Assembly (NCBI GenBank): GCA_034520885.1
Contig: JAXHNE010000002.1
Span: 4,787-68,786, forward strand
Reading direction: 5' to 3'
Source of the DNA: Candidatus Saccharimonadota bacterium
Lineage (GTDB): Bacteria > Patescibacteriota > Saccharimonadia > Saccharimonadales > JAXHNE01
Length of the DNA: 64,000 nt
The position numbers and the translations under genes were made by a program. Below the pieces are notes generated by a model. That model did no database searches. It was not told the DNA's origin and worked only from the letters and a program-made list of their open reading frames with translations. This document shows positions 1 through 64,000 of the stretch, one piece after another; positions within the stretch are counted from its first letter, which is position 1, and each line of letters starts with the position of its first letter.

Positions 1-525
1 GCGTTTGTCGATAAACCACCAGGTCGCCACCATGGCCACGCGGTTTTGCCACAAGCCGGGATGATCCGCCAAATCATACAAAATCGATCGATCGGACTTA
101 TCCGCCAAATACCGCCCGACGATTTTATGCGCCGAACTGTCCACGATATCCCAGTTGTCTATGCCTTTTCGCCGATCTTCAACGCGAAAGTCCGGAGCCA
201 CTTGCCGTGTCGTCCCATATAACGCGGTGTCCATGTAAAAATCGTAAACGACTTTGGCCGTTTTTTGGTTGTATTGATAGGTCAAAATCATGGCCGCTGT
301 CAGGCGGTGTTCGTGAACCGGCGAGTTCAATAATTTTTTGACTTCATTGAGCGCCAAATCCCTAAACGATTTGGCTACCGCGCGCTGATCCGGGGCACGC
401 ACGCCAATGAACTCATCACCTTCGCTATAATGCCCGGGGCCACTTTTAAAAAACCATTCGTTCTTAGCTTTCCGTCCCGGCTCAACGCGGGAATCAAGAG
501 CGCTTTTTACTGCCGCCGCGGTCAT
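1..525 (-). CDS. DNA alkylation repair protein (AlkD/AlkC-like HEAT-repeat family), C-terminus cut by window edge
   Basis: Not in the ORF track because it runs off the edge. Manual minus-strand translation from ATG at 525 gives MTAAAVKSALDSRVEPGRKAKNEWFFKSGPGHYSEGDEFIGVRAPDQRAVAKSF...VHEHRLTAAMIL...IDNWDIVDSSAHKIVGRYL...LWQNRVAMVATWWF. This is the typical FFKTGxGxYxxGDxFxGVRxP / NWDxVD pattern of the family. Confidence 0.75.
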   Translation of the reverse strand, partial: MTAAAVKSALDSRVEPGRKAKNEWFFKSGPGHYSEGDEFIGVRAPDQRAVAKSFRDLALNEVKKLLNSPVHEHRLTAAMILTYQYNQKTAKVVYDFYMDTALYGTTRQVAPDFRVEDRRKGIDNWDIVDSSAHKIVGRYLADKSDRSILYDLADHPGLWQNRVAMVATWWFIDKR

Positions 526-1177
526 TTTTGTTATGAGAATTCTTGTTGCGCCCGTTTTTAGCGTGCTGTTTTTTGTTGCTTGGGCGGTGTTTTCCGCGGG
601 ATCTTTTATCGTGATACTCCAGTTGGGATTTATTGGCCGTTAAATCCACTATGCGGTCTTTGAACTTATTGAAAAGCGCGGAGTAATGTTCGCTGGGAAC
701 CAAAATTTTACCCAACTTCCCTTGTTCTTCCAGATAGTCCAATAACGAACGGAAATCGCCGTCGCCGGACACCAACACCGCCTTTTTGTAGTTCGCGAAC
801 TCGCGCATGGCCCACAAGACCAGGTCGGCATCCACGTTGCCCTTGATGTGCATTTCTTCTTCCGCGGCCTTTTTTTCCTTTTCGGTGGCACCTTCGCGCA
901 TGACGATTTGCGGGCGCGAAAGGTCAAAGGTTTGTTTGAGCACGATCCTGAAGCCGGCTTCGTGCAATTGTTCGTACATCGGCTCGAAATCCGGCACGTA
1001 GCCTATGAACATAAAGGCTTCGTCCACGCCGTGTTTGTCGCGCAAATATTGGCGGAACTTCTTCCAGTCCACCTTCCAGCCCACTTTTTGCACCGACACG
1101 TTCAAGTTTTGGCTATCAATGAAGGCGTAGGTTTTACTCGGTTGCTTTGGTTTTCGCGTAAAAAATCTTTTTGCCAT
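494..1177 (-). CDS. NYN-domain (LabA/DUF88-like) putative ribonuclease with basic C-terminal tail
   Basis: The 227-aa ORF begins YAFIDSQNL and contains GNVDADLVLWAM...AVLVSGDGDF, the NYN/LabA signature. Its 3' end overlaps the start of the AlkD-like gene by 32 nt. Confidence 0.75.
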   Translation of the reverse strand: MAKRFFTRKPKQPSKTYAFIDSQNLNVSVQKVGWKVDWKKFRQYLRDKHGVDEAFMFIGYVPDFEPMYEQLHEAGFRIVLKQTFDLSRPQIVMREGATEKEKKAAEEEMHIKGNVDADLVLWAMREFANYKKAVLVSGDGDFRSLLDYLEEQGKLGKILVPSEHYSALFNKFKDRIVDLTANKSQLEYHDKRSRGKHRPSNKKQHAKNGRNKNSHNKNDRGGSKKRS

Positions 1178-1192
1178 GTTAATGCCATCATA

Positions 1193-1924
1193 TCACTTTT
1201 CGGTTTGTACGCGTATTTCGTCTTGGAGGCGCAGCGCTTCGTCAATGAAAGCCCGCCTTATTTCCGAAGTGAAGCGATTCCCCGACTGTATCGTATAAAA
1301 AAGTTCGTCACTATGGTGCTCCTCCAGCTCGGCAAGGTGTAGCAACCGGCGGAATGACGGAGTACTAAGCTTTTGTTCATGGAGCTTGTTATCCTTAAGA
1401 ATACGGGCAATGAAGAACGCCAGCCCTTGCACGACCGCTATTTCCCTGTCGTGCTCCTCCGCGGACATGCGTGTAATCTTTAGCTTGAATTGCACCGCCA
1501 GCGACTCAATTTCCTTCATGGCTTTCTTGTCGGACACTTCGGGGCAGACCACGAGAACCTCTCCCGCCAAAGAATCCGCCGTTTGCGGACCGAAAAGCGG
1601 ATGAGTCGCCGCTAGTAACTGCTTTGGCAATAGCTTTCTGATGACCTCAATCGGCTTCTGCTTTACCGAACAAACATCCACCAGTATCGTGGACGGCGGA
1701 ATATTCGGCCGCAAATCAGTAAGTACGCTTTCGTACGATTCCAGTGGTACGGCCAAGATCACGTAATCCGAGCATGCGACATCTTCCAAGCTCGCCTTCC
1801 AGCCGTTCGGCTTACCGGAATAGCTAAAAACACGCACTTCGGCGTGCCGATCAAGCTGCTCGGCCAAGAACTTACCAAAACTCCCGAAACCAATAATCCC
1901 GACTGTTTTCATAAAATTAGACAT
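1193..1924 (-). CDS. tyrA: prephenate dehydrogenase
   Basis: N-terminal Rossmann motif VGIIGFGSFGKF, followed by THPLFGP and SAEEHDREIAVVQGLAFF, which are characteristic of the TyrA family. Confidence 0.8.
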   Translation of the reverse strand: MSNFMKTVGIIGFGSFGKFLAEQLDRHAEVRVFSYSGKPNGWKASLEDVACSDYVILAVPLESYESVLTDLRPNIPPSTILVDVCSVKQKPIEVIRKLLPKQLLAATHPLFGPQTADSLAGEVLVVCPEVSDKKAMKEIESLAVQFKLKITRMSAEEHDREIAVVQGLAFFIARILKDNKLHEQKLSTPSFRRLLHLAELEEHHSDELFYTIQSGNRFTSEIRRAFIDEALRLQDEIRVQTEK

Positions 1925-1974
1925 ATAATACCACCTCTGGTTGCAATCTTGCCTATTACGCGCACAATATTAGT

Positions 1975-2511
1975 ATGCATAATCGATACTTCATTGGCCT
2001 GACTTTGCCGGATGAGCTCAGCGAACGGATTCACGAACTGCAAAATGAGTTTCACGAACCGGGCAAAACCATGCAACCGCTGGTGCCGCACATTACGCTG
2101 TTGCCACCGAATTTACTGATGAGCGTTTCACCGATGTATTTACTCCCGAAATTGCGCCCGTTGGGAAAAGCGTTTTTGCCGCTTAACATTCACTTGGCCG
2201 CCACCGATATGTTCGGCGCGCGCGTGCTTTTCCTCACCGTAGAAAACGACCGGTTAAAAAAATTACGCCGCGAAATGCTTGATCTTTTACCCGAAAAAGT
2301 ACAAAAATCGTACTCGACGGAATATTCGTTCACCCCGCATGTCACTTTGCTGCAAGCCAAACCCAAGCAAGCACTACCCGATGAAACTATCAAGGCCTTT
2401 ACGCACCGGCTAGAACCGCTCCTTCCTCGCGAGTACACGGCCAACCGGTTGCACGTTTTTACCCGGACGAAACCGCGAACTTACACGGTCCGCCCCGTAA
2501 ATAAACGTTAG
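1975..2511 (+). CDS. 2'-5' RNA ligase / 2H phosphoesterase family protein
   Basis: Two HxT motifs (PHITLL and PHVTLL) at the spacing typical of LigT/ThpR. Confidence 0.75.
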   Translation: MHNRYFIGLTLPDELSERIHELQNEFHEPGKTMQPLVPHITLLPPNLLMSVSPMYLLPKLRPLGKAFLPLNIHLAATDMFGARVLFLTVENDRLKKLRREMLDLLPEKVQKSYSTEYSFTPHVTLLQAKPKQALPDETIKAFTHRLEPLLPREYTANRLHVFTRTKPRTYTVRPVNKR

Positions 2512-2577
2512 TAGTTTTGTCACCGCTTGAAAAATTTGCTACAATGTAGATATCATGAATTAACATGGAGGAAATAC

Positions 2578-3276
2578 ATGAACGAGGTAAGAAGCCTTAC
2601 TGAACAGTTCTCCGACTCGGCAAACGAGTTTTGGACGGCTATCGGGGATTATTTGCCAAAATTGTTCGGTGCTTTGCTGCTTATTATTGCGGCACTCATC
2701 GTGGCAAAAATCGCGCAATCAATTATTGAGCGCACACTAAAACTACTGCGGGTCGACAAGCTCGCCAAAAACAAGCAAGTGAAAAAAACATTAAAGTCAG
2801 CGGAGCTGAACATTGATTTCGTAGGTGTTGCCGGACGGGCTACCTTCTGGGTCGTCATCATCATTTTCGCGCTGACCATCGCCGACGTACTTGGCCTTAC
2901 CGCCATGAGCGATGTGATCCGTGAACTACTTAACTACTTACCAAGTGTGATTGCTGGTGCAATCGTGCTGACGGTAACGTTCGCTGGTGCACGTTTAGTG
3001 CGTGACGCGGTTGTCGCCACTCTAAAGCACATGCGGGTAGACTTTGCCAGCACCGTAGGTTCAGTCGTATTTTACGTACTGGTTATCTTCGGTAGCATTA
3101 TGGCGCTTGACCAACTTGGGTTCGACACCACAATCTTAGCTGCCAACATCACTGTGATCGTTGCGGGTATTGTGTTTGCTCTGGCCCTGGCCTTTGGACT
3201 CGGCGGCCGAGACACCGCCAAAAAGGTGGTAGACGAAAGTTACGACAACTACAAAAAAGCAATCCACAAAAAATAA
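2578..3276 (+). CDS. membrane protein with conserved TM-helix repeats (MscS-N-terminal-like)
   Basis: Several hydrophobic helices with repeated organisation. I prefer the ATG at 2578, preceded by GGAGGAAATAC, over the TTG at 2527 given in the ORF track. Confidence 0.6.
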   Translation: MNEVRSLTEQFSDSANEFWTAIGDYLPKLFGALLLIIAALIVAKIAQSIIERTLKLLRVDKLAKNKQVKKTLKSAELNIDFVGVAGRATFWVVIIIFALTIADVLGLTAMSDVIRELLNYLPSVIAGAIVLTVTFAGARLVRDAVVATLKHMRVDFASTVGSVVFYVLVIFGSIMALDQLGFDTTILAANITVIVAGIVFALALAFGLGGRDTAKKVVDESYDNYKKAIHKK

Positions 3277-3295
3277 CCAGTAAACAAAAAACGCG

Positions 3296-3328
3296 AAAAG
3301 AGCTGCTATAGCAATGAGCAGCTCTTTT
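3296..3328. terminator. bidirectional intrinsic terminator hairpin between convergent genes
   Basis: AAAAGAGCTGCT (3296-3307) pairs with AGCAGCTCTTTT (3317-3328) around a 9-nt loop. An A-run lies upstream and a T-run downstream. Confidence 0.7.
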
Positions 3329-4545
3329 TAATTATTAACGAGCTTCTGTACTCCTTGCACAAGATCAAGATGTTGAATTACGCCTGTTCGCCCTAAACCC
3401 TGAGCTGCTTGACGAAGTAACACATAAAACATGTCGGCATAGTTTTCACGTTTAACTACTATCCCTTCACCGGTTTCATTTTCATCACCATTCCTGAAGA
3501 GCAAGCCGTCCTCATGGTGCAATATCTGAAAATTCGTGGAAGACTGCGGGAGGTACGGTGAATTAGTCAGCGCACCTCTACCTTTAACTTCGTCCTTTAG
3601 TACTTCTTCAATCCAATCCACTATAAAATCAACTTCACCGGTACCGTAGTCGGCAAAAGGCGCTCGAGAATACGGATCACTGATATGCGTAACTTCGTCA
3701 TGGCTCAATAATTGCACGAGTTTTTCCTGAAACTCACTCAACACTTTCTTCAGTTCGTCTTTACCACCTATACCGATGCAATCCTCAAGCATTGCAGCAG
3801 TAATATCCGGTTCAACTGAATGGTATCCCGCCACCGTGATACCTGCTTCGGGAGAAAACTCTACTTCGCTGCCAACTGGAGAAATGACTACTCCTACCGG
3901 GGACTTCAGTTGCGTCATTCTAAAATCACCGTGCAAGTCTCCACTAACATAAACATCTCGTTTTAGGCCATCATAGACGTACGAGAACTTCGGCTGTTCT
4001 TTTCTGACCTTCGATGTATAGCTTTCTTCCTCCTGAACGACATTTACTGCATAAGCCCCAATGATCGCAGCTGCTTCCTGTCTAGTAGACACACATTCAA
4101 AACGCTCGTGTCCTCTACGCGATAAAGCACCCCGCACCGCATGCCTGCGAGAAAAGTTAAGGCCAATGACGCCTGAAAGAACGTATTGGTCAACCTCCTG
4201 TGCAGGTAAAAACGGTTGAACTTCGGGCACTGAAAGCAACCTGCCCTCACTTTGCATTTGCCCAGTTTTATACGTCCATTGCTGCTGCTTTTGATAAGCC
4301 GAGAAGGCACGTACAAATATTATCGAATCGTCCAAATTTGGCTGGAGCTTTTTCCATGCTTCTTCCGTGGCTTCTTGTTTTATTTCATCAACCGTGTCGT
4401 CAAAAATTCTGAAATTGAAGTCATCCACAAATGCCGACAACAGAGGCTGGAACAAATCATCTTCTAAGAGTCGCTCTTTTAGCTTTTCTGCGCCAAGATC
4501 ATGCGCAATCTCCAACCCTTTTTCGGTAAAGTTATATTTACTCAT
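3328..4545 (-). CDS. hypothetical protein (about 405 aa, lower GC than flanks)
   Basis: Long uninterrupted ORF with no motif I recognise. I prefer the ATG at 4545 to the TTG at 4557. Confidence 0.6.
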   Translation of the reverse strand: MSKYNFTEKGLEIAHDLGAEKLKERLLEDDLFQPLLSAFVDDFNFRIFDDTVDEIKQEATEEAWKKLQPNLDDSIIFVRAFSAYQKQQQWTYKTGQMQSEGRLLSVPEVQPFLPAQEVDQYVLSGVIGLNFSRRHAVRGALSRRGHERFECVSTRQEAAAIIGAYAVNVVQEEESYTSKVRKEQPKFSYVYDGLKRDVYVSGDLHGDFRMTQLKSPVGVVISPVGSEVEFSPEAGITVAGYHSVEPDITAAMLEDCIGIGGKDELKKVLSEFQEKLVQLLSHDEVTHISDPYSRAPFADYGTGEVDFIVDWIEEVLKDEVKGRGALTNSPYLPQSSTNFQILHHEDGLLFRNGDENETGEGIVVKRENYADMFYVLLRQAAQGLGRTGVIQHLDLVQGVQKLVNN

Positions 4546-4610
4546 TACGTTTAGCAATAATACTGCTTACTGTTCGAATAACGCAACGATAAGAGGAATG
4601 CTCATTCTTC

Positions 4611-5165
4611 TCATTTACGTTCTTGCTTTTTAGCCTTCATGTATTCTTTGTATGTTTTATAGGTTTTAGTGTCTTTTACGCGGTCTACAAACAATACGCC
4701 GTTTAAGTGATCGACTTCATGTTGCACAACCTGAGCAACGAGCCCATTGAACGATTCCACCTGTGAAGCACCGTTTTTATCTAAAAATCTTACGCTCACT
4801 TCCTTATAGCGCGGTACTTTAGCAAATAAATCTGCTTTGCCATTGCTGCCCGCACTAATGCAGCCTTCCCACACCTGCTTACGATTGCCTTTTGTTTTAA
4901 TAATCTCTGGGTTGATCATAACAGCCTCAAACGGCTCAACTTCTGGACGATGTTTTGTCGGCTGAATTATAATTATGGTTAATGCTACGTTTCGACCAAC
5001 CTGTGGTGCTGCTAATCCAATACCGAGCTTTTTTTCAACAAGTGTGTGCCTCATGTCGGTTATGAGCTGCTTAATTTCTGCGGACTTGATGTTTTGCACG
5101 CTTAAGCTTTTACATTTTTGACGCAAAACCGGGTTGCCAAATTGGGTAATCGTTAAACGATTCAT
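4611..5165 (-). CDS. def: peptide deformylase
   Basis: All three PDF motifs are present: GIGLAAPQVG, EGCIS and QHEVDHLNG. Confidence 0.95.
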   Translation of the reverse strand: MNRLTITQFGNPVLRQKCKSLSVQNIKSAEIKQLITDMRHTLVEKKLGIGLAAPQVGRNVALTIIIIQPTKHRPEVEPFEAVMINPEIIKTKGNRKQVWEGCISAGSNGKADLFAKVPRYKEVSVRFLDKNGASQVESFNGLVAQVVQHEVDHLNGVLFVDRVKDTKTYKTYKEYMKAKKQERK

Positions 5166-5225
5166 ATTGATTCAATCATAGCAGAAAACCAGATATGCGC
5201 TTGCTTTAGCTTTCTATCACTACCC

Positions 5226-5495
5226 TTATTGCCCGACTTCAAGTGGGCAGTCTTGCGTGCAGTCAAGATAAAACTCATCAACGGAATATACTGCTTGCTC
5301 AGTATTCGGTAAAGCTTCAAAGCACCGGGTAACCGCGCAGGTGCCCATCCCCATTACTGAGCTGCAAAACGATTTCGTCTCCATCTCGTGCTCAGCTATT
5401 TCCCACCGAGCCTCCGTAAGTTCTTGGGGAGATGGCTGCTGAGGCCTCTTCGTCAAAACGAATACTCTGTCTTGTTTTAGCATTCTCTCGATCAT
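5226..5495 (-). CDS. hypothetical small Cys-containing protein
   Basis: The only evidence is the 89-aa ORF; no recognisable motif. Confidence 0.4.
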   Translation of the reverse strand: MIERMLKQDRVFVLTKRPQQPSPQELTEARWEIAEHEMETKSFCSSVMGMGTCAVTRCFEALPNTEQAVYSVDEFYLDCTQDCPLEVGQ

Positions 5496-5613
5496 TACAC
5501 TTATAATACAACTTAATAGTTAGTTTGCAAGCGGATACTGCCCATAGACTTCCATGGTTTAGTACTACTTGCTCACGAGTACAAGGCCTCCTCTTCTTTG
5601 TTATACTTTACGC

Positions 5614-6054
5614 ATGCGAAGGATTGCGGTGCGTGGCATAGCGGTACGCGACAATAAACTTTTGTGTGTGCGTCACAAGATGTACACCGGAAACATTGTC
5701 GGTAAGGATTTTTGGTGCTTGCCCGGCGGAACGGTGGACGAAGGCGAAAACCTTACCGCCGCAATTACGCGTGAAATGATCGAAGAAACCGCGATTACGC
5801 CACTGATCGGCAAACTACTCTACATCAATCATTTTCAAGCCAACAACATGGAGCATTTGGAGTTTTTCTTTCATGTAAAAAACCCGGAAGATTACCGGGA
5901 AGTTGACCTTTCCAAAGCCTCGCACGCCGAGGAAGAAATTGCCGAAATCGACTTTATCGACACCACCAAAAACAATGTGTTGCCCGAGTTCCTCACCACC
6001 AAACCAGCAAACGACTTACTGACGGCCAATGCGGAAATTATCAGCTCTTTGTAG
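5614..6054 (+). CDS. NUDIX hydrolase
   Basis: Nudix box GGTVDEGENLTAAITREMIEETAI. ATG at 5614 lies 6 nt after TGtTATACT (5599-5607). Confidence 0.85.
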   Translation: MRRIAVRGIAVRDNKLLCVRHKMYTGNIVGKDFWCLPGGTVDEGENLTAAITREMIEETAITPLIGKLLYINHFQANNMEHLEFFFHVKNPEDYREVDLSKASHAEEEIAEIDFIDTTKNNVLPEFLTTKPANDLLTANAEIISSL

Positions 6055-6570
6055 CTGCTTTAAATAATTTTGTGCTTGCCTGCTAGAGGTAAAATGCATT
6101 ATTTTTTGTGATTTGTTTTTGTCGTTCATTGATTTTTCTATCTTTTGAACCGTGGTGGAGCGTTTTTTATGATTCCACACATGTTTCAGGAATGCCCAAT
6201 CCAGCTTTTCCCGCCAATCATCGGGCATGTCTTGGCGTTTCTTTTGCCCGCCAAATTCAACGCGTCTTTTTAAGACGCGGTACATAGTAAGCCACCTTGG
6301 TAGGTCAAAATAAATAATGATATCCGCCCGAGCGAGTCGTTCCGGAATCGTGGTACTGTAGTTGCCGTCCATGATCCATTCGTCACGTGCGATTATTTTT
6401 TTGACCCGAGCAAACCATGCTTCTTTGTTTTCGTAATAGTTTTTATCCGTTTGATGATAATAAAAGTCCAGATGGATCAGCGGTAAACCGGTTTTCTCCG
6501 CCAATTCGCGGGCGAAAGTAGACTTCCCCGATCCGGGCGCCCCAATAATAGCAACACGCTTCATATACAT
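6016..6570 (-). CDS. P-loop kinase (adenylate-kinase-like / topology-modulation FlaR-like)
   Basis: Walker A motif VAIIGAPGSGKST at the N-terminus and a small size. It overlaps the NUDIX gene convergently by 39 nt. Confidence 0.7.
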   Translation of the reverse strand: MYMKRVAIIGAPGSGKSTFARELAEKTGLPLIHLDFYYHQTDKNYYENKEAWFARVKKIIARDEWIMDGNYSTTIPERLARADIIIYFDLPRWLTMYRVLKRRVEFGGQKKRQDMPDDWREKLDWAFLKHVWNHKKRSTTVQKIEKSMNDKNKSQKIMHFTSSRQAQNYLKQLQRADNFRIGRQ

Positions 6571-6638
6571 TATTCTACACCCTGCCCTTCCGGCTTACTC
6601 CCAAAGAACCAACAAATTAATAGTAGCTGGGCCCAAAG

Positions 6639-7076
6639 CTACGTTAGAGAGAGTTCTTTTTGTTTAGCAAGCAAGCCACCGAATTGCTCATCAAAGTAGT
6701 CTTTAAAGTAAGTCTCAGAAGCTTGATAATACTCGCCATTATTGCCATCTTTGATTCGCAAATTCGTAATTTGGGCAATAAACCCGCCGCTCATGTTTTC
6801 AGACAATTGTTTCGTAGCAGGAGTCAGGTCTTCATCGTTAACCAGGCAAAATCTTACTTCATAAATCCCGGACTTGTTGATGACTGAACTGACTCGAGCA
6901 GCATGCTTAGCTGCCGTTCGTTGATTGCCAGCCAGAGATATTGCTGCCATGCATAGCATATCTGGCTGAATATCATGTTCGATCAACCGCGCTTCTTGTC
7001 CTTTAATATATTCCTGGATCGTACACAGTCCGGACTCTTCAAAAAATGGCATAGATATTAGTTTTATACATCTCAT
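6639..7076 (-). CDS. hypothetical protein
   Basis: The ORF-track version (to 7220) overlaps the next gene. The internal ATG at 7076 (MRCIKLISMPFFEE...) removes that overlap. Confidence 0.5.
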   Translation of the reverse strand: MRCIKLISMPFFEESGLCTIQEYIKGQEARLIEHDIQPDMLCMAAISLAGNQRTAAKHAARVSSVINKSGIYEVRFCLVNDEDLTPATKQLSENMSGGFIAQITNLRIKDGNNGEYYQASETYFKDYFDEQFGGLLAKQKELSLT

Positions 7077-7098
7077 TTCCCTTTGCAAGCATTTGCGC

Positions 7099-7548
7099 TT
7101 ACAACTCCATCTCTTGGCGGGCTTTTTCGGGCGGGTTGTTTTTTTCGTCAAACAGCACAATTTTGCTTGGCGTGAATTTATACAATTGATGTTCGTTATC
7201 CCCCGCTTTGAATCTTTCAATAAAATCTTTGCCAGCGCCGTACTTCTTTACGTATTTTGGAAGAATTTCCTCCACGATCTTTCCATCACGAACGACCTCC
7301 GCCCTGCCCTCCGCCTGAATACCAATTACCGGCTGATCGTGTTTGACGGCAATCGCGATGGCGACTTTATCGTTTTTAGCGATTTCCCGGCTGTGCCGGC
7401 GCTCCGGCCAACTGAGCCAATACAAACTAAAATCATCATCCGCCACAAAATAAACCGTACAGACCCACGGCTGCAATTCAGCAGAAGTAGCAACCTGCAT
7501 GAGTGAGGCAACTTTAAAAGCGTCCGAGATGTTATGCCGGGTGGCCAT
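7099..7548 (-). CDS. pyridoxamine 5'-phosphate oxidase-like FMN-binding split-barrel protein
   Basis: Size and pattern (LATSxxxxQPWVxTVYF...AIAIAV...IQAEGRAEVV) resemble the PNPOx / general-stress-protein-26 family. Confidence 0.6.
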   Translation of the reverse strand: MATRHNISDAFKVASLMQVATSAELQPWVCTVYFVADDDFSLYWLSWPERRHSREIAKNDKVAIAIAVKHDQPVIGIQAEGRAEVVRDGKIVEEILPKYVKKYGAGKDFIERFKAGDNEHQLYKFTPSKIVLFDEKNNPPEKARQEMEL

Positions 7549-7550
7549 AA

Positions 7551-7817
7551 TTAGCTCTCCCCTTGTTCGCGCCTCATCTTGAGTTCTATAATGAGTTCAG
7601 GAGCTTGACCTGGACAATTACCGTTAGTACAAGCTTCAACCAAATTTCCGAGAGCTTCGCGAATTTTGCTTGCTGCCAAACGCTTACGAATACTCATATC
7701 CTCGTATTCAGCAATGGCGAAAAACTCATCATCTTCGAACATCTTACACACGACCGGACACGTTTCGACCTCGTTACTGCACTCTGAAAAATAATCTTTT
7801 TTAAGCGGCAAGTTCAT
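7551..7817 (-). CDS. hypothetical small Cys-rich protein
   Basis: 88-aa ORF with Cys clusters (CxxxxxxCxxxC ... CxxxxC). It is tightly packed, overlapping the glyQS stop by 17 nt. Confidence 0.45.
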   Translation of the reverse strand: MNLPLKKDYFSECSNEVETCPVVCKMFEDDEFFAIAEYEDMSIRKRLAASKIREALGNLVEACTNGNCPGQAPELIIELKMRREQGES

Positions 7818-9147
7818 CTATTTTAACTCGTTTTTGTTTGGTGGTGTCACGATCTCTTACGGTTACCGTGTTATCTTCTAATGTATCGAAGTCTATGACG
7901 ATGCATTCTGGGGTGCCGATTTCGTCTTGGCGGCGGTATCGTTTACCGATGTTACCGTTGTCGTCCCACATAACTCGTCCGCTGTACAGCGGATTCTTCT
8001 TCAACAAATCGTAAACTTCACGCGCCTTTTTGACCAGTTCTTCCTTGTTTTTCAAAAGCGGCGACACCGCTACGCGGTACGGAGCAAGCTCGGGTTTCAG
8101 TTTAAGCACGGTCCGTTCTTCTCCGTTGATTTCCTCTTTGTGGTAAGCATCAACTAATACGGCCAAGAATAGCCTGCCGAGCCCCATGGAGGATTCGATT
8201 ACGTATGGAATAAATTTATCGCCGGAAACTTGGTCATGATATTGCATATCCTTGCCGCTCACCTTTTGGTGGTTGTCAAGATCATAATCCGTGCGGTCAT
8301 GCGTTCCCATCAACTCCTTAAAGCCGAACGGAAACTTAAAGTAAATGTCGTGTGCCGCTGCCGCATAGTGTGCGCGCTCGTTTTCGTCATGCTCATGCCA
8401 CTGGACGTTTTCTTCGCCGATTCCCATGCGATTGGTAACAAAATCCCAGGCAAACTCACGCCAATGCTCGTAAGAAGGCTTTTCGTCGACGGGGTTGATG
8501 AAATATTGCATTTCCATCTGTTCCAGCTCCCGAACACGGAAGATGAAATCACGCGGGGATATTTCGTTGCGAAACGCCTTGCCGATTTGCGCGATGCCGA
8601 ATGGCAGTTTGGCGCGCATGGTTTCTTGGACGTTTTTAAAGTTCGTAAAAATAGAACCCGCGGTTTCCGGACGAAGGTAAGCAATGGAATCTTCATCCTC
8701 GATCGGGCCGATGTAGGTTTTCATCATCATGTTGTAGGTACGCGGCTTAGTAAGATCAGTTTTGCCGCAGTTGGGGCATTTTTTGCCCTCCAACAGACCT
8801 TTTAGCTCATCCAGATCGGTCGAATCCGTACCCGCTAAATGATCGGCGCGGTGGCGAGCACCGCAGTTTTTGCAATCCACCAGCGGGTCGGTAAATCCCG
8901 CAACGTGTCCACTCGCTTCCCAAAGTTTGGGATTTTGAATAATCGCGCCGTCAACGCCGAAAACATTGTCGTTTTCGGTAACCATGGCGCTCCACCACTC
9001 GGCCTTTATTTTGTTTAACAGTTCCGTTCCGAGCGGTCCATAATCATAAAATCCGGCCAAGCCGCCATAAATATCGCTGGCAGGAAACACGAACCCACGA
9101 CGTTTACATAGGCTAACGATATCTTCTAGCTTTGTGTCCTCATTCAT
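7801..9147 (-). CDS. glyQS: glycine--tRNA ligase (dimeric class II type)
   Basis: N-terminus ...CKRRGFVFPASDIYGGLAGFYDYGPLG, full length of 448 aa, and a C-terminal anticodon-binding region. Confidence 0.95.
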   Translation of the reverse strand: MNEDTKLEDIVSLCKRRGFVFPASDIYGGLAGFYDYGPLGTELLNKIKAEWWSAMVTENDNVFGVDGAIIQNPKLWEASGHVAGFTDPLVDCKNCGARHRADHLAGTDSTDLDELKGLLEGKKCPNCGKTDLTKPRTYNMMMKTYIGPIEDEDSIAYLRPETAGSIFTNFKNVQETMRAKLPFGIAQIGKAFRNEISPRDFIFRVRELEQMEMQYFINPVDEKPSYEHWREFAWDFVTNRMGIGEENVQWHEHDENERAHYAAAAHDIYFKFPFGFKELMGTHDRTDYDLDNHQKVSGKDMQYHDQVSGDKFIPYVIESSMGLGRLFLAVLVDAYHKEEINGEERTVLKLKPELAPYRVAVSPLLKNKEELVKKAREVYDLLKKNPLYSGRVMWDDNGNIGKRYRRQDEIGTPECIVIDFDTLEDNTVTVRDRDTTKQKRVKIDELAA

Positions 9148-9292
9148 CCCGTATGAAACAGATCGCGATCTGCCCTCCTTGCTAAAGTTATCTTGAATGA
9201 ACCCCCAGAAACTGAAATTAACAGACTAGGCGTTAACGAATATTTGCGATCGCGGTTTCTGACGGAACTCATCTTAAGACTATTCTATCAGA

Positions 9293-9754
9293 TTAGCTTT
9301 GATATTCTTGTTCTTTCGCGGAGGAGGCGGTGGTTCCCCCTGCTATAAACACAAAGCCGAGGAAAGCACCGAATCCCGCAAGATAGGTAGAGGATTCTTG
9401 GCGTTCGGCTTGTTGAGCTTGCTCGTATTCTTCGGGATCAACCCTGTTATCAGCTAAAAATTGTTCACCACTGGGGGTTTCATAATATAGCGTGCCACTA
9501 GTGCTCACCGTGCCGTCCGATCGTTCGGTAATCTCGCGCCCTACGAAGTCAAACGCATAGTCGAACTGTTCACAGGCCACTGGCAAAACTTCCCTGCTAA
9601 GCGGTACCTCGCCCAGCGCACGAGCACAATCTTCAACGTCTTCGTTGACTTCTTCGGCCGTATCACTAAGCCACTCGTCAAATTCATGGGCACCTAAGTA
9701 AAAAGTGCTTCCAAACATTAACGCACCAACAATTCCGTATTTCAACCTTTCCAT
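9293..9754 (-). CDS. hypothetical protein with N- and C-terminal TM helices
   Basis: 153-aa ORF with hydrophobic ends and an acidic middle. Confidence 0.5.
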   Translation of the reverse strand: MERLKYGIVGALMFGSTFYLGAHEFDEWLSDTAEEVNEDVEDCARALGEVPLSREVLPVACEQFDYAFDFVGREITERSDGTVSTSGTLYYETPSGEQFLADNRVDPEEYEQAQQAERQESSTYLAGFGAFLGFVFIAGGTTASSAKEQEYQS

Positions 9755-9922
9755 ATGCTTAATATATTCGTTTTACGGATAAAAACGCAAGCACGAGCAC
9801 TTACATACGACCCCTGAAGCACCTCACAAAAATTTTCAAAATTGTAACGATCGTTCAAAATTTGAGATTTTTATTTCGTGCGTGGTTAGAACGATAAGAG
9901 CTGTGGTGGTGGTAGCGTTTTT

Positions 9923-10618
9923 TTACAAAAGGTTGTGTTCGATCATTTTGCGACAGAGTCCGGAACAGTTCAACGTAATTGTTGGTTCCACATAAATATT
10001 GGATAACTTTTTTATGTCTTTGCGCGTTAACGCAACGCGCAATAACTTAATGTGCGGAGCCGTAAACGTACCGTTTTCCGCCGGCGCGAACTGCATATCC
10101 GCCACGTTAAAATCATAGGTTTTGGATTCGTCCAGTGAATTCCCCGCCGTATCCCGCCGAAGATCGGGCACCGCGCCGAAAATATCCAGTACGTGCAAAT
10201 AAAACCAGACGTCCACCAAGTGATGATCCAGCTTGAGATCGTTCAACCCTTCCAGCCCGCCAGTCAACACACCAAAATACTCGCTGGCCTGGTCATGATT
10301 TTCATCGGCAATTTTATCGATAAGCTTTAGGTAGTCGTAGGCCTTCATGGTGCGGTCGATATCCTTGACGATATCGCCGAACTGCGTGTGCACGCGCGAG
10401 GACGTGAGGGTACGTAAATCACTCCTCCCCGTTAAAAGCGTTAGGTCATTCACCGCGAACAGCTCAATGCCTCCCGCCAGTTTGGACTTACTTTTGCGCA
10501 CGCCTTTGGCCATAACGCTTAATTTGCCCTGGTCTTTCGTGAGAACGGTGAGAATCCGATCCGCCTCCTGATAATTAGTGCGGCGCAACACGATGGCGCG
10601 AGTGGTAAGGTGGCTCAT
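9923..10618 (-). CDS. recO: DNA repair protein RecO
   Basis: The N-terminal OB-fold pattern TRAIVLRRTNYQEADRILTVLTKDQGKLSVMAKGVRKSKSKL is typical of RecO. Confidence 0.85.
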   Translation of the reverse strand: MSHLTTRAIVLRRTNYQEADRILTVLTKDQGKLSVMAKGVRKSKSKLAGGIELFAVNDLTLLTGRSDLRTLTSSRVHTQFGDIVKDIDRTMKAYDYLKLIDKIADENHDQASEYFGVLTGGLEGLNDLKLDHHLVDVWFYLHVLDIFGAVPDLRRDTAGNSLDESKTYDFNVADMQFAPAENGTFTAPHIKLLRVALTRKDIKKLSNIYVEPTITLNCSGLCRKMIEHNLL

Positions 10619-11031
10619 GACCGTACCGGGTTCGTCACTGATCGCACGGTTGAAACCAGTTGGGCGAGAGAGGCCTCCGGCTTGCGTAGATATGCCGCGA
10701 TACCCAGTTCGCTTAACACGGCTTCGTCGGAGGTAAATTGACCCGGGTCAACGTACGTGTGGAGCACCACGGGAATGTCTTGCAGATCACCGTAGGAGCG
10801 TAATTCGTGCAGAAACTCCACCCCGTTATGAGCGCCGAGCAAAAGTTCCAAGACGATGACGTCCGGCGAGGTTTCGTCCACGGCGGAAATCGCGGACTGC
10901 GCATCGCCGGCCACGTGGCACGTTCCGAGCGAACCGAGCGACTGGCAATACTGTTCGGCGAGCAACTTATCGGGTTCGATTACTAAAATCCGCATACCTC
11001 TAGAATACCGTTTCGTTGATTTGAATTCCAT
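10615..11031 (-). CDS. stand-alone receiver-domain protein, atypical (Glu at the phospho-acceptor position)
   Basis: MRILVIEPD...PDVIVLELLLGAHNGVEF...PVVLHT follows the receiver fold pattern, with LELL where LDL is expected. The stop overlaps the recO start by 4 nt. The start could instead be ATG 10995. Confidence 0.7.
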   Translation of the reverse strand: MEFKSTKRYSRGMRILVIEPDKLLAEQYCQSLGSLGTCHVAGDAQSAISAVDETSPDVIVLELLLGAHNGVEFLHELRSYGDLQDIPVVLHTYVDPGQFTSDEAVLSELGIAAYLRKPEASLAQLVSTVRSVTNPVRS

Positions 11032-11106
11032 TATTTTTTGTGGCTTGGCGAGCGTCTTTAAAGGGCAACAATCCCACGGAGTCCACTCCGTGCAAACCCC
11101 ACGCTG

Positions 11107-11826
11107 CTAAAGAAGCGAAAGCTGCGGACTGGGTGCCAGCGTAACCGCCAGCCCGTGCATTCCTTTGTGGCGCGATGGTCGCAAACTTACGTTGAGTTGG
11201 TTGAATAAGGCATCGGCAATAGCCACGCCGCTCATTGGCGAATGCGAGGTAGCCGGAAGCAGTTGGCGCGACGTACCGGCCAGGTCTTTTTGACGCTTGA
11301 AGGCTTTGGGGCGTACCGGCACGTCCGGTGAATACACGCCCGCCGTGAGCCCCCACCGAGTTCTATGTACGCCGAAAATAACTTCCGAGTCTTCGGTGTG
11401 TTCCGCGGCCTCAATGAACGCTAACCCCAAGGCACTAAGTCCGGAAGAAAGCAGCTTGGTATCGGTGTTTATGGGAGCGTGACGGCCTTGCGGTTGCAGC
11501 TTTAAAGAAGTTTGCTGTTGGCGGGCAATGCCGCTTAATTGTTCTGTCACCCGGTGCATCACGGCCGACAAGCCGATTTGAACGTTCAAAACCGGTTCGC
11601 CCCGTTCCTGGGCGTAACGCCGCCACGTAAGGTAGTGTTCTACCAAAAGTAAGCCGGCATCGGCCGATGTTTTAAGCGCGCTCACATCAAGCGCCGTAGT
11701 ATCCCGCTCGGCCAGTTCCGCGGCTTGGCGGGCGTACAAAAGCGGCCGCTTTACGTGCTCGGCAATCGCCGCCAAAAGCCGCTCGTCTTTTGCCTTAAAA
11801 CCGTCCACCGACATTCGTTGCGCCAT
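11107..11826 (-). CDS. soluble histidine-kinase-like protein with an H-box but a degenerate ATPase domain
   Basis: IAEHVKRPLLYARQAAEL resembles a HisKA H-box. I saw no clear N/G1/G2 boxes downstream and no TM segment. Confidence 0.5.
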   Translation of the reverse strand: MAQRMSVDGFKAKDERLLAAIAEHVKRPLLYARQAAELAERDTTALDVSALKTSADAGLLLVEHYLTWRRYAQERGEPVLNVQIGLSAVMHRVTEQLSGIARQQQTSLKLQPQGRHAPINTDTKLLSSGLSALGLAFIEAAEHTEDSEVIFGVHRTRWGLTAGVYSPDVPVRPKAFKRQKDLAGTSRQLLPATSHSPMSGVAIADALFNQLNVSLRPSRHKGMHGLAVTLAPSPQLSLL

Positions 11827-11907
11827 AAACGCTCGTTACCCTCTTGATTTACCGTGTAGTATAGCACCTCACGCGGCCTTCGTACCAACCGGCCCGTTAA
11901 CGGATGT

Positions 11908-12594
11908 TTACGGAACGAAGCTCATGTTTTTAAGAATAGCGTTGTTGAAATCTTTAATGAACGTATCGGTCAATACGCTGACCTTTATGGTTTTATCGCG
12001 CAGCGGGAAGAGCACCACACTCCCCTGTTTATCCCGTTCTACTTCGCCATCAATTCGCGAGCCGGAAACGTCGGGAACTTTATCCAGCGTTATGGGCGAC
12101 ACTTCTACTTCGCCGTCTTCCGCGGCGTTTGAGAAATCGTCCAACTCTTTGTCGTACGAACTTTCCAGAACTTCCAGTCTTAACGCAAAGGAAGTACCGG
12201 AATCCACGCCCGGTACGTAACTGGGGTGGAAGTAGCCGTTAATCGGCGTGCTGCCACTTTTTTTCTCGTTAACGTAAGCCGACCACGTTTTCGGGTAGTT
12301 GATGGAAACGGTGCCGAACTCACTCGGACCGGTGTAGTTTACTAGCGGCTCTTTCTCGCGTTCCTGGAAATCGGCTTCCAGTTCGGCTTTTTGCTCCTCT
12401 TTGGCGGTATTTACGGCTTCGTCGATTTTTGCCTGCGTGTTATCACGGTAGTCATTGCGGCTTTGCATCATCATGAAACCCCATACCAAAGCACCGATCA
12501 ACGCGAGTGACAGCACGGTAACCGCGATAATCCAGGCCCATGGTCTTTGCCCTTTTATCTGTGATGCGGACCGGGGTTGTTGTGGCGGCTGCAC
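11908..12594 (-). CDS. membrane-anchored hypothetical protein (Pro/Gln N-terminus, one TM, extracytoplasmic domain)
   Basis: 228-aa ORF starting at GTG. The TM is WAWIIAVTVLSLALIGALVWGFMMM. It has the same architecture as the gene at 31783-33003. Confidence 0.6.
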   Translation of the reverse strand: MQPPQQPRSASQIKGQRPWAWIIAVTVLSLALIGALVWGFMMMQSRNDYRDNTQAKIDEAVNTAKEEQKAELEADFQEREKEPLVNYTGPSEFGTVSINYPKTWSAYVNEKKSGSTPINGYFHPSYVPGVDSGTSFALRLEVLESSYDKELDDFSNAAEDGEVEVSPITLDKVPDVSGSRIDGEVERDKQGSVVLFPLRDKTIKVSVLTDTFIKDFNNAILKNMSFVP

Positions 12595-12746
12595 CTGCCC
12601 GGAAGACGGTTGCGACGGGCCTTGTGGCGCGCTGGGTTGGAATAAATCAGGCCGTTGGTTTTGGTTCGTTTTCCGGTGCTCCCACGGTTATGTTCTACAT
12701 GATACCAGGATCCAGTACTTCCGTACAAGAAGAGCCCGGCGCTGCA

Positions 12747-13202
12747 TTACTTCTTTATCACCCTACCGGGAACTTTAAAGGCAAAGCTCACTAGTTTGAT
12801 TGATTTACCAGAATATTCTTGGGTAATTTTATTATCCAGTTTTTTCATGTATCGCTGTAATAAAAATACGAAGATCGCATCGGCTTCCGGCATTTTTTTA
12901 CGCCAAAAATTACCCCACACTATCTTTACCTGACCCCTGTACTTACGCGTGCGAACCCAAGAAAACAACGCTAGTACCGGATTCAGTTCATAGCCGACCA
13001 CTTTGTAGCCGCGTTTTGCCGCTGCTGCGACCACCCGGCCGTCTCCGCAGCCAAGCTCCAGCAATGTCTCCCCTTCTTTAAGATCCGCTAAATTCAGCGC
13101 CCTATCAATCTGCGGCGAAAGCGTCGGCAAATACGGCGCCCCGAAAAACACCACGAAAGCGAAGCCCAAAAAAACTCCGACAATGGCAAAAACAATCAAC
13201 AT
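12747..13202 (-). CDS. class I SAM-dependent methyltransferase (small, N-terminal TM)
   Basis: Motif I: LLELGCGDGRVVAAAAKRG. Confidence 0.75.
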   Translation of the reverse strand: MLIVFAIVGVFLGFAFVVFFGAPYLPTLSPQIDRALNLADLKEGETLLELGCGDGRVVAAAAKRGYKVVGYELNPVLALFSWVRTRKYRGQVKIVWGNFWRKKMPEADAIFVFLLQRYMKKLDNKITQEYSGKSIKLVSFAFKVPGRVIKK

Positions 13203-13236
13203 ACTCCAGCCATTGTAGCGTACGCCCGAGTTTTAG

Positions 13237-14286
13237 CTACGTTTTGGTGACATTGGCATTGGCGTCAATAATTCCACCGAGTTCACAGGTATCCGAACCG
13301 TGTTTTGCCACGGCATTCACATCCGTCACGACGCCGAGCATATACGGCGCACTCAAATTATTCGCTTTATTGGGAGCGAATACCGGCGAGCCTTCGGCGA
13401 TGTCGGCACTACATGAGGACGAGGCTTCCTCCTCGTCAGCTTTAAAAGCCAGCAGGCCGCTTCTCCCCGGCAAAAAATCTATAGTACGCGTATCGAGTTG
13501 CCCGTTGTTAGCAATTGGCAGTTCTCCGACGCCTCTTTCCGCTTCACTGGCAACTACCAGCCCGCGGCCGTCATGCAAGGAAGCCGCTTTGGCGGGAGTA
13601 ATCAGTCCTTGTTCCTCGGCGTCGCGCAACAGTTGGGCGTCCGCGAGGGGAACGAACGCCACGGAAGTAGAAAGATTACTTGGGGCGCCATAGAAATCTT
13701 CCGGAAGTAAATTAATTGGAAGACTCCCCCGCTCTCCGTCTACCGAACGGAGAGGAACCTCGATACGCACGGCGCAATCGTCTTTTCGCCGTTCTTTGGT
13801 GACCAAGCCCGTAGAGGTTACGATTGCCAACCCGTTTTTGGTATCTAATAGCCCGGCTTTACCGCTTTGGCGGACTTCCCAATCCTCCGCACCGACTTCG
13901 CTGCTACACACCGTCGACAGCGCGAGATCACCGGCGTTTATTATGGCCAGTTTTTCCTGCTTGATTAATGTCGGCTCGGTATCCAGTTCGTCTTCCAGTT
14001 CCTCGATAACGTTTGGTGAGTCCATAGGAACGGCGGGTGCGGGCGTATCAGGAACGGTGATTTCCCGTTCCGCGTTGTACGCTCCATACAAAAGGCCGTA
14101 AACGATAACGGCACCGAGTGCCGGGAACAAAAACTTCGAGTCCCGAACTCGCTCAATTAAACCGCGCCGCGAGGCATCGTTTTGCGCAGTATCTTGATGA
14201 GCAAACTCATCCCAGGCCGCGGGATCATTAACGATCGGGTTCTTGACGCGCTCCAACTGCTCCGGGCTAAAATAAAAATCTGACAT
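13237..14286 (-). CDS. membrane-anchored hypothetical protein
   Basis: 349-aa ORF with one TM (FLFPALGAVIVYGLLYGAY). No motif I recognise. Confidence 0.55.
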   Translation of the reverse strand: MSDFYFSPEQLERVKNPIVNDPAAWDEFAHQDTAQNDASRRGLIERVRDSKFLFPALGAVIVYGLLYGAYNAEREITVPDTPAPAVPMDSPNVIEELEDELDTEPTLIKQEKLAIINAGDLALSTVCSSEVGAEDWEVRQSGKAGLLDTKNGLAIVTSTGLVTKERRKDDCAVRIEVPLRSVDGERGSLPINLLPEDFYGAPSNLSTSVAFVPLADAQLLRDAEEQGLITPAKAASLHDGRGLVVASEAERGVGELPIANNGQLDTRTIDFLPGRSGLLAFKADEEEASSSCSADIAEGSPVFAPNKANNLSAPYMLGVVTDVNAVAKHGSDTCELGGIIDANANVTKT

Positions 14287-14331
14287 ACGAAAATGTATTA
14301 TATAACTAATTACATAACTTTCAAGTTTTTG

Positions 14332-14520
14332 TTATTGCTCGATCTTCTTTATCTTGTTCTCGGCCGCCTTGAGCTTGGCTTCCAGCTGCTTAATCAATTC
14401 GGCGCCGCGTTCGTACTTTTTAAAAGCTTCGTCGATATCGATATCTTCCGACTCCAGCTCCGCAAACACCTCGTCCAGTTCTTCGCGTAGTTGCTGATAA
14501 GTTTTATCTGTCATGACCAT
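14332..14520 (-). CDS. xseB: exodeoxyribonuclease VII small subunit
   Basis: 62-aa helical protein; ...LREELDEVFAELESEDIDIDEAFKKYERGAELIKQL is the typical XseB pattern. Confidence 0.85.
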   Translation of the reverse strand: MVMTDKTYQQLREELDEVFAELESEDIDIDEAFKKYERGAELIKQLEAKLKAAENKIKKIEQ

Positions 14521-14935
14521 TAGTTTATAGGTTTTAGTGGTTAGATGCTAGAGATTAGGGGTTAGAGGTTAGTAGGTGGAAGGCGGTAAGCGACTTCGTC
14601 GCAATAGACGATAGATGAGAATTAATAGGTGATAGATGAGGGGTGATGGGTCGTATAGTTGGTAGGTGGCAGTTCTATAGTTCTGAGTAGTGAGTGGTGA
14701 GCTTCAGATAATACTAGAATTAATATCTAGTATTAATTCTAGTATTATTGAAACTTACCAGGCACGAACTGGAAGATAGCAGTTGGCAAGCGGGAAGCTT
14801 TTAGACCCGGAACCGCCGCCACCTCGTTTATCACCTATTAATTCTCATCTATCGTCCTATTGCCTACCGAAGTCGCCTACCTCTTATCTATCACCTATCG
14901 ACTATTATCTATTAACTCTCACCTATGCGGCTTTG
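14521..14935. mobile_element. foldback (MITE/IVS-like) element with heptamer-word arms, a long inverted repeat and a 42-bp AT palindrome
   Basis: The left half is C-poor and the right half is its G-poor complement. 14590-14634 is the inverted repeat of 14829-14876. The near-perfect palindrome is at 14708-14749. There is no ORF, and the element separates xseB from xseA. Confidence 0.7.
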
Positions 14936-16057
14936 CCGCACCTCCCCTTTGCGTGCCGTAAATCTACCCTTGCTTAGTTGAATATCCAGCTCTGCCCCAC
15001 CGGGGATTTTACTTGCGTCACGGGCGGCTTTTCCGTTATGCCGCACCACGGCGAAACCGCGTTTTAACACGTGCTGTGGACTATAAGCTTGTAATAATTT
15101 TTTGCGCTGCTCTAGCGCCTCACGCTGGACGACAAGTTTATCCCGTAACACGTCAAATAGCTGCCGTTTTTGCCGATCCAGCTCGGTTTTGCCCGCGTGC
15201 AACAGTGAACGCAGCAGCCTCGCCAACTCCTGCTGAGAACTTAAAAGTTGCCGGCGTTGATCGCGCTTATCCGGCACCAGCAATTCCGCCGCGTTGCTGG
15301 GCGTGCTGGCGCGCTGATCGGCGGCCTGCTCCGCCAAACTGGTGTCTACCTCGTGCCCGATGGCCACCAAAGTCGGGATCCGGCTGGCGGCAACGGCGCG
15401 CGTCACGTGCTCGTCACTAAAAGCAGCTAGGTCGTCGGCGCTGCCGCCACCTCTGGTAATCACCAGCACGTCAACCGCGTAGTCGGAGTGCGTGTTAAAT
15501 AATTCGATGGCACCGGCGATTTGCCTGGGCGCCACCTCGCCCTGGACTTGGACGTCTTTGTGCAAAATCTCAATCCCCTGCCAACGCGCATTCAACACCT
15601 TTATAAAATCCTTGTAGGCGGCCGATTCGCCGGAGGTGATCAATCCGATTCGTTCCGGCGGATACGGCAAGGTTCGCTTACGCGCGGGATCGAACAGCCC
15701 TTCTTTCGTCAGCTTGGCTTCCAAAAGCGCGGCGGCTTTTTTAATGCTGCCCTCCCCGCTAGGGCGCACACTCCGCAAGTTAATACTGAACCCGAAACGC
15801 GGGTGCAAACGTGGCGTACCGTTAATTTTTACCAGCATACCGTCTTCCAGCGGCCCCGGGAGCTGATACACGCTGCCAAAACACTTTACGCTGGCTTCGT
15901 CATCTTTGACATCGAAATACACCCACTTGTTTTTGCTAATCCGAAAGTTGGCAATCTCACCCTCTACGACCACGTGCGAAAGCGCGAACTCTAGCGTTTG
16001 ATTCACCGTGGCCACGAATTCGACCGGCCGCATCACCAATTCTTCTTGCTCATGCAT
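14912..16057 (-). CDS. xseA: exodeoxyribonuclease VII large subunit
   Basis: OB-fold N-terminus, GLITSGESAAYKDF, VLVITRGGGSADDLAAF, and a coiled-coil C-terminus. The last roughly 8 codons and the stop lie inside the foldback element. Confidence 0.9.
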   Translation of the reverse strand: MHEQEELVMRPVEFVATVNQTLEFALSHVVVEGEIANFRISKNKWVYFDVKDDEASVKCFGSVYQLPGPLEDGMLVKINGTPRLHPRFGFSINLRSVRPSGEGSIKKAAALLEAKLTKEGLFDPARKRTLPYPPERIGLITSGESAAYKDFIKVLNARWQGIEILHKDVQVQGEVAPRQIAGAIELFNTHSDYAVDVLVITRGGGSADDLAAFSDEHVTRAVAASRIPTLVAIGHEVDTSLAEQAADQRASTPSNAAELLVPDKRDQRRQLLSSQQELARLLRSLLHAGKTELDRQKRQLFDVLRDKLVVQREALEQRKKLLQAYSPQHVLKRGFAVVRHNGKAARDASKIPGGAELDIQLSKGRFTARKGEVRQSRIGES

Positions 16058-16098
16058 GATTTTATTATTCCATCTTTTCGAGCAACAACCAAAAAAGC

Positions 16099-17154
16099 TT
16101 ATGTTGTAGTGTTGTTTGCTTGCTCTTGGAGGTTCTTTTGGTAGAAGAAGTAGCCAACGGGAAGCTGGATGCCCATGCTGACCACCCGGAACGCCAAGAC
16201 AACGGGCAAACTCAGGGCGGCCGGAACGCCCGACGCCGCGAACACACCGGTCATCAAGGCCTCGTAAATGCCCACGCCGCCCGGGAGAACCGAAATAATT
16301 CCCGCAAAGTTAGCCACCGCGTACGCAATAATCACTGCCCCCGGATTTATAAAGCTCCCGAATGCCATAAAGACGCTCATAATCGCGCTAACTTCCGCCA
16401 AATTGGCCAAAAGCGCGAACAGCAGCGGTTTTTTTAGCTGCGTAAAATCTTTTCTGATCTTCATGTAGTTTTCGTGCAGCTCGGTGAACATACCTTTTAC
16501 GCGGTCAACATTTATGGTTTCGGGGTGTTTGGGCCGAACGAAATGAATCGCCCGATTCAAAAACTTGGTCAGCGCCGTAAAAAAGCCGTTGATGCGTTTT
16601 TTGCTGCCGATAATATAAGCCACCACCGCGGTGCCAACCAGCAATAGCGTGGCCAGCGAACCGGACACCAAAATCACGAAGTCGTTGGCATCGCCCCCTA
16701 AAGCAAGCAGTAAAAGCCCGATTCCTAGCAAAACTTGAAAGGCTATGAATAATAGTACGAAGCGCATCAGCTGCACCAAGGTGGTTTTCCCACTGGTAAC
16801 CCGCTCGCTCTTCATGCGCAGGCCAAGATACGAAAAGCCGCTTACTCCCCCGCTGGGGAACACGTTGTTGACGAAATTAAGCTCCAGACTGAGTCGAAAC
16901 ATCGCTTTGATACGAAAACGTTCGCCGAAAATCCGAAACACTGATTGGTACATGCGCCCCTGTGAATAGTGATTCGTAATGGCCAGTGGCACCAAAGCAC
17001 CGATCCACAGTAAGTTGGCATTACGCAAGTTGGTGATGGTTTCCGATATTTGCTCACGCAGGGCATAGACCGCCAACGCCAAGGCAATGAAAGTGATGAC
17101 CGTCAGAACGATCCTCCAGTTTAACCGTCTTTTTACTTCACGCATCCCGTCCAT
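16099..17154 (-). CDS. flippase-like / lysylphosphatidylglycerol-synthase TM-region family membrane protein (UPF0104)
   Basis: 351 aa with about 8 TM helices and a general UPF0104-like layout. Confidence 0.6.
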   Translation of the reverse strand: MDGMREVKRRLNWRIVLTVITFIALALAVYALREQISETITNLRNANLLWIGALVPLAITNHYSQGRMYQSVFRIFGERFRIKAMFRLSLELNFVNNVFPSGGVSGFSYLGLRMKSERVTSGKTTLVQLMRFVLLFIAFQVLLGIGLLLLALGGDANDFVILVSGSLATLLLVGTAVVAYIIGSKKRINGFFTALTKFLNRAIHFVRPKHPETINVDRVKGMFTELHENYMKIRKDFTQLKKPLLFALLANLAEVSAIMSVFMAFGSFINPGAVIIAYAVANFAGIISVLPGGVGIYEALMTGVFAASGVPAALSLPVVLAFRVVSMGIQLPVGYFFYQKNLQEQANNTTT

Positions 17155-17211
17155 TGTAGCGCAAGGGGTCGCTTCGTGCGAGTAATAACAAGATAACGTA
17201 TACTTGGTGTC

Positions 17212-18513
17212 ATGAAGTCACTGGCAATTTTAGGACGGCAACCGGCAATTGGCCTTGCGGAGCTGGAGTCGCTGTATGGCGCCGAAGCCGTACGACCCGT
17301 CGGCGAAAACGCCGTTACCGTTAACATCGCCCCCGATCAAATTGAGTTCAGGCGGCTGGGGGGCACGGTAAAGCTCGCCAAATTATTGACAGTTTTAGAT
17401 TTTACGAACTGGGATAAAATTGAAGATTTTCTGGCCGAGGAACTCCCCAAGCACACCTGTTGCATTACGGAAGGCAAACTGACGCTGGGGCTGAGCGCCT
17501 ACGGGTTCAAAATGAGTCCCAAAAAATTAAACGCCACTGCCCTGTCGCTGAAAAAGACCATCAAAGCCACCGACCGGCCGGTAAGAATTGTACCCAATAA
17601 GTCACTGGAGCTTTCCAGTGCACAGGTACTGCATAACAAATTATTTACCTCGCACAATTGGGAGCTCATTTTGCTGCGTGACGGCAACGAAACCTACCTG
17701 GCACAAACTACCAACGTGCAAGATATCGACGCTTACGCCGCCCGCGACCAAGCCCGGCCGGCCCGGGACGCAAAGGTCGGCATGCTCCCACCGAAATTAG
17801 CCCAAACGATAATTAATTTGGCTGTAGGCCAAATTAAAAAGATTGAAGATCGAGGACAGGAGAACGAAGAAAAAAACCCTCAATCCTCAATCCCCCATCC
17901 TCTATCAGTTTTTGATCCGTTTTGCGGAACGGGCGTGATACTACAAGAAGCGCTACTAATGGGATATCAAGTGACTGGAACGGATCTCGATGCACGTATG
18001 GTCGAATACGCCCGGCGCAACATGGACTGGCTCCAGCAAAAATGGAAGGTGGAAGGTGGAAGATGGAAGGTGGCAGGTGGCAAATGGAAGGTGGAAAATG
18101 GCGATGCAACGGATTACTCCTGGCCTGCGCTCTCAGCTTCCGGCTCTCGGCTCTCGGCTACCATCGCTTGCGAAACGTACTTGGGACGACCGTTTTCTTC
18201 CGCGCCGGATCACGCTACGCTGCAAAAAGTCATGCGTGACGTGGACACCATCCACGAAAAGTTTTTAAAAAACGTGGCCTCGCAGACGGAGTCGGGTTTT
18301 CGAATGTGCCTCGCCGTGCCGGCATGGGCACGCCACAGACAACAGACAACAGACAACAGACAACAGACTTTTAGGCATTTACCGGTGCTTGAAAAATTGA
18401 ACGAACTGGGGTATACTCGATTAAGTTTTGCTCACGCAAGAAACGAGGAGTTGATCTATCACCGAGAAGGTCAAATCGTCGGCCGTGAGCTCGTCGTTCT
18501 AAAAAGAACGTAA
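17212..18513 (+). CDS. RNA (guanine-N2-type, Trm11/UPF0020-like) methyltransferase carrying three in-frame low-complexity inserts
   Basis: N-terminal THUMP-like region and SAM motif I VFDPFCGTGVILQEALLMG. The inserts are at 17841-17906, 18038-18165 and 18335-18368. Confidence 0.7.
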   Translation: MKSLAILGRQPAIGLAELESLYGAEAVRPVGENAVTVNIAPDQIEFRRLGGTVKLAKLLTVLDFTNWDKIEDFLAEELPKHTCCITEGKLTLGLSAYGFKMSPKKLNATALSLKKTIKATDRPVRIVPNKSLELSSAQVLHNKLFTSHNWELILLRDGNETYLAQTTNVQDIDAYAARDQARPARDAKVGMLPPKLAQTIINLAVGQIKKIEDRGQENEEKNPQSSIPHPLSVFDPFCGTGVILQEALLMGYQVTGTDLDARMVEYARRNMDWLQQKWKVEGGRWKVAGGKWKVENGDATDYSWPALSASGSRLSATIACETYLGRPFSSAPDHATLQKVMRDVDTIHEKFLKNVASQTESGFRMCLAVPAWARHRQQTTDNRQQTFRHLPVLEKLNELGYTRLSFAHARNEELIYHREGQIVGRELVVLKRT

Positions 18514-18720
18514 AGCAAGAAGTTAATTAACAAACTGATGCCGAGAAATTCAGGGTTTTCCCTGCGCCGATGAATGGCGGTTTGACAGCGAAGCACGGAC
18601 CGAGCCGTACTACAAGTACGGTGAAGGGGGTACTGGAGCTGGCAAACCGGCAGTCGCGGCGAGCTCATGCGGAGTCAGATGCTCTGCATCTGAGCAGGCA
18701 TTAGCGACAGGAGAAGCCTG

Positions 18721-18993
18721 ATGAGTCATGTGAAGGCTGGCGGTACCGCCAAAAATGTTCACGATAGCGCCGGCAAACGCCTCGGCGTAAAACTATACGG
18801 TGGCCAAAAGGTCAAAATTGGCCAAGTTATTATTCGCCAAACCGGCGCTACCAAGCGTGCCGGCGATGGCACATTCATGAGCAAAAACTACACCATCCAC
18901 GCCGCGCGTGATGGCGTAGTTCGCTTTCAAAAACGCAACTTCAAGCGTTTCACCGGAGCATCAGCTCCCCGCACCGAAGTTACCGTTGAGTAA
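18721..18993 (+). CDS. rpmA: 50S ribosomal protein L27
   Basis: MSHVKAGGTAKNVHDSAGKRLGVKLYGGQ... is the canonical L27 sequence. SD AGGAGA lies upstream. Confidence 0.95.
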   Translation: MSHVKAGGTAKNVHDSAGKRLGVKLYGGQKVKIGQVIIRQTGATKRAGDGTFMSKNYTIHAARDGVVRFQKRNFKRFTGASAPRTEVTVE

Positions 18994-19022
18994 GTAACCC
19001 GCTTTTATGCGTACTTTTTAAG

Positions 19023-19463
19023 ATGCATTCTATAGAGTTGCCGCCAAAACTTCACCTGCCCGATAGCTTTGTTTCGGTAGACTCGTTTCGTGATTTTTTA
19101 AATAAAGAGTTCTCGCGCGAAACCCCACAACACTGGGTGCTCCCCGCTGAAACCTTTGATAACTCCCATACCTATTTTGAAAATCAAAAGGTCGCCCGTT
19201 TCATGATGAACGAGGCGAATTTCGCGTGCCGTGGCAGTTTCCGGGCAATCGAATACATGCTTGCGGGAGCGGAACGAATCGAGAAAAGCACACTCGCCAA
19301 GACTTTGCGTGAAAGCCGGGCACCCCTTGACGACTACGTGGAGTGGCTGGAACATGAACCAACCAGCCAGCGATTCCTTACGTTTCAAGAAGTCACGAGC
19401 GACAAACGCGACACCGTCCAGCTCGTAGACGTGAGCAAAACGTTGCAAAGCTTTGGCCGCTAA
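19023..19463 (+). CDS. hypothetical protein
   Basis: 146-aa ORF with lower GC and no motif I recognise. Confidence 0.45.
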   Translation: MHSIELPPKLHLPDSFVSVDSFRDFLNKEFSRETPQHWVLPAETFDNSHTYFENQKVARFMMNEANFACRGSFRAIEYMLAGAERIEKSTLAKTLRESRAPLDDYVEWLEHEPTSQRFLTFQEVTSDKRDTVQLVDVSKTLQSFGR

Positions 19464-19490
19464 AGCACGCCTCGTATCCAGAAATTTAGT

Positions 19491-21011
19491 TTAGAGCTTT
19501 GCCTTTCTTTTATTATTTTCTTGTCGCTCTACACCTCTCGACGCTCTAAATGATTTAATCGGAGCAAACTGATCTAAGAATTTGGAAATATCTACGTACT
19601 CGCCACTTGCCTTCGTAGAGGTGAATCTTGTTGGTATAGCGGTTGTCTGCTTATTATACTCAAGCGGTTTGGTGGTTAATATTCCTGAATACATCATCGT
19701 CTCGTCGGTACCATATGCCGTTGCCCTGCTATCCGCGGAGCGAATCCGATCGATCCATACGCGCCCTTCTTTGTCATACGCCATGTGCCAATGCACGCGT
19801 GCGCCATTTATGGAAGCCTCGTAAACCTCTTTTGTAATCTGCCCAAGATGAGGGTGGCTGTCCATATACGTCTCTACCGGTGAGTCGAACGTGGGCACTC
19901 CTTCCTCTTTTGATAGTTCACTATTTATTTTTTCAACGTAGTCACTGAGCGCATCACCGGCTTCTCCTGCCCCGACACCGAGTTGTTCGGCAACGTCTTG
20001 CTCTCCAAGAGTTCCGGTTCGTACTTGCTGTAAAAGCCCATTTAATTCGCGATTACCGAACCCAAGAACTCCAACTTTCTCATAAAATTCATTCATACTG
20101 ACCACGGCTTCGTGATGCGCCATAAAAAGTTCTCGAGGGTCGGTGTACGGAGCATGATCTCCATAAAACTCACTGGCTTCCTCTACGATTTTCCTAAACT
20201 CCGGGTGCAGTTGGGTATCTTGCGTGTATTGTGCGAGTGAACCGGTTTCGGGTCCTTTTACGAAACGCTGACTTTGGCTTTCAATACCTTGCGAAACCCG
20301 CAAACTTCCTTCCGAATTTGAGCGGTAAACAAAAAAAGTGTGCGAATTGCCTTCCTTGTCCGTGGATTCGAACACAAGCGATCTTTCCCGTTCGTTTACG
20401 GCGAACGCCCCTCTTAGCTCGTAGGATACGTCATCAATTTTACGTTCAAAATTGCCTTCTTTTTCTTGACTTTCAGGGGTTTCAAGTGGATTCGTAATTA
20501 CTGATGTGCCGTTAGTTGATTCTAGATCGGTAATGTTTACGCGGCCGTTCTCGTAAGACACCGAAAAATGGTTCCTGGAGACATGATCGTCCTCAAGACC
20601 GAGACGTTTCGCGTGGTGGGCTCTCCCGTACACCTTTTCACCGCTATTCTCGCGAACCGGCATAACAGCGTCCGAAGCCGGCCGCGCCTCATCTTCATCG
20701 GCTTTAGTATCCGGGTCGTACTCTTGGGAGCCAAGAAACAAAAAACCGTTCGGGTTGATCCTGCCACTCTCGGCGGGTGCCCACAATTTAACCCCTCTGC
20801 CCGCAACATCCATTACCGCTACGAGAGCCGAGGTTTCACGCATCTCTAGTGGCTCAACTGTGCTCAGATCAATGGAAAGAGCACCTTCGCCCAAGTTATG
20901 CAATTCTAGCTGTTGGTGTCGCGCTTCCGTTTCCTGGTCTATATCAGTTACGAACGGCTTTACTTGCTCAACGGCGTCAGAAGAGAGTGGGTCTTGTTCA
21001 AAGCTTTTCAT
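19491..21011 (-). CDS. FHA-domain protein with a large uncharacterised C-terminal region
   Basis: The central segment VYGRAHHAKRLGLEDDHVSRNHFSVSYENGRVNITDLESTNGTSV matches the FHA pattern (GR...S..H....N...D..S.NGT). Confidence 0.7.
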   Translation of the reverse strand: MKSFEQDPLSSDAVEQVKPFVTDIDQETEARHQQLELHNLGEGALSIDLSTVEPLEMRETSALVAVMDVAGRGVKLWAPAESGRINPNGFLFLGSQEYDPDTKADEDEARPASDAVMPVRENSGEKVYGRAHHAKRLGLEDDHVSRNHFSVSYENGRVNITDLESTNGTSVITNPLETPESQEKEGNFERKIDDVSYELRGAFAVNERERSLVFESTDKEGNSHTFFVYRSNSEGSLRVSQGIESQSQRFVKGPETGSLAQYTQDTQLHPEFRKIVEEASEFYGDHAPYTDPRELFMAHHEAVVSMNEFYEKVGVLGFGNRELNGLLQQVRTGTLGEQDVAEQLGVGAGEAGDALSDYVEKINSELSKEEGVPTFDSPVETYMDSHPHLGQITKEVYEASINGARVHWHMAYDKEGRVWIDRIRSADSRATAYGTDETMMYSGILTTKPLEYNKQTTAIPTRFTSTKASGEYVDISKFLDQFAPIKSFRASRGVERQENNKRKAKL

Positions 21012-21052
21012 TGTTTTATAGTTGTTTAACTATAAAAACACTAGCATTATTT

Positions 21053-21061
21053 TGCTATAAT
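21053..21061 (+). promoter_or_regulatory. extended -10 promoter (TGcTATAAT) facing the 191-bp tandem array
   Basis: TG at 21053-21054 and TATAAT at 21056-21061. On the opposite strand, TTGACA (21066-21061) could serve the FHA gene. Confidence 0.5.
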
Positions 21062-21100
21062 GTCAACTTGCGTTCAGAACAAAGCAGGCTCGACGGTATG

Positions 21101-21600
21101 AGTACTAAACCTGGCGTCCTGACTTTGTGCCAGATTGAAATTTTATCCGCGAAGCGCCAAGGAAGCGTACTGAACGTACGGTGACTGCGACTCGTAAGGA
21201 TAAAATACTCAAGCTGGCCAAGAAACATGAATCGCGCGCCTAGTGCTCACACTTGAGTACAGTTTGGTCGTTCTTTTCGAGGAGCGGACCGAGTACTAAA
21301 CCTGGCGTCCTGACTTTGTGCCAGATTGAAATTTTATCCGCGAAGCGCCAAGGAAGCGTACTGAACGTACGGTGACTGCGACTCGTAAGGATAAAATATT
21401 CAAGCTGGCCAAGAAACATGAATCGCGCGCTTAGTGCTCACACTTGAGTACAGTTTGGTCGTTCTTTTCGAGGAGCGGACCGAGTACTAAACCTGGCGTA
21501 CTGACTTTGTGCCAGATTGAAATTTTATCCGCGAAGCGCCAAGGAGGCGTATTAATATACGGTGACTGCGACTCGTAAGGATAAAATATTCAAGCTGGCC
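21101..21600 (+). repeat. tandem repeat, 191-bp unit x about 2.6 (candidate multi-unit ncRNA)
   Basis: Units start at 21101, 21292 and 21483 and are nearly identical by eye. Each has several hairpins, including GCGTAC-TGAAC-GTACGGTGACTGCGA. Confidence 0.85.
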
Positions 21601-21605
21601 AAAGA

Positions 21606-21656
21606 CAAACATCCAGTGGTATTTCTGGTTTTACCAGAAAACAGACTGGATGTTTG
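21606..21656. terminator. long bidirectional hairpin terminator
   Basis: CAAACATCCAGT (21606-21617) pairs with ACTGGATGTTTG (21645-21656), with an inner stem CTGGT/ACCAG. It lies directly after the receiver-gene stop and at the end of the tandem array. Confidence 0.65.
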
Positions 21657-21658
21657 GG

Positions 21659-22117
21659 TCAGGACGCCAGGTGGGCTTTAACGCGTTCTACCACGTCCGC
21701 AATAACCACCTGCGACTTCACCAAATAATCATCAACGCCCAAATCCTGGGCGCGTTGTTTGTCGCTGTCCTGGCTAAGCGCGGTTAACATTACCACCTTT
21801 ACGTTGGAGGTTTCCGGCGTATTACGCAAAATGTCCAGCACGTCGAACCCGCTGACCTTGGGCATCATCACGTCCAGCAAAATGATATCCGGCTTGTATT
21901 CCATGGCCGAGGAAAGCGCGTCTTCCCCGTTGGGAACCCGTTTGGTATCAAACCCTTCGGCCTGGAAACGCGTGGTGTAGACACTTGCCAGCGCGTCGTC
22001 ATCTTCAACCAGCAGTATTTTCTTGGCCTTTGGCTGCGGATCATTGGACGGATTGGCTTGCGTTTGCTGATTTTCTTGCGGCGCTTGGCCTTGATTTTCT
22101 TGGTTTTCGTCGTTCAT
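21659..22117 (-). CDS. stand-alone response-regulator receiver protein (canonical Asp) with Gln/Asn-rich N-terminus
   Basis: KILLVEDDDALA...PDIILLDVMMPKVSGFDVL...VVMLTALS...DYLVKS. ATG at 22117 is preceded by AAGGAA. Confidence 0.85.
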   Translation of the reverse strand: MNDENQENQGQAPQENQQTQANPSNDPQPKAKKILLVEDDDALASVYTTRFQAEGFDTKRVPNGEDALSSAMEYKPDIILLDVMMPKVSGFDVLDILRNTPETSNVKVVMLTALSQDSDKQRAQDLGVDDYLVKSQVVIADVVERVKAHLAS

Positions 22118-22215
22118 TGAAAGTTCCTTGTTACTACTAGTGTTTATGATGACGCATTCTAATAATTTAAGCAAGCCCCGTGGCGGACTCTTTCACGATA
22201 TTTCGGCAAGTGGCG

Positions 22216-23832
22216 CTATCTGCGAGAGTTCACCTTAAAACAGGCTTCGATAAACCCGTTGAACATGGGGTGTGGCCGATTGGGGCGAGATTTGAACTCC
22301 GGGTGAAACTGGCTGGCCAAAAAGAACGGATGATCCACGCCTTCAATGACCTCCACCAGTTTTTCGTCCGGGCTGGTGCCGCTGGCCGCGATTCCCCACT
22401 GCTCGTATTTATCGCGGTACTCGTTGCTGCACTCGTAACGGTGGCGGTGCCGTTCGGTAATCGCGCCGGTTCCGTATACTTTACGTGCCACGCTACCCTT
22501 GGTGAGTTCGCACGGATAGTCGCCGAGCCGCATGGTGCCGCCAGTGTTTTCCAAGCCTTTTTGCCCGGCCATGGTGCTAATTACTACGTGCTCGCTTTCG
22601 GGATCAATTTCCTGGCTGCTGGCATCTTTGACCCCCGCATTGCGGGCGGCGGCCACTACCGCCATTTGTAAGCCCAAACATAATCCCAAGTACGGAAGTT
22701 TGTGCTTGAGCGCGTACTGAGCGGCAATGATTTTACCCTCCAGCGCCCGGGTACCGAAACCGCCTGGCACCACGATGCCGTCCACGTTTTCCACGAAATG
22801 TGACAACGAACCCTCGGCCTCCACTTTTTCGGCATCAATCCATTTTATATGTAACTTGACATCTTGCCACCAAGCCGCGGCGTAGAGCGCCTCGAACACC
22901 GACATGTAGGTGTCTTCGTTATCCATATATTTGGCCACCACACCCACGGTGAGCTTCTTTTTATGATTGCCCTTGGCCTTTTTGACCATCTTCTCCCAGT
23001 CCTTGAGTTTCGGCCGACCGGCTTTTATTCCCAAACGTTTGATAATTACCTCGCTAATACCGGCTTTTTCCAGCGTCAGCGGTACTTGGTAGATTGACGG
23101 CGCGTTCGGAAGCAAAGCAATCGCTTCCGGCGGTACGCCGCTAAACATACTCAGCTTATTAATCACGGCCTTGGGAGCGGAAGATTCGCTGCGAGCGACC
23201 AGTACGTCGGGAACGATTCCCAAACCGCGCAAATCCTTTACGGCGTTTTGCGCCGGCTTGGTTTTGATTTCCTTACTGGCGCCCAGATACGGCAGATACA
23301 CCACGTGCACGAACGCGTAGTTTTCGCGCCCCACGCTTTGGGCCAGTTCACGAATGGCCTCCAAAAAGCTCAAGCCTTCATAATCACCCACCGTGCCGCC
23401 AATTTCCACGATGTGCACGTCATAGCCTTCGCCGGCTTTCATGATCTCTTTTTGAATGGCTTTGGTAACGTGCGGGATAAATTGCACGGTTTTGCCGCCG
23501 TATTTTCCGTTGCGTTCGTCCTGGAGCACTTTTTCTAGGACGCGGCCGCTCATTAAGCTGCTGCTTTGGGTCAGCTCCTGATCCATAAAACGCTCGTAAT
23601 GACCAAGATCCAGATCGGTTTCCGCGCCGTCTTTGGTCACGAAGCACTCACCGTGTTCCGCCGGGTTCAATAAGCCGGCGTCACGGTTTAAGTACGGATC
23701 GCATTTTTGAACGTTGACGCTCAAGCCGCGGGATTTTAGGAGACGGGCGATGGAGGCGGCGGTGATACCTTTGCCGAGTCCCGACAAAACGCCACCGGTA
23801 ACAAACATAAACTTCGTCGGCTTTCGCATCAC
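22216..23832 (-). CDS. pyrG: CTP synthase
   Basis: FVTGGVLSGLGKGITAAS at the N-terminus and the glutamine amidotransferase motif GLCLGLQ. 538 aa. Confidence 0.95.
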   Translation of the reverse strand: MMRKPTKFMFVTGGVLSGLGKGITAASIARLLKSRGLSVNVQKCDPYLNRDAGLLNPAEHGECFVTKDGAETDLDLGHYERFMDQELTQSSSLMSGRVLEKVLQDERNGKYGGKTVQFIPHVTKAIQKEIMKAGEGYDVHIVEIGGTVGDYEGLSFLEAIRELAQSVGRENYAFVHVVYLPYLGASKEIKTKPAQNAVKDLRGLGIVPDVLVARSESSAPKAVINKLSMFSGVPPEAIALLPNAPSIYQVPLTLEKAGISEVIIKRLGIKAGRPKLKDWEKMVKKAKGNHKKKLTVGVVAKYMDNEDTYMSVFEALYAAAWWQDVKLHIKWIDAEKVEAEGSLSHFVENVDGIVVPGGFGTRALEGKIIAAQYALKHKLPYLGLCLGLQMAVVAAARNAGVKDASSQEIDPESEHVVISTMAGQKGLENTGGTMRLGDYPCELTKGSVARKVYGTGAITERHRHRYECSNEYRDKYEQWGIAASGTSPDEKLVEVIEGVDHPFFLASQFHPEFKSRPNRPHPMFNGFIEACFKVNSRR

Positions 23833-24078
23833 GTTGCCCTGCTTCCTGACAAAGTCAGAAACCTTGTCAACGTTTGTGGCGCGATACTGCGTTGACAGCT
23901 CCGTTGCTCATTCACCGTACCGTTAGTACGCCTCAGTCCGCTACTCACTGTCGCCTTGTCTCGCATCCACATGCAAAATCCTCCGGTCGGCTTCTTTGCC
24001 ACGCTCGCTACTCCCTCTAAACTATTCTTTAAATACTAACCCAGACAGAAGAAATCATCAAGAAAGCATTCCAATTAG

Positions 24079-24807
24079 TTAGCTTTGTTCTGCAAGGGCT
24101 ATATTGCCGATTTTTGGTGCAGACACGCCGAGTGATTCAAGCGCACTTGCACCACGTTTGATAAGCTCTAACACGGCTGCATGCTCACCAAGCTCGCGGT
24201 GGATTGTAGGTAATTGGATCCTTTCAAACTCCAATAATTTTGCCTGATACATTAAACGCTTTTCGATATCGGTACTTACTGGTTTTCTGTCAATGAATTG
24301 GAGCAAACCATTTACTTTTTCAAATGTCTTGTGCGTAAGTATTTTTGGAGGTTTTGGGTGAGTATCGTCGTTAGCTGGCCGCTCAATAACCTGCCAACCA
24401 AGCACTTTTACTTCTTTGACATAGTCTTTTTCACGAGTATTGTATTCCCTTTTCATGTAAGGTTGCACTAATATACTTGGATTTATTCTGCTTCGTTCGT
24501 CAACTACTGGCACTGGCTGTCCGTATACTTTATGATATTCAAGATACGACGCAGAACTCATCTCGCTATGTCTTCGTAGTCGCACAACAGCTGAATCGCG
24601 ATCGTGATTAAAATGCGCCCAAGGGTTATCCTCAATATAACCTAGATACGTGTTGAAGAGTCTTTCGTGTTCAGCCCGCAACGGCTCAATATCACCTAGA
24701 ATTCTCTCTCGAATAGCGTCAGTTTCGTAAAAAACAGGGCGGCTTGCGACTTCATACTGCCTTTCCCACGAAGATACAAGTCTTTCCGATATTGGTTGCG
24801 TTGACAT
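24079..24807 (-). CDS. hypothetical protein (lower GC)
   Basis: 242-aa ORF with SD AGGAG upstream and no motif I recognise. Confidence 0.5.
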   Translation of the reverse strand: MSTQPISERLVSSWERQYEVASRPVFYETDAIRERILGDIEPLRAEHERLFNTYLGYIEDNPWAHFNHDRDSAVVRLRRHSEMSSASYLEYHKVYGQPVPVVDERSRINPSILVQPYMKREYNTREKDYVKEVKVLGWQVIERPANDDTHPKPPKILTHKTFEKVNGLLQFIDRKPVSTDIEKRLMYQAKLLEFERIQLPTIHRELGEHAAVLELIKRGASALESLGVSAPKIGNIALAEQS

Positions 24808-24898
24808 AAAGAGCTCCTATTACTTCCCATCATTATGCACGCAAAAAGCAACGATGCGCAAGCATCAGCGTTTTCTAGTCTCTTGTTTACTTATGGGC

Positions 24899-25102
24899 GA
24901 TTCCAGGCTCTGAAGCAACCTGGACGAGCGTTGTGAGAATCAGGCGCCCTTGGGTGCGAGGACTGTTTGAGTAAAAATGGTGCCTGTCGGCACTATTTCT
25001 GTGAGTTCCAAGATCGTGGCTTTTCTAAAATGTTCACTATAGCTTCTTCACTGAAAACTGACAACGAACAACCGACAACTGTTATATAACTAGTTATATA
25101 AC
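24899..25102. repeat. solo copy of the 'unit-2' structured module, followed by GACAAC words and a 22-bp AT palindrome
   Basis: 24901-25008 is about 88% identical by eye to 60826-60932. GTTATATAACTAGTTATATAAC at 25081-25102 is a perfect palindrome. Confidence 0.7.
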
Positions 25103-25121
25103 ACTCAAACGATAAACTGGG

Positions 25122-26366
25122 TCAGTTCTTGAGTTCTTTCAAAGCGGCGTCGAGTTGGGGGTCGCGGTCGGCTTCGAAATCTTCTATGGTGCGCTCTACT
25201 TTTTGATCGGGTTCTATGCCCTCTTCGTCGATATTACGGCCGTTCGGGGTAAACCAGCGAGCCACGGTGACTTTTAGTTCCGACCCGTCGCCAAACTCGA
25301 TCAGGCGTTGCACGCTGCCTTTGCCGTAGGTCTTTTCGCCGATAAGCGTGGCTTTGCCGTGATCATGCAGGGCGCCGGCTAAAATCTCACTGGCACTGGC
25401 ACTGCCCTCGTTGATGAGTACTACCGTTGGAATATCGCCAAAAACCGAGTTACCGGAGACCCGCTCGGTTTCCACGCTTTCGTCGGATCGGCGCTGGTCA
25501 ACGATTACTTCGCCGCTATCCACCCACAAACTGGCCACGGCTACGGAGGCGTCCATTAACCCGCCGGGGTTACCGCGAACGTCCACGATTATGCTTTCTA
25601 CGTCTTGGTTCATTAATTCCGTGGCCGCGTCGTTCACGAGACCGGTCGTATCCGTGCCGAACCGAGAGATTTTTATATACCCGATGTTGTCCTCGCGCAC
25701 TTCATATTCCACGCTGGGAATGGTGATTTCATCCCGCGTGATTTCTACCTCAATGCGTTCGGTTTCGCCGCGAATAATGGTGAGTTCTACCGTGGTACCC
25801 TTTTCGCCGCGAATTTTATCCACGGCTTCGGATATGGAAATGTCGTAGGCGTTTTCGCCGTTAATTTCGGCAATCACGTCACGGGGTTGCAGCCCGGCTT
25901 TTTCCGCCGGGAAACCGCTCAGTGGCGCCACGATAACAATGGATTGTTCGTCCTTGCCCAGTTCCGCCCCGATACCGGTAAAGCTGCCGCTTAGCCCCTC
26001 CTCGAACGAGGTCGCTTCTTCTTCGTCAAGATATTCGGTGTATGGATCGCCGCTGGCTTTAACCAGTCCATTTTTTAGGCCTTCAAGGAGCTCGTCTTCG
26101 CTTAGCTCGCCGTCAAAGTTGGTACGCAAGCTGTCGTAGACGGTTTCTACTTCATCGTAAGACAGATCCTCCGGTAGCTCATCACGCTCTACGCTGCCTT
26201 GTTGGATGCTGCGCCGTAGCTCCTCCCGCCCCACAAAGCCGGCACCGATGCCCAGTACGAAAATGAGCAACCCGGCAACACCGAAAAGCGCTACTTTTTT
26301 TAAGCCTTTGGACTTTTGCCCGGACTCACTACCGACCCGTTTTTGAGTGTTCATTTCCTCATTCAT
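25122..26366 (-). CDS. ctp: S41 carboxyl-terminal processing protease with PDZ domain
   Basis: N-terminal TM, a PDZ region, and NEGSASASEILAGAL ... KGSVQ catalytic-region motifs. Confidence 0.9.
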   Translation of the reverse strand: MNEEMNTQKRVGSESGQKSKGLKKVALFGVAGLLIFVLGIGAGFVGREELRRSIQQGSVERDELPEDLSYDEVETVYDSLRTNFDGELSEDELLEGLKNGLVKASGDPYTEYLDEEEATSFEEGLSGSFTGIGAELGKDEQSIVIVAPLSGFPAEKAGLQPRDVIAEINGENAYDISISEAVDKIRGEKGTTVELTIIRGETERIEVEITRDEITIPSVEYEVREDNIGYIKISRFGTDTTGLVNDAATELMNQDVESIIVDVRGNPGGLMDASVAVASLWVDSGEVIVDQRRSDESVETERVSGNSVFGDIPTVVLINEGSASASEILAGALHDHGKATLIGEKTYGKGSVQRLIEFGDGSELKVTVARWFTPNGRNIDEEGIEPDQKVERTIEDFEADRDPQLDAALKELKN

Positions 26367-26434
26367 GCCGCACCATTATGCCACAAAACCGCTCACGGTT
26401 CACACATGTTTTTTTACAAATCTTACTATGTCTT

Positions 26435-27568
26435 CTAAGGGGCTACATTATAGTCACAAGCACTTGGTCCACCGGACATATGTCCGTAGACACTAATATG
26501 ACCACCCGGGTGTTCAACAATTGCTACGTATCCATAAGCGTTGTTTCTCGTATCCAATAAATCATTCGAGCAACCACGGTACATATACCCGCTATCGATA
26601 GCCCGCACTGCGCCGTCTCCACCAGCATAATCTATACCCGAGTGATAGCCGCTTGCGTACCACGTATTTGGCCAATTATAACCCTGTGAAACATAAGATC
26701 CGCGCACAGGAATGTGCTTTATGTACGGTGCAGGATTCCTGGTTGAGTTGTTTAGTCGCACCTCTAGGTGCAGGTGAGCTCCCGATGAAAATCCGGTATT
26801 CCCCACGTTGCCGATTATTTCACCACCAGAAACCGGGCCAACGGGTGCTGATTTATAAGTACCGTTTCTTACTGCAGCAGCTAAAGCAGCTTGTGCAGCA
26901 TAAAGTTCTTCGAGACGTTCGTTATTTTCCTGGATTTCTTGGTTTACCTCGGCTCGCTCTGCTCGGTTCAAATTAAGCAATCGGTTCTTTTCCTCTTTTT
27001 GCTCGGCAATTTCGGAACGCAGTTGTTCGTCTTCCTTAATGAGTCGCTGCACTTCTTCACGTTGCCCCTGTAACTTCAGGCGAAGTTCGGTAATTTTATC
27101 GACTTTGTCTTTAATTTTGTCTTTCACGACATCACGGTACTGCTGCTTATCCACGAACTGGCTCAGGTCTTTACTGGTGGCCAGCATTTCCAGGGTACTA
27201 ATGTCACCCTCTATGTACATGGCTTTGATGTTTTGGCCGAGCACATCTTTTTGGTATTCAAGCTCTTTTTCGGCTTTCTTTATATCCTTTTTAAGCTGTG
27301 CACTTTTAGCTTTATTGTCCTGTATTCGCGCCTGCAATTTGTCAATATGGTCTTGTAGGCCATCTATCTTTTCCTGGATGTTTTCGGCTTTAATAAGTAG
27401 TTCGTGAGTATGCTCCTCGGCCTGGGCATTTTCTTCTTGTAGCTCTTCAATCTCATTGGAGTAGCGATCGGCGTGCACGAACGGCACCATGGCCACGGAA
27501 AAAACGAATAGGCCAATAACCAGCAGTAGCCTTTTACGCGCGAACAGATGTTTTACGTTGTTTTTCAT
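26435..27568 (-). CDS. coiled-coil M23 metallopeptidase (EnvC/PcsB-like) with unusual motif order
   Basis: Signal/TM, a long coiled coil, then GNTGFSSGAHLHLEVR (HxH) followed by YHSGIDYAGG...VYGHMS (HxxxD). I prefer the ATG at 27568. Confidence 0.8.
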   Translation of the reverse strand: MKNNVKHLFARKRLLLVIGLFVFSVAMVPFVHADRYSNEIEELQEENAQAEEHTHELLIKAENIQEKIDGLQDHIDKLQARIQDNKAKSAQLKKDIKKAEKELEYQKDVLGQNIKAMYIEGDISTLEMLATSKDLSQFVDKQQYRDVVKDKIKDKVDKITELRLKLQGQREEVQRLIKEDEQLRSEIAEQKEEKNRLLNLNRAERAEVNQEIQENNERLEELYAAQAALAAAVRNGTYKSAPVGPVSGGEIIGNVGNTGFSSGAHLHLEVRLNNSTRNPAPYIKHIPVRGSYVSQGYNWPNTWYASGYHSGIDYAGGDGAVRAIDSGYMYRGCSNDLLDTRNNAYGYVAIVEHPGGHISVYGHMSGGPSACDYNVAP

Positions 27569-27706
27569 TTTGGAATTTTGTTTTGTTTTTTCGTTTTTAA
27601 ATCTAAGCAGTAGCATAATACCACACCCTCCTTGTTATGACAAGCGATATTTGTTTGTTTATACTACTGTTTGTTGTGGACTTGAATGAGTCGTATTTAG
27701 CTTAAC

Positions 27707-28675
27707 TTACTTTGAAGATTTGAACTTCAAGTAGCGCCGCGTGGCAATGTAGGACGATACGGCTCCAATGAGTATACCGATAGCCAATTGCGAAGTCAAA
27801 ATAAGCACAAAGTTTTCGTTAAAGTAGGAATAAGCGTAGCTTATGTCCAAAAGTCCCAAACTATTGGCGGCGAAGGCGTTGGAAGCAATGGAAAACAGCG
27901 AAGCCCCGATGGAAACGGAAACGATAGCGGACACAATTCCGTAAATAATCGTCTCCACGATGAATGGCCCACGAATATAACTGGTATTAGCACCGAGCAG
28001 TCGCATAATGCGGAGTTCTTCGCGGCGGTTAAATATGGCCATTTGAATGGTGTTAAAGATAATTAACATGGATATCACGGTGAAAATCACCACGGCGGCA
28101 ACCCCCACCTGCCGTAAAAAGCTGGTCGCGCTGGTAATGCTGTCAATCGCCTCTTTTCGATCGGCGGAATAAGAGGTTTCGTCGGATTGCAGTTGCTTGA
28201 TATCCGGCTGCTCCACGAAACTTCTGATCTCCTCTATGCGGTTAACGTCCTTGGGTTTAATGCGCAAGCTCGCCGGGAGCGGATTGTCGGTTTGGGAAAT
28301 CGCCAACAGTAAATCGATATTGTTTTCGTTGGCAGCGCGGTATTCCTCCAGGGCTTGTTCCTTGGACACGAACTCCACGGATTCCACGTTGTCCAGCCCG
28401 CGCACCTGCTGTAATAGTCCGGAGCGCGTTTCTTCATCGACTTCATCTTTTAAATACACCGAGATATCAATTTTGTCGGTGATTTGCGTAATGGTGTTGT
28501 TAAACGTGGCGCTGGCCACTACGGAAAACAAAATAATCCCCAGCGTAATGACCATCACCGCCATGGCGGCAATGCTTAACCAGGCGTTGCGCACGAAGTT
28601 TTGCAAACCGGTTTTTAAAATACGCAAAAACGTAATGAGCCGGTGGCTGTTTGGCGGTTTGACCGGGCGGCTCAT
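27707..28675 (-). CDS. ftsX: cell division permease-like protein FtsX
   Basis: Four TM helices plus a large extracytoplasmic loop, with a 4-nt overlap with ftsE. Confidence 0.9.
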   Translation of the reverse strand: MSRPVKPPNSHRLITFLRILKTGLQNFVRNAWLSIAAMAVMVITLGIILFSVVASATFNNTITQITDKIDISVYLKDEVDEETRSGLLQQVRGLDNVESVEFVSKEQALEEYRAANENNIDLLLAISQTDNPLPASLRIKPKDVNRIEEIRSFVEQPDIKQLQSDETSYSADRKEAIDSITSATSFLRQVGVAAVVIFTVISMLIIFNTIQMAIFNRREELRIMRLLGANTSYIRGPFIVETIIYGIVSAIVSVSIGASLFSIASNAFAANSLGLLDISYAYSYFNENFVLILTSQLAIGILIGAVSSYIATRRYLKFKSSK

Positions 28676-29361
28676 ATCTTACCCTCTTTGTATTTTCCAC
28701 CGGCGCGGTCACTGATAATTTTACCGTCTTCCAACACCACGACCCGCCGCTTGAGCTTATTAACGATGTCTTGGTTGTGCGTAGTCAAAAGCACGGTGGT
28801 GCCGTAGTGGTTGATTTTTTCCAATACTTTAATGACTTCCCAGGCGTGCTTGGGGTCAAGATTACCGGTAGGCTCGTCGGCTATTAAAATCTTTGGCTGG
28901 CGAACCACGGATCTGGCAATGGCCACCCGCTGTATCTCGCCGCCGGAAAGTTCATGCGGATAACGCTTGTCTTTGCCCCGTAGGCCGACGATTTCCAAAA
29001 CTTTGGGAACGGTGTGCTGGATTTCCTTGTTGCCGTAGCCGACAATCTCCAGCGCGAAAGCCACGTTTTCGTGCACCGTTTTATTGGGCAGCAGTTTAAA
29101 ATCCTGGAAGACCACGCCGATTTTGCGACGCAGCAGCGGAATGTCCCTGTCTTTCAGTTTGTCGTAGTCGATACCGCCGACCACGATCTTCCCGGAAGTT
29201 GGCCGTTCCTCTTTGGTGAGCAGCTTTAGAACGGTTGATTTGCCCGCCCCGCTGGCGCCGACCAATACCACGAATTCACGCGGTTCTACGTGTAGACTTA
29301 CGCGTTCCAGGGCGCCGTGGCTGCGGCCGTATACTTTGGTGACCCGATCCAGTAGAATCAT
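28672..29361 (-). CDS. ftsE: cell division ATP-binding protein FtsE
   Basis: Walker A GASGAGKST, the signature LSGGEIQRVAIAR, and Walker B ILIADEPTGNLD. The true start is MILLDRVTKVY at 29361, not 29412. Confidence 0.95.
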   Translation of the reverse strand: MILLDRVTKVYGRSHGALERVSLHVEPREFVVLVGASGAGKSTVLKLLTKEERPTSGKIVVGGIDYDKLKDRDIPLLRRKIGVVFQDFKLLPNKTVHENVAFALEIVGYGNKEIQHTVPKVLEIVGLRGKDKRYPHELSGGEIQRVAIARSVVRQPKILIADEPTGNLDPKHAWEVIKVLEKINHYGTTVLLTTHNQDIVNKLKRRVVVLEDGKIISDRAGGKYKEGKI

Positions 29362-29368
29362 TAGCGTT

Positions 29369-29397
29369 ATTATACACTCGTGACACATGCACCACAA
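29369..29397 (-). promoter_or_regulatory. sigma70-type promoter of ftsE giving a leaderless or near-leaderless mRNA
   Basis: Minus-strand TTGTGG (29397-29392), a 17-nt spacer, then TATAAT (29374-29369) preceded by TG. Seven nucleotides later comes the ATG. Confidence 0.6.
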
Positions 29398-29460
29398 CGG
29401 GCAAAAAGGCAAACAAAGTTCGCTTTATTGCCGTTGCTCTTGGCTCAATAAGTAATTTTC
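29378..29460. repeat. 83-bp direct repeat, copy 1 (overlaps the ftsE promoter)
   Basis: Identical by eye to 29673-29755. Confidence 0.85.
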
Positions 29461-29672
29461 CTTTGTGAGTACTCCCTCACCGTATCTCGATACGCCTCAG
29501 TCCGTTCCTCAAGGAGAAATTACTTCTTGAGCTCAAGTGCATGCCTCACGAAACCCGTATATCCATATCCAATTTTCTTCTGCGGTTCTCCTTCACCGTA
29601 CGGACAAGTACGGCTCAGTCTGCGTCCTCAAAGATAAATTGAATCTGGGATCACAAATGTGAGAGTGGTTTA

Positions 29673-29755
29673 TCGTGACACATGCACCACAACGGGCAAA
29701 AAGGCAAACAAAGTTCGCTTTATTGCCGTTGCTCTTGGCTCAATAAGTAATTTTC
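29673..29755. repeat. 83-bp direct repeat, copy 2
   Basis: Identical by eye to 29378-29460, with a period of 295 bp. Confidence 0.85.
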
Positions 29756-29956
29756 GTTTGCGGTGTTCACTCACCGTACCGAAAGTACGCCTCGCTGAAA
29801 CTCCTCACGAGAAATACCAAATGAGCCTCAAGTGTGTGGCTCTGATTGCAAATCGATTATTTAAGGAGAAATTGCTTCTTGAGCTCAAGTGCAAGTCTTA
29901 GGTTACACGAATTTTTATAGCAATTATAACGGTTTTGGAAGAGCCGGATTTTTAAT

Positions 29957-30592
29957 TTATTTTCGGGGTGCCCCTTCCGCGGTGCGGGCTTGAAAAATCG
30001 GATCGATTATTTCCGATTCAATTTCCGAAAGTACGGCAACTTTATGAGAGTCAACGCGTTCGTCGCCTTTTGGATGTGTGGGTATAAAATTCATATAGAA
30101 TGGCTCCAGCCCCAACTCCGGATGAACGCGTACCGAACGCGGATCGTAGGTGCGTTCGTTGGGCGTCTCGGATTTATCATGGTAATCGAGTGAAAGCAAA
30201 GGCTGCGGCTCTAGTGACGCGCTGTTGTCATCGTAGCTAAAACGAGTCACGATTCTGTCCTGGAAACGACGCCCGCCAGCCCCTGGAGGGGATAGCAGCA
30301 TGCGCTCAACTCTTGCTTTTAAAACCACATGTGGCCTCGTATCGGCTAGCGTTCGCAATGTCACCCAGCCCTCCTCGTCTTTAGTAGACCCGTCTGAATC
30401 TGTGGTATTTACCGCCACGCCGCTATAAAGCATCTTGTCCGTAAAGCTCCTTACTCTTTTAAGTAGCTCTTTGTTTTCGGCAACGCTTTGTTCTTCGGCA
30501 TTTTGGCGCTCGCGGGCTTCACGCCTTTGGCGTAAGGCCTCGTTATCTTCCGGTGACATGCGCAACTTTAAAAACTCCGGTGATTTTCTCAT
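29957..30592 (-). CDS. hypothetical protein
   Basis: 211-aa ORF with no motif I recognise. Confidence 0.5.
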   Translation of the reverse strand: MRKSPEFLKLRMSPEDNEALRQRREARERQNAEEQSVAENKELLKRVRSFTDKMLYSGVAVNTTDSDGSTKDEEGWVTLRTLADTRPHVVLKARVERMLLSPPGAGGRRFQDRIVTRFSYDDNSASLEPQPLLSLDYHDKSETPNERTYDPRSVRVHPELGLEPFYMNFIPTHPKGDERVDSHKVAVLSEIESEIIDPIFQARTAEGAPRK

Positions 30593-30661
30593 AAAATAAC
30601 TCCCCGTTATTAACGGGTATTATTATCTATGAACCACTTCTAAACCGCAAGCGTGAGCGGT

Positions 30662-31750
30662 TTAGTCTTTGCCAAGGGTGGCTTCTAAATATGCTTGGAT
30701 GAATTCGTCTATTTGTCCGTCCAGGACTTTGTCGGGATCGGACGACTCGTGCTTGGTGCGCACGTCTTTGACCTGCTTGTACGGGTGCAGTACGTAATTA
30801 CGGATTTGGTTCCCCCACTCCGCGGCTTCGTTCGGCCCTTTCAATTCACTGATTTTTTCGGCGTGTTGCTGAATTTGCAGTTGTGCGAGCCGGGAACGCA
30901 AGATATTCATGGCCGTTTCCTTATTTTGCAGTTGGCTGCGTTCGTTTTGAATGGCCACCACGATACCAGTAGGTTCGTGCGTGACGCGCACCGCGGAATC
31001 AGTGGTGTTAACGCTTTGTCCGCCTTTACCACCGCTGCGGTAGACATCGATTTTCAGGTCTTTTTCGTCTACCTCGACTTCCTCGGGCTCATCGATAACC
31101 GGCATGACTTCCACTTTGGCGAAGCTGGTTTGGCGCAAGTTATCGGAATTGAACGGGCTCAAGCGTACCAACCGGTGCACGCCGTGTTCACTCTTTAATT
31201 TTCCGTAAATATTGGCTCCGGAAACTTCCAACAGCGCGCTTTTGATTCCCGCTTCGTCCCCCGCGGATTGTTCTAATAAATGAACGTCCAGGTTTTGTGA
31301 TTCCGCCCAGCGGGTATACATCCGCAGCAACATTTCCGCCCAGTCCTGCGCGTCCGTCCCGCCCGCGCCGGCATAAATACTCAGGTAAGCGTCGTGGTCA
31401 TCGTACGGCCCGCTTAAAAGTAGCTCGCCCTTTAATGATTCGTAGGTTTTTTGGTTAACGGCCAGTTGGGCTTGGATGTCATCTTGCAGCGCCGGATCGT
31501 CCAGTTCGGCAAGTTCTAACAAATCCGCGGTGTTTTTTCGTAGCTGCGCCCACGGTGTCACCCGTTTTTCCAGCTTGGCGATTTTTTTCATGGCCGCTTG
31601 GGCCGCCAAGTTATCCTGCCAAAAATCCGGCGCTTGGGACTCCACGCGCAACTTCTCCAGCTCTTGGCTTGACCGCTCAATTCGTAGTTGTTCGCAGGCG
31701 TCGTTTACGACCGAATACAAAGCCCGCACTTCATCTAAAACTGTCGACAT
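30662..31750 (-). CDS. prfB: peptide chain release factor 2 (single intact frame)
   Basis: SPF motif (RLSPFNS), GGQ motif (GGKGGQSVNTTDSAVR), and 362 aa from the ATG. Confidence 0.95.
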   Translation of the reverse strand: MSTVLDEVRALYSVVNDACEQLRIERSSQELEKLRVESQAPDFWQDNLAAQAAMKKIAKLEKRVTPWAQLRKNTADLLELAELDDPALQDDIQAQLAVNQKTYESLKGELLLSGPYDDHDAYLSIYAGAGGTDAQDWAEMLLRMYTRWAESQNLDVHLLEQSAGDEAGIKSALLEVSGANIYGKLKSEHGVHRLVRLSPFNSDNLRQTSFAKVEVMPVIDEPEEVEVDEKDLKIDVYRSGGKGGQSVNTTDSAVRVTHEPTGIVVAIQNERSQLQNKETAMNILRSRLAQLQIQQHAEKISELKGPNEAAEWGNQIRNYVLHPYKQVKDVRTKHESSDPDKVLDGQIDEFIQAYLEATLGKD

Positions 31751-31782
31751 GCCTTACATTATACGCAAGATGAACCCGCGAA

Positions 31783-33003
31783 CTAATTTTTGATTTGAAA
31801 GGAGTCAATAATCTTTTGGGCGTTGGCGGAAATTTCGGGATCGTCAACATGACCGGCCACCGCTAACATAATAAAATCGTTATCGGTTAAGCGGGATATA
31901 AGCACGAAATCTCCCAGTTTACTCCCGTCGCGGAACAGATCGCCTTTGATTCGCTCCGCTGGCTCACCGATCAATTCGGTATCCGACTCATCGACGTTTC
32001 TCAGTTCGCCTTCGTTATCACTGGCAACGGTGTCTTTGAACGTTTGACTCAAGTTCTCGTAACTACTCCTAAAAAGGTCACGTTGCTCCTGGGGAAGATT
32101 TTGCGGAATATCATAATAGTAAACGATTACTTGTGATTGGGTGTCCTCGTCCTGGCCTTCTTCCAGTGGTTCGCTGAATACCACGGACTGGTCATCTTCT
32201 TCTTGTTCGTACCCCTCCGGATAACTTATGCTGAACTTTTCGCCTTCGTAGTCCGCCAAAGTCAGGCTATTGCCGAAGACCTGCAGTCCCAGAAATACGC
32301 CGGCCGCGGTAAGCGCCACTAATACGGGTATGGCAATGAAAAGCAGTAGTTTCTTTTTACTTTTGGATTTTTGCGGCGCGGCTTGTTGTGGCGGTTGTGT
32401 ACCACCCATACCGGAGGTTTGCGGTTGCGCGGTTGGTTGTTGGCCTCCACTCGGCGGCGTTGGTGATTGTTGCGGTGGGGTTGGTTGTTGTGGCGGTTGT
32501 GGCGGAGTTGGCTGTTGTGGTGGTTGTGGTGGCGTGGGTTGTTTGCCGGACGTCGTGTCGCCGGTCGGTGGTGTCCCCACAGGGGCGGCCGGCGAAGCTG
32601 CGGGCGCTTGGCTTGGTTGCTGTGGAGCGGTTTGCTGTTGGCCGGGAGACACGGGAGCCGGCTCACCGGCCGCGCCACCGGCTTGTTCCGGTTGCGGAGA
32701 TTGCGGCTGCCCGGCCGAAGCCGGCGCGGGCTCGCTTTGGGTTTCATTATTTTGGGGCGTAGCGTTAGACGGCGGTGTCTCCGAGGGCTTCGGTTCGCCG
32801 GATTGTGGCGCGTTTTTCGGCTGTTCTTCGGGCGGTGGTGACTGCGGCGTTATGACTTGTGGCCGCGGAGAAGCCGGTGGCTGGGACTCCGGCGCGGGGG
32901 GTTCATTATTCTTTTGTGCATCCGGCTGAGGTTGGGGTTGCTGCGGCTGCGGGGTTTGTTGGGGCGCGGCATTATTGGCCTGGTCTTCTTGTTTGGGATC
33001 CAT
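31783..33003 (-). CDS. membrane-anchored protein with a roughly 215-aa Pro/Gln-rich disordered N-terminus
   Basis: PQ-rich low complexity with QPTPPQPPQ repeats, one TM (LLLFIAIPVLVALTAAGVFLGL), and a roughly 165-aa C-terminal domain. Confidence 0.65.
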   Translation of the reverse strand: MDPKQEDQANNAAPQQTPQPQQPQPQPDAQKNNEPPAPESQPPASPRPQVITPQSPPPEEQPKNAPQSGEPKPSETPPSNATPQNNETQSEPAPASAGQPQSPQPEQAGGAAGEPAPVSPGQQQTAPQQPSQAPAASPAAPVGTPPTGDTTSGKQPTPPQPPQQPTPPQPPQQPTPPQQSPTPPSGGQQPTAQPQTSGMGGTQPPQQAAPQKSKSKKKLLLFIAIPVLVALTAAGVFLGLQVFGNSLTLADYEGEKFSISYPEGYEQEEDDQSVVFSEPLEEGQDEDTQSQVIVYYYDIPQNLPQEQRDLFRSSYENLSQTFKDTVASDNEGELRNVDESDTELIGEPAERIKGDLFRDGSKLGDFVLISRLTDNDFIMLAVAGHVDDPEISANAQKIIDSFQIKN

Positions 33004-33071
33004 ATATTTCCTTTATGCTAACTGACCGCCAGTATAAAGCCGTTTCCGGTTAAGCTCAAGCGTTTTGGGAA

Positions 33072-34355
33072 CTAAAAGAGTTTGCCGACTTTTTTATGCA
33101 GATCGGCGGCGGTTCGTTCACTGGCATTGCCCAGTAAACCCATACCCCAGACATTATCGGCGAACATGGCTTCGGTAATGGCCACGATGCGGTTTTTGGA
33201 CACCGCCCGGATACGATCCGGCACGCTATAAAAATCCTCGATCTCGCCGTCGAAAAAGTAACGGCCGCTGTAGCTACCGGCTATACCGGCCACCGTTTGC
33301 CCGCTGCGCTGGTATCTTCCAAGAGCGTACTGTTTGGCCGCGGTAACGTCGTCATCGTGCAGATCGCCCCTGAAAACTTTTCTCAGTTCCCGGGCAATGA
33401 TGTCGTACAGCGCTTCGGCATTTTGCGGCATAATCTGCGCGCCGATCCACCAGTTGCTACTATCACGGGTTTGGCCGTAACCGGAACTCACGTGGTAGGC
33501 CAGGCCGCGTTCCCGCGCGTTACCCAAAATTCGCGAATACAGGGTTTCGGTGAACATCATATTAATAAGACTCAGCGCGTCTTGCTCCGGATCGCGCATC
33601 CGGCGATTCATGAAAGTATCGATGTAAAAATACAGATTTTCCACGGTTTTGTTTTTAATCACCAGTGGCTTAGTGAGCGTACGGGGCACTTCATGGGGTA
33701 GCTCCAAGCGGGTGTCGCCGGGGGCAAGTTCCAGATTTTCAAGATACTGCTTAATGAACTTGCGCCGTTTCGGGGTGATTTTTCCGGCAATCACGAAACG
33801 CAAATTTTGCAGCGTATGCGTGGATTTGTAGTGGGCTTTTATGTCGGGCAAATTGACGTTTTCAATTAGTCTGAGCCGCTCATGATCGGTCATGGCGTAA
33901 AACCCGAAGGCCTCGCGCAGCGCCAGGCTCAAATGCCGGAAATGCCCGTTGCTGCGGGCCATAAGTTCCTCGCGGACGTTGCCGTACTCGGCTTTGAATT
34001 CCTCCTCCAAAAATAGCGGCCGGCTCATGGCGGTACCGATTAAGTCCAGAATGCGATCCCACTCAAAGTCGGCGCACTCCGCTTCGTAGGTAATGTCGTA
34101 CGCGCCGGTGCTAGCGTTACAATAGGCGCCGTTTTTTTCGAACTCCTCCTGAAACGTGCGGGCTTTGCGGTGCGACTCGTTGGCGCCCATCATCAGGTGC
34201 TCCATTAAATGCGGGGTTTCCCATTTGTCGCGATCCACTAAATACTCCCCCGCCCGAAAATTGAATTCAAAATTCATCACGCTGGCATCGGGAACATGAA
34301 TCAATAACCCGGCCGCGCCGCTGGGGAGGGTTACTTCGCTGACTTTGTGCTTCAC
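33072..34355 (-). CDS. M16 (pitrilysin/insulinase) family zinc peptidase
   Basis: Inverted zincin motif HLMEH near the N-terminus, 427 aa. Confidence 0.85.
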   Translation of the reverse strand: MKHKVSEVTLPSGAAGLLIHVPDASVMNFEFNFRAGEYLVDRDKWETPHLMEHLMMGANESHRKARTFQEEFEKNGAYCNASTGAYDITYEAECADFEWDRILDLIGTAMSRPLFLEEEFKAEYGNVREELMARSNGHFRHLSLALREAFGFYAMTDHERLRLIENVNLPDIKAHYKSTHTLQNLRFVIAGKITPKRRKFIKQYLENLELAPGDTRLELPHEVPRTLTKPLVIKNKTVENLYFYIDTFMNRRMRDPEQDALSLINMMFTETLYSRILGNARERGLAYHVSSGYGQTRDSSNWWIGAQIMPQNAEALYDIIARELRKVFRGDLHDDDVTAAKQYALGRYQRSGQTVAGIAGSYSGRYFFDGEIEDFYSVPDRIRAVSKNRIVAITEAMFADNVWGMGLLGNASERTAADLHKKVGKLF

Positions 34356-34508
34356 TGCGTCAACTCCTTTCGGAGTTGAAGTATGAAGTATTTCGTATGA
34401 AGTATAAAGGTTAATGAACTCCCGGCTTGGTCCTCACTTGAGATAAAATGCATATGTCTTACTTCTTAATCCGTGCTTCTTTTTACGTATTACTTTTTGC
34501 TTTACTCG

Positions 34509-37106
<2,598 letters not shown>

Positions 37107-37199
37107 ATTTTCGTACTAACCCCTCTCCACGGTCTGTCATATGTCGATTACGTCAGCGTACATTCTACCTTAAATTATGGACAGATGTAAGAGTGTTTA

Positions 37200-37420
37200 T
37201 GCGTTCGAGTAGTGAGTTATGAGTGCTGAGTAGTGAGTTCTGTGTAAATGATAATAAAGACTTTTTGTGTTCCTTCGCGGAATTATCGCCTTCCTCTCTT
37301 TTTAAAACCGTGAATTACTAAAAACCAAAACTACACCCCTAAAAATTTAATTTAAATTTAATTTAAATTAAATTTCCTACCTCTGTTTTAACGCCTATTC
37401 TTTGCACATAATTATGCAAA
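37200..37420. repeat. foldback-family fragment with GAGTAGTGA words and a 33-bp AT-only near-palindrome
   Basis: GAGTAGTGAGTTATGAGTGCTGAGTAGTGAGTT at 37207-37243 (compare CTGAGTAGTGAGTGGTGAGC at 14684-14703). AAATTTAATTTAAATTTAATTTAAATTAAATTT at 37343-37375. A TTTGCA/TGCAAA hairpin at 37401-37420. Confidence 0.6.
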
Positions 37421-37473
37421 AACTTAAACTTTACCCCTGTTTAGCACACTAATCGGTGTTGTTGCGGTTTTGA

Positions 37474-37842
37474 CTAGACGCTGGATCGGTTATTCCGCTT
37501 CATGCGGGCGAGCACTTTGTGGTGAAACTTTTTGTGAGTGTGCTTGTCTTTGTACTTTCGCATTTGGTTTTTTAGTTTTGCCTCCACGATATCCACCGCG
37601 GCAAAAGGATTCACGGTAGTTTCCTTAGCGGTAAGCGTTTCTTGTTTAAGCTTTAAAACGACTTCGGCAGTGTGCTGCGGTTTGCCCTTGTTTTTGGATT
37701 CTTTAATAAACACTTCCCCGTGCGCCGATTCGCGGGCGTGCTTGGGTAAAAAGCGATCCAGTTTACCAATCTTTTTATTAATGTACTTTTTTAGATCGTC
37801 CGAAACTTGCGTGTGTACACCGGTTAGCTCCAGCTTGATCAT
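37474..37842 (-). CDS. hpf: ribosome hibernation promoting factor (HPF/RaiA family)
   Basis: MIKLELTGVHTQVSDDLKKYINKKIGKLDRF... is the typical sigma54-modulation/HPF fold pattern. Confidence 0.85.
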   Translation of the reverse strand: MIKLELTGVHTQVSDDLKKYINKKIGKLDRFLPKHARESAHGEVFIKESKNKGKPQHTAEVVLKLKQETLTAKETTVNPFAAVDIVEAKLKNQMRKYKDKHTHKKFHHKVLARMKRNNRSSV

Positions 37843-37862
37843 GTTTGCCCTCCTAAACTTTT

Positions 37863-39164
37863 TTAGATTATTTCCGCACCGTTCATGTACGGGCGCAGCA
37901 CCTCCGGCACCACGAGCTTCCCGTCATCGGTTTGGTTATTCTCAATAATCGCCACCATAATTCTCCCCAGCGCAAATGCGGTGGCGTCGTTGGTATGCGC
38001 GAATTCTAGTTCGCCGTCTTCGCGTTTAAAGCGCGTTTTTAATCTTCGAGCCTGGTAGTCCGTCATGTAATCCGCGGTGTGTGTTTCGCGGTATTTGCCC
38101 TGACCTGGCATCCACGTATCAATGTCAACACCACGTGCGTTGGGTTTACCGATATCCGCAGTACATTTTTGAACAAGTTGATACGGCAGCCCTAATCGTT
38201 GCACTAAATATTCCTGTATGGCTATGAAGAATTTGTGCTCATTCAAGCCATGAGCCGCGAGCGTAAAGCTTTCCATTTCCAATTTATCAAACTGGTGCAT
38301 GCGAATAATGCCTTCGGTGTCTTTTCCGTAGGTTCCAGCTTCTTTGCGAAAGCTGGTCGCAAACCCAAGGTAACGACGCACCGGGCCGTCTTCTTCGCGT
38401 AGAATTTCATCCGCGAACATAGAACCGATAGTGTGCTCGGCACTCCCTTGTAACCACAGTTCCTCGCCTTCAATTTTGTAGCGATCATCACGCGGCTCCA
38501 AGCGATCCATCGCGTCATACATATCGGTATTAATCAGGTACGGCGGTAAAATCGGGGTGAAAGGCGTTGGTTGAACGGCAAGTTCGTTATCGGCAATGAT
38601 CTTTTCCAGTACTTCTTTATCCGTCAATTGCGATAACACGAACTGAATGATCGCGAATTCCAGTAAAACGAGATCACCGGCCAAGTAAGCAAAGCGGGAA
38701 CCGGCTACCTTGGCAGCCCGCTCTTTATCGATCCAACCCCTTTGCTCTCCAAGCTCCCAATGCGACTTTGGTTGAAAATCAAATTCCGGTTTATCGCCCC
38801 ATGTTTTCACTACTTGGTTTTGTTCTTCGCTCTCCCCCACTGGGACGTCGTCCAGTGGCATGTTGGGGACTTGTTTGAGCAGCTCGTGATATTCTTTGTC
38901 GATGCTGGCGAGCTTGTGCTCCAAATCAGCGGACTTTTCTTTGAGCGTTTTGCCGGCGGCGATTTGCTCGTCACTGGGCTTTTGCCCTTTGGTGTTTTCC
39001 GCCAGTTCGTTACGTTGGCGGCGGACTTCCTCTACCTCTTGAATCAAATCCCGGCGCTTTTCGTCGAACCCCAGAAGCTGCTTGACGTCGACCGGATAGC
39101 CCTTTTGCGCGGACTTTTCTTGGACGAGATCAGGATTCTCCCGAATAAACTGTACGTCGATCAT
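37863..39164 (-). CDS. serS: serine--tRNA ligase
   Basis: MIDVQFIRENPD at the N-terminus, a coiled-coil arm, and class II motifs. 433 aa. Confidence 0.95.
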   Translation of the reverse strand: MIDVQFIRENPDLVQEKSAQKGYPVDVKQLLGFDEKRRDLIQEVEEVRRQRNELAENTKGQKPSDEQIAAGKTLKEKSADLEHKLASIDKEYHELLKQVPNMPLDDVPVGESEEQNQVVKTWGDKPEFDFQPKSHWELGEQRGWIDKERAAKVAGSRFAYLAGDLVLLEFAIIQFVLSQLTDKEVLEKIIADNELAVQPTPFTPILPPYLINTDMYDAMDRLEPRDDRYKIEGEELWLQGSAEHTIGSMFADEILREEDGPVRRYLGFATSFRKEAGTYGKDTEGIIRMHQFDKLEMESFTLAAHGLNEHKFFIAIQEYLVQRLGLPYQLVQKCTADIGKPNARGVDIDTWMPGQGKYRETHTADYMTDYQARRLKTRFKREDGELEFAHTNDATAFALGRIMVAIIENNQTDDGKLVVPEVLRPYMNGAEII

Positions 39165-39364
39165 ATGCCCCAGTATAACGCATTTGAGGATTGAAATTGA
39201 GTCTTACTTTTTGGATTTAATAGCGTCGATGGCCAACTGCGTGCAGACCCAAGCTTTTTTTGAAAGCTACCAAAAAAGCAATACTTGCAAGTGTTTGCAA
39301 GGAGCCTCCTTGCAAACAAAGAAAATGTGGTGTGGTAGGTTTTACGGCTTTCGTTGTTTCATCC

Positions 39365-40150
39365 TTACCGAGATTTAATGGCGTCGATGGCCAGTTTGGT
39401 GCGAGTTTTGGCGTATTCGCAGTGTTCGCAGGGGCCGCCCATGGCCGCGGTACCGACCTCCGGCATGTCGCCGTCCATGGCTTCTTTCATTTTCACTAAT
39501 GTATCATCCACCCAGTCGGAGCTTCCGTGGTGCGGGAACACGTGCGTTTCGAACTCTACCCGGTCGTTAAACCCGTCGCGGTCCTGCATGCCGGTGGCGT
39601 ACACGAAATACCCGGTGTCGCTTACTTGGAACCCGTTTTGCTTGAGCAGCCACTGATAAATTTCCATTTGCCTACGGTACATATCATGCCACGTGCCTTC
39701 CGGACGCAGGGCTTTGACCGGCTCGGCTTTGGACGTCGCCTTATAATCCACCACGATTAGCTCGCCGGCGGGATTGATCCATACATCGTCAACCGCGCCG
39801 AAGATATGCAAGTTGGTCGGCTCGTGCCGGGTTGCCACGCCGGTAAAATTGGCGCGCCAGGTGTCCATGTCCTTGTGTTTGTACGGAATGGCGTCCACTT
39901 CGAACTTTTTCATGAGCGGGTGCGGCGTACCGGCTTCGCGGTGAATGTCGAACTCTTTTTTGAATAACTCGTCGATTGCTTTATTGATATTAAACGGCGG
40001 ACTGCTGGGGCGTCTGATTTTTAGCCGTACGTCCAACCAAAAACAGCGCGGGCACTGCATGAACAGCTCGATCTTGCTGCGCGATACTTTGAACGGCTCT
40101 TTTTGCCCGGGCTGATACGGCTGATTGCGTTGCTTCCAATAATTCCCCAT
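39365..40150 (-). CDS. PD-(D/E)XK nuclease family protein (Cas4/RecB-like with Cys cluster)
   Basis: QCPRCFW ... GAVDDVW...VVDYKAT ... CEHCEY, i.e. a nuclease core plus four-Cys ligands. Confidence 0.75.
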   Translation of the reverse strand: MGNYWKQRNQPYQPGQKEPFKVSRSKIELFMQCPRCFWLDVRLKIRRPSSPPFNINKAIDELFKKEFDIHREAGTPHPLMKKFEVDAIPYKHKDMDTWRANFTGVATRHEPTNLHIFGAVDDVWINPAGELIVVDYKATSKAEPVKALRPEGTWHDMYRRQMEIYQWLLKQNGFQVSDTGYFVYATGMQDRDGFNDRVEFETHVFPHHGSSDWVDDTLVKMKEAMDGDMPEVGTAAMGGPCEHCEYAKTRTKLAIDAIKSR

Positions 40151-40156
40151 AGATAA

Positions 40157-40843
40157 CTATTGTACCAGTTTTGCGCTAGCGGTGATGGCCGCGGTTTCTC
40201 CGCGGAGCGTGAAGTCTCCCAAGTGCAAATAAGCCAAGCCGTAATCTTGGAACGACTGTTTTTCCGCGTCCGACCAGCCGCCTTCCGGGCCGATGAGCGC
40301 TCCGGCCGGCGAGCTCATGATATCTTGATTGTCTTCGCCCTGATTGCACACCAACAGCCGGACTTTGTCTTTATAATCCTCCACCGCGGTTTTTAAAAGC
40401 ATCGGCTCGCGGATCGAAGGAATGTCACTGCGCCCGCACTGCTCCGCGGCTTCAATGACGATTCTTTGTGCCCGCTCCATGTTGAATCCCTTCTTTTCGG
40501 AGCGATCCGCTAAAATCGGCACGAAATGGCCGATGCCCAGCTCGGTGCATTTTTGCAAAATCAGTTCGTTGTTGTCCTTTTTTAATAACGAGAAAAACAT
40601 GTACGCGTCCCGCATTGGCACGTGGCGCTGAAAGTCGGTTACCCGCTCCAAATGAGCGGCCGACTTTTCCATTTTGGTAATTTTATATAAGCGCTCGTGC
40701 GCCACGCCATCAAACAACACCACTTCGTTGCCTTCACTTAGCCGTAAAACCTTTTGCCACTGATGCAACAAGGCGGCGTCACGCATCCAGAAACTTTCGC
40801 TGAGCTCTAATTGATCACCAACGTAAAATCTGTGCAGCCGCAC
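40157..40843 (-). CDS. rsmE: 16S rRNA (uracil1498-N3)-methyltransferase
   Basis: MRLHRFYV at the N-terminus and a C-terminal GPEGGWS motif. Confidence 0.9.
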   Translation of the reverse strand: MRLHRFYVGDQLELSESFWMRDAALLHQWQKVLRLSEGNEVVLFDGVAHERLYKITKMEKSAAHLERVTDFQRHVPMRDAYMFFSLLKKDNNELILQKCTELGIGHFVPILADRSEKKGFNMERAQRIVIEAAEQCGRSDIPSIREPMLLKTAVEDYKDKVRLLVCNQGEDNQDIMSSPAGALIGPEGGWSDAEKQSFQDYGLAYLHLGDFTLRGETAAITASAKLVQ

Positions 40844-40877
40844 TTTTTCAAATCCTCCCTACCTATCCAAGACTTAA

Positions 40878-41471
40878 CTAGTTGCCATATTGATAGACGC
40901 CGTCTTCACATTTATCTTCGTAGAGATCATGATATTCATATGACTCGTCGCAAACTTGGTTTATGTTCGACTGGTTCGACCGCGTAGAATTATATCGTGA
41001 GCTTGAGGATCCGTAGTAGATATTCGGTTCCACTTCGTAGCACTTCTCCCCTTGGCTCCAGCTATATTCTGATACGTAAAGACTGCTCGGTGTGTAGTTT
41101 GATTGATAATCACCGTATCCGTATTGGCTTGCGAAACTCCCCGTAAAGCCTCGTAGAACAATGTCCCCGGCACTTAAATTCGGACCGGAAGCGCTGGAGT
41201 AGTTTACGCAAAATCTATATTGGCTGGAAGACTGTCTTTCGAAACTTATTTCTTCGGGTATATCACCGCTGTACGCCTCGGATAATTCGGAAGGAATTGT
41301 CCGTTGCTGACGAACATATTCGTTCAGATCATCCGCAATTTCAACCGCGGTTTCATTGACTTCTTTGTCCCGCTTATATTCAGCCCCCTTAGTGGCAACG
41401 TATGCGAATAAAACCAGTGTCAAGATAGCAACTAAGCCGAGCCCGACGTAGTATTTTTTGATACCGCCCAT
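40878..41471 (-). CDS. membrane-anchored Tyr/Ser-rich hypothetical protein
   Basis: 197-aa ORF with an N-terminal TM. Confidence 0.5.
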   Translation of the reverse strand: MGGIKKYYVGLGLVAILTLVLFAYVATKGAEYKRDKEVNETAVEIADDLNEYVRQQRTIPSELSEAYSGDIPEEISFERQSSSQYRFCVNYSSASGPNLSAGDIVLRGFTGSFASQYGYGDYQSNYTPSSLYVSEYSWSQGEKCYEVEPNIYYGSSSSRYNSTRSNQSNINQVCDESYEYHDLYEDKCEDGVYQYGN

Positions 41472-41472
41472 A

Positions 41473-42069
41473 TTATCGACTCATCCGGTGTTCATCAAAC
41501 CAATAATAAGTGAACATGCCACCCCACACGAGGACAAACATGAATGCGCTGGCAATGGTTTTGCCTAAGTCATCGCTTTCACCGCCAATTGCCGCGAGTA
41601 AGCTGGCGACGATTCCCAACAACGCGAAGAAAATAACCGCGAACGAAATGATTTGGGTGATTTGCGTAAAACGCCGCTTGGATGATTCCGCCCGTAGTGA
41701 CGGATCCGCTAATTCCGCCTTTTTTAATCTTATAAAAAACAAAGCGAACACGGGAAGACTTACTATCAAAAGTGCCAACGGAGCGGATAGTGCTACAAAA
41801 CCGGTAGAACCGTTTACCAAAGCGACTAACACCCAGTTCACCGCAACGGCGATGGCCCAAAGCATAAAGGTCATAATAGCGTATTCGACACCGCGAATAC
41901 TCCACACCTTCACGACCGGAACCGATTCTTTATTATTACTATTGGCCGATTTGCTGAGTTCACTCCTCATACTACCCTGCATCGGAGCACTCACTGATTG
42001 AGGCCGTACGGATGGCGCCGCTGCCACCTGCCCATCATTGCTGGGTGGGACTTGATTTTGATCATGCAT
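41473..42069 (-). CDS. hypothetical multi-pass membrane protein
   Basis: I prefer the ATG at 42069 (MHDQNQ...), preceded by AAAGGAAAG. About 4 TM helices. Confidence 0.5.
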   Translation of the reverse strand: MHDQNQVPPSNDGQVAAAPSVRPQSVSAPMQGSMRSELSKSANSNNKESVPVVKVWSIRGVEYAIMTFMLWAIAVAVNWVLVALVNGSTGFVALSAPLALLIVSLPVFALFFIRLKKAELADPSLRAESSKRRFTQITQIISFAVIFFALLGIVASLLAAIGGESDDLGKTIASAFMFVLVWGGMFTYYWFDEHRMSR

Positions 42070-42171
42070 CTGCTTTCCTTTCATAAGTAAAGCTATTATT
42101 ATGCCGGAGATTATAGACAAAGGATAAGCATGAAGCAACTGCTAACGGGTATGCCAGGTTCCGCTCGTCCT

Positions 42172-44313
42172 CTAGCCGGCTTTGTGTGGTTGTGGAAACG
42201 TTGCGTGCGTCGCCTTCCCTTGCCGGCTAAGTTTGTACCTTTGATGATGTCCGTGGTGGCGGACCATTAATACGACACCCGCGCCCAAGCCGATCAGCGC
42301 CGCGCCGCCCCCGATATATGCCAAAAGCGGCGTATCGCCGGCATCGCGCCCTTCGGCAATGGCTTGTTCGGCGTTAGCGATATAGGTGTCCGCCAGGCGG
42401 TGCGCCGGGAAGGCTTCATCCACCTTTTTGAACTCTACCAGCGCGTCGGAAAATTGGTTTTGGGCGTATAAATCCAACCCCTTTTCCCAGTCAATTTGCA
42501 CCGATCCGTCATGGGTGAAATTAACGTCGTTGTCCGACGCTACGGCCCGGAGATCCTCGATGGCGCGAATGTAGCTTTTGGCCGCGTCCTGGCGGGTTTC
42601 ACTTTTAAACCGATAAGTCAGCAACCCGAAAGCCTGCCCGTCCGGCGTAAGTGCCGGCCCGCCGCTATTGCCGCTGGAGGCGTCGGCATCGGACTGATAC
42701 AGCGTGTAGCGCCCACCCGCGGATTGGCGGATCGCACTAATGGAACCGTTGGTGACGGTGGTGTTGAGCGCCGTATTGTCGGTCAATAAATTGTCGGCGT
42801 CCCCCGGAAAGCCAAGCAGCGCCACGGCCATATTTTGCGTGACCGTGCCGTTGAACAATTCTATGAACGGCGTGTCGCTGACCGGCGCTTTTAGGAGCGC
42901 CACGTCGCTGGAGCTGAATCCGGCTTCGTCCCCGGAACTCACCACGTACAAATCCTTGCTGGAATAATCGGAACCTATCATTTGCGCTTTCACCAGACTG
43001 TCGCTATTGAGGCGGTTTTGCAGCCGTGAAATTTCCGCGCGGCCATTGATTTCCAGCGGCTCATCGCCAAGGGCAACGAAGTAGGTATGGGATTCGTTTT
43101 GCAGCTGTATGGCGTTTTTGGGCAGCTCGTAAATCTCCGCGATGAGCGAAGCCAAAAGCGTAGGCCGGTCCCGCAAAGAACTCACCTGTTGTTCGCTCAT
43201 GCCCACGACTTGCGTCAAAAAACTACTCAGGGTTTGCGGATTACTCAGCAAGACGCTCACGAAGGCGTCCTCCGCGGAATATTCCACCACGTGTCCATTG
43301 GTGGCAACGTGCCCGCGGGAAGACACCAAAAACCCGCTCCCGGTATTAAAGTTACAGTTTTGCCCACCGACTTTCTGATCAAAAGCCACCAGCGTGCCGC
43401 AGGTCGCATGGTAGATTTTCACGACCGCGGGCGAGACGCGCTCAATTCCGTACTGATCGGTGGTTTGCGCCGCGGCTTTATTGTTCCAGAGTCCGCTTGC
43501 CACGGTATCCACGCCCAGAACGCTTCCCTGGACGTTCGCCGAGCCAATACGGAGCGTGTTGAATACGTCGTCGAACGCCGCGGGAACGGTGGCACTCCCT
43601 ATCAGCCCGCGCAAATGCACGTTAAAAGCCCGGTCACCCTGAACACCGATCCACTGCACGGAGTAAGTGGGCGCTAATCGGCTTTGGTTCACTGGAACGT
43701 AGCGATACGTCCGTTTTATAACTTCCGCTCCGCCCAGTGTGGTTTCGGATTCGTCGGTAAGCTCGGTTTGAAAGCCCTCTTCTTCGGCCAGTGGATACAA
43801 CTGCACGGCGACCCGCGAATCGGACACGCTATCCGGTGCGGCTTGGCGAGCCGACGTAAACTCCTTCTGGTCTTCGTTAACGTCCACGGAAAGCCGGGCG
43901 GCGCCGTCACGCAAAAAGCTTCCCTTAAAATGCGGCCGTAGGGTAATCGAACTGATCGGCTCAACGCCTTCCGTTTCGGATGCGTGATCCTCCACGGTTT
44001 CCCGGTAAACCTCTAGTAATTCTTTATCGTAGGCGAACGAAAACCCGTAAGACGAGCGCACGGCGGCGACTCGTGACTCCGCTTTGTCGGTACCGTGCGC
44101 ACCGGTCGTCGATGAACTACGTGGCTGCGTTTTACCAAAATACACCCCCAACTGAAACATCGACAGAGCCCCAAAAAATATTGCCAGCAGCAATAAACCG
44201 ACGTGCCGCACCCGGAACGGTTTGTGGTGTTTCTTGCGCTGGGCATAGTCGCGCCGATGCCGTGCGTGCCGGGGCTTTTGTTCGTGATGATAACTTTTTT
44301 TGCTTTTTCTCAC
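42172..44313 (-). CDS. membrane-anchored trypsin-like (S1C) serine protease with C-terminal helical-repeat region and a second TM
   Basis: GSGFLVSSRGHVATNGHVV (His region) and DADASSGNSGGPAL (Ser region), with TM helices near both ends. Confidence 0.75.
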   Translation of the reverse strand: MRKSKKSYHHEQKPRHARHRRDYAQRKKHHKPFRVRHVGLLLLAIFFGALSMFQLGVYFGKTQPRSSSTTGAHGTDKAESRVAAVRSSYGFSFAYDKELLEVYRETVEDHASETEGVEPISSITLRPHFKGSFLRDGAARLSVDVNEDQKEFTSARQAAPDSVSDSRVAVQLYPLAEEEGFQTELTDESETTLGGAEVIKRTYRYVPVNQSRLAPTYSVQWIGVQGDRAFNVHLRGLIGSATVPAAFDDVFNTLRIGSANVQGSVLGVDTVASGLWNNKAAAQTTDQYGIERVSPAVVKIYHATCGTLVAFDQKVGGQNCNFNTGSGFLVSSRGHVATNGHVVEYSAEDAFVSVLLSNPQTLSSFLTQVVGMSEQQVSSLRDRPTLLASLIAEIYELPKNAIQLQNESHTYFVALGDEPLEINGRAEISRLQNRLNSDSLVKAQMIGSDYSSKDLYVVSSGDEAGFSSSDVALLKAPVSDTPFIELFNGTVTQNMAVALLGFPGDADNLLTDNTALNTTVTNGSISAIRQSAGGRYTLYQSDADASSGNSGGPALTPDGQAFGLLTYRFKSETRQDAAKSYIRAIEDLRAVASDNDVNFTHDGSVQIDWEKGLDLYAQNQFSDALVEFKKVDEAFPAHRLADTYIANAEQAIAEGRDAGDTPLLAYIGGGAALIGLGAGVVLMVRHHGHHQRYKLSRQGKATHATFPQPHKAG

Positions 44314-44406
44314 ATCCGGGAGTCCGCTTTATCAGTTGCTACTCCTTAAATAATAGCAACCCGCGCTTATGCTTGCAAAAACGCTTTTCGCGTACCGATT
44401 ATCGAG

Positions 44407-45348
44407 TCAGACGAAAAAGATGAGCGACAAGACGACCAGCAACGTCGCCTGCAAGACAACGATCACCTTTTCAGCGGCTATAAAGTCCTTACCCAGCGAG
44501 CCGGATTTAGTAATTTGCTGCCGATGCACTTGCCCGAGCGCCAGGTAAGCCAAAAATCCGGCGGCCAACAAGGCATAGACGGAGGCGCTCAAAGTAACGA
44601 ACCCGTACAGGTAAGTGTGTAAAATGCTGATACCGATGATAACCCATGGCAAAAGCAGTGCTTCGATGGCGATTTTTTGTTTCAGCCTCGTACTGCGACC
44701 GATCAAGTTATAACGATCGGTCAAATACCCCAAGACGGCGGTAAATGCCGGAATGCTCGCCAAAAGAAGCAGCGTCATAACGTCGCGCACGCCGACCGCC
44801 GCGGCGATCACCGCGATAACCAACGGGCCGAAAACCGCGTGTTCTACCCAGTTCAAACTGGTAAATTTATTCTTTACTTGCGCGCTATAACGAGCGAATA
44901 ACCTTGTCGATAAAGCGGCGTGCCATAAAGCTCCGGCAATCAACACGCCCGCTGCCACGTACAACAGGTTAACCGCGAACAATTCGGTGGCCGCCGGCAA
45001 AAGCGATCCGGTTTCGGTCAAAGTATTCTCCGCCAGGTAGCTGGAGTTAATTCCCACCACCGCGTCATTGCCGTAGCTAAATAAGAATCCGGCCAACACG
45101 GCCATTAATAATCCTAAGAACACGTGCAGTTTTTTAAGCTGCATGAACGCGTCTTTTACGGGCGCGGTTTTTTTGCCCTTGGCCGTAGCCGCTGATTTTT
45201 TAGCGGTCGTTTTGGCCGTAGTTTTCTTGGCCGCCGTTTTCTTGGCGGGTTTTTTAGTGGATTTACGAGCCGTGCTCGCCCTGGAAGTCTTGGTCTTCGT
45301 TTTGGTCGTTGTTTTCGCTTTACTCGGTTGTTTCTTACTTGTAGCCAT
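44407..45348 (-). CDS. heliorhodopsin-like 7-TM protein with Lys/Ala/Thr-rich N-terminal tail
   Basis: Seven predicted TM helices. RYSAQVKNKFTSLNWVEHAV and LPWVIIG resemble heliorhodopsin segments as I remember them. The start is ATG 45348; the ORF-track extension to 45591 is spurious. Confidence 0.55.
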   Translation of the reverse strand: MATSKKQPSKAKTTTKTKTKTSRASTARKSTKKPAKKTAAKKTTAKTTAKKSAATAKGKKTAPVKDAFMQLKKLHVFLGLLMAVLAGFLFSYGNDAVVGINSSYLAENTLTETGSLLPAATELFAVNLLYVAAGVLIAGALWHAALSTRLFARYSAQVKNKFTSLNWVEHAVFGPLVIAVIAAAVGVRDVMTLLLLASIPAFTAVLGYLTDRYNLIGRSTRLKQKIAIEALLLPWVIIGISILHTYLYGFVTLSASVYALLAAGFLAYLALGQVHRQQITKSGSLGKDFIAAEKVIVVLQATLLVVLSLIFFV

Positions 45349-45578
45349 AATGAATGAACTATAGCATATTCCAGCTGATATAATAATAGTATGGTGCAAA
45401 GAGCTGAATGGAGGGATGCCGTGAACTACGCACGTGAGCATAGTTTGGCAGTTCTTCGCGAGCATCGTAAAAGAGGCGTACTTAACGGTACGGTGACTGC
45501 GAAGCGCAGAGAAAACTGGCAAAATATGCCACGAACAGCAACAGCACCACATGCTTGGCATGTGGGCAGGATGCTGTG

Positions 45579-46112
45579 ATGCGTAGTTCACAGGTCGCTA
45601 CTTTGGCCGGTGGTTGTTTTTGGTGCTTGGACGCGATTTTCCGCCAAACCAAAGGGGTAAAATCCGTTCAAAGCGGTTTTAGCGGCGGCCATGTTGAAAA
45701 CCCTAGCTACATGCAAACGCATGATGAAGACACCGGCCACGCCGAAGCCGTACAAATCGAGTTTAACCCTGACGTCATTAGCTACGAAACGATCTTACGA
45801 ATATTTTGGACGAGCCATAACCCCACCACGCTCAACCGTGATGGCGCCAACGTCGGGCCGGAGTACCGAAGCGAGGTGTTCTATCACGACGAAACCCAGC
45901 GCAAAACCGCGGAGAACGTACTACGTGACTACGCCGAAAAACTGTGGGACGATCCCATCGTCACCAAAATTACCAAGTACAAAAACTTCTACCCCGCCGA
46001 AGAACATCACCAGGATTATTTTAATAAAAACCCACAGGCCGGCTACTGCCAAGTCATCATCAACCCCAAAATCACTAAGTTCAAGGAAAAATTCAAGGAC
46101 TATTTAATCTAG
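45579..46112 (+). CDS. msrA: peptide methionine (S)-S-oxide reductase
   Basis: Active-site GGCFWC motif and the size of the MsrA family. Confidence 0.9.
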   Translation: MRSSQVATLAGGCFWCLDAIFRQTKGVKSVQSGFSGGHVENPSYMQTHDEDTGHAEAVQIEFNPDVISYETILRIFWTSHNPTTLNRDGANVGPEYRSEVFYHDETQRKTAENVLRDYAEKLWDDPIVTKITKYKNFYPAEEHHQDYFNKNPQAGYCQVIINPKITKFKEKFKDYLI

Positions 46113-47621
46113 CTTCACTTCGGGATAGATTGATTTGGTGACTTCGTCGGTTTCGCGGCGTAAGTTAGGAAATGGCACGCCTTCGCGGGCGCTGACGCCT
46201 TCGAACTGCCAAAACACCCGTTCCGAAAACCCAAGACCACAGGATGGCGGCATACCGTATTCCAGCATTTCCACGTAGTCAATATCTAACATTTGCGCTT
46301 CGTCATCACCGGCATCGCGCATAGTTTGCTGTTCTTGAAAGCGCTGCAATTGATCAATTGGGTCGTTTAATTCGCTCCACCCGTTACATAATTCACTTCC
46401 CATAATCACCGCTTGAAAACGCTGTACATAATCCGTACTTTCGTCGCTCATTTTGCTCAGCGGTGAAATAAACGTCGGCGTATTGATCAACCACACCGGG
46501 CCGACCACGTCTTTGCGGATATTCTTCCAGAGCTTGTCTATTCCACGGGGAATGTTGTCGGTTTTTTCGACTTCTAGTTTATTTTCTTTTAATTTGGCGG
46601 CAACTTGCTCAATCGTACAATTAAACACGTCGATGCCGTACTCTTTTTTAATCACTTCCGCGTAGTCCCACTGCTCCCATTTTTGAGACATGTCAACAGT
46701 CTGTCCTTTAAACTCAAAAGTCAGCCTGCCAAAAGCGGCCTGCAATACGTCCTTGAACATACGTTCCATCATGCCCATGCCGTCTTCCCAGTCAGCGTAA
46801 GCCCAATACCACTCCATAGCGATGTGTTCTGGGAGGTGTTCTTCGCTGTAGTTTTCGTTCCGAAACCGCGGACCGATGTCATATACTTTTTCGTACCCCG
46901 CGCCGATTAAACGTTTGAGCGGTAATTCGTGGGAAATTCGCAAATAGAAATCCTCGCCCAAAGCGTCCATGTGCGTCACGAACGGGGTGGCATCGGCGCC
47001 GCCAGTAGTGTGTTCCAGCACCGGCGTGTTGATTTCGATAAAACCATCGTTGTTTAAGAAGTCACGCGTAGCTTGCCAAAATTTGCTGCGACGGATGAAC
47101 CGTTCGCGCACTTCGTCGTTGACGTTCATGTCCACGTAACGGCGGCGCAAGCGTTGTTCTTTATCGGTAAATCCGTCCTGCTCGGTAGGGAGTGGCCGCA
47201 AACTTTTGGCCAAAAGCCGCAATTTTTTGCAATTTACGGATATTTCCCCGGTTTGGGTTTTAATGATTTCCCCACTGCACTGCACGAAATCACCACTATC
47301 TAGCAGCGTAATTTCATCCGGCATTATTAGTTCGGAGTTACTCCGGTCGGCTTCAGTAGAGGGTTCGCCTTTACGAATGAATAACTGCAACTCGCCTTGG
47401 TCGTCCTTAATAACAATGAAAGCCAGTTTGCCGAACTTACGAATGGATTTAATACGGCCGACCACCGTCGCGGACTGCCCTTCCAGCTCACTAAAGTTAT
47501 CCGTGATTTCTCGTAGCTTATGCGTGCGTGTGGAACCGGCCGGATACGGATTAACACCCAAATTCCGAATATCTTCCAGTTTGCGCAGTCGTTCGTCTCT
47601 AAGTTCTTTTAGTGTCGCCAT
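46104..47621 (-). CDS. lysS: lysine--tRNA ligase (class II)
   Basis: 505 aa with an OB anticodon-binding domain followed by class II core motifs (FLRISHELPLKRL, GLGFSER). Confidence 0.95.
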   Translation of the reverse strand: MATLKELRDERLRKLEDIRNLGVNPYPAGSTRTHKLREITDNFSELEGQSATVVGRIKSIRKFGKLAFIVIKDDQGELQLFIRKGEPSTEADRSNSELIMPDEITLLDSGDFVQCSGEIIKTQTGEISVNCKKLRLLAKSLRPLPTEQDGFTDKEQRLRRRYVDMNVNDEVRERFIRRSKFWQATRDFLNNDGFIEINTPVLEHTTGGADATPFVTHMDALGEDFYLRISHELPLKRLIGAGYEKVYDIGPRFRNENYSEEHLPEHIAMEWYWAYADWEDGMGMMERMFKDVLQAAFGRLTFEFKGQTVDMSQKWEQWDYAEVIKKEYGIDVFNCTIEQVAAKLKENKLEVEKTDNIPRGIDKLWKNIRKDVVGPVWLINTPTFISPLSKMSDESTDYVQRFQAVIMGSELCNGWSELNDPIDQLQRFQEQQTMRDAGDDEAQMLDIDYVEMLEYGMPPSCGLGFSERVFWQFEGVSAREGVPFPNLRRETDEVTKSIYPEVKLD

Positions 47622-47650
47622 ACCTGCAAGTGTACCCCAAGAACGTCTTC

Positions 47651-48112
47651 TTAGCTAATATCGTCGATTTTGTAGGTAACCGTTTCAGCGGGCGTTTTAA
47701 TCTCTACGTCATCACCCAGTTTTTTGCCCATAAGCGCTTGCCCGATTGGCGATTCGTCGGAAATCCGGCCGTTCATGGGGTCGGCTTCCACCGTGCCCAC
47801 GACTTCGAACTCTTTGGTCTTGCCATTGGATTTAAGTTTTACCTTGGAGCCAAGCTGTACTTTTTTGGCGCCGTCCTTGGGCTTTTCGATCACTTCCATA
47901 TTTTGTAGGATTTGCTCGATTTCTGCGATGCGCGCTTCGTTCTTACCCTGTTCTTCGCGAGCGGCGGCGTACTCGGCATTTTCGCTTAAATCCCCGAATT
48001 CACGGGCGGTTTTAATGCGATCGGCAATTTCGCCGCGCTTCGCGGTAAGTTCGTCCAATTCTTTTTTGAGCTCTTCCACACCTTCTGCGGTCAGATGAAA
48101 CTGTTTATTCAT
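47651..48112 (-). CDS. greA: transcription elongation factor GreA
   Basis: LTAEGVEELKKELDEL..., REFGDLSENAEYAAAREEQ, and C-terminal ISDESPIGQALMGKKLGD. Confidence 0.95.
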   Translation of the reverse strand: MNKQFHLTAEGVEELKKELDELTAKRGEIADRIKTAREFGDLSENAEYAAAREEQGKNEARIAEIEQILQNMEVIEKPKDGAKKVQLGSKVKLKSNGKTKEFEVVGTVEADPMNGRISDESPIGQALMGKKLGDDVEIKTPAETVTYKIDDIS

Positions 48113-48192
48113 CGGTCATCTCCTTCGCCTTGGTTGGTTATGTGTTTTACTTACACGCCCCCATTGTATCAAAAAATGTTCGCACGGACGGG

Positions 48193-49455
48193 TTAGGCAA
48201 GCTTTTGGTTCAGTCCGTCGCCGTTTATGAACTCGGCGTCTTTTGAAGTTCGATATTTATACTCTATATGAGATTTTTCCAAAGTTTTTTGGCTGATTAC
48301 TACGCGATGCGGGATGCCCATTAAGTCGGCATCGGCAAACTTTTGCCCGGGCCGTACGTCGCGGTCGTCATACAGTACCGAAATTCCTTGGTTTTGCAAA
48401 GTTTCGTATAACTCGTTTGCCGCTTTTACTACGTTTTCGTCGGTCCCCAGCGACGCGAGATACACGCGAAACGGCGCGATATTGTCGGGCCATACCAACC
48501 CGTTATCGTCGGAGAACTTTTCGGCAATGACTCCCATAACCCGGGTCACACCGATTCCGTAAGACCCCAAGTGAACGAACTGTTTTTCACCACTCGGATT
48601 CGTAAAGGCGAAGTCCATTTGCTCGCTCTTTTGCGTCCCGAAGTTGAAGATATTCCCCACTTCCGCGGCGGTCACTTCTTCCAGCTCATCCCGCGTGACA
48701 CCCAGTTTTTGCATGGTTTCGTCATTTAACACCTCTTCGTTGATGGCGATGTTTTTCTTGCGGTTTACGTAAATAGTGTCTTCCCCCGCATCGCACAACG
48801 TCTGGAATTCGTGGCTGAACTGAGTAAAGGCGCCGCCGCTGGCGAACGTCACGTAGGTATCCTCGCCTATTCCTAAGCGTTCGTACACTTTGTTATAGGC
48901 CTCGATAGTCGCTTGGTAAAACTTCTCGTGTTCATCTTCGTCCGTACTGCAAGAATACATGTCTTTCATGACGAATTCCCGGCCGCGCATAATACCGCTT
49001 TTGGCGCGCAGTTCATTGCGTAATTTAGTTTGGAACTGATACACGTTGGCGGGGACGTCTTTATAGCTGGCGATGTGATGTTTCATCATCTCCACGATAG
49101 GTTCCTCGTGACTCCAGCCGAACCCGACTTCGCTTTCGTCCTGCAGCTTGGATTTGAACCAGACGTCGACCTTTTCATCATCCCAGCGATCCGTCGACTC
49201 CCACACTTCCTTGGGTTGCAGCGAGGTCATGAGCAGCTCCTGCCCGCCCACGGCGTTCATTTCTTCGCGTACGATTTGCTTGATATTTTCCACCACGCGC
49301 AGACCCAGCGGCAAAAAAGCGTACACGCCGGCCATTTCCTTGTTGATATACCCGGCCTGAATCAGCAGCTGAGCGTTCCGCGCGGTTTCGTCCGCGGGAT
49401 GATCCTTACGGGTTTTGGTAAATAATTGTGTTCGTCTTATGGATTGCATTGTCAT
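48193..49455 (-). CDS. proS: proline--tRNA ligase (short form without editing insertion)
   Basis: 420 aa with N-terminal QLLIQAGYINKEMAGVYAFLPLGLRV and class II motifs. Confidence 0.9.
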   Translation of the reverse strand: MTMQSIRRTQLFTKTRKDHPADETARNAQLLIQAGYINKEMAGVYAFLPLGLRVVENIKQIVREEMNAVGGQELLMTSLQPKEVWESTDRWDDEKVDVWFKSKLQDESEVGFGWSHEEPIVEMMKHHIASYKDVPANVYQFQTKLRNELRAKSGIMRGREFVMKDMYSCSTDEDEHEKFYQATIEAYNKVYERLGIGEDTYVTFASGGAFTQFSHEFQTLCDAGEDTIYVNRKKNIAINEEVLNDETMQKLGVTRDELEEVTAAEVGNIFNFGTQKSEQMDFAFTNPSGEKQFVHLGSYGIGVTRVMGVIAEKFSDDNGLVWPDNIAPFRVYLASLGTDENVVKAANELYETLQNQGISVLYDDRDVRPGQKFADADLMGIPHRVVISQKTLEKSHIEYKYRTSKDAEFINGDGLNQKLA

Positions 49456-49580
49456 CTCTTTCTTGTGCGAGTAAATTTTATAAAAAAACGGTTAAAGAAT
49501 ATTTAAACTGCACCGCTACGCGGCATGAGTCCTCGCACGACTTTGTTGACCCGACCGTAATTCATACCCGTATTTTAAAC

Positions 49581-50399
49581 TCAGGCCACTTTGAATACAA
49601 ATACCAAAGTAAAGGCCACCAAGTTTTTAATGCCGTGTAAGAAAATGGCCGGCCATAAGCTTTTGCTTTGTTCACGCAAATACACCAACACGCCGGAGAG
49701 CGCGAAGGTATCTATGGCCGCCGCCCAATTCAAAGGATTCTCCCCGCCCCACTCCAGGTGCGCCGCCGCAAACACTAACGACACGATCAACATGGTCATG
49801 GGGAGTTTCAACTTTTTACGAAGCCCGGTAAACAGGACGCCGCGCATCAGCACTTCTTCGTAAAAGGCCGGTAAAATGACCAGACAGAACCCGATAATCC
49901 ATAGTGAAGCGCCGGTGGCCATGCGGTCGAACCCCAACTGCTGTGGCTGATCCAAGTCCACCTGGGGAACGAACAATCCCACGATAAAAGTCACCGACAA
50001 AAACAATAAAAAGTACCAACCGTACCCAATGAGCGCCTGCCCGAAATAACCCGGCCGCGGTTTGTTCAGCCCGATTTGCCGCCAGGACGTAGCGGTAATT
50101 TTCAACAACCCCCACACCATCAGGAACACCAAAGCGACGATCAGGGTAATCAAAACGCTTTGGGCGAGCAAACTGTCCTGAAAAGCTTCGAATGCTTGGC
50201 GGGAGCTACTGCCACCCACGACTTTCGCGGCAATGTAAATATTAATGGCCACTACCTGAGCGGCAAAATAAATGAATAGTACGCTGAGCACGGAAGTAAT
50301 CGGCGTTAATCCGAATACGGGAGTGCGCGGTTTTTTTGCCGGATTTTTTTCCGGCTTTTTTATGTCCCGTTCGTTTCCGGTGTTTTTTAGTTCACTCAT
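49581..50399 (-). CDS. CPBP family intramembrane glutamic endopeptidase
   Basis: EEVLMRGVLF, AAAHLEW and FLHGIKN motifs in a multi-TM protein. Confidence 0.8.
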   Translation of the reverse strand: MSELKNTGNERDIKKPEKNPAKKPRTPVFGLTPITSVLSVLFIYFAAQVVAINIYIAAKVVGGSSSRQAFEAFQDSLLAQSVLITLIVALVFLMVWGLLKITATSWRQIGLNKPRPGYFGQALIGYGWYFLLFLSVTFIVGLFVPQVDLDQPQQLGFDRMATGASLWIIGFCLVILPAFYEEVLMRGVLFTGLRKKLKLPMTMLIVSLVFAAAHLEWGGENPLNWAAAIDTFALSGVLVYLREQSKSLWPAIFLHGIKNLVAFTLVFVFKVA

Positions 50400-50411
50400 T
50401 GCGATTCGCCC

Positions 50412-51521
50412 CTAAAAGAATCGGCGCACATCAACGATAGTAATTAACACGATCACGCCCATCAAAAACAGAAAGCCGGTGCCATGAATCAGCTCTTCGG
50501 TTTTTTGCGTCAGCGGCTTTTTCACGGCGCGGAATGCGAGCGTCACGAACGCGCGGCCACCGTCCAATGCCGGAATGGGCAAAATATTAACCACCGCCAA
50601 ACTGACGGATATCAGGCCGATGATGTGAAAAACCCGTATTAAGCCCATGGAGGAAGAATCACTCAATATTTTAAACACCGCCACCGGACCGCCAACGTTA
50701 TCGGTCGCTCGGTCGGTTTGCCCCGCGAACAAGCTTTGCACCACGTAGCCCAGACCACGCAAAGTCACGTCGGCGAACTGGAAGGTCGTTCCGGCTCCTA
50801 CGACCGGTGCCGACCACCCATAACGCAGAATCGTAGAATTTACCGGCGCCACGCCCAAATACGCCTGGTCTTCTTGGCGCTCTTGGTTTAACTCGGCGCG
50901 GACGACACCGCTTTCTCCGCTGCGCTCGTAAGCCACGTCAATCGTTTGGCCGCTATATTTTTCGGTAAGATTCGGCAGCTGCTCCGCGTCGGAGACATTG
51001 TCGGTGCCGATCCGGGTAATTTCATCGCCCGACTGAAGCCCCGCCTCGGCGGCGGGCGACCCGTCGACTACCGAAACCAATACGTTATTCGCTACCTGCG
51101 TTTCATCGGATGCCACGGTGAATTGTTCTTGCTCGTAAAATGGCAGAGCTTCCAGGTTGGCCCGGGGCATACCGAATAACGCGACAATAGTGAACAGCAC
51201 CCAAGCCGCCAGCAAGTTCATCACCACGCCGGCCACCATAATTTTCATTTTGGTCTTTAGGCCGGCCGCGCCGTAGCTGCCGGGGCGCGTGTCGCTATCG
51301 TGTTCGCCCTTTAGTTTGACGAACCCGCCGAGCGGCAACCAATTCAAGGTGTATTCCGTGCCATTTTTGCGCGTAAGGGTTTTGGCTTTTGGCGGGAACC
51401 CGATACCGAACTCCTCGACCTCCACGCCGTTACGGCGCGCGGCGATAAAGTGGCCGAACTCGTGCACTACCACCAAACCGATGAATAAAATCAGGCCGAT
51501 AATCAAAAAAGGTATTGCCAT
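50412..51521 (-). CDS. rseP: RIP metalloprotease RseP (M50 site-2 protease with PDZ)
   Basis: HEFGHFIAAR, a PDZ segment, and NILPIPALDGG. Confidence 0.92.
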   Translation of the reverse strand: MAIPFLIIGLILFIGLVVVHEFGHFIAARRNGVEVEEFGIGFPPKAKTLTRKNGTEYTLNWLPLGGFVKLKGEHDSDTRPGSYGAAGLKTKMKIMVAGVVMNLLAAWVLFTIVALFGMPRANLEALPFYEQEQFTVASDETQVANNVLVSVVDGSPAAEAGLQSGDEITRIGTDNVSDAEQLPNLTEKYSGQTIDVAYERSGESGVVRAELNQERQEDQAYLGVAPVNSTILRYGWSAPVVGAGTTFQFADVTLRGLGYVVQSLFAGQTDRATDNVGGPVAVFKILSDSSSMGLIRVFHIIGLISVSLAVVNILPIPALDGGRAFVTLAFRAVKKPLTQKTEELIHGTGFLFLMGVIVLITIVDVRRFF

Positions 51522-51542
51522 TTATAAATCTCCACCCATTAT

Positions 51543-52268
51543 TTAAGTTCCGAAACGTCTCTTTCTCGTACCGTACCAGTCTAGCGCATCCTGGAAATCT
51601 TGTAACGTAAAATCCGGCCATAGTTTTTGCGCGAAATACAGTTCGCTATACGCCGCGCGTAAAAGCATGAACCCGCTGGTGCGTTGTTCCCCGGAGGTGC
51701 GAATCACTAAATCCACCGGTGGAATCATGTCGCCTTCATACAAAAGCGAGTGCAAAACGTCCTTGCTCATGTCCTCCGGAGCGATTCTCTTTTCCAAGGC
51801 TTTTTTGTAAACGTCAATCAACTCGTCTTCCCCGCCGTAGTTAAAACACAGCGCCAACGTGCCTTTGGTATTATCTTTGGTTTTTTCTTCCGTTCGGGCA
51901 ATGGCCCGGGCCACGTTTTTGGGGATGTCGGTTTTACGCCCCAAAATTACGATTTTGATTCCCGCTTTATGAAAAGTGTCCAGGTAGTTTTCCACCGCTT
52001 TGGTGACCAACTTCATTAAATACCCGACTTCTTCTTCGGTGCGTGACCAGTTTTCGCTGGAAAACACGAACGCCGAAAGGTACTTTACGCCGCGATCAAA
52101 CGCCCCGAGCGCAATCTCCTTAAAAACTTCCGCGCCTTCCCGGTGCCCTTCCATTGTCGGCAAGCCCTTGGCTTTCGCCCACCGCCGATTACCGTCTAGA
52201 ATTATTCCAACGTGAGTGGGCACGGATTGGGGATTGAGGATTGGGGATTGAGGAGATTCAGTTGGCAT
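51543..52268 (-). CDS. uppS: isoprenyl transferase (undecaprenyl diphosphate synthase)
   Basis: HVGIILDGNRRWAKAKG and RTSGEQRTSGFMLL. The start is either ATG 52268 or GTG 52223; the 15 codons between them are encoded by heptamer-word repeat. Confidence 0.9.
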   Translation of the reverse strand: MPTESPQSPILNPQSVPTHVGIILDGNRRWAKAKGLPTMEGHREGAEVFKEIALGAFDRGVKYLSAFVFSSENWSRTEEEVGYLMKLVTKAVENYLDTFHKAGIKIVILGRKTDIPKNVARAIARTEEKTKDNTKGTLALCFNYGGEDELIDVYKKALEKRIAPEDMSKDVLHSLLYEGDMIPPVDLVIRTSGEQRTSGFMLLRAAYSELYFAQKLWPDFTLQDFQDALDWYGTRKRRFGT

Positions 52269-52626
52269 TTTTACTCCGTAAAGAACCGTTGAGTGCATGA
52301 AGCATACGGGATATTATCGCACATTCTTTCAGTATTTCATCGGCCGGTAGTCGGTATACTTTTTGTGCAGTGATCACCTGTGTTTCGAGTTCGGCCAGCG
52401 AACCAAGAGCAATATCATTAAATCGGATCGTGTCTTTGTTCCCGAACCTTTTTTGACCTTCAGCGATATTTGACGCTACCGAGACTGCCGCCCTTTTCAT
52501 CTGATCGGCAAGAGCAAATTGTTCCGTCTTTGGTAGCTGTGTAATGAGTTCATAGTTTGTCACCGCGAGCTCGACCGCTCGCTGCCACACTTCCAGCTTT
52601 TGATATTCATGAGCACCCATACTCAA
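52258..52626 (-). CDS. four-helix-bundle protein (23S rRNA intervening-sequence protein / Avd-like family)
   Basis: YQKLEVWQRAVELAV...QMKRAAVSVASNIAEGQKRFGNKD...LGSLAELETQ is the family signature. The gene is flanked by inverted heptamer-word repeats. Confidence 0.85.
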   Translation of the reverse strand: MSMGAHEYQKLEVWQRAVELAVTNYELITQLPKTEQFALADQMKRAAVSVASNIAEGQKRFGNKDTIRFNDIALGSLAELETQVITAQKVYRLPADEILKECAIISRMLHALNGSLRSKNAN

Positions 52627-52673
52627 CCTTCCTCAATCTTCAGTCTTCCATCCCCTATCCGAAATAATGACGT

Positions 52674-53237
52674 CTAAACGGTCATTATTTCTGACTCTTT
52701 AACCTTGGCCGTCTCTTCGATTTCTTTTTTGACCTCGTTCATGGCTTGATCAACTTGGTCGCTTAAGCGCTTGGCGTCATCTTCGCTGACGTCGCCGTCT
52801 TTTTTGGCTTTGTTGATAGTGTCCATGGCGTCATGACGCGCGTTACGCAAGCTGATCATGGCATCTTCGGTTTTACCGCCCACGATTTTTACGTATTCGC
52901 GGCGGCGTTCCTCGGTCAGCGGCGGCACCGGAATACGCACTACTTTGCCGTCATCCATGGGGTTCATACCCAGGCCTTGGTCTTCGCGGATGGCTTTGCT
53001 GATAGCTTCCAGGTTGTTGGGGTCGTACGGCGTGATTTGCAAAAGCTGTGGTTCGGGCGCACTTACGCCACCGACCTGAATCAGCGGCATGGGCTGCCCG
53101 TAAGCTTCCACCGTAATGTTGTCCAGCATACTGGGATGCGCTCGCCCCGTACGCACCTTTTTGAGCTCTTCCATGAAGTGCTCCTGCGCCTGCTTAAATC
53201 CTTTTTTCGCGTCGTTAACCACTTGTTCCGGCGTCAT
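52674..53237 (-). CDS. frr: ribosome recycling factor
   Basis: 187 aa; the ...MLDNITVEAYGQPMPLIQVGGVSAPEPQLLQITPYD... pattern is typical of Frr. Confidence 0.95.
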   Translation of the reverse strand: MTPEQVVNDAKKGFKQAQEHFMEELKKVRTGRAHPSMLDNITVEAYGQPMPLIQVGGVSAPEPQLLQITPYDPNNLEAISKAIREDQGLGMNPMDDGKVVRIPVPPLTEERRREYVKIVGGKTEDAMISLRNARHDAMDTINKAKKDGDVSEDDAKRLSDQVDQAMNEVKKEIEETAKVKESEIMTV

Positions 53238-53280
53238 TTATCCTCCAATAATTTACTGGTATCAGTATACAGGATGTAGA

Positions 53281-54100
53281 GTTTGGACGGTAGAGGCGAG
53301 GAGTTGGTAGGTAGTAGATAGGAGATCGGGGATTGAGGATTGAGGATTGAGGAAAGAGTTCTGGGTTCATAGTTCATGGATAGGGTTTAGGGGCTAGGAG
53401 TTGGAAGATGGAAGTTGGAATTTGGTAGATAGAAGATGGTAGTTGGGAGTTAGTATTTCGTAGACAGTTGTCAGTTGTCCGTCTTCAGTAGTTGCGTTGT
53501 TCCAGGCTCTGGCTGAACTGATTGGACGATACGGGCAAAACCAGCAAACAAGCCTCAAGCTTGTTTTTTATGTAGTTACAACTGCCCTCGGCAGTTGTTC
53601 ACTTGGGCTCCAGGCTTCGAAAGCCTCCCCGGTAGTAGAACCAGTTCACTACGGGGCACGCCTGAGGAGCGAGTGTCAAAAGCACAATTTCTGCCGAGGA
53701 CTTGTTTGAGGGGTTGCCGGCTGAAGTATTTTGGCATACCCCGAGTTGTCCGAGCATTGTGCTTTTTGATAATGAGATCATAAAGAGGTTTTCGCGCCTG
53801 TGGCCTTTTTGGGGCACTTTTTGGCTACGCAAAAAGTGTCTGGGGGTGAAGCTGACCAGTCAGCTTCAATAATGACAGAACAAGATAGTGGGTCGGGAAA
53901 GCAAAAGCGAAGCTTTGCGCCGAAAAAACATACTTTGGGGCACTTTTTGGCCATGCAAAAAGTGCCTGACGGGAAGCTGACCAGACAGCTTCATATAATT
54001 CGTTACTGCCTACGATATTGATCGTATAGTTACAGTTGTCTAGCCCCTGTTGCAGAGCAATAATACTAGAATTAATACTAGTATTAATTCTAGTATTATT
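53281..54100. mobile_element. one-armed member of the foldback family: heptamer-word arm, roughly 590-bp structured non-coding core, perfect 42-bp AT palindrome
   Basis: Word arm at 53281-53470, hairpin modules at 53497-53995, palindrome at 54059-54100. The only ORFs here are short and inconsistent. Confidence 0.7.
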
Positions 54101-54120
54101 GAAGTTCCCCGCGAATGTTC

Positions 54121-54357
54121 TTACGCCCGGTCTCTCCCCCTGTCGCTAATGGCGGCACCGACCAAAAGCCCGAACCCGCCGGCTACCTCACCGTTGATAC
54201 TCTGTCCCGCGGCTTCGAAAAGTTCGGTTGAAACGCCGAAGACTCGCTCCGCAACAACCGCTACGCCCAACAACCCCAATCCGACCGCACCAGCCCATCT
54301 ACCAATGCGCTCCATCCTATTTACCGACCGGGGCGATTCAAAGTCTTCGAATTCCAT
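54121..54357 (-). CDS. small Gly/Ala-rich membrane protein
   Basis: 78-aa ORF with hydrophobic Gly-zipper-like segments, located 3 nt downstream of a similar small ORF. Confidence 0.45.
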   Translation of the reverse strand: MEFEDFESPRSVNRMERIGRWAGAVGLGLLGVAVVAERVFGVSTELFEAAGQSINGEVAGGFGLLVGAAISDRGRDRA

Positions 54358-54360
54358 TAC

Positions 54361-54540
54361 CTATGAGTCCAGTACTGATTTAACCGCGCCCACCGTGGCG
54401 ACCAGCGCGCCCGCAAGTGCCGCCGGGACCGAGTCAATATAAACGCCACCCATCAGTAAAGCGGCGCCTCCAAAAGCCATAAAGCGATCCATGGCCAGTT
54501 TTCGTTCTTGTGACTCCGCGTCTCGTTCCAAGTGATTCAT
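54361..54540 (-). CDS. small Gly/Ala-rich membrane protein (59 aa, below the ORF-track cutoff)
   Basis: Manual translation gives MNHLERDAESQERKLAMDRFMAFGGAALLMGGVYIDSVPAALAGALVATVGAVKSVLDS. Its layout matches the 78-aa neighbour. Confidence 0.4.
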   Translation of the reverse strand: MNHLERDAESQERKLAMDRFMAFGGAALLMGGVYIDSVPAALAGALVATVGAVKSVLDS

Positions 54541-54569
54541 CGGTTCGTTCCTTGCTTTAAATAAAAAGT

Positions 54570-55184
54570 CTATTCGCCAGTTTCGCCCAGCTCAAAGCGT
54601 GAAAAACGCCGTACCACGATGTTTTCACCCAAGCGGGCAATGTGTTCTTTGACGAACTTACCGACCGTTTTGTCCGGATCCTTGACGAACGATTGCTCCA
54701 TCAGGCAGCGCTCGGCAAAGTGCTTTTTTAACATTCCGTCGGTAATTTTATCAATCATGTCCTCCGTCCGCTGGCCAGTGGATGCCTCGCTCTTGGCTTT
54801 TTCGGCGAATTCTTGTTTTTTCTCTTCTTTTACGTCTTCGGGAATGGCTTCCATGTCCAGAAATTCCGGAGCGCTGGCGGCGATATGCATACACAAATCT
54901 TTCACCAAATCGGTAAAAATTTCGTTGCGGGCCACGAAGTCGGTTTCGCAGTTGACTTCCACGAGCACCCCGATACGACCGTCGTGGTCATAGGTGCTAA
55001 TCAGGCCGCTGCGGGCTTCGCGTTCACCGCGTTTTTCGGCTTTGGTCATACCTTTTTTGCGCATGGCTTCCAGCGCTTGGTCGTAGTCGCCACCCGCGTC
55101 TTCCAGCGCGGCTTTGGCGTCGGTTAATCCTACGCCGGTCAAGGCTTTCAATCGTTTTACGTCCTCAATATTTACTGCCATCAT
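54570..55184 (-). CDS. tsf: translation elongation factor Ts (short form)
   Basis: VKRLKALTGVGLTDAKAALEDAGGDYDQALEAMRKKG (UBA-like N-terminus) and VEVNCETDFVARN. Confidence 0.93.
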   Translation of the reverse strand: MMAVNIEDVKRLKALTGVGLTDAKAALEDAGGDYDQALEAMRKKGMTKAEKRGEREARSGLISTYDHDGRIGVLVEVNCETDFVARNEIFTDLVKDLCMHIAASAPEFLDMEAIPEDVKEEKKQEFAEKAKSEASTGQRTEDMIDKITDGMLKKHFAERCLMEQSFVKDPDKTVGKFVKEHIARLGENIVVRRFSRFELGETGE

Positions 55185-55411
55185 TCTTCTCCTTCATTGC
55201 TTGTTAGTTTGATGATCATCTTCGTTAATTCAGCTGCCGTTTGCGACAACTCTTCATCGCTCATTTTATCTTCTTCACCGAGAATTGAGCTCGCAAGGTT
55301 ATCGTGCCTAACCGTAATGTCCGCTAACTCATCCGGAGAGATAGTAGTTCCCTCTTCCTGGGCAAAGCGACTCAAATCCAGACCTTTACTTACTAACCGT
55401 TCGCTTAACAT
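55181..55411 (-). CDS. small acidic hypothetical protein between rpsB and tsf
   Basis: 76 aa from ATG 55411, preceded by GAAGGA. Its stop overlaps the tsf start (ATGA). The longer ORF-track form overlaps rpsB and is rejected. Confidence 0.5.
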   Translation of the reverse strand: MLSERLVSKGLDLSRFAQEEGTTISPDELADITVRHDNLASSILGEEDKMSDEELSQTAAELTKMIIKLTSNEGEE

Positions 55412-55430
55412 GATTATTCCTTCGTGTTGA

Positions 55431-56384
55431 TTAATCGGTTTTGGCTTGCGCGGGCTTCTTGGCCGCTGATGCGCTCGCCCCGTTTGATCCGCCGGTTGGC
55501 GGATTCTTTCCGGCGTCCTCTTTTTTGGCGGGCGCTGCTTTGGCTTTGGCCTTCCCTTTTTCAATCGCCGCCACCATGTAATCGGTTACCAGCTTAATGG
55601 CTTTAATGGCGTCATCGTTGCACGGAATCGGGTGATCAATGTCAGTCGGATCGGTGTTGGTGTCCACCAAGGCGACCACTGGAATATTCAGCCGGCGAGC
55701 TTCGCGTACGGCGTTGGCATCTTCGTTGATATCAATCACGAACATTGCGCCCGGCTTAGCGGTCATGTCTTTGATACCGCCGTAATTGTGGTTCATTTCG
55801 TCAATGTCTTCCTGGAACCGCTGCACCTCCAGCTTGTTGTACTTGGCCTCCAGCTGGCCGTTTTCCATGCGCTTTTCCAAATCTTTCAAGTGTTTGATGC
55901 GCGCGCCGATGGTGCTTTTATTGGTCAGCATGCCGCCGATCCAACGCTCTACCACGTAGGGCATGGCGGTTTGCTTGGCCGCGTCCTTAATAACGTCATA
56001 AGCTTGGCGCTTGGTGCCGACCATCAGTACCTGCTTGCCGTGAGCCGCGGTATTTTCCATGAACTTCATGGCGTCCTCAATCGCTTCCACCGTTTCGGTC
56101 AAGTCAATAATGTGCGTACCGCCACGTTTGCTGTGGATGTAGGGCGCCATTTTGGGGTGCCAGCGGCTGGTTTTATGGCCGAAATGCGCACCGGACTCCA
56201 TTAATTTTTTAATATCTACCCCGTCAGAAACGTTATTTGTCGGGGCTGATTTTTTGTTTTTAGTAGAAACGCTTTCACTGCGTGCGTTTCCTTCGGGGTC
56301 CACCCCGTCAGAAACGGTTGGTTTCTTCTGGGTAGCTTTTTTAGTTGCCCCGTTTTCTACGGGGTCGACGTCTGTCGTCGCCAT
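55431..56384 (-). CDS. rpsB: 30S ribosomal protein S2 with N- and C-terminal extensions
   Basis: LMESGAHFGHKTSRWHPKMAPYI, VLMVGTKRQA and IPVVALVDTNTDP. I prefer the start MATTDVDP at 56384. Confidence 0.93.
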   Translation of the reverse strand: MATTDVDPVENGATKKATQKKPTVSDGVDPEGNARSESVSTKNKKSAPTNNVSDGVDIKKLMESGAHFGHKTSRWHPKMAPYIHSKRGGTHIIDLTETVEAIEDAMKFMENTAAHGKQVLMVGTKRQAYDVIKDAAKQTAMPYVVERWIGGMLTNKSTIGARIKHLKDLEKRMENGQLEAKYNKLEVQRFQEDIDEMNHNYGGIKDMTAKPGAMFVIDINEDANAVREARRLNIPVVALVDTNTDPTDIDHPIPCNDDAIKAIKLVTDYMVAAIEKGKAKAKAAPAKKEDAGKNPPTGGSNGASASAAKKPAQAKTD

Positions 56385-56617
56385 GATGTATATCCTTTCA
56401 ACTTCGTCTTGGCGTTTGCCATAAAAGTTCCAAGCGGAAATCAATTATGGAGGATGTGCGTCCGGTGGTGATTTTTGTGCTTTTTATATCTTTGTTATGC
56501 AAAGACCACGAAAATCTACTACCGGGCCAAAACTGCTTAATTTATGACCACCGAATAGTAACAGGTTTGTTCACTTCGAGCAAGTAGTGGTATACTGCTG
56601 CTTTAAGAGGAGTAGCT

Positions 56618-56803
56618 ATGCGTAAAGGCAGAGAGGATATGGGTGGAGTAAGTTCTAACGAGGACTACACGCCTCCAGTTGGTCCAGACTCAAGCTCTCT
56701 ACCTCCCGCAGGGAATTTTCGAGATATAGACCCAGGGCTCGTGCCGCGAGTTACAGAGGATAGAGCACGTGACGTTGGAAGAATCGCCAACAAAAAGGAC
56801 TAA
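56618..56803 (+). CDS. possible small hypothetical protein
   Basis: 61-aa ORF with GAGGAG upstream and no other support. Confidence 0.3.
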   Translation: MRKGREDMGGVSSNEDYTPPVGPDSSSLPPAGNFRDIDPGLVPRVTEDRARDVGRIANKKD

Positions 56804-56925
56804 CGCGGTCTTGAATATTCCTTAACAGAGGTGTATACTTGCCCGAGTTACAAAAAACGTACGCTGACTGCAGCCAGGCTCACTGCTAACCAGCGCCAAT
56901 CATTAACGAGCTAGGATTTTGTTTT

Positions 56926-57276
56926 ATGAAAAAGGATATTCATCCCCAGAACTACCGCCCCGTGGTGTTTCAGGACTTAAACAACGACTGGGCAATTTTG
57001 ACCCGCTCCACCGCCGCGAGCGAGGAAACCATTAAGTGGGAGGACGGCAACGAATACCCGCTGGTAAAAGTACACATCTCCAGCAGTTCGCACCCCTTCT
57101 TCACCGGCCAGGAAAAACTGGTCGACATTGAAGGCCGAGTTGATAAGTTCAAGGCACGCCAAGATGCCGCCAAGTCCAAAGCCGACGCCATGAAAAAAGC
57201 CGCCGGCAAACAGCGCAAAAAACAACCCAAAGCCGACGAAACCCAGAAGATGGGTACGCTCAAGCGCAATAAGTAG
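56926..57276 (+). CDS. rpmE: 50S ribosomal protein L31 (type B, no Cys motif) with Lys-rich C-terminal extension
   Basis: [17 protein letters not shown]...[20 protein letters not shown]. Confidence 0.9.
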
Positions 57277-57312
57277 TTGACAGTAATCAGTTGACAGTAG
57301 ACAGTTGTTGAT

Positions 57313-57651
57313 ATGAGTTCGTACCGTGACCTAAAAGTCTGGAAAGATTCATTTGAGCTAACAAAATTAGTTTATAAAGCTACTGTCAAGTTACCTTCAA
57401 ATGAAAAGTTCGGTCTCGCTTCACAAATACAGCGTTGCGCAGTCTCGATTCCGTCAAATATTGCAGAAGGCCAACAACGAAAAGGTGCAAACGAATTTAA
57501 ACAGTTTCTTGGGATAGCCCGCGGTTCTGCGGCCGAACTTTCAACGCAACTTCTGCTTGCCCAGGACATCTATTCTATCGAACTGGAAATACTTGTAGAA
57601 AAAACTGAAGAAATTCAAAAAATGCTCTATAGCTTGCAGCAAAAACTGTAA
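57313..57651 (+). CDS. four-helix-bundle protein (23S rRNA intervening-sequence protein / Avd-like family)
   Basis: YRDLKVWKDSFELTKLVY...QIQRCAVSIPSNIAEGQQRKGANEF...GSAAELSTQ. The gene is flanked by GTTGACAGT / CTGTAACCT word repeats. Confidence 0.85.
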   Translation: MSSYRDLKVWKDSFELTKLVYKATVKLPSNEKFGLASQIQRCAVSIPSNIAEGQQRKGANEFKQFLGIARGSAAELSTQLLLAQDIYSIELEILVEKTEEIQKMLYSLQQKL

Positions 57652-57702
57652 ACTGTAACCTGTAACCTGTAAACTAACCATTGTTACCTGTAAACTAGCC
57701 AT

Positions 57703-58753
57703 ATGGATAAAAAGGAACAAGACCTACGCGACGAGCTCGCCGACATTATGAAACAGCTGGAAGATCCGGCTATTTTCAGCACGCCCGAGTATCCCAAAAT
57801 GCCGCCAAAAAAAGATAGAAGACATACTCGCGCTTTACGATGAACTGGCAAAGAGCAAAGAGCAAAGAGCAAAGAGCAAAGAGCTTCTGGACTCTGACGA
57901 TGAAGAATTGGCCGAACTCGCCAAAAGCGAGATAGAAGATCTGGATTTGAAAATTGAAACCCTCGAACTTAAACTAACGGAGGCTTTGACTCCAAAGGAT
58001 CCCAACGACGAAAAAGATGCCATTATAGAAATTCGCGCCGCGGCCGGTGGCGATGAAGCCGCCCTGTTCGCCGGCGAGCTATACCGCATGTACGCCCGTT
58101 GGTGCGAAACGCACGGCTACAAAATAGAACTTATCAACGAAAGTCCCGCGGAAGTCGGCGGGTTCAAAGAAATCAGCTTTTTGGTGCGCGGCGAAGACAC
58201 CTATAAATTCTTTAAGTTCGAAGGCGGCGTACACCGCGTTCAGCGCGTGCCGGAAACCGAAAGCCAAGGCCGCGTGCACACCAGCACCGTGACCGTGGCG
58301 GTCATGCCCGAAGCCGAAGAAACCGACATTGAAATCGACCAAAACGACCTTCGCGTAGATGTCTACCGAGCCGGCGGCCACGGCGGGCAATCCGTAAATA
58401 CTACGGACTCCGCCGTACGCATCACCCACGTGCCAACGGGGGTCGTTGTTACCAACCAGGACGAAAAATCGCAAATCAAAAACAAGCTCAAAGCCATGAA
58501 CGTATTACGTTCCCGCCTGCTCCAGCACAAAATTGACGAAGAAAACGCCAAGCTATCAGCTGAACGCAAAAAGCTGGTCGGCAGCGGCGACCGCAGCGAG
58601 AAAATCCGCACCTACAACTTCCCGCAGGACCGCATTACCGATCACCGTATTGGCTACTCCCGCAGCAACATCCCCGGAGCTTTGGACGGCCAAATAGACG
58701 ACCTCATAGAAGAACTCCACAAAGCCGAACACGAACTAATGAGTAACGAGTAA
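57703..58753 (+). CDS. prfA: peptide chain release factor 1, reading frame broken by one extra base at an A7 run (57807-57813)
   Basis: Frame 1 (57703-57813) encodes MDKKEQDLRDELADIMKQLEDPAIFSTPEYPKMPPKK. Frame 2 continues IEDILALYDEL...PKDPND...GGHGGQSVNTTDSAVRITH... to 58753. Frame 1 stops at 57841. Confidence 0.85.
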
Positions 58754-58820
58754 ACTAGCTAAGGCGTAAGTTTATAGCCAATTTTATCGGCCACACCATG
58801 CACCCATTTGTCCAGACGCT

Positions 58821-59003
58821 CTAGTTGACGCCCCTCACCAGTCGCTCGTCGTCATCGAGCTCTAACTTCTTTTCGATGCTATCCAAACGATTTAATATCT
58901 TGCCTATGTCGTCTTTTGTCGCCATATTTTCCGTTTGCGCGTCGAGTTTTTCTTCCACGCGCGTCATGTATTTAAACAACTTAGTGAATTCATCTTGGCT
59001 CAT
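58821..59003 (-). CDS. small coiled-coil hypothetical protein
   Basis: 60-aa ORF in a low-GC insert between prfA and prmC. Confidence 0.4.
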   Translation of the reverse strand: MSQDEFTKLFKYMTRVEEKLDAQTENMATKDDIGKILNRLDSIEKKLELDDDERLVRGVN

Positions 59004-59120
59004 GGCTATAGTGTAGCATGAGCTATGTTCGCCTTAGGCGCAGTCAAATAACGATTTAATTAAGAACCCCACGAAGCCGAACACCAATTAATGTCAGACG
59101 ATAAACAAGTTCTTTAACTT

Positions 59121-59558
59121 CTACTGGATAGGCTGAACTTCAATCTCACCCATACTAGAAAGCTCACCCATTAACGAAGCCAGATTCTGCAGACTATCAC
59201 TATCTTCAAATGAATCTTCAGCATCTTGCTGGTTAGGCCCTCCTGGAAGCGGATAAGGATCTTCACCTTCTGAACCGACCCATAAGCCACGCTTCAATAA
59301 CGCGTTTAGCTCTTCGTTCTGATCATCAGTATCGACATGCCCTAAAATGCAAAAATTACCATGGATATCATTATTTATCTTAATAAATGATTGATTCTCA
59401 GGGTCTAGAAACTTAACGTGCGTAGAGAGTCCTTCGCTTTTTCTGTCCTGGACTAGAGAAGTTCCAGCGGCTGTCGAATGCATATCCTCCGCTAGGCCGT
59501 GAACCTCTCGAAGGTTTGTTTTGAGCTGTTCTGATCTACCCATAAACATTCCTTTCAC
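59121..59558 (-). CDS. acidic hypothetical protein
   Basis: 145-aa ORF in the same low-GC insert. Confidence 0.45.
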   Translation of the reverse strand: MKGMFMGRSEQLKTNLREVHGLAEDMHSTAAGTSLVQDRKSEGLSTHVKFLDPENQSFIKINNDIHGNFCILGHVDTDDQNEELNALLKRGLWVGSEGEDPYPLPGGPNQQDAEDSFEDSDSLQNLASLMGELSSMGEIEVQPIQ

Positions 59559-59637
59559 ATTTAATACTATGTTAATTTAGTATATTTGTACATAATTGTC
59601 AAGCATTTTTATGGGTTTTGTGGTATACTCACCTCTG

Positions 59638-60513
59638 ATGATTACCATTTCTAGGTGGATGGCTAAAAAAACTAAAGCGCTAGAGAGCGCCGGGATTTCC
59701 ACCGCTCGACTGGATTGTTTGGTGCTTTTAGAGGACGCGACCGGTAAAGATCGTTCATGGTTGCTGGCGCATCCGGAGCACGAGTTAGAAAGTTCAAAAG
59801 TTAAAAAGCTGAAAGAGCAAGTTCAGCGGCGGGCTAAGCATGAGCCGCTGGCCTATATTCGTGGGCGGAGTGCTTTTTATGGCCGGGAGTTTTTGGTGAA
59901 CGAACATACTTTGCAGCCCCGGCCGGAAACGGAAACGATGATCGACCACTTAAAATCACTGTACAAGGTTGAACCTTGTACAGAAGCTAAAAGCTCTGAG
60001 CGAAAAGCTCTGAGCATAGTAGATGTAGGGACTGGATCTGGTTGTATTGGGATTACCGCCAAGCTGGAGCTGCCGGATGCGGAAGTGTATGCCACGGACA
60101 TTTCCGAAGAATGCTTAAAAATAGCCCGAAAAAACGCCCGAAAACTAAAAGCCAATGTGGAGTTCCACAAAGCTAATCTCCTCCTCTCCCAAAAAAATAA
60201 TTCTCACTTTTTGAACGATCGTTCAAAAAGTGAGAATATTGTTTTGCTGGCTAATTTACCTTATGTTCCGGAAGGTTTCACTATAAACCAAGCCGCGATG
60301 TTCGAGCCGGACGTTGCCATATTCGGCGGTAAGGACGGATTGGATTACTACCGCGAGTTATTCGCCCAGATTGAAACGCTAAAAACTAAACCACATTTCA
60401 TTTTTACCGAAAGCCTACCAACGCAGCACAAAGACCTGACTGCAATCGCAGAAAAACACGGGTTTCGGCTTCATGAATGCCAGGATTTTATTCAAGTATT
60501 TATTAGGCGTTAG
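59638..60513 (+). CDS. prmC: release-factor glutamine methyltransferase PrmC/HemK
   Basis: EPLAYIRGRSAFYGREF, VDVGTGSGCIGI, and NLPYV in place of NPPY. ATG at 59638. The stop TAG (60511-60513) lies within the terminal motif of the downstream foldback element. Confidence 0.85.
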   Translation: MITISRWMAKKTKALESAGISTARLDCLVLLEDATGKDRSWLLAHPEHELESSKVKKLKEQVQRRAKHEPLAYIRGRSAFYGREFLVNEHTLQPRPETETMIDHLKSLYKVEPCTEAKSSERKALSIVDVGTGSGCIGITAKLELPDAEVYATDISEECLKIARKNARKLKANVEFHKANLLLSQKNNSHFLNDRSKSENIVLLANLPYVPEGFTINQAAMFEPDVAIFGGKDGLDYYRELFAQIETLKTKPHFIFTESLPTQHKDLTAIAEKHGFRLHECQDFIQVFIRR

Positions 60514-61393
60514 ATGCTAGACGTTAGAGGGTAGAGGGTAGAAGTTGGAAGTTGGAATTTGGAAGGTGGAAGATGGTAGGCGACTTCTTCGCAAAAGGTG
60601 AGAGTTAATAGATAAGGGTTAATAGATGATAGATGAAGGGTGGTAGATGGAAGATGGAAGATAGAAGATGGAAGATGGGGAAAATAATAAGTAAAACATA
60701 AATAGTAAGTTTCCGGGCTCTGCCTGAAACGATTGGACGGCGCCTCGGGTAAAAACCGACAAACAAGCTTCAAGCTTGTTTTTTATGTAGTTACAACTGC
60801 TCCGGAGCAGTTGTTCACTTGGCCTCCAGGCTCTGGAACAACCTGGACGGACGTTGTGGGAATCAGGCGCCCTTGGGTACGAGGACTGTCTGAGCAGAAA
60901 TGGTGCCTGGCGGCACCATTTCTGTGAGTTTCACAGTAAGCCTGATTGTGACAACGGCCGTAGCTGTTGTTTCAGCCGCCTGTCGGCTTTTGTTGCAATC
61001 TTTTGCCGACTCAAAAGATTGCTGACGGGGAGCTGGTCAGTCAGCTTCGCTATTGGCGGAACAAGATAGTGGGTCGGGAAAGCAAAAGCGAAGCTTTGCG
61101 CCGAAAAAACATACTTTGGGGCACTTTTTGGCCATGCAAAAAGTGCCTGGTGGTGAAGCTGACCAGACAGCTTCTATTAGTAGTTACCTACTACTTTGAT
61201 TGTATAGTTATGGCCGTATCGCCCTTGTTAAAACGTAATAATACTAGTATTAACTCTAGTATTAATACTAGTATTATTTTTACTAACTATGAGGTGCTAT
61301 CTTCCATATCCTAAATTCCATCTTCCAAGCACTATCTTCTAGCCCCTGTCTTCAATCTTCAATCCCCAATCTTCATTCCGTAACAACTATGAA
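60509..61393. mobile_element. complete foldback-family element: two inverted heptamer-word arms, structured core, 42-bp AT palindrome
   Basis: Left arm 60509-60700 (C-poor), core 60712-61176, palindrome 61237-61278, right arm 61285-61393 (G-poor, the reverse complement of arm-type sequence also seen at 53300-53440). It fills the whole prmC-htrA convergent spacer. Confidence 0.75.
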
Positions 61394-62566
61394 CTAACTA
61401 CTGGGTGCAGCTTCCAAAGTGGCGGTCAGATCGATTTCCTCGCCGCCGCGAATTACTTTCATAGTGATTTCGTCGCCTACTTGATTGCGTCCGACCAACG
61501 TTACCAATGAGTTTTCTTCGTTCACCGGCTCCCCGTTGACTTCCACGATAATGTCTTCTTCTTGTAGTCCCGCCTGCTCGGCCGGGCTGTCCGCGGCAAT
61601 GCCCGGTTGGCCGGTGGAGCCGGTAGTGATATACGCCCCGGACTCTTGTTCTATATCAAGCTCCCGGGCGATTTCCGCGTTCAGTTGAATATAGCGAACG
61701 CCGAGATATGCCCGCTGAAACTCGCCCGTTTCCAGCACACTGTTTATTAATCCTTTTATGTCGTCGATCGGGATGGCAAAGCCGATGTTTTCCGCCCCGC
61801 CACTGGCCACCGCGGTGTTCACGCCGATGACCTTGCCTTCGCCGTTAACAAGCGGGCCGCCGGAATTTCCCTGATTAATCGCCGCGTCCGTTTGAAACAG
61901 GTTTTGCAGCGTGTCCGACCCCGATTGGTCGCGCGCGGTAATACTGCGGCCGAAGCCGGAAATAATCCCGCTGGTCACGGTGTTTTGGAATTGCCCGAGC
62001 GCGTTGCCGATAGCTATCACGCGCTCCCCGACCTTCGTATCACTGGAATTTCCCAGAGTAACCGGGGTGAGATCATTTCCTTCGTCATCATTGATCTTCA
62101 AAAAGGCAATGTCCAAAGGATCACTGCTGGCCGTCCGCCCTAAGACTTCCACGTTCTCCAGTTCCGTACCGTCGGAGAGCGTGACGCTCACTTCACTCGC
62201 CCCTTCGGGCACCACGTGCCGGTTGGTCAGCACGATACCGTCCCGGCTCAAGATAAAGCCGGTGCCCGCACTCTCCTGGGTGAACGGCTCTGACGGTCCG
62301 AAAAAGGAACGCGCGCTGGCTTCACTTTCCACGTTCACCGACACCACCGAAGCGCCGACGTCTTCGGCGATTCCGATGATGAGTTCGCTTTGCGCATCAA
62401 TAGTTCGCTGCTGAGCTATATTGATATCCTCCTGGTGTTGTTGGCTCTGCGCACCGAACCAACCCCCCAGAAAACCGGCCGATATGCTGGCCAACGCGCA
62501 CAGCACCACGAGCGCCAGCTTGCTTCGTTTCGGTGAATTATTGGATTTGGCCGTCTGCTTGGCCAT
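61394..62566 (-). CDS. htrA: HtrA/DegP-family serine protease with PDZ domain
   Basis: GTGFILSRDGIVLTNRHVV and GNSGGPLVN, followed by a PDZ domain; N-terminal TM. Confidence 0.92.
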   Translation of the reverse strand: MAKQTAKSNNSPKRSKLALVVLCALASISAGFLGGWFGAQSQQHQEDINIAQQRTIDAQSELIIGIAEDVGASVVSVNVESEASARSFFGPSEPFTQESAGTGFILSRDGIVLTNRHVVPEGASEVSVTLSDGTELENVEVLGRTASSDPLDIAFLKINDDEGNDLTPVTLGNSSDTKVGERVIAIGNALGQFQNTVTSGIISGFGRSITARDQSGSDTLQNLFQTDAAINQGNSGGPLVNGEGKVIGVNTAVASGGAENIGFAIPIDDIKGLINSVLETGEFQRAYLGVRYIQLNAEIARELDIEQESGAYITTGSTGQPGIAADSPAEQAGLQEEDIIVEVNGEPVNEENSLVTLVGRNQVGDEITMKVIRGGEEIDLTATLEAAPSS

Positions 62567-62588
62567 GCATGCCCCCTTTTTTTGCGCG

Positions 62589-63350
62589 CTAAATTGCTTG
62601 GTCTCCCCAATCGGAAAACACGATCACCACCACGGTAACTGCGATCATCAAAAACAGAATTTGCCGTTGAATGAGCGTGGAAAGTTTGTCTTTACGCTCC
62701 AGATAATACAGCGCGGCCAAGGAAAACCCTATACAAGTTAACAGTACCGCGATTTGGGCCACGACTTCCACGTAATACAGCGTCCAATGCCCGAGTACCC
62801 AGGTAAGGGCCGCGCAAAAATAGCCCCAGGAGTGCGCGTACAACGGTGCGTGGGCTTCGTCAAAGTTGGCCAAAAAATGCCGGGCGGAAAGATAGCCGAT
62901 GGCGCCGGCGGCCAGCACCAAAAGCGCGAGTGGAATCCCGTCGCCCAACAGAAACAGCACGATAAGCGAACTCGTCTGCGCCAGCAAAGCTTGCAGTGAC
63001 ACGTAAATCGGCGTGGAACGCGGCTTGAGGAGCAACAACCACAGGCCGTAAAGCACCGCGAGCAAAGCCTGCATACCCCCACTGGAAGTCTCCACCATGG
63101 CGCCGAGCGTCGACAGTCCCACCATCATGTCCACCGCGTTGGCCCGCAAATACGGCCACCAGTGGCGCGGGCGCACGGCAAAAACCCGCCACTTACCGAG
63201 CAACACGATCAGCAAGGCCACGGGAATTAAATCTATGCGCACCGTGATATACATCATCGTGGGCACGAAGGCCACGAAAAACAGGTGGACAAAGTAGGAA
63301 AACCCGCTTTTGGGCTTAATTTTGAAGGCGACGTTCTTCATTGGTACCAA
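62589..63350 (-). CDS. hypothetical multi-pass membrane protein
   Basis: 253-aa ORF with about 7 hydrophobic helices. Confidence 0.5.
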   Translation of the reverse strand: MVPMKNVAFKIKPKSGFSYFVHLFFVAFVPTMMYITVRIDLIPVALLIVLLGKWRVFAVRPRHWWPYLRANAVDMMVGLSTLGAMVETSSGGMQALLAVLYGLWLLLLKPRSTPIYVSLQALLAQTSSLIVLFLLGDGIPLALLVLAAGAIGYLSARHFLANFDEAHAPLYAHSWGYFCAALTWVLGHWTLYYVEVVAQIAVLLTCIGFSLAALYYLERKDKLSTLIQRQILFLMIAVTVVVIVFSDWGDQAI

Positions 63351-64000
63351 GTATTATAACAAAGTCGGCGTTGCCGGGATCGATGTCGTTACCGGGCAAA
63401 TTATTCACCGCACTCACCCCGAAACGATTTTCCAGGTACTTTTTGGTGTATTCTTTTTTGCCGCCCGTCATATCGACCACGATAGTGTTTTGCATGCCTT
63501 TGGTCGGGGCGTCGGCCACGGTACCGACGTTATAGCCGAAGGACTTAAGATGTTCGGCGGTTCTGCCGGCCAAACCGGTAACCAACGTTCCATTATAGAC
63601 GTCCACGCTGGCGTTTTCTTTTTCCAGGAAGCCATCACGCAGCGTGTTGCGTACGAAGTACCTAATGTCATCGAACTGAAGATTGCCGGCGGTCGGTATC
63701 ACTACCGATTCACCGCCAAAGTTTGCCGTGGTAACGAGCCGCTGTGGTTCGTCCGCCAACCCCACGGAGGCAATTTGGTCGCTGGGGACTTCCTGCATGA
63801 TTTCATACACCCGCATAATTTCCTCGGTCGTAAAATTAGTGGTTACGCTGTTGCCGAGATCACCCAACAATTCGTTGACTTTTACCGGATTACCGTACGT
63901 TCCCAAGCTAAAAACCCTGTCCTTAAGAGCAATCATCATAAGCCGCTGGCGCTTGGACCGTTCAAAATCAGAACCAATCGCACGGGTACGCGAATACATG
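63316..64000 (-). CDS. LytR-CpsA-Psr (LCP) family protein, N-terminus beyond the window edge
   Basis: The C-terminal part of an LCP domain (RTRAIGSDFERSKRQR) plus a LytR_C-like domain (VDVYNGTLVTGLAGRTAEHLKSFGYNV). The reading frame is open to position 64000. Confidence 0.75.
   Translation of the reverse strand, partial: MYSRTRAIGSDFERSKRQRLMMIALKDRVFSLGTYGNPVKVNELLGDLGNSVTTNFTTEEIMRVYEIMQEVPSDQIASVGLADEPQRLVTTANFGGESVVIPTAGNLQFDDIRYFVRNTLRDGFLEKENASVDVYNGTLVTGLAGRTAEHLKSFGYNVGTVADAPTKGMQNTIVVDMTGGKKEYTKKYLENRFGVSAVNNLPGNDIDPGNADFVIILGTNEERRLQN

Follow-up and report, generated by a model that had tools for sequence, protein, structure and literature searches.

The intervening sequences (IVS) of 23S rRNA have terminal complementary sequences that form a long stem around a cargo, and a total size of about 400–450 nt. 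In Coxiella, tandem GACAGAT heptamers precede the S23p ORF and vary in copy number between strains, and the terminal stem has been proven to be cut by RNase III (PMC4990558). The spacer between xseA and xseB in the stretch of Saccharibacteria DNA analysed here (64,000 nt, hereafter the window) is occupied by a foldback sequence, referred to as element A, which has the same terminal complementarity, long stem and overall size. Furthermore, heptamers are found in the 5' region in each case, as GACAGAT in Coxiella, as GATAGAT-type words in element A and as ACAGTnn around the IVS-protein genes of this genome, and the IVS protein family (PF05635/S23p) is also present in sister cassettes of the same genome. 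Unlike 23S rRNA IVS, element A is located between protein-coding genes and not in a 23S rRNA helix (25 or 45), lacks the ORF carried by the IVS of Coxiella and Leptospira, possesses much longer arms (120–180 nt) that are 69% complementary overall, and contains a conserved central AT palindrome.

Tandem 7-nt units in intergenic DNA are also characteristic of the heptamer SSR class, which includes the Xanthomonas and Nostoc repeats (GGGNATC/GGGGAYT), the cyanobacterial STRR and TAACTGA. In Xanthomonas, 70–75 convergent heptamer pairs with one array per strand are capable of forming stem-loops, and the positional rule of this system (G-rich strand after the stop codon, convergent pairs) is followed by the tracts examined here (PMC4692102). 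The TAACTGA arrays of Beggiatoaceae abut start codons that have no Shine-Dalgarno sequence (PMC4679880). Element A differs from this class in that its units are degenerate and mixed with no single consensus, its arms carry non-repetitive blocks common to the copies, and a conserved palindrome is present, along with a 560-nt hairpin-rich core in the related elements C and D. In addition, the hosts of heptamer SSRs belong to a different phylum, whereas the present sequence comes from Saccharibacteria, with a reduced genome.

Several families of dispersed, non-coding, hairpin-forming repeats, namely Correia/NEMIS (in Neisseria), ERIC/IRU, REP/BIME and BOX, reside between genes and are co-transcribed with them. 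Some of these are targets of RNase III or RNase E and some stabilise the upstream mRNA; BOX and BIME are modular, and some small foldback repeats supply promoters. Element A shares no sequence similarity with this group (phage collections, plasmid collections and Rfam gave no match), and its heptamer-array arms are far longer; neither a TA duplication nor a RAYT gene was seen. REP/BIME are 20–40-nt GC-rich imperfect palindromes associated with RAYT (Y1 transposase), in contrast to the arms described here, which are AT-rich to neutral in composition. Eukaryotic Foldback (FB) elements also consist of long inverted arms of degenerate short tandem repeats, and many of their copies are non-coding, but they belong to another domain of life and another size range, so the likeness to element A is one of design only. 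In the literature searched, no description of dispersed intergenic repeats in Saccharibacteria was found.

The xseA–xseB locus

The two subunits of exodeoxyribonuclease VII are encoded by DNA-repair genes on the minus strand, the large one by xseA (14912-16057; PF02601/PF13742) and the small one by xseB (14332-14520; PF02609), and the spacer between them (14521-14911) contains no ORF of note. A clear promoter-like site with an 11/12 match is present at 14324-14297. In about 66 of 74 other Saccharibacteria loci the gap between the two genes ranges from -20 to +25 nt, and in the two closest relatives (L088 and L089, with XseA identities of 75% and 68%) it is 9 and 4 nt, with xseAB synteny conserved. 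Larger gaps in three other genomes proved unrelated, and reflect an extra ORF, a different hairpin and a frameshift (L004, L015 and L081, respectively). As judged from this comparison with the two relatives and the other genomes, the spacer was inserted between two genes that are normally contiguous, with approximate limits of 14519-14938 (roughly 420 bp), and replaces the 4–9-nt junction of the closest relatives.

The insertion appears to have changed the end of xseA and the sequence in front of xseB. XseA is 381 aa long here, compared to 369–372 aa in relatives (8–10 residues shorter in the two closest), and the last eight xseA codons (RQSRIGES) with the TAA stop, at 14912-14938 on the minus strand, extend past the C-terminus of the closest orthologues ('FTARREKG*' versus 'FTARKGEVRQSRIGES*'). 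A small hairpin, GCGGCTTTGCCGC, is located within this tail region at 14927-14939. On the other side, the ATG at 14514 is most likely the native start of xseB, since the closest relatives have a 60-aa XseB and a 'ggtcATG' junction that is common to both of them and to this genome. No Shine-Dalgarno sequence is present upstream of xseB ('...cctataaactaatggtcATG').

These results agree with the initial annotation, which had described an ORF-free spacer that splits xseA and xseB, had assigned the last eight or so codons and the stop of xseA to element sequence, and had noted the missing Shine-Dalgarno sequence. Its assertion that everything upstream of xseB belongs to the element holds for all nucleotides before 'ggtcATG', but the start codon itself appears to be native. 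Alignment with relatives, by which the empty site and any target duplication were to be defined, bore out the insertion, but a target-site duplication could not be defined against the closest empty sites: 'TAAT' is present at both junctions, but also within the heptamer words, which leaves the comparison ambiguous. No conspecific strain with an empty site was found.

Architecture of element A

The left arm (14521-14700, plus strand) is C-poor, G-rich and 7-nt periodic, as seen from its composition, tandem repeat analysis (TRF) and lag-7 self-identity, and it is homologous to the left arms of the related elements C and D. Read along the xseAB sense strand, this is the C-rich 3' arm, which reaches the xseB ATG. 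The right arm (14815-14935, plus strand) is its G-poor, C-rich and likewise 7-nt periodic complement, which on the sense strand forms the G-rich 5' arm that begins within the 3' end of xseA. Only 12 of the 180 nucleotides of the left half are C and 13 of the 121 of the right half are G, and lag-7 self-identity amounts to 0.54 (z 7.4) and 0.46 (z 4.1), respectively, with z values of 4–10 across all arms. The strongly skewed halves and the 7-nt words reported earlier are thus corroborated. TRF detects TTAGAGG repeated 6.1 times at 72%, which together with the lag-7 self-identity indicates that the heptamer words are real but degenerate. In fact, the arms mix several units (GGTTAGA, GATAGAT, GGTGATG) at an array identity of 70–72%, and no single consensus covers them.

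Pairing between the arms is concentrated in their inner parts. While the outer 60–65 nt of the left arm (14521-14584) are not matched by any part of the right arm, the adjacent segment at 14585-14641 (plus strand), which includes a small GC hairpin, GCGACTTCGTCGC, is well paired through two inverted repeats of 35 nt (94%) and 14 nt (93%), helices which, with a fold z of -10, resemble the stable stem of IVS. The best ungapped pair joins 14607-14641 to 14822-14856 over 35 nt at 94%, and the inverted repeat that had been placed by eye at 14590-14634 and 14829-14876 aligns over 44 of 48 columns (92%, 3 gaps). Complementarity over the whole arms is 94/136, and the two arms of element A are specifically complementary, with a score of 79 for this pair and of 15–31 when right arms from other elements are substituted (z 23.5).

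Between the arms and the centre lie two spacers. The left spacer (14642-14707, plus strand), which separates the paired stem from the palindrome, pairs poorly with 14750-14821 in the MAG assembly, and the right-side sequence of a Logan contig (L001) would complement it better. The right spacer (14750-14821, plus strand) is not heptamer-like, has no other copy in the window and differs between assemblies. The AT palindrome at 14708-14749, which was already recognised in the initial annotation, is built of 12-bp periodic TAATACTAGTAT units and has two perfectly complementary 18-nt arms (14708-14725 and 14731-14748) separated by a 5-nt loop. The palindrome is centred at about 14728, in line with the axis of the long stem at about 14731.

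Predicted folding and strand asymmetry

A long stem-loop, as expected in the initial annotation, is predicted on both strands. The predicted RNA fold has an energy of -173 kcal/mol on the minus strand (z -10.0) and -195 on the plus strand (z -10.3), the corresponding value for DNA is -91.5 (z -12.4), and none of the shuffled sequences was as stable. Both the fold energy and G–U pairing favour the plus strand, which is antisense to xseAB. The plus strand is also favoured in cassette B and element D irrespective of gene orientation, and this G–U asymmetry consequently gives no indication that the sense RNA is under selection; mutation bias may be its source. No terminator-like site is found inside element A and no T-tract follows the stem, and a reading of the element as a terminator was rejected on this ground.

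Related elements and IVS-protein cassettes in the window

The AT palindrome recurs twice in the window, at 54058-54103 and 61237-61278, where no recurrence is expected by chance, and with 90–98% identity among elements A, C and D it is the best conserved module. Element C (53238-54105, plus strand) is situated between the small ORFs on the tsf side and frr. Its left arm, made of G-rich heptamers, lies at 53271-53471 and is joined by a hairpin-rich core and by the palindrome at 54058-54103, but there is no right arm. Element D (60514-61393, plus strand; fold z -10.6) fills the gap between the convergent prmC and htrA genes. Its G-rich left arm lies at 60509-60680 and its C-rich right arm at 61290-61393, with a core and the palindrome (61237-61278) between them. 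The core attached in C and D is 560 nt long. The left arms of all three elements are homologous (nhmmer E values of 1e-25 to 1e-31) and have the non-heptamer blocks GTTAGATGCTAGA and GGTAgGCGACTTCnTCGCAA in common. The foldback reading of the initial annotation, which implied further copies, is now substantiated by these three loci with a palindrome and homologous left arms. The copies are related by modules that are 66–98% alike, with mosaic cargo and arm lengths, and range from 415 to 880 bp. Within the window they are modular and not near-identical, and element A is thus probably not a classical MITE. It does have terminal inverted repeats, which are long and imperfect, and a short terminal match (ATAGGT...) that is weak.

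Two further loci, both within housekeeping operons, combine heptamer arms with genes for IVS proteins. Cassette B (52215-52672, minus strand), between frr and uppS, encodes a PF05635/TIGR02436 four-helix-bundle (IVS) protein at 52258-52620 and is bracketed by GATTGAG-type heptamers on its 5' side and by their complement on its 3' side, an arrangement and arm type also seen in the orthologue L099. Cassette E (57275-57702, plus strand), between rpmE and prfA, contains a second IVS-protein gene (57313-57651), which is bracketed by heptamers of the CAGTTGA type at its 5' side and of the AAACTGT type at its 3' side. The rpmE–IVP–prfA arrangement is conserved in all seven other Saccharibacteria checked and frr–IVP–uppS in the only one checked. 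In a covariation test over eight genomes, the two heptamer arms that flank the gene in the rpmE–IVP–prfA cassette scored no higher within a genome (25.9) than between genomes (26.1), which suggests conserved motifs and not free compensatory change. Cassettes B and E both combine a PF05635 ORF with heptamers, as in the Coxiella and Leptospira type of IVS, a feature that the ORF-less element A lacks. Nevertheless, the resemblance of element A to a 23S rRNA intervening sequence that was originally suggested is strengthened by these two PF05635 genes with inverted heptamer arms and by the Coxiella heptamers (PMC4990558).

Heptamer repeats are abundant in this genome. The window contains 13 strongly 7-periodic tracts, compared to none in the shuffled sequence, and period-7 arrays reach 2.8 per 10 kb, versus 0.54 per 10 kb over 928 kb of DNA from other Saccharibacteria. 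Some arrays lie in-frame within genes. Every intergenic tract examined has its G-rich strand after a stop codon and its C-rich strand before a start codon, and the arms of B and C use GGGGATT/GAGGATT units.

At the gathering score, Rfam gave no matches in the window and no rRNA was found; at relaxed thresholds only chance hairpin matches to miRNA models appeared, with E values above 0.06, and the window contains no tRNAs. Phage and plasmid collections contained nothing that matched the element by BLASTN. When about 1 Mb of loci from other Saccharibacteria was searched by BLAST and nhmmer with A, C, D and the remaining large spacers, homologues were recovered only in contigs of the same organism. 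The palindrome core, CTAGTATTAATWCTAGTATTAT, was absent from IMG/VR viral contigs, and its five matches in JGI metagenome contigs were all attributable to chance in low-GC coding DNA. The approximately 70 ORFs identified in the window include none for a transposase, an integrase, a reverse transcriptase or RNase III, and the lack of a transposase accords with what had been noted before; PF01797 is likewise not represented. Readings as a retron, DGR, CRISPR or small ORF were rejected, as there is no reverse transcriptase, repeat-spacer array or conserved ORF.

Alternative explanations

To account for the spacer, several explanations other than an IVS-like repeat can be considered. A selfish or neutral MITE-like foldback, mobilised in trans by a transposase from another part of the genome (for example a Y1/RAYT-type enzyme that recognises hairpins), tolerated at this site and devoid of any RNA-level role, would be in line with the lineage-specific insertion, the long inverted arms, the lack of coding capacity and the existence of related copies. 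Moreover, orientation with respect to the flanking genes varies (A versus D), the G–U asymmetry is independent of the sense strand, and in a related genome a PF01797 Y1 transposase gene lies about 1.4 kb from the frr–IVP–uppS cassette. Such an origin is nonetheless somewhat unlikely, given the absence of a transposase from the window, the lack of a definable target-site duplication and the mosaic nature of the copies. The elements also occupy precisely the interval between a stop and a start codon, always in G-then-C polarity, which points to a constraint from expression. Alternatively, a heptamer microsatellite of the STRR or GGGNATC kind could have expanded in place by slippage, with the second arm generated by foldback or template-switch copying at the palindrome and no transposition involved. 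Heptamer arrays are indeed common here, even inside genes, their content differs between two assemblies of one population, and the convergent G-rich heptamer pairs of Xanthomonas are described with no link to mobile elements (PMC4692102). However, independent growth is not expected to yield the homologous non-repetitive blocks of A, C and D together with one 42-bp palindrome at 90–98%, and simple foldback copying fails for element D, in which the palindrome abuts the right arm and lies 560 nt from the left arm; expansion in place is accordingly improbable.

It has also to be asked whether the insertion is regulatory, with the AT palindrome acting as a bidirectional promoter or operator and providing xseB with its own promoter, the arms being incidental. 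Its weak symmetric match to a promoter (TTAATA-17-TATTAT in element A, 9/12 on both strands; TTAATA-16/17-TATTAT across A and D), its position upstream, in the sense direction, of xseB in A and of frr in C, where the C-rich arm would serve as a leader, and its rank as the best conserved module are consistent with such a regulatory insertion. The match is, however, of a quality expected of any AT-rich palindrome and its numbers do not exceed those of shuffled sequences, element D has no gene downstream in either direction, and the site at 14324-14297 illustrates how a good promoter looks in this genome, so this explanation is likewise improbable. Finally, a chimeric or palindromic join in the metagenome-assembled genome would be suspected from the fact that the MAG and the Logan contigs (SRR26473340) disagree over the interior of the element, whereas the flanks are identical (1 SNP in 6.2 kb), and that both Logan contigs end inside the element, as other assemblies also break within it. 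Against an artefact, L001 confirms the junction from xseA through the G-rich arm to the AT palindrome and L087 the junction from the C-rich arm to xseB, and the L001 variant joins arm blocks over only 9 shared bases, for which a k=31 graph needs real reads. An assembly error is extremely improbable, though some of the sequence at 14750-14882 may be specific to the strain or the assembly.

A proposed IVS-like repeat and its implications

The explanation that we favour, in what is an evenly balanced judgement, is that the spacer is one copy of a dispersed, ORF-less, IVS-like foldback repeat whose insertion splits or decouples the xseA and xseB messages. The repeat would consist of two complementary arms, one a G-rich heptamer array and the other C-rich, on either side of a central AT palindrome, and its architecture would be that of an IVS-type cassette without an ORF, in which heptamer-repeat stems bracket the cargo. 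The element presumably entered just before the original xseA stop, so that the xseA reading frame now terminates within the element. In relatives xseB is 0–10 nt away and presumably translationally coupled; here it would have been displaced by about 400 nt and would follow a C-rich leader with no Shine-Dalgarno sequence. As no terminator was found, the element is probably read through together with xseA. The transcript is computed to form a stem of more than 100 nt with helices of 27–35 near-perfect base pairs, and this stem could be a substrate of RNase III, a double-strand-specific RNase, and a protector of the 3' end, thereby separating the two messages instead of encoding a product. We infer co-transcription, folding in vivo and cleavage alike.

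It is also conceivable, if rather unlikely, that Saccharibacteria possess a family of IVS-type cassettes outside rRNA, whose inverted heptamer-array stems surround either an IVS-protein gene, fixed at rpmE–IVP–prfA and frr–IVP–uppS, or non-coding cargo, and that the xseA–xseB element is a recent ORF-less member which is excised by RNase III, with IVS/Avd-like proteins recognising the stems. If so, the classical 23S rRNA IVS would represent one insertion site among those of a broader class of operon-splitting elements.

In a small, gene-dense genome of the candidate phyla radiation, a repeat appears to have reshaped a conserved and presumably coupled operon, rewriting the end of xseA and leaving xseB without a ribosome-binding site. 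Such elements disrupt short-read assemblies and differ between nearly identical strains, and could therefore serve as strain markers. Furthermore, the window links heptamer repeats, the 23S rRNA IVS protein/Avd-like four-helix-bundle family and RNase III-processed intervening sequences, and if this link is functional, it would offer a testable hypothesis for heptamers, IVS proteins and intervening sequences alike.

The xseA-xseB insertion

The genes xseA (14912..16057) and xseB (14332..14520), both on the minus strand, are separated in the window by a 391-bp spacer with no credible ORF, which agrees with the ORF-free gap described in the initial annotation. The XseA protein is MDZ7785583.1, from a Saccharibacteria metagenome-assembled genome at NCBI, on a 75,214-bp contig. 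In a survey of 80 loci from GTDB species representatives, both genes were located in 74, and in about 66 of these the gap from xseA to xseB is only -20 to +25 nt. The larger gaps of a few relatives have no relation to this spacer and reflect an extra ORF, a different hairpin or a frameshift. In the two closest relatives found (XseA identity 75% and 68%, same neighbour genes), the gaps measure 9 and 4 nt, XseB has 60 aa, and XseA has 370-372 aa as compared to 381 aa in the window. The junction of the closest relative reads '...FTARREKG* aataaggtcATG', whereas that of the window reads '...FTARKGEVRQSRIGES*', followed by ~400 nt and 'ggtcATG', and therefore ~420 bp (roughly 14519-14938) have been added in the window. 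By these comparisons, the added sequence, here called element A, is an insertion into a pair that is contiguous in relatives.

As had been proposed, xseA ends in the added sequence, which supplies its final 8 codons and its stop. The parallel claim that everything upstream of xseB is element sequence holds in part: all sequence 5' of 'ggtc' belongs to the element, and no Shine-Dalgarno was found 5' of xseB whereas other window genes have clear ones (frr: ggaggataaATG), but the start codon itself is native, most likely the ATG at 14514.

Structure of element A

Of the 180 nt in the left part (14521-14700), 12 are C, and of the 121 nt in the right part (14815-14935), 13 are G. Both parts are 7-periodic, with a lag-7 identity of 0.54 on the left (z 7.4) and 0.46 on the right (z 4.1), and TRF reports arrays of period 7, 14 and 21. 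The inverted repeat 14590-14634 / 14829-14876 aligns in 44 of 48 columns, and the best ungapped arm pair (14607-14641 / 14822-14856) spans 35 nt at 94%, while complementarity across the entire arms is 69%. The central 42-bp AT palindrome (14708-14749) has perfect 18+18 nt arms and a 5-nt loop, and coincides with the axis of the long stem. These measurements bear out the C-poor and G-poor halves, degenerate heptamers, inverted repeat and palindrome that had been noticed by eye. Folding is far better than that of shuffled sequence for RNA of the two strands (z -10.0 and -10.3) and for DNA (z -12.4). Arm-against-arm pairing within the element scores 79 (z 23.5), as compared to 15-31 against arms of other elements; the left arm of the related element D reaches 55 against the right arm of A because a module is common to both. 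No terminator-like site was found inside element A.

Related elements in the window

Exactly three window sites hold the palindrome core (14708-14749, 54058-54103 and 61237-61278), in copies that are 90-98% identical where chance predicts none, and at all three a homologous G-rich arm lies to its left on the plus strand (nhmmer E 1e-25 to 1e-31). The left arms of A and of the two further elements, C and D, contain the common non-repetitive blocks GTTAGATGCTAGA and GGTAgGCGACTTCnTCGCAA with variable heptamer numbers between them. Element C (53238-54105) has no right arm, while in element D (60514-61393) the right arm is C-rich and pairs with the left (fold z -10.6). A hairpin-rich core accounts for the length of C and D, 870-880 bp; in it, a 115-nt block identical in both is accompanied by four copies of a double-hairpin unit. 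The search for copies succeeded within the window, whereas searches of ~1 Mb of DNA from other Saccharibacteria and of JGI metagenomes, IMG/VR, phages, plasmids and Rfam yielded no member of the family.

The cores of C (53480-54057) and D (60690-61236) are hairpin mosaics, whose double-hairpin unit reads GGGGCACTTTTTGG..CAAAAAGTGCC, then GAAGCTGACCAGACAGCTTC, and which share a bidirectional terminator-like hairpin (60761-60781). A third copy of one 109-nt module, 89% identical, lies at 24902-25010 in the spacer 24808-25121, and the core modules have no match in Rfam. The 367-bp gene-free spacer 37107-37473, between a hibernation-factor gene and secA, is laid out similarly to element A, with C-poor GAGTAGT-type heptamers (37207-37260), three AT-only palindromic AAATTTAATTT units (37343-37375) and a G-poor stretch, and has no sequence similarity to it.

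Heptamer tracts in the window

The window contains 13 strongly 7-periodic tracts, as compared to 0 in a shuffle. Its period-7 arrays number 2.8 per 10 kb, while across 928 kb from other Saccharibacteria the figure is 0.54 per 10 kb. In the sense orientation of each neighbouring gene, G-rich arms start at, or within ~20 nt of, the stops of xseA, prmC, htrA, rpmE and frr, and C-rich arms either reach the start codons of xseB, prfA, frr, uppS and two further genes or lie no more than ~100 nt upstream of them. Reversed polarity was not seen among the intergenic tracts examined. Since the order from G-arm to C-arm is invariant under reverse complementation, this polarity is a real regularity and does not depend on viewpoint.

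Heptamers also occur in coding sequence. A gene for a THUMP-less RNA/DNA methyltransferase-like protein (17212-18513) has four in-frame arrays (CCTCAAT, TGGAAGG, GCTCTCG and ACAGACA), three of which coincide with places where the protein has 11, 7 and 9 residues more than its 74%-identical orthologue in one of the two closest relatives (L088). It occupies the position, 2-2.5 kb upstream of xseA, where seven other Saccharibacteria loci (L003, L054, L063, L066, L070, L076, L081) have heptamer arrays of other units. The prfA gene (57703-58753) contains a perfect GCAAAGA x5.3 array (57848-57884) and is frameshifted in this assembly at an A7 run (~57806-57813), leaving its N-terminal 32 codons in a different frame. 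The frameshift may come from a sequencing error or from slippage, or the gene may be a pseudogene.

Further features of the window include a 191-bp unit repeated 2.6 times in tandem (21100-21602, 97% identical), inside which the Logan contig L001 ends, within a 650-bp gene-free spacer; direct repeats ~300 bp apart (29378-29498 / 29673-29793 and 29511-29541 / 29863-29893, 91% and 97% identical) in the spacer after an ftsE-like ABC gene, with weak similarity to spacers in loci L006 and L039; and a heliorhodopsin-family gene (44407-45591; PF18761, E 8e-20) with a long N-terminal extension.

Cassettes with IVS-protein genes

Two window genes encode four-helix-bundle proteins of the '23S rRNA intervening sequence protein' family (IVP; PF05635/TIGR02436, E 3e-31 and 7e-34). 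One lies in a frr-IVP-uppS cassette (52215-52672), with GATTGAG-type heptamers on one side of the gene and their complement on the other (32 nt, 81%), and the other in a rpmE-IVP-prfA cassette (57275-57702) flanked by CAGTTGA-type and AAACTGT-type heptamers. The latter arrangement was present in all seven other Saccharibacteria genomes checked (L090, L091, L092, L095, L096, L097, L098), each with ACAGTnn arrays 5' and nnACTGT arrays 3', and the former, with matching GATTGA / TCAATC arms, in one other genome (L099 1460-1900; orthologue 67% identical). The two arrangements are both old.

The last nnACTGT heptamer of the rpmE-IVP-prfA cassette stops a few nt short of the prfA ATG, and the core of this cassette's heptamers is similar to GACAGAT, the repeat unit in the Coxiella 23S IVS. 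The 3' arm of the frr-IVP-uppS cassette falls inside the annotated 5' end of uppS. Y1 (IS200/RAYT-type) transposases act on hairpin repeats; a PF01797 Y1 transposase gene lies ~1.4 kb upstream of frr in the genome with the second frr-IVP-uppS cassette (L099 1-52), and none was found in the window.

Comparison with known systems

In the Coxiella 23S rRNA IVS, which has been studied by experiment, tandem GACAGAT heptamers, whose number differs among strains, precede the S23p ORF, and terminal inverted repeats form a stem that RNase III cuts where the first heptamer begins (PMC4990558). A heptamer-based stem around a cargo is thus an authentic IVS design, which in this genome occurs in mRNA operons, with element A as an ORF-less, larger example. 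Element A differs in its heptamer words (GATAGAT, GGTTAGA, GGTGATG), and falls outside the IVS class by location because it is not in rRNA. The likeness to a 23S IVS that had been suggested stands as to the heptamer stem around a cargo and the PF05635 genes in the window, and not as to an rRNA location or an encoded ORF. Element A is built from the kind of heptamer array known in Xanthomonas, cyanobacteria and Beggiatoaceae, but, compared to the named heptamer classes, it has no single consensus unit. GGGNATC heptamers in Xanthomonas and Nostoc follow the same positional rule and convergent pairing as the window tracts (PMC4692102), and TAACTGA heptamers in Beggiatoaceae adjoin start codons without Shine-Dalgarno (PMC4679880). 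No report of such elements in Saccharibacteria was found in the literature searched.

Possible function and alternative explanations

Element A probably works most like an IVS or a Correia-/ERIC-type intergenic hairpin, with action predicted at the RNA level. If co-transcribed with xseA, its RNA would form a long stem with helices of 27-35 near-perfect base pairs, and cutting of this stem by RNase III and/or a block to 3' exonucleases would separate the xseA and xseB messages. Translation of xseB might then start behind a C-rich leader that has no Shine-Dalgarno and that the minimum-free-energy fold leaves unpaired. We give this proposal as a whole about an even chance. Two results count against it: G-U pairing favours the plus strand irrespective of gene direction, and in the arms of the IVS-protein genes it is motifs that are conserved, with no covariation.

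That element A is purely selfish, MITE-like DNA is unlikely, and the searches, which turned up neither a target duplication nor a transposase nor near-identical copies, do not establish it as a MITE; as previously claimed for transposase, the 64-kb window holds no transposase gene, and no integrase, reverse transcriptase or RNase III gene either. Local growth of heptamers combined with inverted copying is improbable, and so, to a similar degree, is a promoter or operator role for the palindrome, whose promoter match is only 9/12 and no better than in shuffles. It is very improbable that the element is an assembly artefact, since its junctions with xseA and xseB are both confirmed by an independent assembly of the same population, in which Logan contigs (SRR26473340) match the window with 1 SNP in 6,247 bp beside xseA, and similarly beside xseB. 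These contigs, L001 and L087, agree with the window in the flanks and differ in the interior of element A (L001 6240-6383 and L087 1-95), inside which both end. Their xseA-side arm has 56 nt that are identical to the other arm of the window when this is complemented, so that the hairpin would be more perfect, and their xseB-side arm has additional GGAAGAT-type heptamers. Only 9 bases are shared where the arm blocks switch, which makes an artefact of the k-mer graph unlikely. Either element A is heterogeneous in the population, or hypervariable among near-identical strains, or one assembly is imperfect in 14750-14882.

To conclude, the structure is real and unusual, and its link to IVS proteins is suggestive. 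The insertion of element A clearly reshapes an operon, in which the close junction of xseA and xseB is gone and the end of xseA rewritten.

Follow-up and report, generated by a model that had tools for sequence, protein, structure and literature searches.

The Trm11-like gene of a Candidatus Saccharibacteria metagenome-assembled genome (MAG) holds four tandem arrays of 7-nt units inside an ORF that stays open, and these arrays are probably STRR-like heptanucleotide slippage products that were tolerated in loops of the protein and filtered for reading frame. An earlier note on this DNA had counted three insert segments; the sequences, coordinates and frame that it gave are as described, but TRF resolves four arrays (sites 1, 2a, 2b and 3, with 4.1, 7.7, 4.4 and 4.9 copies), and our own repeat scan agrees. 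Each site consists of a head-to-tail 7-nt unit in at least three copies, as in STRR-like repeats, and compared with 90 orthologs the four lie at indel-tolerant positions, namely the THUMP-MTase linker, the αB-β3 loop, the β3-β4 loop and a β-hairpin turn. Bacterial coding sequence is as a rule kept free of simple repeats with a non-triplet unit, yet four such tracts stand in this conserved housekeeping gene. The features found in the 64-kb window, by which we mean the whole stretch of DNA analysed, and their counterparts in other species are collected in Table 1.

Table 1. Period-7 arrays and related features in the window and, below, in the Trm11-like genes of other Saccharimonadales loci (L numbers).
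Feature	Position	Strand	Description
Trm11-like gene	17212-18513	+	ORF, 433 aa; THUMP and class I Rossmann domains; putative tRNA m2G10 methyltransferase
Site 1, older purine-rich half	17841-17869	+	GATTGAA GATCGAG GACAGGA GAACGAA G; encodes IEDRGQENE
Site 1, younger half	17870-17906	+	A7 run and (CCTCAAT)-type pyrimidine array; encodes KNPQSSIPHPLS
CCTCAAT x4.1 array	17878-17906	+	TRF
Site 2a, (TGGAAGG)-type array	18039-18101	+	9 units = 3 x 7 aa, KWKVEGG RWKVAGG KWKVENG
Site 2b, (GCTCTCG)-type array	18129-18159	+	TRF, x4.4; β3-β4 loop
Site 3, (ACAGACA) x4.9	18335-18368	+	TRF, 100% identical units; β-hairpin turn after AVPAW
uppS-start array (GGATTGR)	52224-52254	-	SPQSPILNPQS in N-terminal tail, or 5' leader if the true start lies further downstream
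Intergenic array (GGATTGA)	53307-53353	+	word in common with site 1
prfA (RF1) array (GCAAAGA) x5.3	57848-57884	+	in frame as AKSKEQRAKSKE, N-terminal domain
Intergenic composite	60511-60678	+	TTAGAGG-, GTTGGAA- and TGGAAGA-type arrays; word in common with site 2a
L004 in-gene arrays			(GAGAACG)n..(CGTTCCT)n and (TCTACCG)4.7
L017 in-gene insert			hairpin
L020 in-gene array			(GGAACGG)n GGCC (CGTTCCC)n
L077 in-gene array			(CCGACAT)5.9
L078 in-gene arrays			(CCAAATT)4.4 and (CGACCAA)n
L083 in-gene arrays			three arrays
L101 in-gene array			one array

The 433-aa product is identical to the NCBI protein MDZ7785585.1, which is labelled hypothetical and comes from a Candidatus Saccharibacteria MAG. 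TIGR01177 and UPF0020 match it in part, TIGR01177 scoring 52.7 bits against the whole protein where the cut-off is 316, and the family profile matches aTrm11 5e71 (E 4.9e-9). Its AlphaFold model (pLDDT 88.4, pTM 0.89) finds full-length Foldseek matches in Trm11 structures 6zxw, 6zxv and 5e71 (E 1e-20 to 1e-18, target-normalised TM 0.74-0.77), with chain 6zxw_G at E 1.5e-20 and TM(target) 0.77, and the domain order expected of Trm11/TrmG10, with a THUMP-type domain at the N terminus and a class I SAM methyltransferase fold after it, is recovered by Foldseek. SAM motif I, DPFCGTG, starts at D235 and is called invariant in the ortholog alignment, the seven loci without this exact string simply reading DPFAGTG or DPFCGSG, and 108 family-invariant residues are kept in the protein. 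At the position of DPPYG in aTrm11 the family has an invariant ETYLG, and its catalytic loop, as far as the alignment tells, is diverged from that of aTrm11. Methylation of tRNA at m2G10, for which the enzymes of some lineages have a Trm112-type partner, is named here as a putative activity.

The ortholog alignment, which the earlier note had proposed as a check, confirmed that the extra residues at the segments are lineage-specific; most of site 2a, however, is native and half of the first segment is shared with a relative. The structural check came out in the same sense, since the lowest model confidence falls exactly at insert sites: pLDDT values under 50 are confined to residues 211-228 and 282-289, the latter being the only such stretch within site 2a, and the other two sites (residues 300-320 and 370-389) show dips to about 72-81. 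In the model of an insert-free ortholog (P0100, pLDDT 93.7) the secondary-structure elements follow one another in the same order, and loops of 6, 6, 12 and 2 residues stand at the four sites, and across the family the sites span 10-67, 12-43, 12-34 and 8-28 aa even without repeats. Taken together, alignment and models support the view that the inserts are lineage-specific additions tolerated in predicted surface loops and a linker. The inserts are 7-22 codons long and the window has no Rfam match, neither known RNA families nor tRNAs being found in its 64 kb, which does not fit an intein or a self-splicing intron. The in-gene segments fold as RNA no better than shuffles, and an RNA hairpin or foldback function was therefore rejected.

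An origin by misassembly or misbinning of low-complexity sequence has to be weighed, since the source is a MAG and an apparent frameshift in prfA shows that small errors are possible. Nevertheless, an independently assembled Logan contig (SRR26473340), probably from the same sample, is identical over the whole gene, the ORF is open, all invariant residues are present, and analogous arrays occur in MAGs of many unrelated projects. We accordingly regard an artefact, which the earlier note had named as a possible refutation, as next to impossible.

At site 1 the peptide IEDRGQENEEKNPQSSIPHPLS (residues 211-232) ends two codons before D235-PFCGTG and so lies just ahead of SAM motif I, where the earlier note had placed it. 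Its two halves differ in age. The older, purine-rich half can be aligned, with substitutions, to the nearest relative (L081/P0002), so that it predates the split from that lineage; over 20 nt it shows 90% identity to 61345-61364 read on the opposite strand, and its second unit reads CGA in place of the in-frame TGA of a GGATTGA-type array. In the younger half, a contiguous block of 33 nt (17870-17902, 11 codons) is absent from the same relative as an alignment gap. This half matches the opposite strand of 53328-53345 at 18/18 nt and that of 52224-52243 at 19/20 nt, and the CCTCAAT word stands in the only one of its two orientations that is free of stops. The earlier note described this segment as a purine arm followed by its pyrimidine complement, but the arms are 87% complementary over 15 nt only and as RNA the segment does not fold better than shuffles do (z = -1.25); the xseA-xseB intergenic foldback (z = -10.8) is unlike the in-gene segments in this respect. 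As a separate observation, a slippery A_AAA_AAC heptamer, a conceivable frameshift site, spans 17869-17875; it is lineage-specific and has no apparent downstream structure.

Site 2a, which encodes residues 277-297, is called by TRF as TGGAAGG x7.7 at 18043-18096 within a period-14 row at 18039-18101. Its first unit forms the end of helix αB and its last unit strand β3 in the model, so two of the three WKVExGx units correspond to native structure and the extra part is a single 21-nt unit (24 aa against a modal 17 aa in orthologs). L082/P0010 has the same word in two units, KWKVEGGRWKVEAGDAT, and the present array is 7 aa longer. An aromatic-x-L/V ... GDAT motif at this place is common to homologs and archaeal Trm11, aligning to YGVR--DYTLKLGDAT of aTrm11; what the earlier note read as an inserted segment thus reduces to the lineage-extra 21-nt unit. 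Arrays at this site in L004, L082 and L083 overlie native sequence with no change in length. A general +7 aa quantum at site 2a was considered and rejected, because five other +7 cases have no period-7 signal and represent a different subfamily insert. Selection of the arrays as mimics of the aromatic-x-L/V motif was likewise downgraded: an aromatic codon in a heptamer array forces xT(T/A/G) two positions on, so that the pattern is largely automatic, occurring in 49% of stop-free words.

At site 2b the loop has 20 aa against a mode of 13 aa (+7 aa, 21 nt), with pLDDT of about 75-81. The nearest relative, L081, has a degenerate shared form of the array (AGCTTTC AGCTTTG AGCTCTC AGCATTC), and the same +7 aa is seen in two independent pairs, the present gene with L081 and L083 with L078, all with a period-7 signal. 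The GGAAGG array of site 2a and the CT-rich array of site 2b had been taken together as one segment, purine words followed by a CT-rich arm; the two are not complementary (z = +1.8), and we treat them as unrelated arrays and not as a foldback.

The perfect array at site 3, for which TRF returned the coordinates and the unit already reported, encodes RHRQQTTDNRQQT (residues 374-386). Its net addition of 27 nt (9 aa) is lineage-specific: the W...L spacing is 17 aa where 8-9 aa is the mode, there is no array in L081, L082 or L083, and the hairpin strands stand 13 residues apart in the model against 2 in the insert-free one.

In the window as a whole, 7 is the sole strongly enriched tandem period. 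One scoring scheme returned 12 period-7 arrays where shuffled sequence gives about 0.1, and other periods from 4 to 12 gave 0-1 arrays each, apart from six of period 12. The claim that the in-gene segments are made of the same word material as the intergenic elements holds for segment 1 (18/18 nt) and for site 2a, which is identical over 17/17 nt to the intergenic array at 60560-60576, but not for sites 2b and 3, whose words are private within the window. A unique core, absent from the Trm11-like gene, is common to two composite elements that lie between genes at 14.5 kb and 60.5 kb. Among coding sequences, prfA contains an array without net length change, its repaired RF1 product scoring 465 bits with the equivalog NF001859 (residues 7-343 to profile positions 3-343 of 347), and in uppS the TIGR00055 profile begins at ORF residue 26. 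The prfA sequence also shows an apparent frameshift at an A7 run (57806-57812), which may be an assembly error or a true frameshift that slippage rescues.

Comparison with related species extended these observations. They covered 98 other loci, 90 of them with a full-length gene, and the period-7 excess was gauged over the 64 kb of the window plus about 0.6 Mb. The 90 orthologous loci contain 31 period-7 arrays, compared with 1-7 for periods 5, 6 and 8-11, and 19 of the 31 lie in the Trm11-like gene, all at the same four sites and mostly with different words, so that other Saccharimonadales have independent arrays and foldbacks in the same places. In these species array density is 0.17/kb in the Trm11-like gene, 0.002/kb in neighbouring genes and 0.21/kb in non-coding DNA, a roughly 80-fold difference between the gene and its neighbours (binomial p = 6e-13). 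Period-7 arrays are therefore mostly intergenic and depleted in coding sequence, the Trm11-like gene being the exception. Of the 90 orthologs 80 have no array, and about a tenth of the related species carry them. The 45 arrays comprise 39 different canonical words, the inserted peptides are unrelated between species, and what is conserved is the unit length and not the sequence. Some words nevertheless recur between loci (GGATTGA and TGGAAGR), the TGGAAGR arrays common to the present gene, L082, L083 and L101 being either homologous or convergent, and the peptide EDG(G/S)WKMEDG is common to P0008 and P0104, from species 52-60% identical in this protein.

We infer that a generator acting genome-wide in this Saccharimonadales lineage, specific for a unit length of 7 nt and not for a sequence, would account for these arrays, most likely through replication slippage or tandem duplication, with an inverted template switch sometimes following to give a foldback. 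The arrays would have settled in four insertion-tolerant loops or expanded from within them, and there they may be neutral passengers, transcribed and translated as flexible hydrophilic loops. Purifying selection would keep the frame, so that only net multiples of 3 nt survive, the natural quantum being 21 nt (3 units, 7 aa), and survivors would be restricted to stop-free words or stop-free orientations; such a stop filter is visible at site 1 in the CCTCAAT orientation and in the CGA that replaces TGA in the purine arm. The earlier note saw in the preserved frame and the absence of stops a possible sign of a special mechanism. The ORF is indeed open, but any gene that is intact must be in frame, and 69% of heptamer words yield no stop when repeated in tandem on a given strand, so that no such mechanism is needed and the argument from missing stops was dropped. 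The additions of 27 nt at site 3 and of the 33-nt block at site 1 are not multiples of 7 or 21, hence extra indels must be assumed, and the site 2a arrays of L004, L082 and L083 and that of prfA, which leave length unchanged, require replacement and not just insertion. Two further observations sit uneasily with slippage into tolerant loops: tolerance alone does not explain the enrichment in one gene (0.17 vs 0.002/kb), and the recurrence of GGATTGA, TGGAAGR and EDG(G/S)WKMEDG is not predicted by independent slippage from local seeds.

The notion of mobile low-complexity DNA colonising coding sequence captures the independent arrays at the same four sites, but transposon hallmarks are lacking. 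In its specific form, a preformed MITE- or REPIN-like foldback would have been copied into the gene from the intergenic heptamer-word elements. The 33-nt block at site 1, a clean gap against the nearest relative with an 18/18 match to an intergenic array read on the other strand, would suit such an insertion, as would the dispersed copies with a common core at 14.5 kb and 60.5 kb and the near-perfect inverted arms of L020 and L017, where the order of unit variants is kept and a one-step inverted duplication or hairpin insertion is implied. The diversity of words, 39 in 45 arrays, speaks instead for duplication or slippage in units of length 7 and not for a single mobile element; moreover, sites 2b and 3 use words that the window has at no other place, site 1 forms a weak hairpin, two independent arrays of the same word would likewise be expected to match perfectly over 2.6 units, and the insert borders that were read showed neither conserved ends nor target-site duplications. 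In-gene inserts share repeat words only, without shared terminal inverted repeats or core, and we consider insertion of a mobile foldback unlikely.

Selection for the arrays themselves, either as disordered loops tuning the binding of tRNA or a partner or as RNA or DNA motifs in the mRNA (e.g., sites for heptamer-reading OB-folds), appears quite improbable. The recurrent gain at the same four sites and the retention of EDG(G/S)WKMEDG between orthologs with no more than 52% identity agree with it, and there is a precedent in Borgs, whose tandem repeats recurrently make disordered regions in homologous proteins (PMC9879509). Against it, the great majority of orthologs (80/90) are array-free and an insert-free one models well, the inserted peptides are unrelated between species, and motif mimicry at site 2a is largely automatic.

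Phase variation, raised in the earlier note, belongs here as well. In SSR contingency loci (PMC4692102, PMC3315296), such as the phasevarions of mod methyltransferases, a non-triplet tract lies in a methyltransferase ORF and slippage by one unit shifts the frame. By analogy, the Trm11-like gene would be the selected target, its 7-nt loop tracts acting as a stochastic switch or tuner through which the gain or loss of one unit turns the methyltransferase off or on and toggles tRNA m2G10 in a population of episymbiotic Saccharimonadales. This reading would explain why, in about a tenth of species, the gene has arrays at the density of non-coding DNA, some 80-fold above its neighbours, and it finds a non-triplet tract in the perfect (ACAGACA) x4.9 inside the ORF and further near-perfect in-gene arrays elsewhere, (CCGACAT)5.9, (TCTACCG)4.7 and (CCAAATT)4.4. 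However, no broken frame was found in the Trm11-like gene of the 98 other loci, one ORF being cut by a contig end, and the two assemblies of the organism agree; the 90%-identity protein cluster has one member, and the metagenome scan returned no relatives above 61% identity. In the sequences compared, neither copy-number polymorphism nor OFF alleles came to light. Unlike known contingency loci, the tracts are short (at most 6 copies) and most are degenerate, which lowers slippage, the substrate would be tRNA and not DNA, and the product is an intracellular tRNA-modification enzyme, neither a surface protein nor part of a restriction-modification system. Arrays also occur only in structurally tolerant loops, as expected of neutral passengers. 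We thus hold a switch to be very improbable; if the arrays do turn the enzyme on and off, they would make up a contingency locus of a new type and the RNA-modification counterpart of a phasevarion.

Slippage of 7-nt units has precedents: for other bacteria, heptanucleotide repeats have been put forward as over-represented, and polymerase slippage as the reason (Mrazek et al., 2007, summarised in PMC4679880; PMC4692102). The GGGNATC-type heptamers of Xanthomonas and Nostoc are genome-wide, under-represented in coding regions, variable in copy number and sometimes arranged in inverted pairs able to form stem-loops, and they rest on one G-rich word with four units preferred and a G-quadruplex (Rehm et al., 2015, PMC4692102). 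Our arrays resemble them in being dispersed and rarer in coding sequence, but the words are very diverse, there is no evidence of a quadruplex, and in one gene they have accumulated. TAACTGA direct repeats of marine Beggiatoaceae, cyanobacteria and Bacteroidetes share with the present arrays that orientation decides translatability (LITDN-stop vs LSVISYQ) and that linkers and protein ends are the tolerated places (MacGregor, 2015, PMC4679880); they use one favoured word, which lies for the most part ahead of start codons and has been proposed to act in translation, unlike the many words inside an ORF seen here. Borg repeats arise rapidly, both between genes and in ORFs, make disordered segments with units of 4, 8, 12 or 17 aa, and are gained independently by homologous proteins (Schoelmerich et al., 2023, PMC9879509). 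The likeness extends to intergenic and in-ORF arrays and their independent gain, whereas a 7-nt unit rotates the frame so that only triple units are neutral, and the host is a bacterial chromosome.

Another likeness is to the cyanobacterial STRR, which are tandem 7-nt units with several word families per genome, mostly intergenic and occasionally inside a conserved functional gene at a tolerant position with function kept. Vioque is said to have described, in 1997, STRR heptamers within the gene for RNase P RNA in heterocyst-forming cyanobacteria. The present arrays share the 7-nt tandem unit and the tolerant sites within a conserved gene; they differ in phylum, in a reduced genome of about 1 Mb compared with large cyanobacterial ones, in a host that is a protein ORF with frame and stop constraints, and in the accumulation of four arrays in one gene that is hit recurrently across species. 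In the literature library searched, no papers on heptamer repeats in Saccharibacteria, Patescibacteria or CPR were found, and our data would carry this repeat biology into the very small genomes of Patescibacteria. With many independent events, spread over four defined sites of one well-modelled fold, the gene amounts to a natural experiment, usable to study how length-7 duplication writes peptide loops and how frame and stops filter the survivors, and the generator of bacterial 7-nt repeats could be sought by comparing the replication and repair machinery of repeat-rich and repeat-free Saccharimonadales. The words are diverse in this Candidatus Saccharibacteria MAG, which sets it apart from STRR in the strict sense, with their canonical STRR1-3 words in heterocyst-forming cyanobacteria; only GGGGATT, at 52224-52254, coincides with a Nostoc word, being a rotation of GGGGA(T/C)T (PMC4692102).

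Period-7 arrays and foldbacks, mostly of different words, recur in the DNA of orthologs of the Trm11-like gene at the same four sites, i.e., the THUMP-methyltransferase linker (site 1), the alphaB-beta3 loop (site 2a), the beta3-beta4 loop (site 2b), and a hairpin turn (site 3), and this recurrence in other species is the main new result. Across 90 other loci, the Trm11-like gene held 19 arrays in 110 kb (0.17 per kb), against 1 array in 450 kb (0.002 per kb) of all other coding sequence and 11 in 53 kb (0.21 per kb) of non-coding sequence (binomial p = 6e-13 for the Trm11-like gene vs other coding sequence, which comprises few neighbouring gene families with approximate ORF calls). Every in-gene array (19/19) fell within the four sites (11, 3, 1, and 4 at sites 1, 2a, 2b, and 3, respectively), and within the gene other periods gave 0 arrays for 5, 6, 8, 9, and 11, and 1 for period 10. 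The array-bearing species (10/90) are scattered, their nearest neighbours being mostly without arrays; moreover, in two further related-genome loci (14.5 kb and 21 kb) all strong period-7 arrays lie inside the Trm11-like gene. That one gene should be such a hot spot across species is genuinely unexplained.

Window features, and heptamer arrays at orthologous loci (L-handles) and on a metagenome contig (L099)
Feature	Locus	Coordinates	Strand	Site
Trm11-like ORF, 433 aa	window	17212..18513	+	
CCTCAAT x4.1	window	17878-17906		1
TGGAAGG x7.7 (as period-14 array, 18039-18101)	window	18043-18096		2a
GCTCTCG x4.4	window	18129-18159		2b
ACAGACA x4.9, 100% identical	window	18335-18368		3
Purine-rich half	window	17841-17869		1
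A7 + CCTCAAT block	window	17870-17902		1
A_AAA_AAC	window	17869-17875		1
xseB	window	~14340..14516	-	
xseA	window	14912..16057	-	
Giant foldback, 414 nt	window	14517-14930		
Composite elements	window	14525-14660; 60495-60645		
191-nt tandem unit	window	21100-21602		
ORFs flanking 191-nt unit	window	19491..21011; 21659..22174		
uppS	window	51543..52298	-	
(GGATTGR)n of uppS	window	52224-52254		
~130-nt element copies	window	53480-53620; 60700-60840		
RF1 (prfA)	window	57703-58753		
A7 run of RF1	window	57806-57812		
(GAGAACG)n ... (CGTTCCT)n	L004			1
(GAGAATN)n (AATTCNC)n	L017			1
AGATCTT-type arms	L078			1
(TGGAAGA)n, (GTCGCCA)n, (ACAAGAG)n	L083			1
(AGAGACA)n	L006			1
1 array per locus	L008, L025, L101			1
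(TCTACCG)4.7	L004			2a
(GGTGGAA)n	L082			2a
(GTTGGAA)n	L083			2a
(CCAAATT)4.4	L078			2b
AAATTCC/AAAATCT	L083			2b
(GGAACGG)n GGCC (CGTTCCC)n, near-perfect inverted repeat	L020			3
(CCGACAT)5.9	L077			3
(CGACCAA)n	L078			3
Perfect hairpin AGATGTGAGAGGTgcaACCTCTCACATGT	L017			3
(AATGGAG)n, 76 nt	L099	177-252		
(CCTTCAA)n	L099	7-45		

The earlier note had described three in-frame repeat segments in a single ORF; the repeats are real, although Tandem Repeats Finder gives four arrays rather than three. The peptides given for the segments are right, and the first segment indeed lies two codons before motif I (DPFCGTG). Under one scoring scheme, the window contains 12 period-7 arrays, against 0-1 for each of the other periods from 4 to 11 and ~0.1 in shuffled sequence, 7 being its sole strongly enriched tandem period. 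A Logan contig, independently assembled from run SRR26473340, matches the gene at every position, its 1 mismatch in 3302 nt lying outside the gene; the repeats are thus not the artefact of one assembler. The repeat observation is real and statistically solid.

The sequence of the window protein is exactly that of NCBI MDZ7785585.1, a record of a Candidatus Saccharibacteria MAG with the annotation "hypothetical protein U5L95_00485". Its Pfam/NCBIfam matches are only partial (UPF0020 and TIGR01177). A profile of 28 homologs matched archaeal Trm11 (5e71) at E 4.9e-9, and the AlphaFold model (mean pLDDT 88.4, pTM 0.89) matched Trm11 m2G10 tRNA methyltransferases over its full length (6zxw_G, E 1.5e-20, target-normalised TM 0.77); the fold is thus that of a Rossmann methyltransferase with a THUMP domain. 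In the homolog alignment, motif I is invariant in the family, and an invariant ETYLG occupies the place where the DPPY motif IV is usual; we file the protein as Trm11-like, short of a proven Trm11. At least 7977 proteins belong to the family at E <= 0.001 (among 8000 candidates scored), and its named members, as well as 79/80 genome loci, are Saccharibacteria/Saccharimonadales or unclassified Patescibacteria MAGs. The surrounding gene order is conserved (xseB, xseA, LPG-synthase-type membrane protein, Trm11-like gene, rpmA).

Alignments of 28 database homologs with the window protein and, separately, of the latter with orthologs from 80 species-representative genomes and further contigs (91 sequences in total) revealed length variation across the family at the four positions, the window protein being long at 4/4. 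At site 1, it has 31 residues between anchors, vs modes of 10-14 and a family range of 10-67. Aligned at the DNA level with the closest relative from any source (L081/P0002, 73% identical), the 66-bp first segment falls into a purine-rich half, which is alignable with substitutions and is thus the older part, and a contiguous 33-nt block of A7 and the CCTCAAT array, specific to the window lineage. The proposal that the segments are lineage-specific insertions was borne out in the extra length at the four sites, but not in this older half. Site 2a has 24 residues vs a mode of 17; in homologs, this 7-residue pattern is present as two units (KWKVEGGRWKVEAGDAT in the homolog P0010), the family consensus xYxLExxxYxLExGDAT aligns to YGVR--DYTLKLGDAT of aTrm11, and in the model unit 1 ends helix 261-278 and unit 3 forms strand 292-296. 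The second segment had been read as inserted throughout, which does not hold, since units 1 and 3 are native and the addition is confined to the 7 residues (21 nt) of the middle unit. Site 2b has 20 residues vs a mode of 13 (+7 aa), with an array common to L081 in degenerate period-7 form, while site 3, the turn after AVPAW, has 17 vs 8-9, and no site 3 array occurs in L081, L082, or L083.

In one subfamily (L020, L021, L022, L026, L031, L032, L034, L045, L047, and L075), the linker also accommodates a conserved insert of an ordinary kind at site 1, 26 aa long (GxLPEdxLxxICDIPxxQxIPxxxL) and without period-7 signal. In addition, the loop of the window's site 1 foldback contains a lineage-specific classical -1 slippery heptamer (zero frame GAA AAA AAC) with no structure apparent downstream, where a -1 shift would stop after ~13 codons and yield a THUMP-only product.

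An AlphaFold check of loop placement, proposed in the earlier note, agreed with it. In the window model, pLDDT is <50 only within site 1 (211-228) and in the additional unit at site 2a (282-289), and dips to ~75-81 and ~72-76 at the site 2b and site 3 blocks, respectively. The model of P0100, the shortest ortholog (383 aa, insert-free), keeps the same helix/strand order (pLDDT 93.7, 0 segments <50), with gaps of 6 vs 26 aa in the window protein from linker helix to beta1 (site 1), 6 vs 13 aa from alphaB to beta3 (site 2a), 12 vs 19 aa from beta3 to beta4 (site 2b), and 2 vs 13 aa at the hairpin turn (site 3). The inserts are predicted to be loop add-ons outside the core, and the first reading of the segments is partly right, in that they are tolerated insertions of repeat DNA into loops and specific to the lineage.

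A special mechanism had been invoked for the open frame, and none is needed. Any gene that is intact has necessarily kept its frame. Since 7 mod 3 = 1, each 21 nt of a heptamer array pass through the three frames, so that the array is open either in all of them or in no frame. Of all heptamer words, 69% contain no stop when tandemly repeated on a given strand, and the chance of four stop-free arrays is ~0.2. For CCTCAAT, only the observed orientation lacks stops, as the complement, GGATTGA, gives TGA, and in the purine arm of the first segment (GATTGAA GATCGAG) a CGA holds the exact position of the in-frame TGA expected from the array; a stop filter is visible there. Site 2a, compared with L082, and two independent pairs at site 2b show the 21-nt (7 aa) quantum. 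Five other orthologs also peak at +7 at site 2a, where the extra length is not repeat-based. The native aromatic-x-L/V motif is apparently mimicked at site 2a, but heptamer arrays mostly produce this pattern automatically. Phase variation, by which one-unit slippage in (ACAGACA)n would cut off the last ~50 residues, is kept alive at low probability by the unexplained hot spot. No evidence for its use was found: 0 orthologs are frameshifted, both assemblies of the window organism agree, the tracts are short and mostly degenerate, and the arrays are confined to places where a neutral passenger could survive. The metagenome scan found no close relatives >61% identical, and the protein cluster has 1 member.

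In all sequence in hand, 39 canonical words were found among 45 arrays, and this word diversity with constant unit length indicates that length, rather than sequence, is the conserved property, which argues against a single mobile element. The generator would be a length-specific tandem duplication or slippage process, which fits the proposal, as summarized in PMC4679880, that ~7 nt interacting with polymerase account for heptanucleotide excess in bacteria (Mrazek et al., 2007). In foldbacks of the type found in L020, the order of unit variants is kept in both arms, implying that such foldbacks arise from an existing array by one-step inverted duplication (template switch). Simple local slippage does not fit the recurring words: GGATTGA and TGGAAGR occur at several loci of the window genome, and TGGAAGR in the Trm11-like gene of four species, including those of P0008 and P0104, homologs only 52% identical that yet have EDG(G/S)WKMEDG in common. 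Nor does it fit the +27 nt of site 3 and +33 nt of site 1, for which extra indels are needed, or the replacement of native sequence by arrays without length change, as in the window's RF1 and at site 2a of L004, L082, and L083.

Vioque (1997, cited in PMC2858038) reportedly described cyanobacterial STRR heptamers also inside the RNase P RNA gene. The kinds closest to the window arrays are these STRR heptamers, the GGGNATC heptameric repeats of Xanthomonas and Nostoc (PMC4692102), and the TAACTGA repeats of Beggiatoaceae (PMC4679880), all of them described as mainly intergenic. Borg tandem repeats, which recurrently make disordered regions in homologous proteins (PMC9879509), bear a conceptual likeness. 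Our literature search found nothing connecting heptamer repeats with Saccharibacteria, Patescibacteria, or CPR. The arrays of L099, a short metagenome contig matching the KWKVENGD pattern only, indicate that long GGA-type heptamer arrays also occur in other uncultured organisms.

Elsewhere in the window, the xseA-xseB spacer holds a giant foldback of heptamer-like words (RNA MFE -160 kcal/mol, z = -10.8; arms of 35 nt, 94% complementary) with a perfect 18-nt palindrome inside; in relatives, both genes overlap or lie <= ~40 nt apart. Two composite elements have array types in the same order (TTAGAGG-type, then GGTGGAAG-type) and a common unique core, GGTA(A/G)GCGACTTC(G/T)TCGCAA...TAATAG...ATAGATGA, so the window genome has a family of dispersed repeats that contain heptamer arrays. 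A conserved ~130-nt element, with two copies directly 3' of purine-rich heptamer arrays, comprises a hairpin with a T run, CAAACAAGC(Y)TCAAGCTTGTTTTTT, and then the hairpin ACAACTGC...GCAGTTGT; it has no Rfam match and could represent a small RNA that lacks annotation or a regulatory region that is repeated. In RF1 (prfA), the reading frame apparently shifts at the A7 run, the N-terminal 37 codons being in one frame and the remainder in +1; without one A, a full-length RF1 results (465 bits vs NF001859). The shift is either an error of the assembly or a real one that slippage rescues. RF1 also contains (GCAAAGA) x5.3, read in frame. At the very start of uppS, the array would encode SPQSPILNPQS before the conserved domain, the true start codon determining whether it is coding or 5' leader. 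Finally, a 191-nt unit is present in 2.6 tandem copies (97% identity) between two ORFs.

Follow-up and report, generated by a model that had tools for sequence, protein, structure and literature searches.

A family of long intergenic hairpins in a Saccharimonadota bacterium and in other bacteria, tentatively read as dispersed repeats

The 64-kb window (the whole stretch of DNA analysed here, of 64,000 nucleotides) contains nine copies of a long hairpin, the rod, all of them intergenic. We tentatively regard these rods as members of a new family of dispersed intergenic hairpin repeats, of the same kind as REP, ERIC and MITE sequences, the action of which on the transcript carrying them would be generic. 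The rod would be a self-contained module, acting in the same way on whichever transcript carries it: its long duplex may serve as a barrier or a processing handle protecting 3' or 5' ends, or else it may be cleaved by an enzyme of the RNase III type or bring about termination between transcription units. The apex, with its tandem G-A pairs, and the internal loop would together form the recognition surface of one conserved partner, possibly a host RNA-binding protein or the machinery which copies the element. The rod would not be a ligand-specific or gene-specific switch.

The nine copies of the window

A first-pass annotation of this DNA had described nine hairpins of about 30 nt, always in the sense orientation and upstream of housekeeping genes. 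Their places and strands stand. Inspection of the sequence agrees with a covariance model, R1, which was built from copies of other genomes only (the window sequences were left out) and which found exactly nine copies in the window, at full length and on the same strands, with E values from 2e-14 to 3e-4. The pattern CGTAC-N5-GTACGGTGA, with at most 2 mismatches, has 5 matches in the window versus 0.20 expected, and none of 100 shuffles gave 5 or more. The hairpin is not free-standing, however: it is the tip of an unbranched rod of 95-125 nt.

Three rods precede a gene in the same sense. The rpmA-side rod (18562-18662, plus strand; apex at 18604-18624; R1 22.3 bits, E 2.8e-4, full model) lies 48 nt past the stop codon of the upstream gene and 58 nt ahead of the ATG of rpmA at 18721, and its minimum free energy is -63 kcal/mol on the plus strand versus -53 on the other strand. 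The pyrG-side rod (23863-23984, minus strand; apex at 23912-23930; 54.2 bits, E 2e-14) is the best match of the window to the family consensus and retains the CAAGGC / AACGCAG internal loop; it ends 30 nt ahead of the GTG/ATG at 23832/23829. The msrA-side rod (45436-45529, plus strand; apex at 45477-45496; 28.3 bits, E 3.6e-6) ends 49 nt ahead of the ATG of msrA at 45579, and an extended -10 promoter, TGATATAAT (45376-45384, plus strand), lies 52 nt ahead of it. It is plausible that these three copies are carried in 5' leaders. The annotated neighbours were confirmed by Pfam as L27, CTP synthase, an FtsE-like ABC ATPase and MsrA.

Three further rods form a tandem array on the plus strand, with a period of 191 nt, 2.6 copies and 97% matches: copy 1 (21121-21225; apex at 21166-21184; 28.1 bits, E 4e-6), copy 2 (21312-21416; apex at 21357-21375; 30.8 bits, E 6e-7) and copy 3 (21493-21615; apex at 21548-21565, with a CGTAT/ATACG stem; 33.8 bits, E 6e-8). 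They are flanked by two minus-strand genes, and thus the rule that copies always lie in sense and upstream of genes holds for only six of the nine. An extended -10 promoter, TGCTATAAT (21053-21061, plus strand), one of the three TGNTATAAT matches of the window, is directed into the array from 60 nt ahead of copy 1; strong TGnTATAAT promoters are in this way directed into two element loci of the window. Past the array, a long hairpin (21607-21655, with no strand assigned) stands directly ahead of the stop codon, at 21659, of a convergent response-regulator gene and is probably, judging by its sequence and position, a bidirectional terminator; the only Rfam-like match obtained there was one chance match to a miRNA hairpin.

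The last three rods lie on the minus strand between the gene at 29957-30592 and ftsE: the first at 29736-29830 (apex at 29771-29789; 32.6 bits, E 1.6e-7), the second at 29556-29656 (apex at 29593-29614; 28.9 bits, E 2.4e-6) and the third at 29429-29548 (apex at 29477-29494, again with a CGTAT/ATACG stem; 30.1 bits, E 1e-6). These had been listed as preceding ftsE, but they are separated from it. A terminator scan gave a terminator-like hairpin with a T-run about 18 nt past the first rod (29704-29718, minus strand), an identical one lies past the third (29409-29423, minus strand), and ftsE has a TATAAT of its own at 29374-29369, followed by its ATG at 29361. Read from the sequence, the array and the ftsE-side loci are separate units, each made of a promoter, one or more elements and a terminator.

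A truncated 5' arm of a further element is found at 29862-29893 (minus strand), identical over 19 nt to the 5' arm of the third ftsE-side copy; when the arms of the basal helices were considered as guides, this truncated copy was their only match elsewhere in the window. It lies just downstream of TATAAT/TGCTATAAA boxes (29928-29914). The shorter versions of the motif which had been reported at rpmE (56857-56872) and secA (37152-37161) share only the 10-mer GTACGCTGAC, form no hairpin and are not matched by R1. By our own arithmetic, 64 kb of sequence should contain thousands of repeated 10-mers. We also note contig L001, of the same strain, which has 99.98% identity with the window and is uninformative.

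The array and the ftsE side are the loci which best suggest an alternative to a generic module, namely that the rods are an autonomous family of trans-acting small RNAs, the apex and loops of which would titrate one protein as a sponge or scaffold. In the array, three modules stand between a TGCTATAAT promoter of their own and a terminal hairpin, and terminators follow the ftsE-side copies; in other genomes, six copies form same-strand arrays in the locus L091, a 5' spacer is kept (median of about 90 nt) where the 3' side abuts the neighbour, and -10-like boxes peak 40-60 nt upstream (16 versus about 3-10 in other bins), which is a modest excess and not a sharp promoter signal at a fixed distance. 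However, it is hard to see why a streamlined genome should maintain dozens of diverged paralogues of an RNA acting in trans; a promoter would not fit ahead of many copies, which are situated within operons or 10-25 nt past a terminator; and presence among relatives is patchy. We consider this alternative distinctly unlikely.

The rod and the strand which folds

In the copies of other genomes the rod has a median length of 124 nt, clustered between 118 and 129 nt, and at least 22 pairs span the apex in 96 of the 114 pattern matches listed from other genomes. The apex is a stem of 5-7 bp flanked by tandem G-A/A-G pairs and a G-U pair, following the formula 5'-GAG-N-stem...stem-N-UGA-3'; its helix is continuous (C-G, G-A, A-G, G-U, N-N, stem), without any bulge. 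The long basal helix is free in sequence and fixed in length, with purine-purine mismatches at fixed places, and the canonical form also has an internal loop, C-N-A-G-G / A-A-C...G. The window copies belong to a GA-rich variant, common in Saccharibacteria, which contains further GGAG/GAGGA strings and from which, in most window copies as well, the canonical internal loop is absent. The ends of the element show only a weak bias (T-A-R-R-R-C at the 5' end, G-Y-Y-Y at the 3' end); the basal helix is wholly different between copies and between genomes, and termini are common to recent copies within one genome only.

An alignment of 84 copies with MAFFT and RNAalifold recovered the apex only, because helix lengths vary, and was replaced by the consensus of individual folds over a length-homogeneous subset. 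Over 125 copies, 82.6% of the cells are paired (versus 53% in shuffled and 33-41% in slid alignments), double, compensatory changes occur at 42 of the 45 pairs, and the covariation score is 0.588 versus 0.154. Compensated variation of the stems had already been noticed in the window (GCCGTACT/AGTACGGT and CGTAT/ATACG), and the length of the apical loops varies from 3 to 8 nt. Outside the array, identity between window copies is no more than 38-67%, and rod and apex are still kept in all nine.

The conservation of the apex within the pattern set is partly built in, because the pattern scan demanded the exact apex; the 24 copies found by the model alone are a partial answer to this selection bias. 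In copies which the pattern did not select, conservation is limited to GAG...UGA: at the fourth position U, A or C is as frequent as G, the partner of this base varies too, and GGUGA is replaced by GAUGA, GUUGA or AGUGA. The GGTGA described as invariant is therefore present in nine out of nine copies of the window but is no rule of the family, and the window itself has GAGC and GAAG versions of the apex. This weakens the suggestion that GGTGA matters through its complementarity to the 16S rRNA. In its most developed form, the apex would be a split Shine-Dalgarno sequence, GAGG^UGA, pairing with the 3' tail of the 16S rRNA as a ribosome standby site or decoy. GAGG and UGA are complementary to the universally conserved 3'-CUCCACU-5' of that tail, and the additional GGAG/GAGGA strings of the GA-rich variant go in the same direction; yet the bases which are kept are those forming the G-A, A-G and G-U pairs of a continuous helix, the others vary as just described, and the distances to start codons are not those of a Shine-Dalgarno sequence. 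We find this reading scarcely credible.

The strand bearing GAGG is the more stable one in 81 of 84 copies. In the outer helix, G-U/U-G pairs number 147 versus 12 A-C mismatches, which shows that the GAGG...GGUGA strand is the folded one; the 1x1 mismatches there are mainly G-A, A-G or G-G. Hence the earlier proposal of an RNA or a transcribed operator, and not a chance repetition, survives as a single-strand fold on the named strand, and its second half, in the sense of a double-stranded palindromic operator, does not: loops of 3-8 nt and compensatory stems rule it out. The folded molecule could nevertheless be DNA, since single-stranded DNA likewise admits stable G-T and tandem G-A pairs. 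At many loci of Patescibacteria both neighbours are on the strand opposite to the copy, and at about a dozen of 70 a canonical terminator precedes it by only 10-25 nt, too short a distance for a promoter of its own; the region is then probably transcribed on the opposite strand, which fits poorly with a role of the GAGG strand as RNA. No replication-strand rule was found: the GC skew of the folded strand is negative in 62 cases and positive in 42, and follows local gene orientation.

A structure of this kind also raises the question of catalysis. Known small ribozymes are likewise widespread and multi-copy, with conserved loops. The rod might thus be a new self-cleaving ribozyme or catalytic RNA, with its two conserved internal loops docking as in the hairpin ribozyme and processing transcripts at boundaries; its conserved loop nucleotides and free helices, together with positions near tRNAs and gene ends, would suit such a function. 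But it has no similarity to the ribozyme families of Rfam, no pseudoknot or junction is apparent, and the GA-rich variant, most window copies included, does without the canonical internal loop, so that we hold this to be highly improbable.

Neighbours, repetition and spread

Among 125 copies, 55 have a downstream neighbour on the opposite strand and 23 have one on the same strand, and in 33 of the 55 convergent cases the stop codon of the convergent gene falls within -22 to +11 nt of the 3' end of the element. Most copies are 0-7 nt from the next gene, with a 5' spacer of about 90 nt (median). The seven element-tRNA junctions with a gap of at most 7 nt are all at the 3' end of the element, the copies standing 3-7 nt ahead of the tRNA. 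Some copies are within operons: in Nitrospira the order is yajC, 18 nt, element, 20 nt, secD at one place and proC, element, yggT at another, and several Nitrospira genomes have a copy conserved at the same operon junction. The neighbouring genes are unrelated (gyrB, rpoD, mreB, argS, secD, tRNAs, flgG).

The view of the first-pass annotation, that the motif is a cis-regulatory element in the 5'-UTR of housekeeping genes, is not supported by this wider scan, whose outcome, with 55 opposite against 23 same-strand neighbours, is essentially the one named beforehand as refuting it. Worded as a gene-specific 5'-UTR RNA (a riboswitch, an attenuator or a transcribed operator) of rpmA, pyrG, ftsE and msrA, it keeps some points in its favour: the rpmA, pyrG and msrA copies are in sense and end 30-58 nt ahead of the start codon, Nitrospira copies lie 18-20 nt ahead of start codons, and in a metagenome locus, L156, an orthologous copy stands 30 nt upstream of pyrG, with the order of element, short hairpin, GCAGG and start codon preserved. 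However, a copy is present in only two of the 59 related pyrG loci, and upstream of pyrG in L156 alone; most copies have no downstream gene in sense, their neighbours are unrelated, no conserved expression platform was found (terminators follow the ftsE-side copies only), and a terminator and a promoter cut the ftsE copies off from ftsE. We therefore consider such regulation very unlikely.

The elements also have the appearance of a repeat. In some genomes near-identical copies are found at unrelated loci, the repeat unit being the element itself: the units of Pyramidobacter (133-145 nt) are 92-99% identical at 6 loci, those of Bryobacterales (185-188 nt) are 96-100% identical and bounded by CTAG, and one master sequence is found at different Nitrospira loci. 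Copy number is expanded in particular genomes (9 copies in the 64 kb of the window versus 2 in 295 kb of related pyrG loci), and truncated and nested copies are present. This goes against the earlier rejection of REP-like repeats, as the family behaves as a REP/ERIC-like dispersed repeat, multi-copy and near-identical at unrelated loci.

These features could also be explained if the rods were selfish mobile DNA, that is, non-autonomous hairpins of the MITE or REPIN kind, multiplying by way of an intermediate of single-stranded DNA (or RNA), the apex and mismatches being the site of a transposase or of an HUH-type enzyme and the effects on host RNA incidental. The orientation is inconsistent, and by the criteria of the Breaker laboratory multi-copy motifs of inconsistent orientation are candidates for mobile elements or repeats (PMC11109978). 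Copies end exactly at stop codons, and TA occupies the first model position, at the 5' boundary, in 21 of 99 copies (it is diffuse at the 3' end). Yet the centre of the element is conserved between genomes and its termini are not, which is the reverse of MITEs with terminal inverted repeats. No target-site duplication could be demonstrated and no empty site retrieved; in the case of the pyrG copy, synteny differs in the closest relative (81% PyrG identity), another gene standing upstream there. Pfam found no transposase domain in ten genes adjoining elements, and BLAST with the GA-rich core gave no match in phage and plasmid collections and one in the 2.9 million viral contigs of IMG/VR. The copies of the window and of other Patescibacteria are old, as their 38-67% identity indicates, and all keep the structure, the mismatches at fixed positions and the apex, which argues for selection on each resident copy; the operon-junction copy shared by several Nitrospira genomes also speaks against mere mobility. 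We judge this alternative somewhat unlikely.

The pattern scan gave at least 120 stretches from other genomes, and the matches listed span more than ten phyla (Patescibacteria, Nitrospirota, Acidobacteriota, Methylomirabilota, Proteobacteria, Myxococcota, Bdellovibrionota, Synergistota, Firmicutes and others), with 1-7 copies per 8-kb locus; carriers include the isolate Anaerospora DSM 15969 and closed Bryobacterales contigs of 7 Mb. The check for a known Rfam family, which had been proposed, was negative: Rfam 15 has no match to the elements in the window at gathering thresholds, nor has any Rfam family at E<=5 in the window from 17 to 31 kb, and eighteen loci with canonical copies (ten and eight) gave tRNAs only. 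A full-text search of the literature for GUACGGUGA returned unrelated papers only; the element is undescribed in the papers found by keywords on Patescibacteria, the candidate phyla radiation, TM7x small RNA, structured RNA and MITE, and also in the 2026 preprints on genome language models, the 224-motif paper and the 50-genome paper.

A quite possible reading, if less probable than the dispersed repeat, is that the 124-nt rod with its tandem-GA apex and asymmetric internal loop is an undescribed and very broad class of structured non-coding RNA with a specific function. It might then be the scaffold of a ribonucleoprotein, a factor-dependent terminator or processing signal, or a catalytic RNA. 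Its concentration in uncultured lineages (Patescibacteria, Nitrospirota, Acidobacteriota and others) would explain why annotation had missed it. Conservation of the internal loops across phyla is unusual for repeats of the REP/ERIC type, and may point to a function more specific than that of a generic module.

Comparison with known elements, and meaning

Returning to the dispersed repeat, which we prefer, the closest likeness is with the MITE-like intergenic repeats of bacteria, such as ERIC/IRU, Correia/NEMIS, RUP, BOX and YPAL (reviewed in PMC2229807). Like ERIC, Correia and RUP, the rod is non-coding, shorter than 200 bp, present in many copies and folded into one long stem-loop by the pairing of its 5' and 3' ends, and it lies between genes, often past stop codons or inside operons; TA is frequent at its ends, and near-identical copies and expansion in particular genomes are common to both. 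Such repeats are co-transcribed, and are reported to affect mRNA stability through RNase III or RNase E in a manner that depends on their orientation (PMC2229807). They are restricted to a genus or family, however, and defined by conserved terminal inverted repeats, whereas the termini of the rod are free, its apex and internal loops are conserved over more than ten phyla, its helix evolves by compensation, its folding is strongly strand-specific, and neither a target-site duplication nor a matching transposase was demonstrated.

REP/BIME and REPIN-RAYT systems are extragenic palindromes at the 3' ends of genes (e.g. PMC3733652). Doublets of REP form hairpins of about 100 nt, comparable to the rod; REPIN-RAYT involves structure-specific recognition of a single strand by a domesticated HUH enzyme and persists for long, and roles in termination and mRNA protection have been proposed for REP systems. 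Unlike REP, with its units of 20-40 bp, the rod has no GTAG or CGTC tag, and what it conserves is the centre of the hairpin and not the arms. The integron attC site, of 57-141 nt, is likewise an imperfect palindrome directly past a stop codon; in both, the folded strand is antisense to the gene, and attC is recognised by its structure, with extrahelical or mismatched bases and a variable sequence. But attC conserves its basal R''/R' boxes (RYYYAAC/GTTRRRY) and varies at the tip, the opposite of the rod, and the ends of the rod (T-A-R-R-R-C at 5', Y-rich at 3') have the opposite polarity, which rules attC out. The neighbours of the rod are core housekeeping genes, tRNAs and operon junctions, those of attC are cassettes, and no integrase was seen near the elements.

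With 4.5S (small SRP) RNA and 6S RNA the rod shares an unbranched form of about 115-125 nt and a free basal helix, and it has loops similar to their conserved purine-rich internal loops near the tip, which bind protein; those RNAs are nevertheless single-copy genes with other conserved sequences, whereas the rod is multi-copy and patchy, without an Rfam match to SRP or 6S. SRP and 5S RNA are ruled out by the lack of any Rfam model match, and domain V of group II introns by a resemblance confined to the lower helix. The tandem sheared-type G-A/A-G pairs next to G-U recall the non-canonical stem of a K-turn, but the helix runs straight on past the G-A pairs, without the 3-nt bulge that a K-turn has at this place, so that the apex is not a K-turn. 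Set against the criteria for intrinsic terminators, including bidirectional ones, the rod has a purine-rich 5' end, 70-85% pyrimidine in its last four bases, short U-runs and a hairpin about ten times the usual length, and canonical terminators lie beside several copies.

If the element is as unannotated as the searches of Rfam and of the literature lead one to suppose, it would be among the more widespread unnamed structured elements of bacteria, with strong covariation at 45 base pairs over more than ten phyla and nine copies in 64 kb of a streamlined genome of the episymbiont type. For annotation it is relevant that copies overlap stop codons, adjoin tRNAs (at 3-7 nt) and can yield spurious ORFs. 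The family would offer a concrete way into two matters: how the limits of transcription units are marked in ultra-small genomes, and whether hairpin repeats can be kept by selection acting on RNA. A cultured carrier, Anaerospora hongkongensis DSM 15969, makes the question testable.

The hairpins of the window and the rod that carries them

The nine short hairpins which the first-pass annotation placed in the window are present at the positions and on the strands it gave, and all of them are intergenic. With the strict pattern CGTAC-N5-GTACGGTGA, at most two mismatches being allowed, the window has five matches where 0.20 are expected, a count attained in none of 100 shuffles. A hairpin-aware scan of the window recovered four further variants: one with a GCCGTAC/GTACGGT stem and a 6-nt loop, two whose CGTAT/ATACG stems close a 4-nt loop, and that of msrA (CGTACT/GGTACG, likewise with a 4-nt loop). 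The neighbours named by the annotation (L27, CTP synthase, an FtsE-like ABC ATPase and MsrA) were upheld by Pfam. Its "short versions" at rpmE and secA turned out to be a common 10-mer without a hairpin, not picked up by our covariance model. The find is real and non-trivial, yet it is limited to the tip of a larger element.

In every window copy, the flanks pair with each other to form an unbranched rod of about 95-125 nt, the reported hairpin being its tip. An exact-pattern scan (GAGGCGTAC-N3-6-GTACGGTGA, one genome per species) returned at least 120 stretches; among the matches listed, 96 of 114 usable ones have at least 22 base pairs across the apex, and the rod length, with a median of 124 nt, is concentrated at 118-129 nt. 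At the base there is a helix of variable sequence, about 23 bp long, in which a 1x1 mismatch of two purines and one bulged A recur at fixed places (often GGAUGCAG / AUGCGCC). Towards the tip follow a 3-bp helix whose closing pair is a conserved C-G, an asymmetric internal loop (C-N-A-G-G / A-A-C-N-N-N-G), two helices, both covarying, and the apex 5'-GAG-N-[5-7 bp, loop 3-8]-N-UGA-3', in which the helix runs on through tandem G-A/A-G pairs, one G-U pair and an N-N pair that varies. A second variant, common in Saccharibacteria and including the window copies, has a GA-rich irregular helix (GAGCACCGGAGC ... GCGAGGAGCGCAG) in place of the upper helices; the AGG/AAC loop is mostly absent from it, and is retained in the pyrG copy.

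The folded strand and the covariance model

Of 84 copies, 81 fold more stably on the strand reading GAGG...GGUGA (the GAGG strand), with a mean margin of 12 kcal/mol. That strand holds 323 G-U pairs and 30 A-C 1x1 mismatches, against 148 and 82 for its complement. The outer, sequence-free helix has 147 G-U/U-G pairs versus 12 A-C mismatches, and its 1x1 mismatches are mainly G-A, A-G and G-G. This asymmetry of stability and of G-U and A-C counts shows that the strand originally read is the one that folds, and rules out a symmetric double-stranded DNA site. The folded molecule may be RNA or single-stranded DNA: a single-stranded DNA intermediate would account for the asymmetry equally well.

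The covariance model of the element, R1, was trained on 30 copies, all from other genomes and none from the window. With filters off, it finds exactly nine copies in the window, full length and on the correct strand (E 2e-14 to 2.8e-4); the next-best matches are AT-rich hairpins with E>0.01. Over 99 loci and the window, R1 found 125 copies, 1-7 per 8-kb locus. In their alignment, which is fitted to the model and whose apex is partly predetermined by the selection of copies, 82.6% of cells are paired (53% when shuffled, 33-41% when slid), the covariation score is 0.588 (0.154 shuffled, about 0.10 slid) and 42 of 45 pairs show both-sided changes. The element is a strand-specific, covarying rod of fixed length. 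The 24 copies found solely by the model retain GAG...UGA and include the compensatory stems CUGUAC/GUACAG, CCGUAG/CUACGG and CCAUAC/GUAUGG. The annotation had noted that GGTGA is complementary to the 16S tail; since only GAG...UGA is conserved in copies outside pattern selection, this idea is weakened, and we give low weight to anti-SD pairing of the apex.

AT-rich (~20% GC) palindromic 12-nt repeats, TAATA(T)CTAGTAT / GTATTAACACTA, recur between genes of the window (9828-9874, 14701-14756, 54055-54102, 60190-60246, 61235-61276). Some are weak hairpin matches of R1; the repeats may constitute a further small family or serve as terminators.

Genomic context

The claim that the motif always lies in sense upstream of a gene stands for six window copies and fails for the three array copies, which lie between two minus-strand genes. 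It also fails across the family: simple ORF calling round the 125 copies put the downstream neighbour on the opposite strand in 55 cases and on the same strand in 23. Of the 55 convergent genes, 33 have their stop codon between -22 and +11 nt from the 3' end of the model, mostly within 3 nt, and these genes are unrelated housekeeping ones (gyrB, smc, rpsO, mreB, rpoD, argS, lepA, flgG and others). On the 5' side a spacer is retained (median about 90 nt). Seven element-tRNA junctions, with gaps of -1 to 7 nt, all involve the 3' end of the element; four of these tRNAs share its orientation, which requires co-transcription. Operons of Nitrospira carry the element in sense, as in yajC-18 nt-element-20 nt-secD, retained across several genomes, and proC-element-yggT. 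The element sits at boundaries of genes and transcription units, in either orientation. A gene-specific cis-regulator receives low weight, as does a ribozyme. There is no replication-strand rule, as the GC skew of the folded strand merely follows local gene orientation.

Several loci whose element has its 3' end no more than 7 nt from a tRNA gene come from small-contig "uncultured Gammaproteobacteria" and Uhrbacteria MAGs (L047:2079-2281, L013:1672-1880, L087:3525-3850, L103:1494-1698, L081:2466-2681, L048:3985-4196); in L087, tRNA-Met lies between two inverted copies, and this clade conserves a basal-helix sequence of its own (GUACUAAGUUUG...CAAACUUGGGUAC). A Bdellovibrionales MAG has six same-strand copies inside 3.5 kb (L091:1374-4873); a 570-aa ORF called on the other strand over them is probably spurious, so that element repeats can generate false gene predictions.

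In the window, the array is predicted to be a stand-alone transcription unit: a promoter box TGCTATAAT (21053-21061; the window has just three TGNTATAAT matches, this among them) precedes the three elements, and a long hairpin (21607-21655) follows them, adjoining the stop codon of a response-regulator gene that converges on the array. The ftsE-side copies are not in the 5' UTR of ftsE, because terminator-like hairpins and a TATAAT of its own intervene. Along the minus strand, TATAAT/TGCTATAAA boxes (29928-29914) come first, then a truncated 5' arm and element 1, which is followed by a terminator-like hairpin (29718-29704); after elements 2 and 3 come a second such hairpin (29423-29409) and the TATAAT of ftsE (29374-29369), 7 nt before ATG 29361. 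This ATG is most likely the start (29359-29374), and the nearness of the TATAAT points to a leaderless mRNA; a longer TTG-start ORF (to 29412) overlaps a terminator-like hairpin. The msrA element lies 52 nt behind a promoter box TGATATAAT (45376-45384) and ends 49 nt ahead of ATG 45579; as no terminator intervenes, a 5' leader is plausible. The rpmA and pyrG copies, each between co-directional genes, are accordingly leader or intercistronic elements.

Between each of these three elements and the start codon we observed a second small motif, a hairpin of 5-8 bp that has a loop of 3 nt and runs straight into GCAGG, 8-25 nt upstream of the start (18675-18698, plus; 23858-23838, minus; 45547-45570, plus; also L156:2478-2500). 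It may be the true SD-proximal structure of these leaders. Divergent from the msrA-side promoter is a heliorhodopsin gene (44407-45348, minus; PF18761, E 5e-20), notable in a seemingly Saccharibacteria-type genome. The window also has numerous tandem repeats of 7-nt period (TGGAAGG, ACAGACA, AGTTGGA, GCAAAGA, GAAGTTG, TGGAAGA; 18043-18096, 18335-18368, 53399-53453, 57848-57884, 60541-60678), the first inside a 433-aa methyltransferase-like ORF (17212-18513).

Copying, distribution and nature of the element

Some genomes show recent copying. In Pyramidobacter, a 133-145-nt unit is common to six loci (92-99% identity); in Bryobacterales, three sites of one chromosome carry a 185-188-nt unit (99-100% identity) with unrelated flanks and CTAG at its bounds; in Nitrospira, one master sequence lies at different loci. 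The first model position shows an excess of TA, in 21 of 99 copies. Elsewhere the copies are old and preserve the structure: those of the window share 93-99% identity within the array and merely 38-67% outside it, and all retain rod and apex despite this divergence. Only two copies occur in 59 pyrG loci of related metagenomic Saccharibacteria (295 kb). One, in L156, lies 30 nt upstream of pyrG, with element, short hairpin, GCAGG and start codon as in the window; the closest pyrG relative (81% PyrG identity) has none. Each 191-nt array unit (21100-21602, plus) is a 5' half-element broken in the apical loop (…CGGACCGAG|TACTAAA…) and then a complete element, and upstream of the ftsE-side copies there is an isolated 5' arm (29862-29893, minus); both point to nested insertion or rearrangement.

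The element is multi-copy and widely distributed. Among the matches listed, the carriers include Saccharibacteria, Paceibacteria, Uhr-, Kaiser-, Lloyd-, Zambryski-, Peri- and Berkelbacteria, Nitrospirota, Rokubacteria/Methylomirabilia, Bryobacterales, Holophagae, Wenzhouxiangellaceae and other Gammaproteobacteria, Myxococcota, Bdellovibrionota, Desulfobacterota, Pyramidobacter, a Flavobacterium relative, Fibrobacterota, Anaerospora (an isolate, three loci), Syntrophomonas and Clostridia. Binning error cannot account for this breadth, since the Bryobacterales matches are on a 2.8-Mb and a 7.1-Mb scale of contig and those of Nitrospira are from many independent MAGs. The element is absent from phage and plasmid collections and almost absent from IMG/VR (one match). 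No Rfam 15 family matched the window or the canonical loci, whether the cut-off was the gathering threshold or a lenient E-value, and full-text searches of the literature by sequence and topic gave no description; the lack of a library match is not proof of novelty, and the element may be named in literature outside the reach of our search.

From these observations we infer that the element is a REP/ERIC/MITE-type module, complete in itself. The long duplex would act on the carrier transcript by protecting its ends, by RNase III-type processing or by terminating transcription between units, and one conserved partner would recognise the internal loop and the invariant tandem-GA apex. Copies antisense to both neighbours are numerous in Patescibacteria, and some of them have a canonical terminator 10-25 nt upstream, which makes transcription of the GAGG strand doubtful there. 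For this reason, and because of the single-stranded DNA alternative, a selfish element and a trans-acting small RNA are kept as serious rivals to an action on the carrier transcript. As an intergenic hairpin repeat, the element is of a known kind; what is unusual in it is a core conserved across phyla and an evolution by compensatory change.
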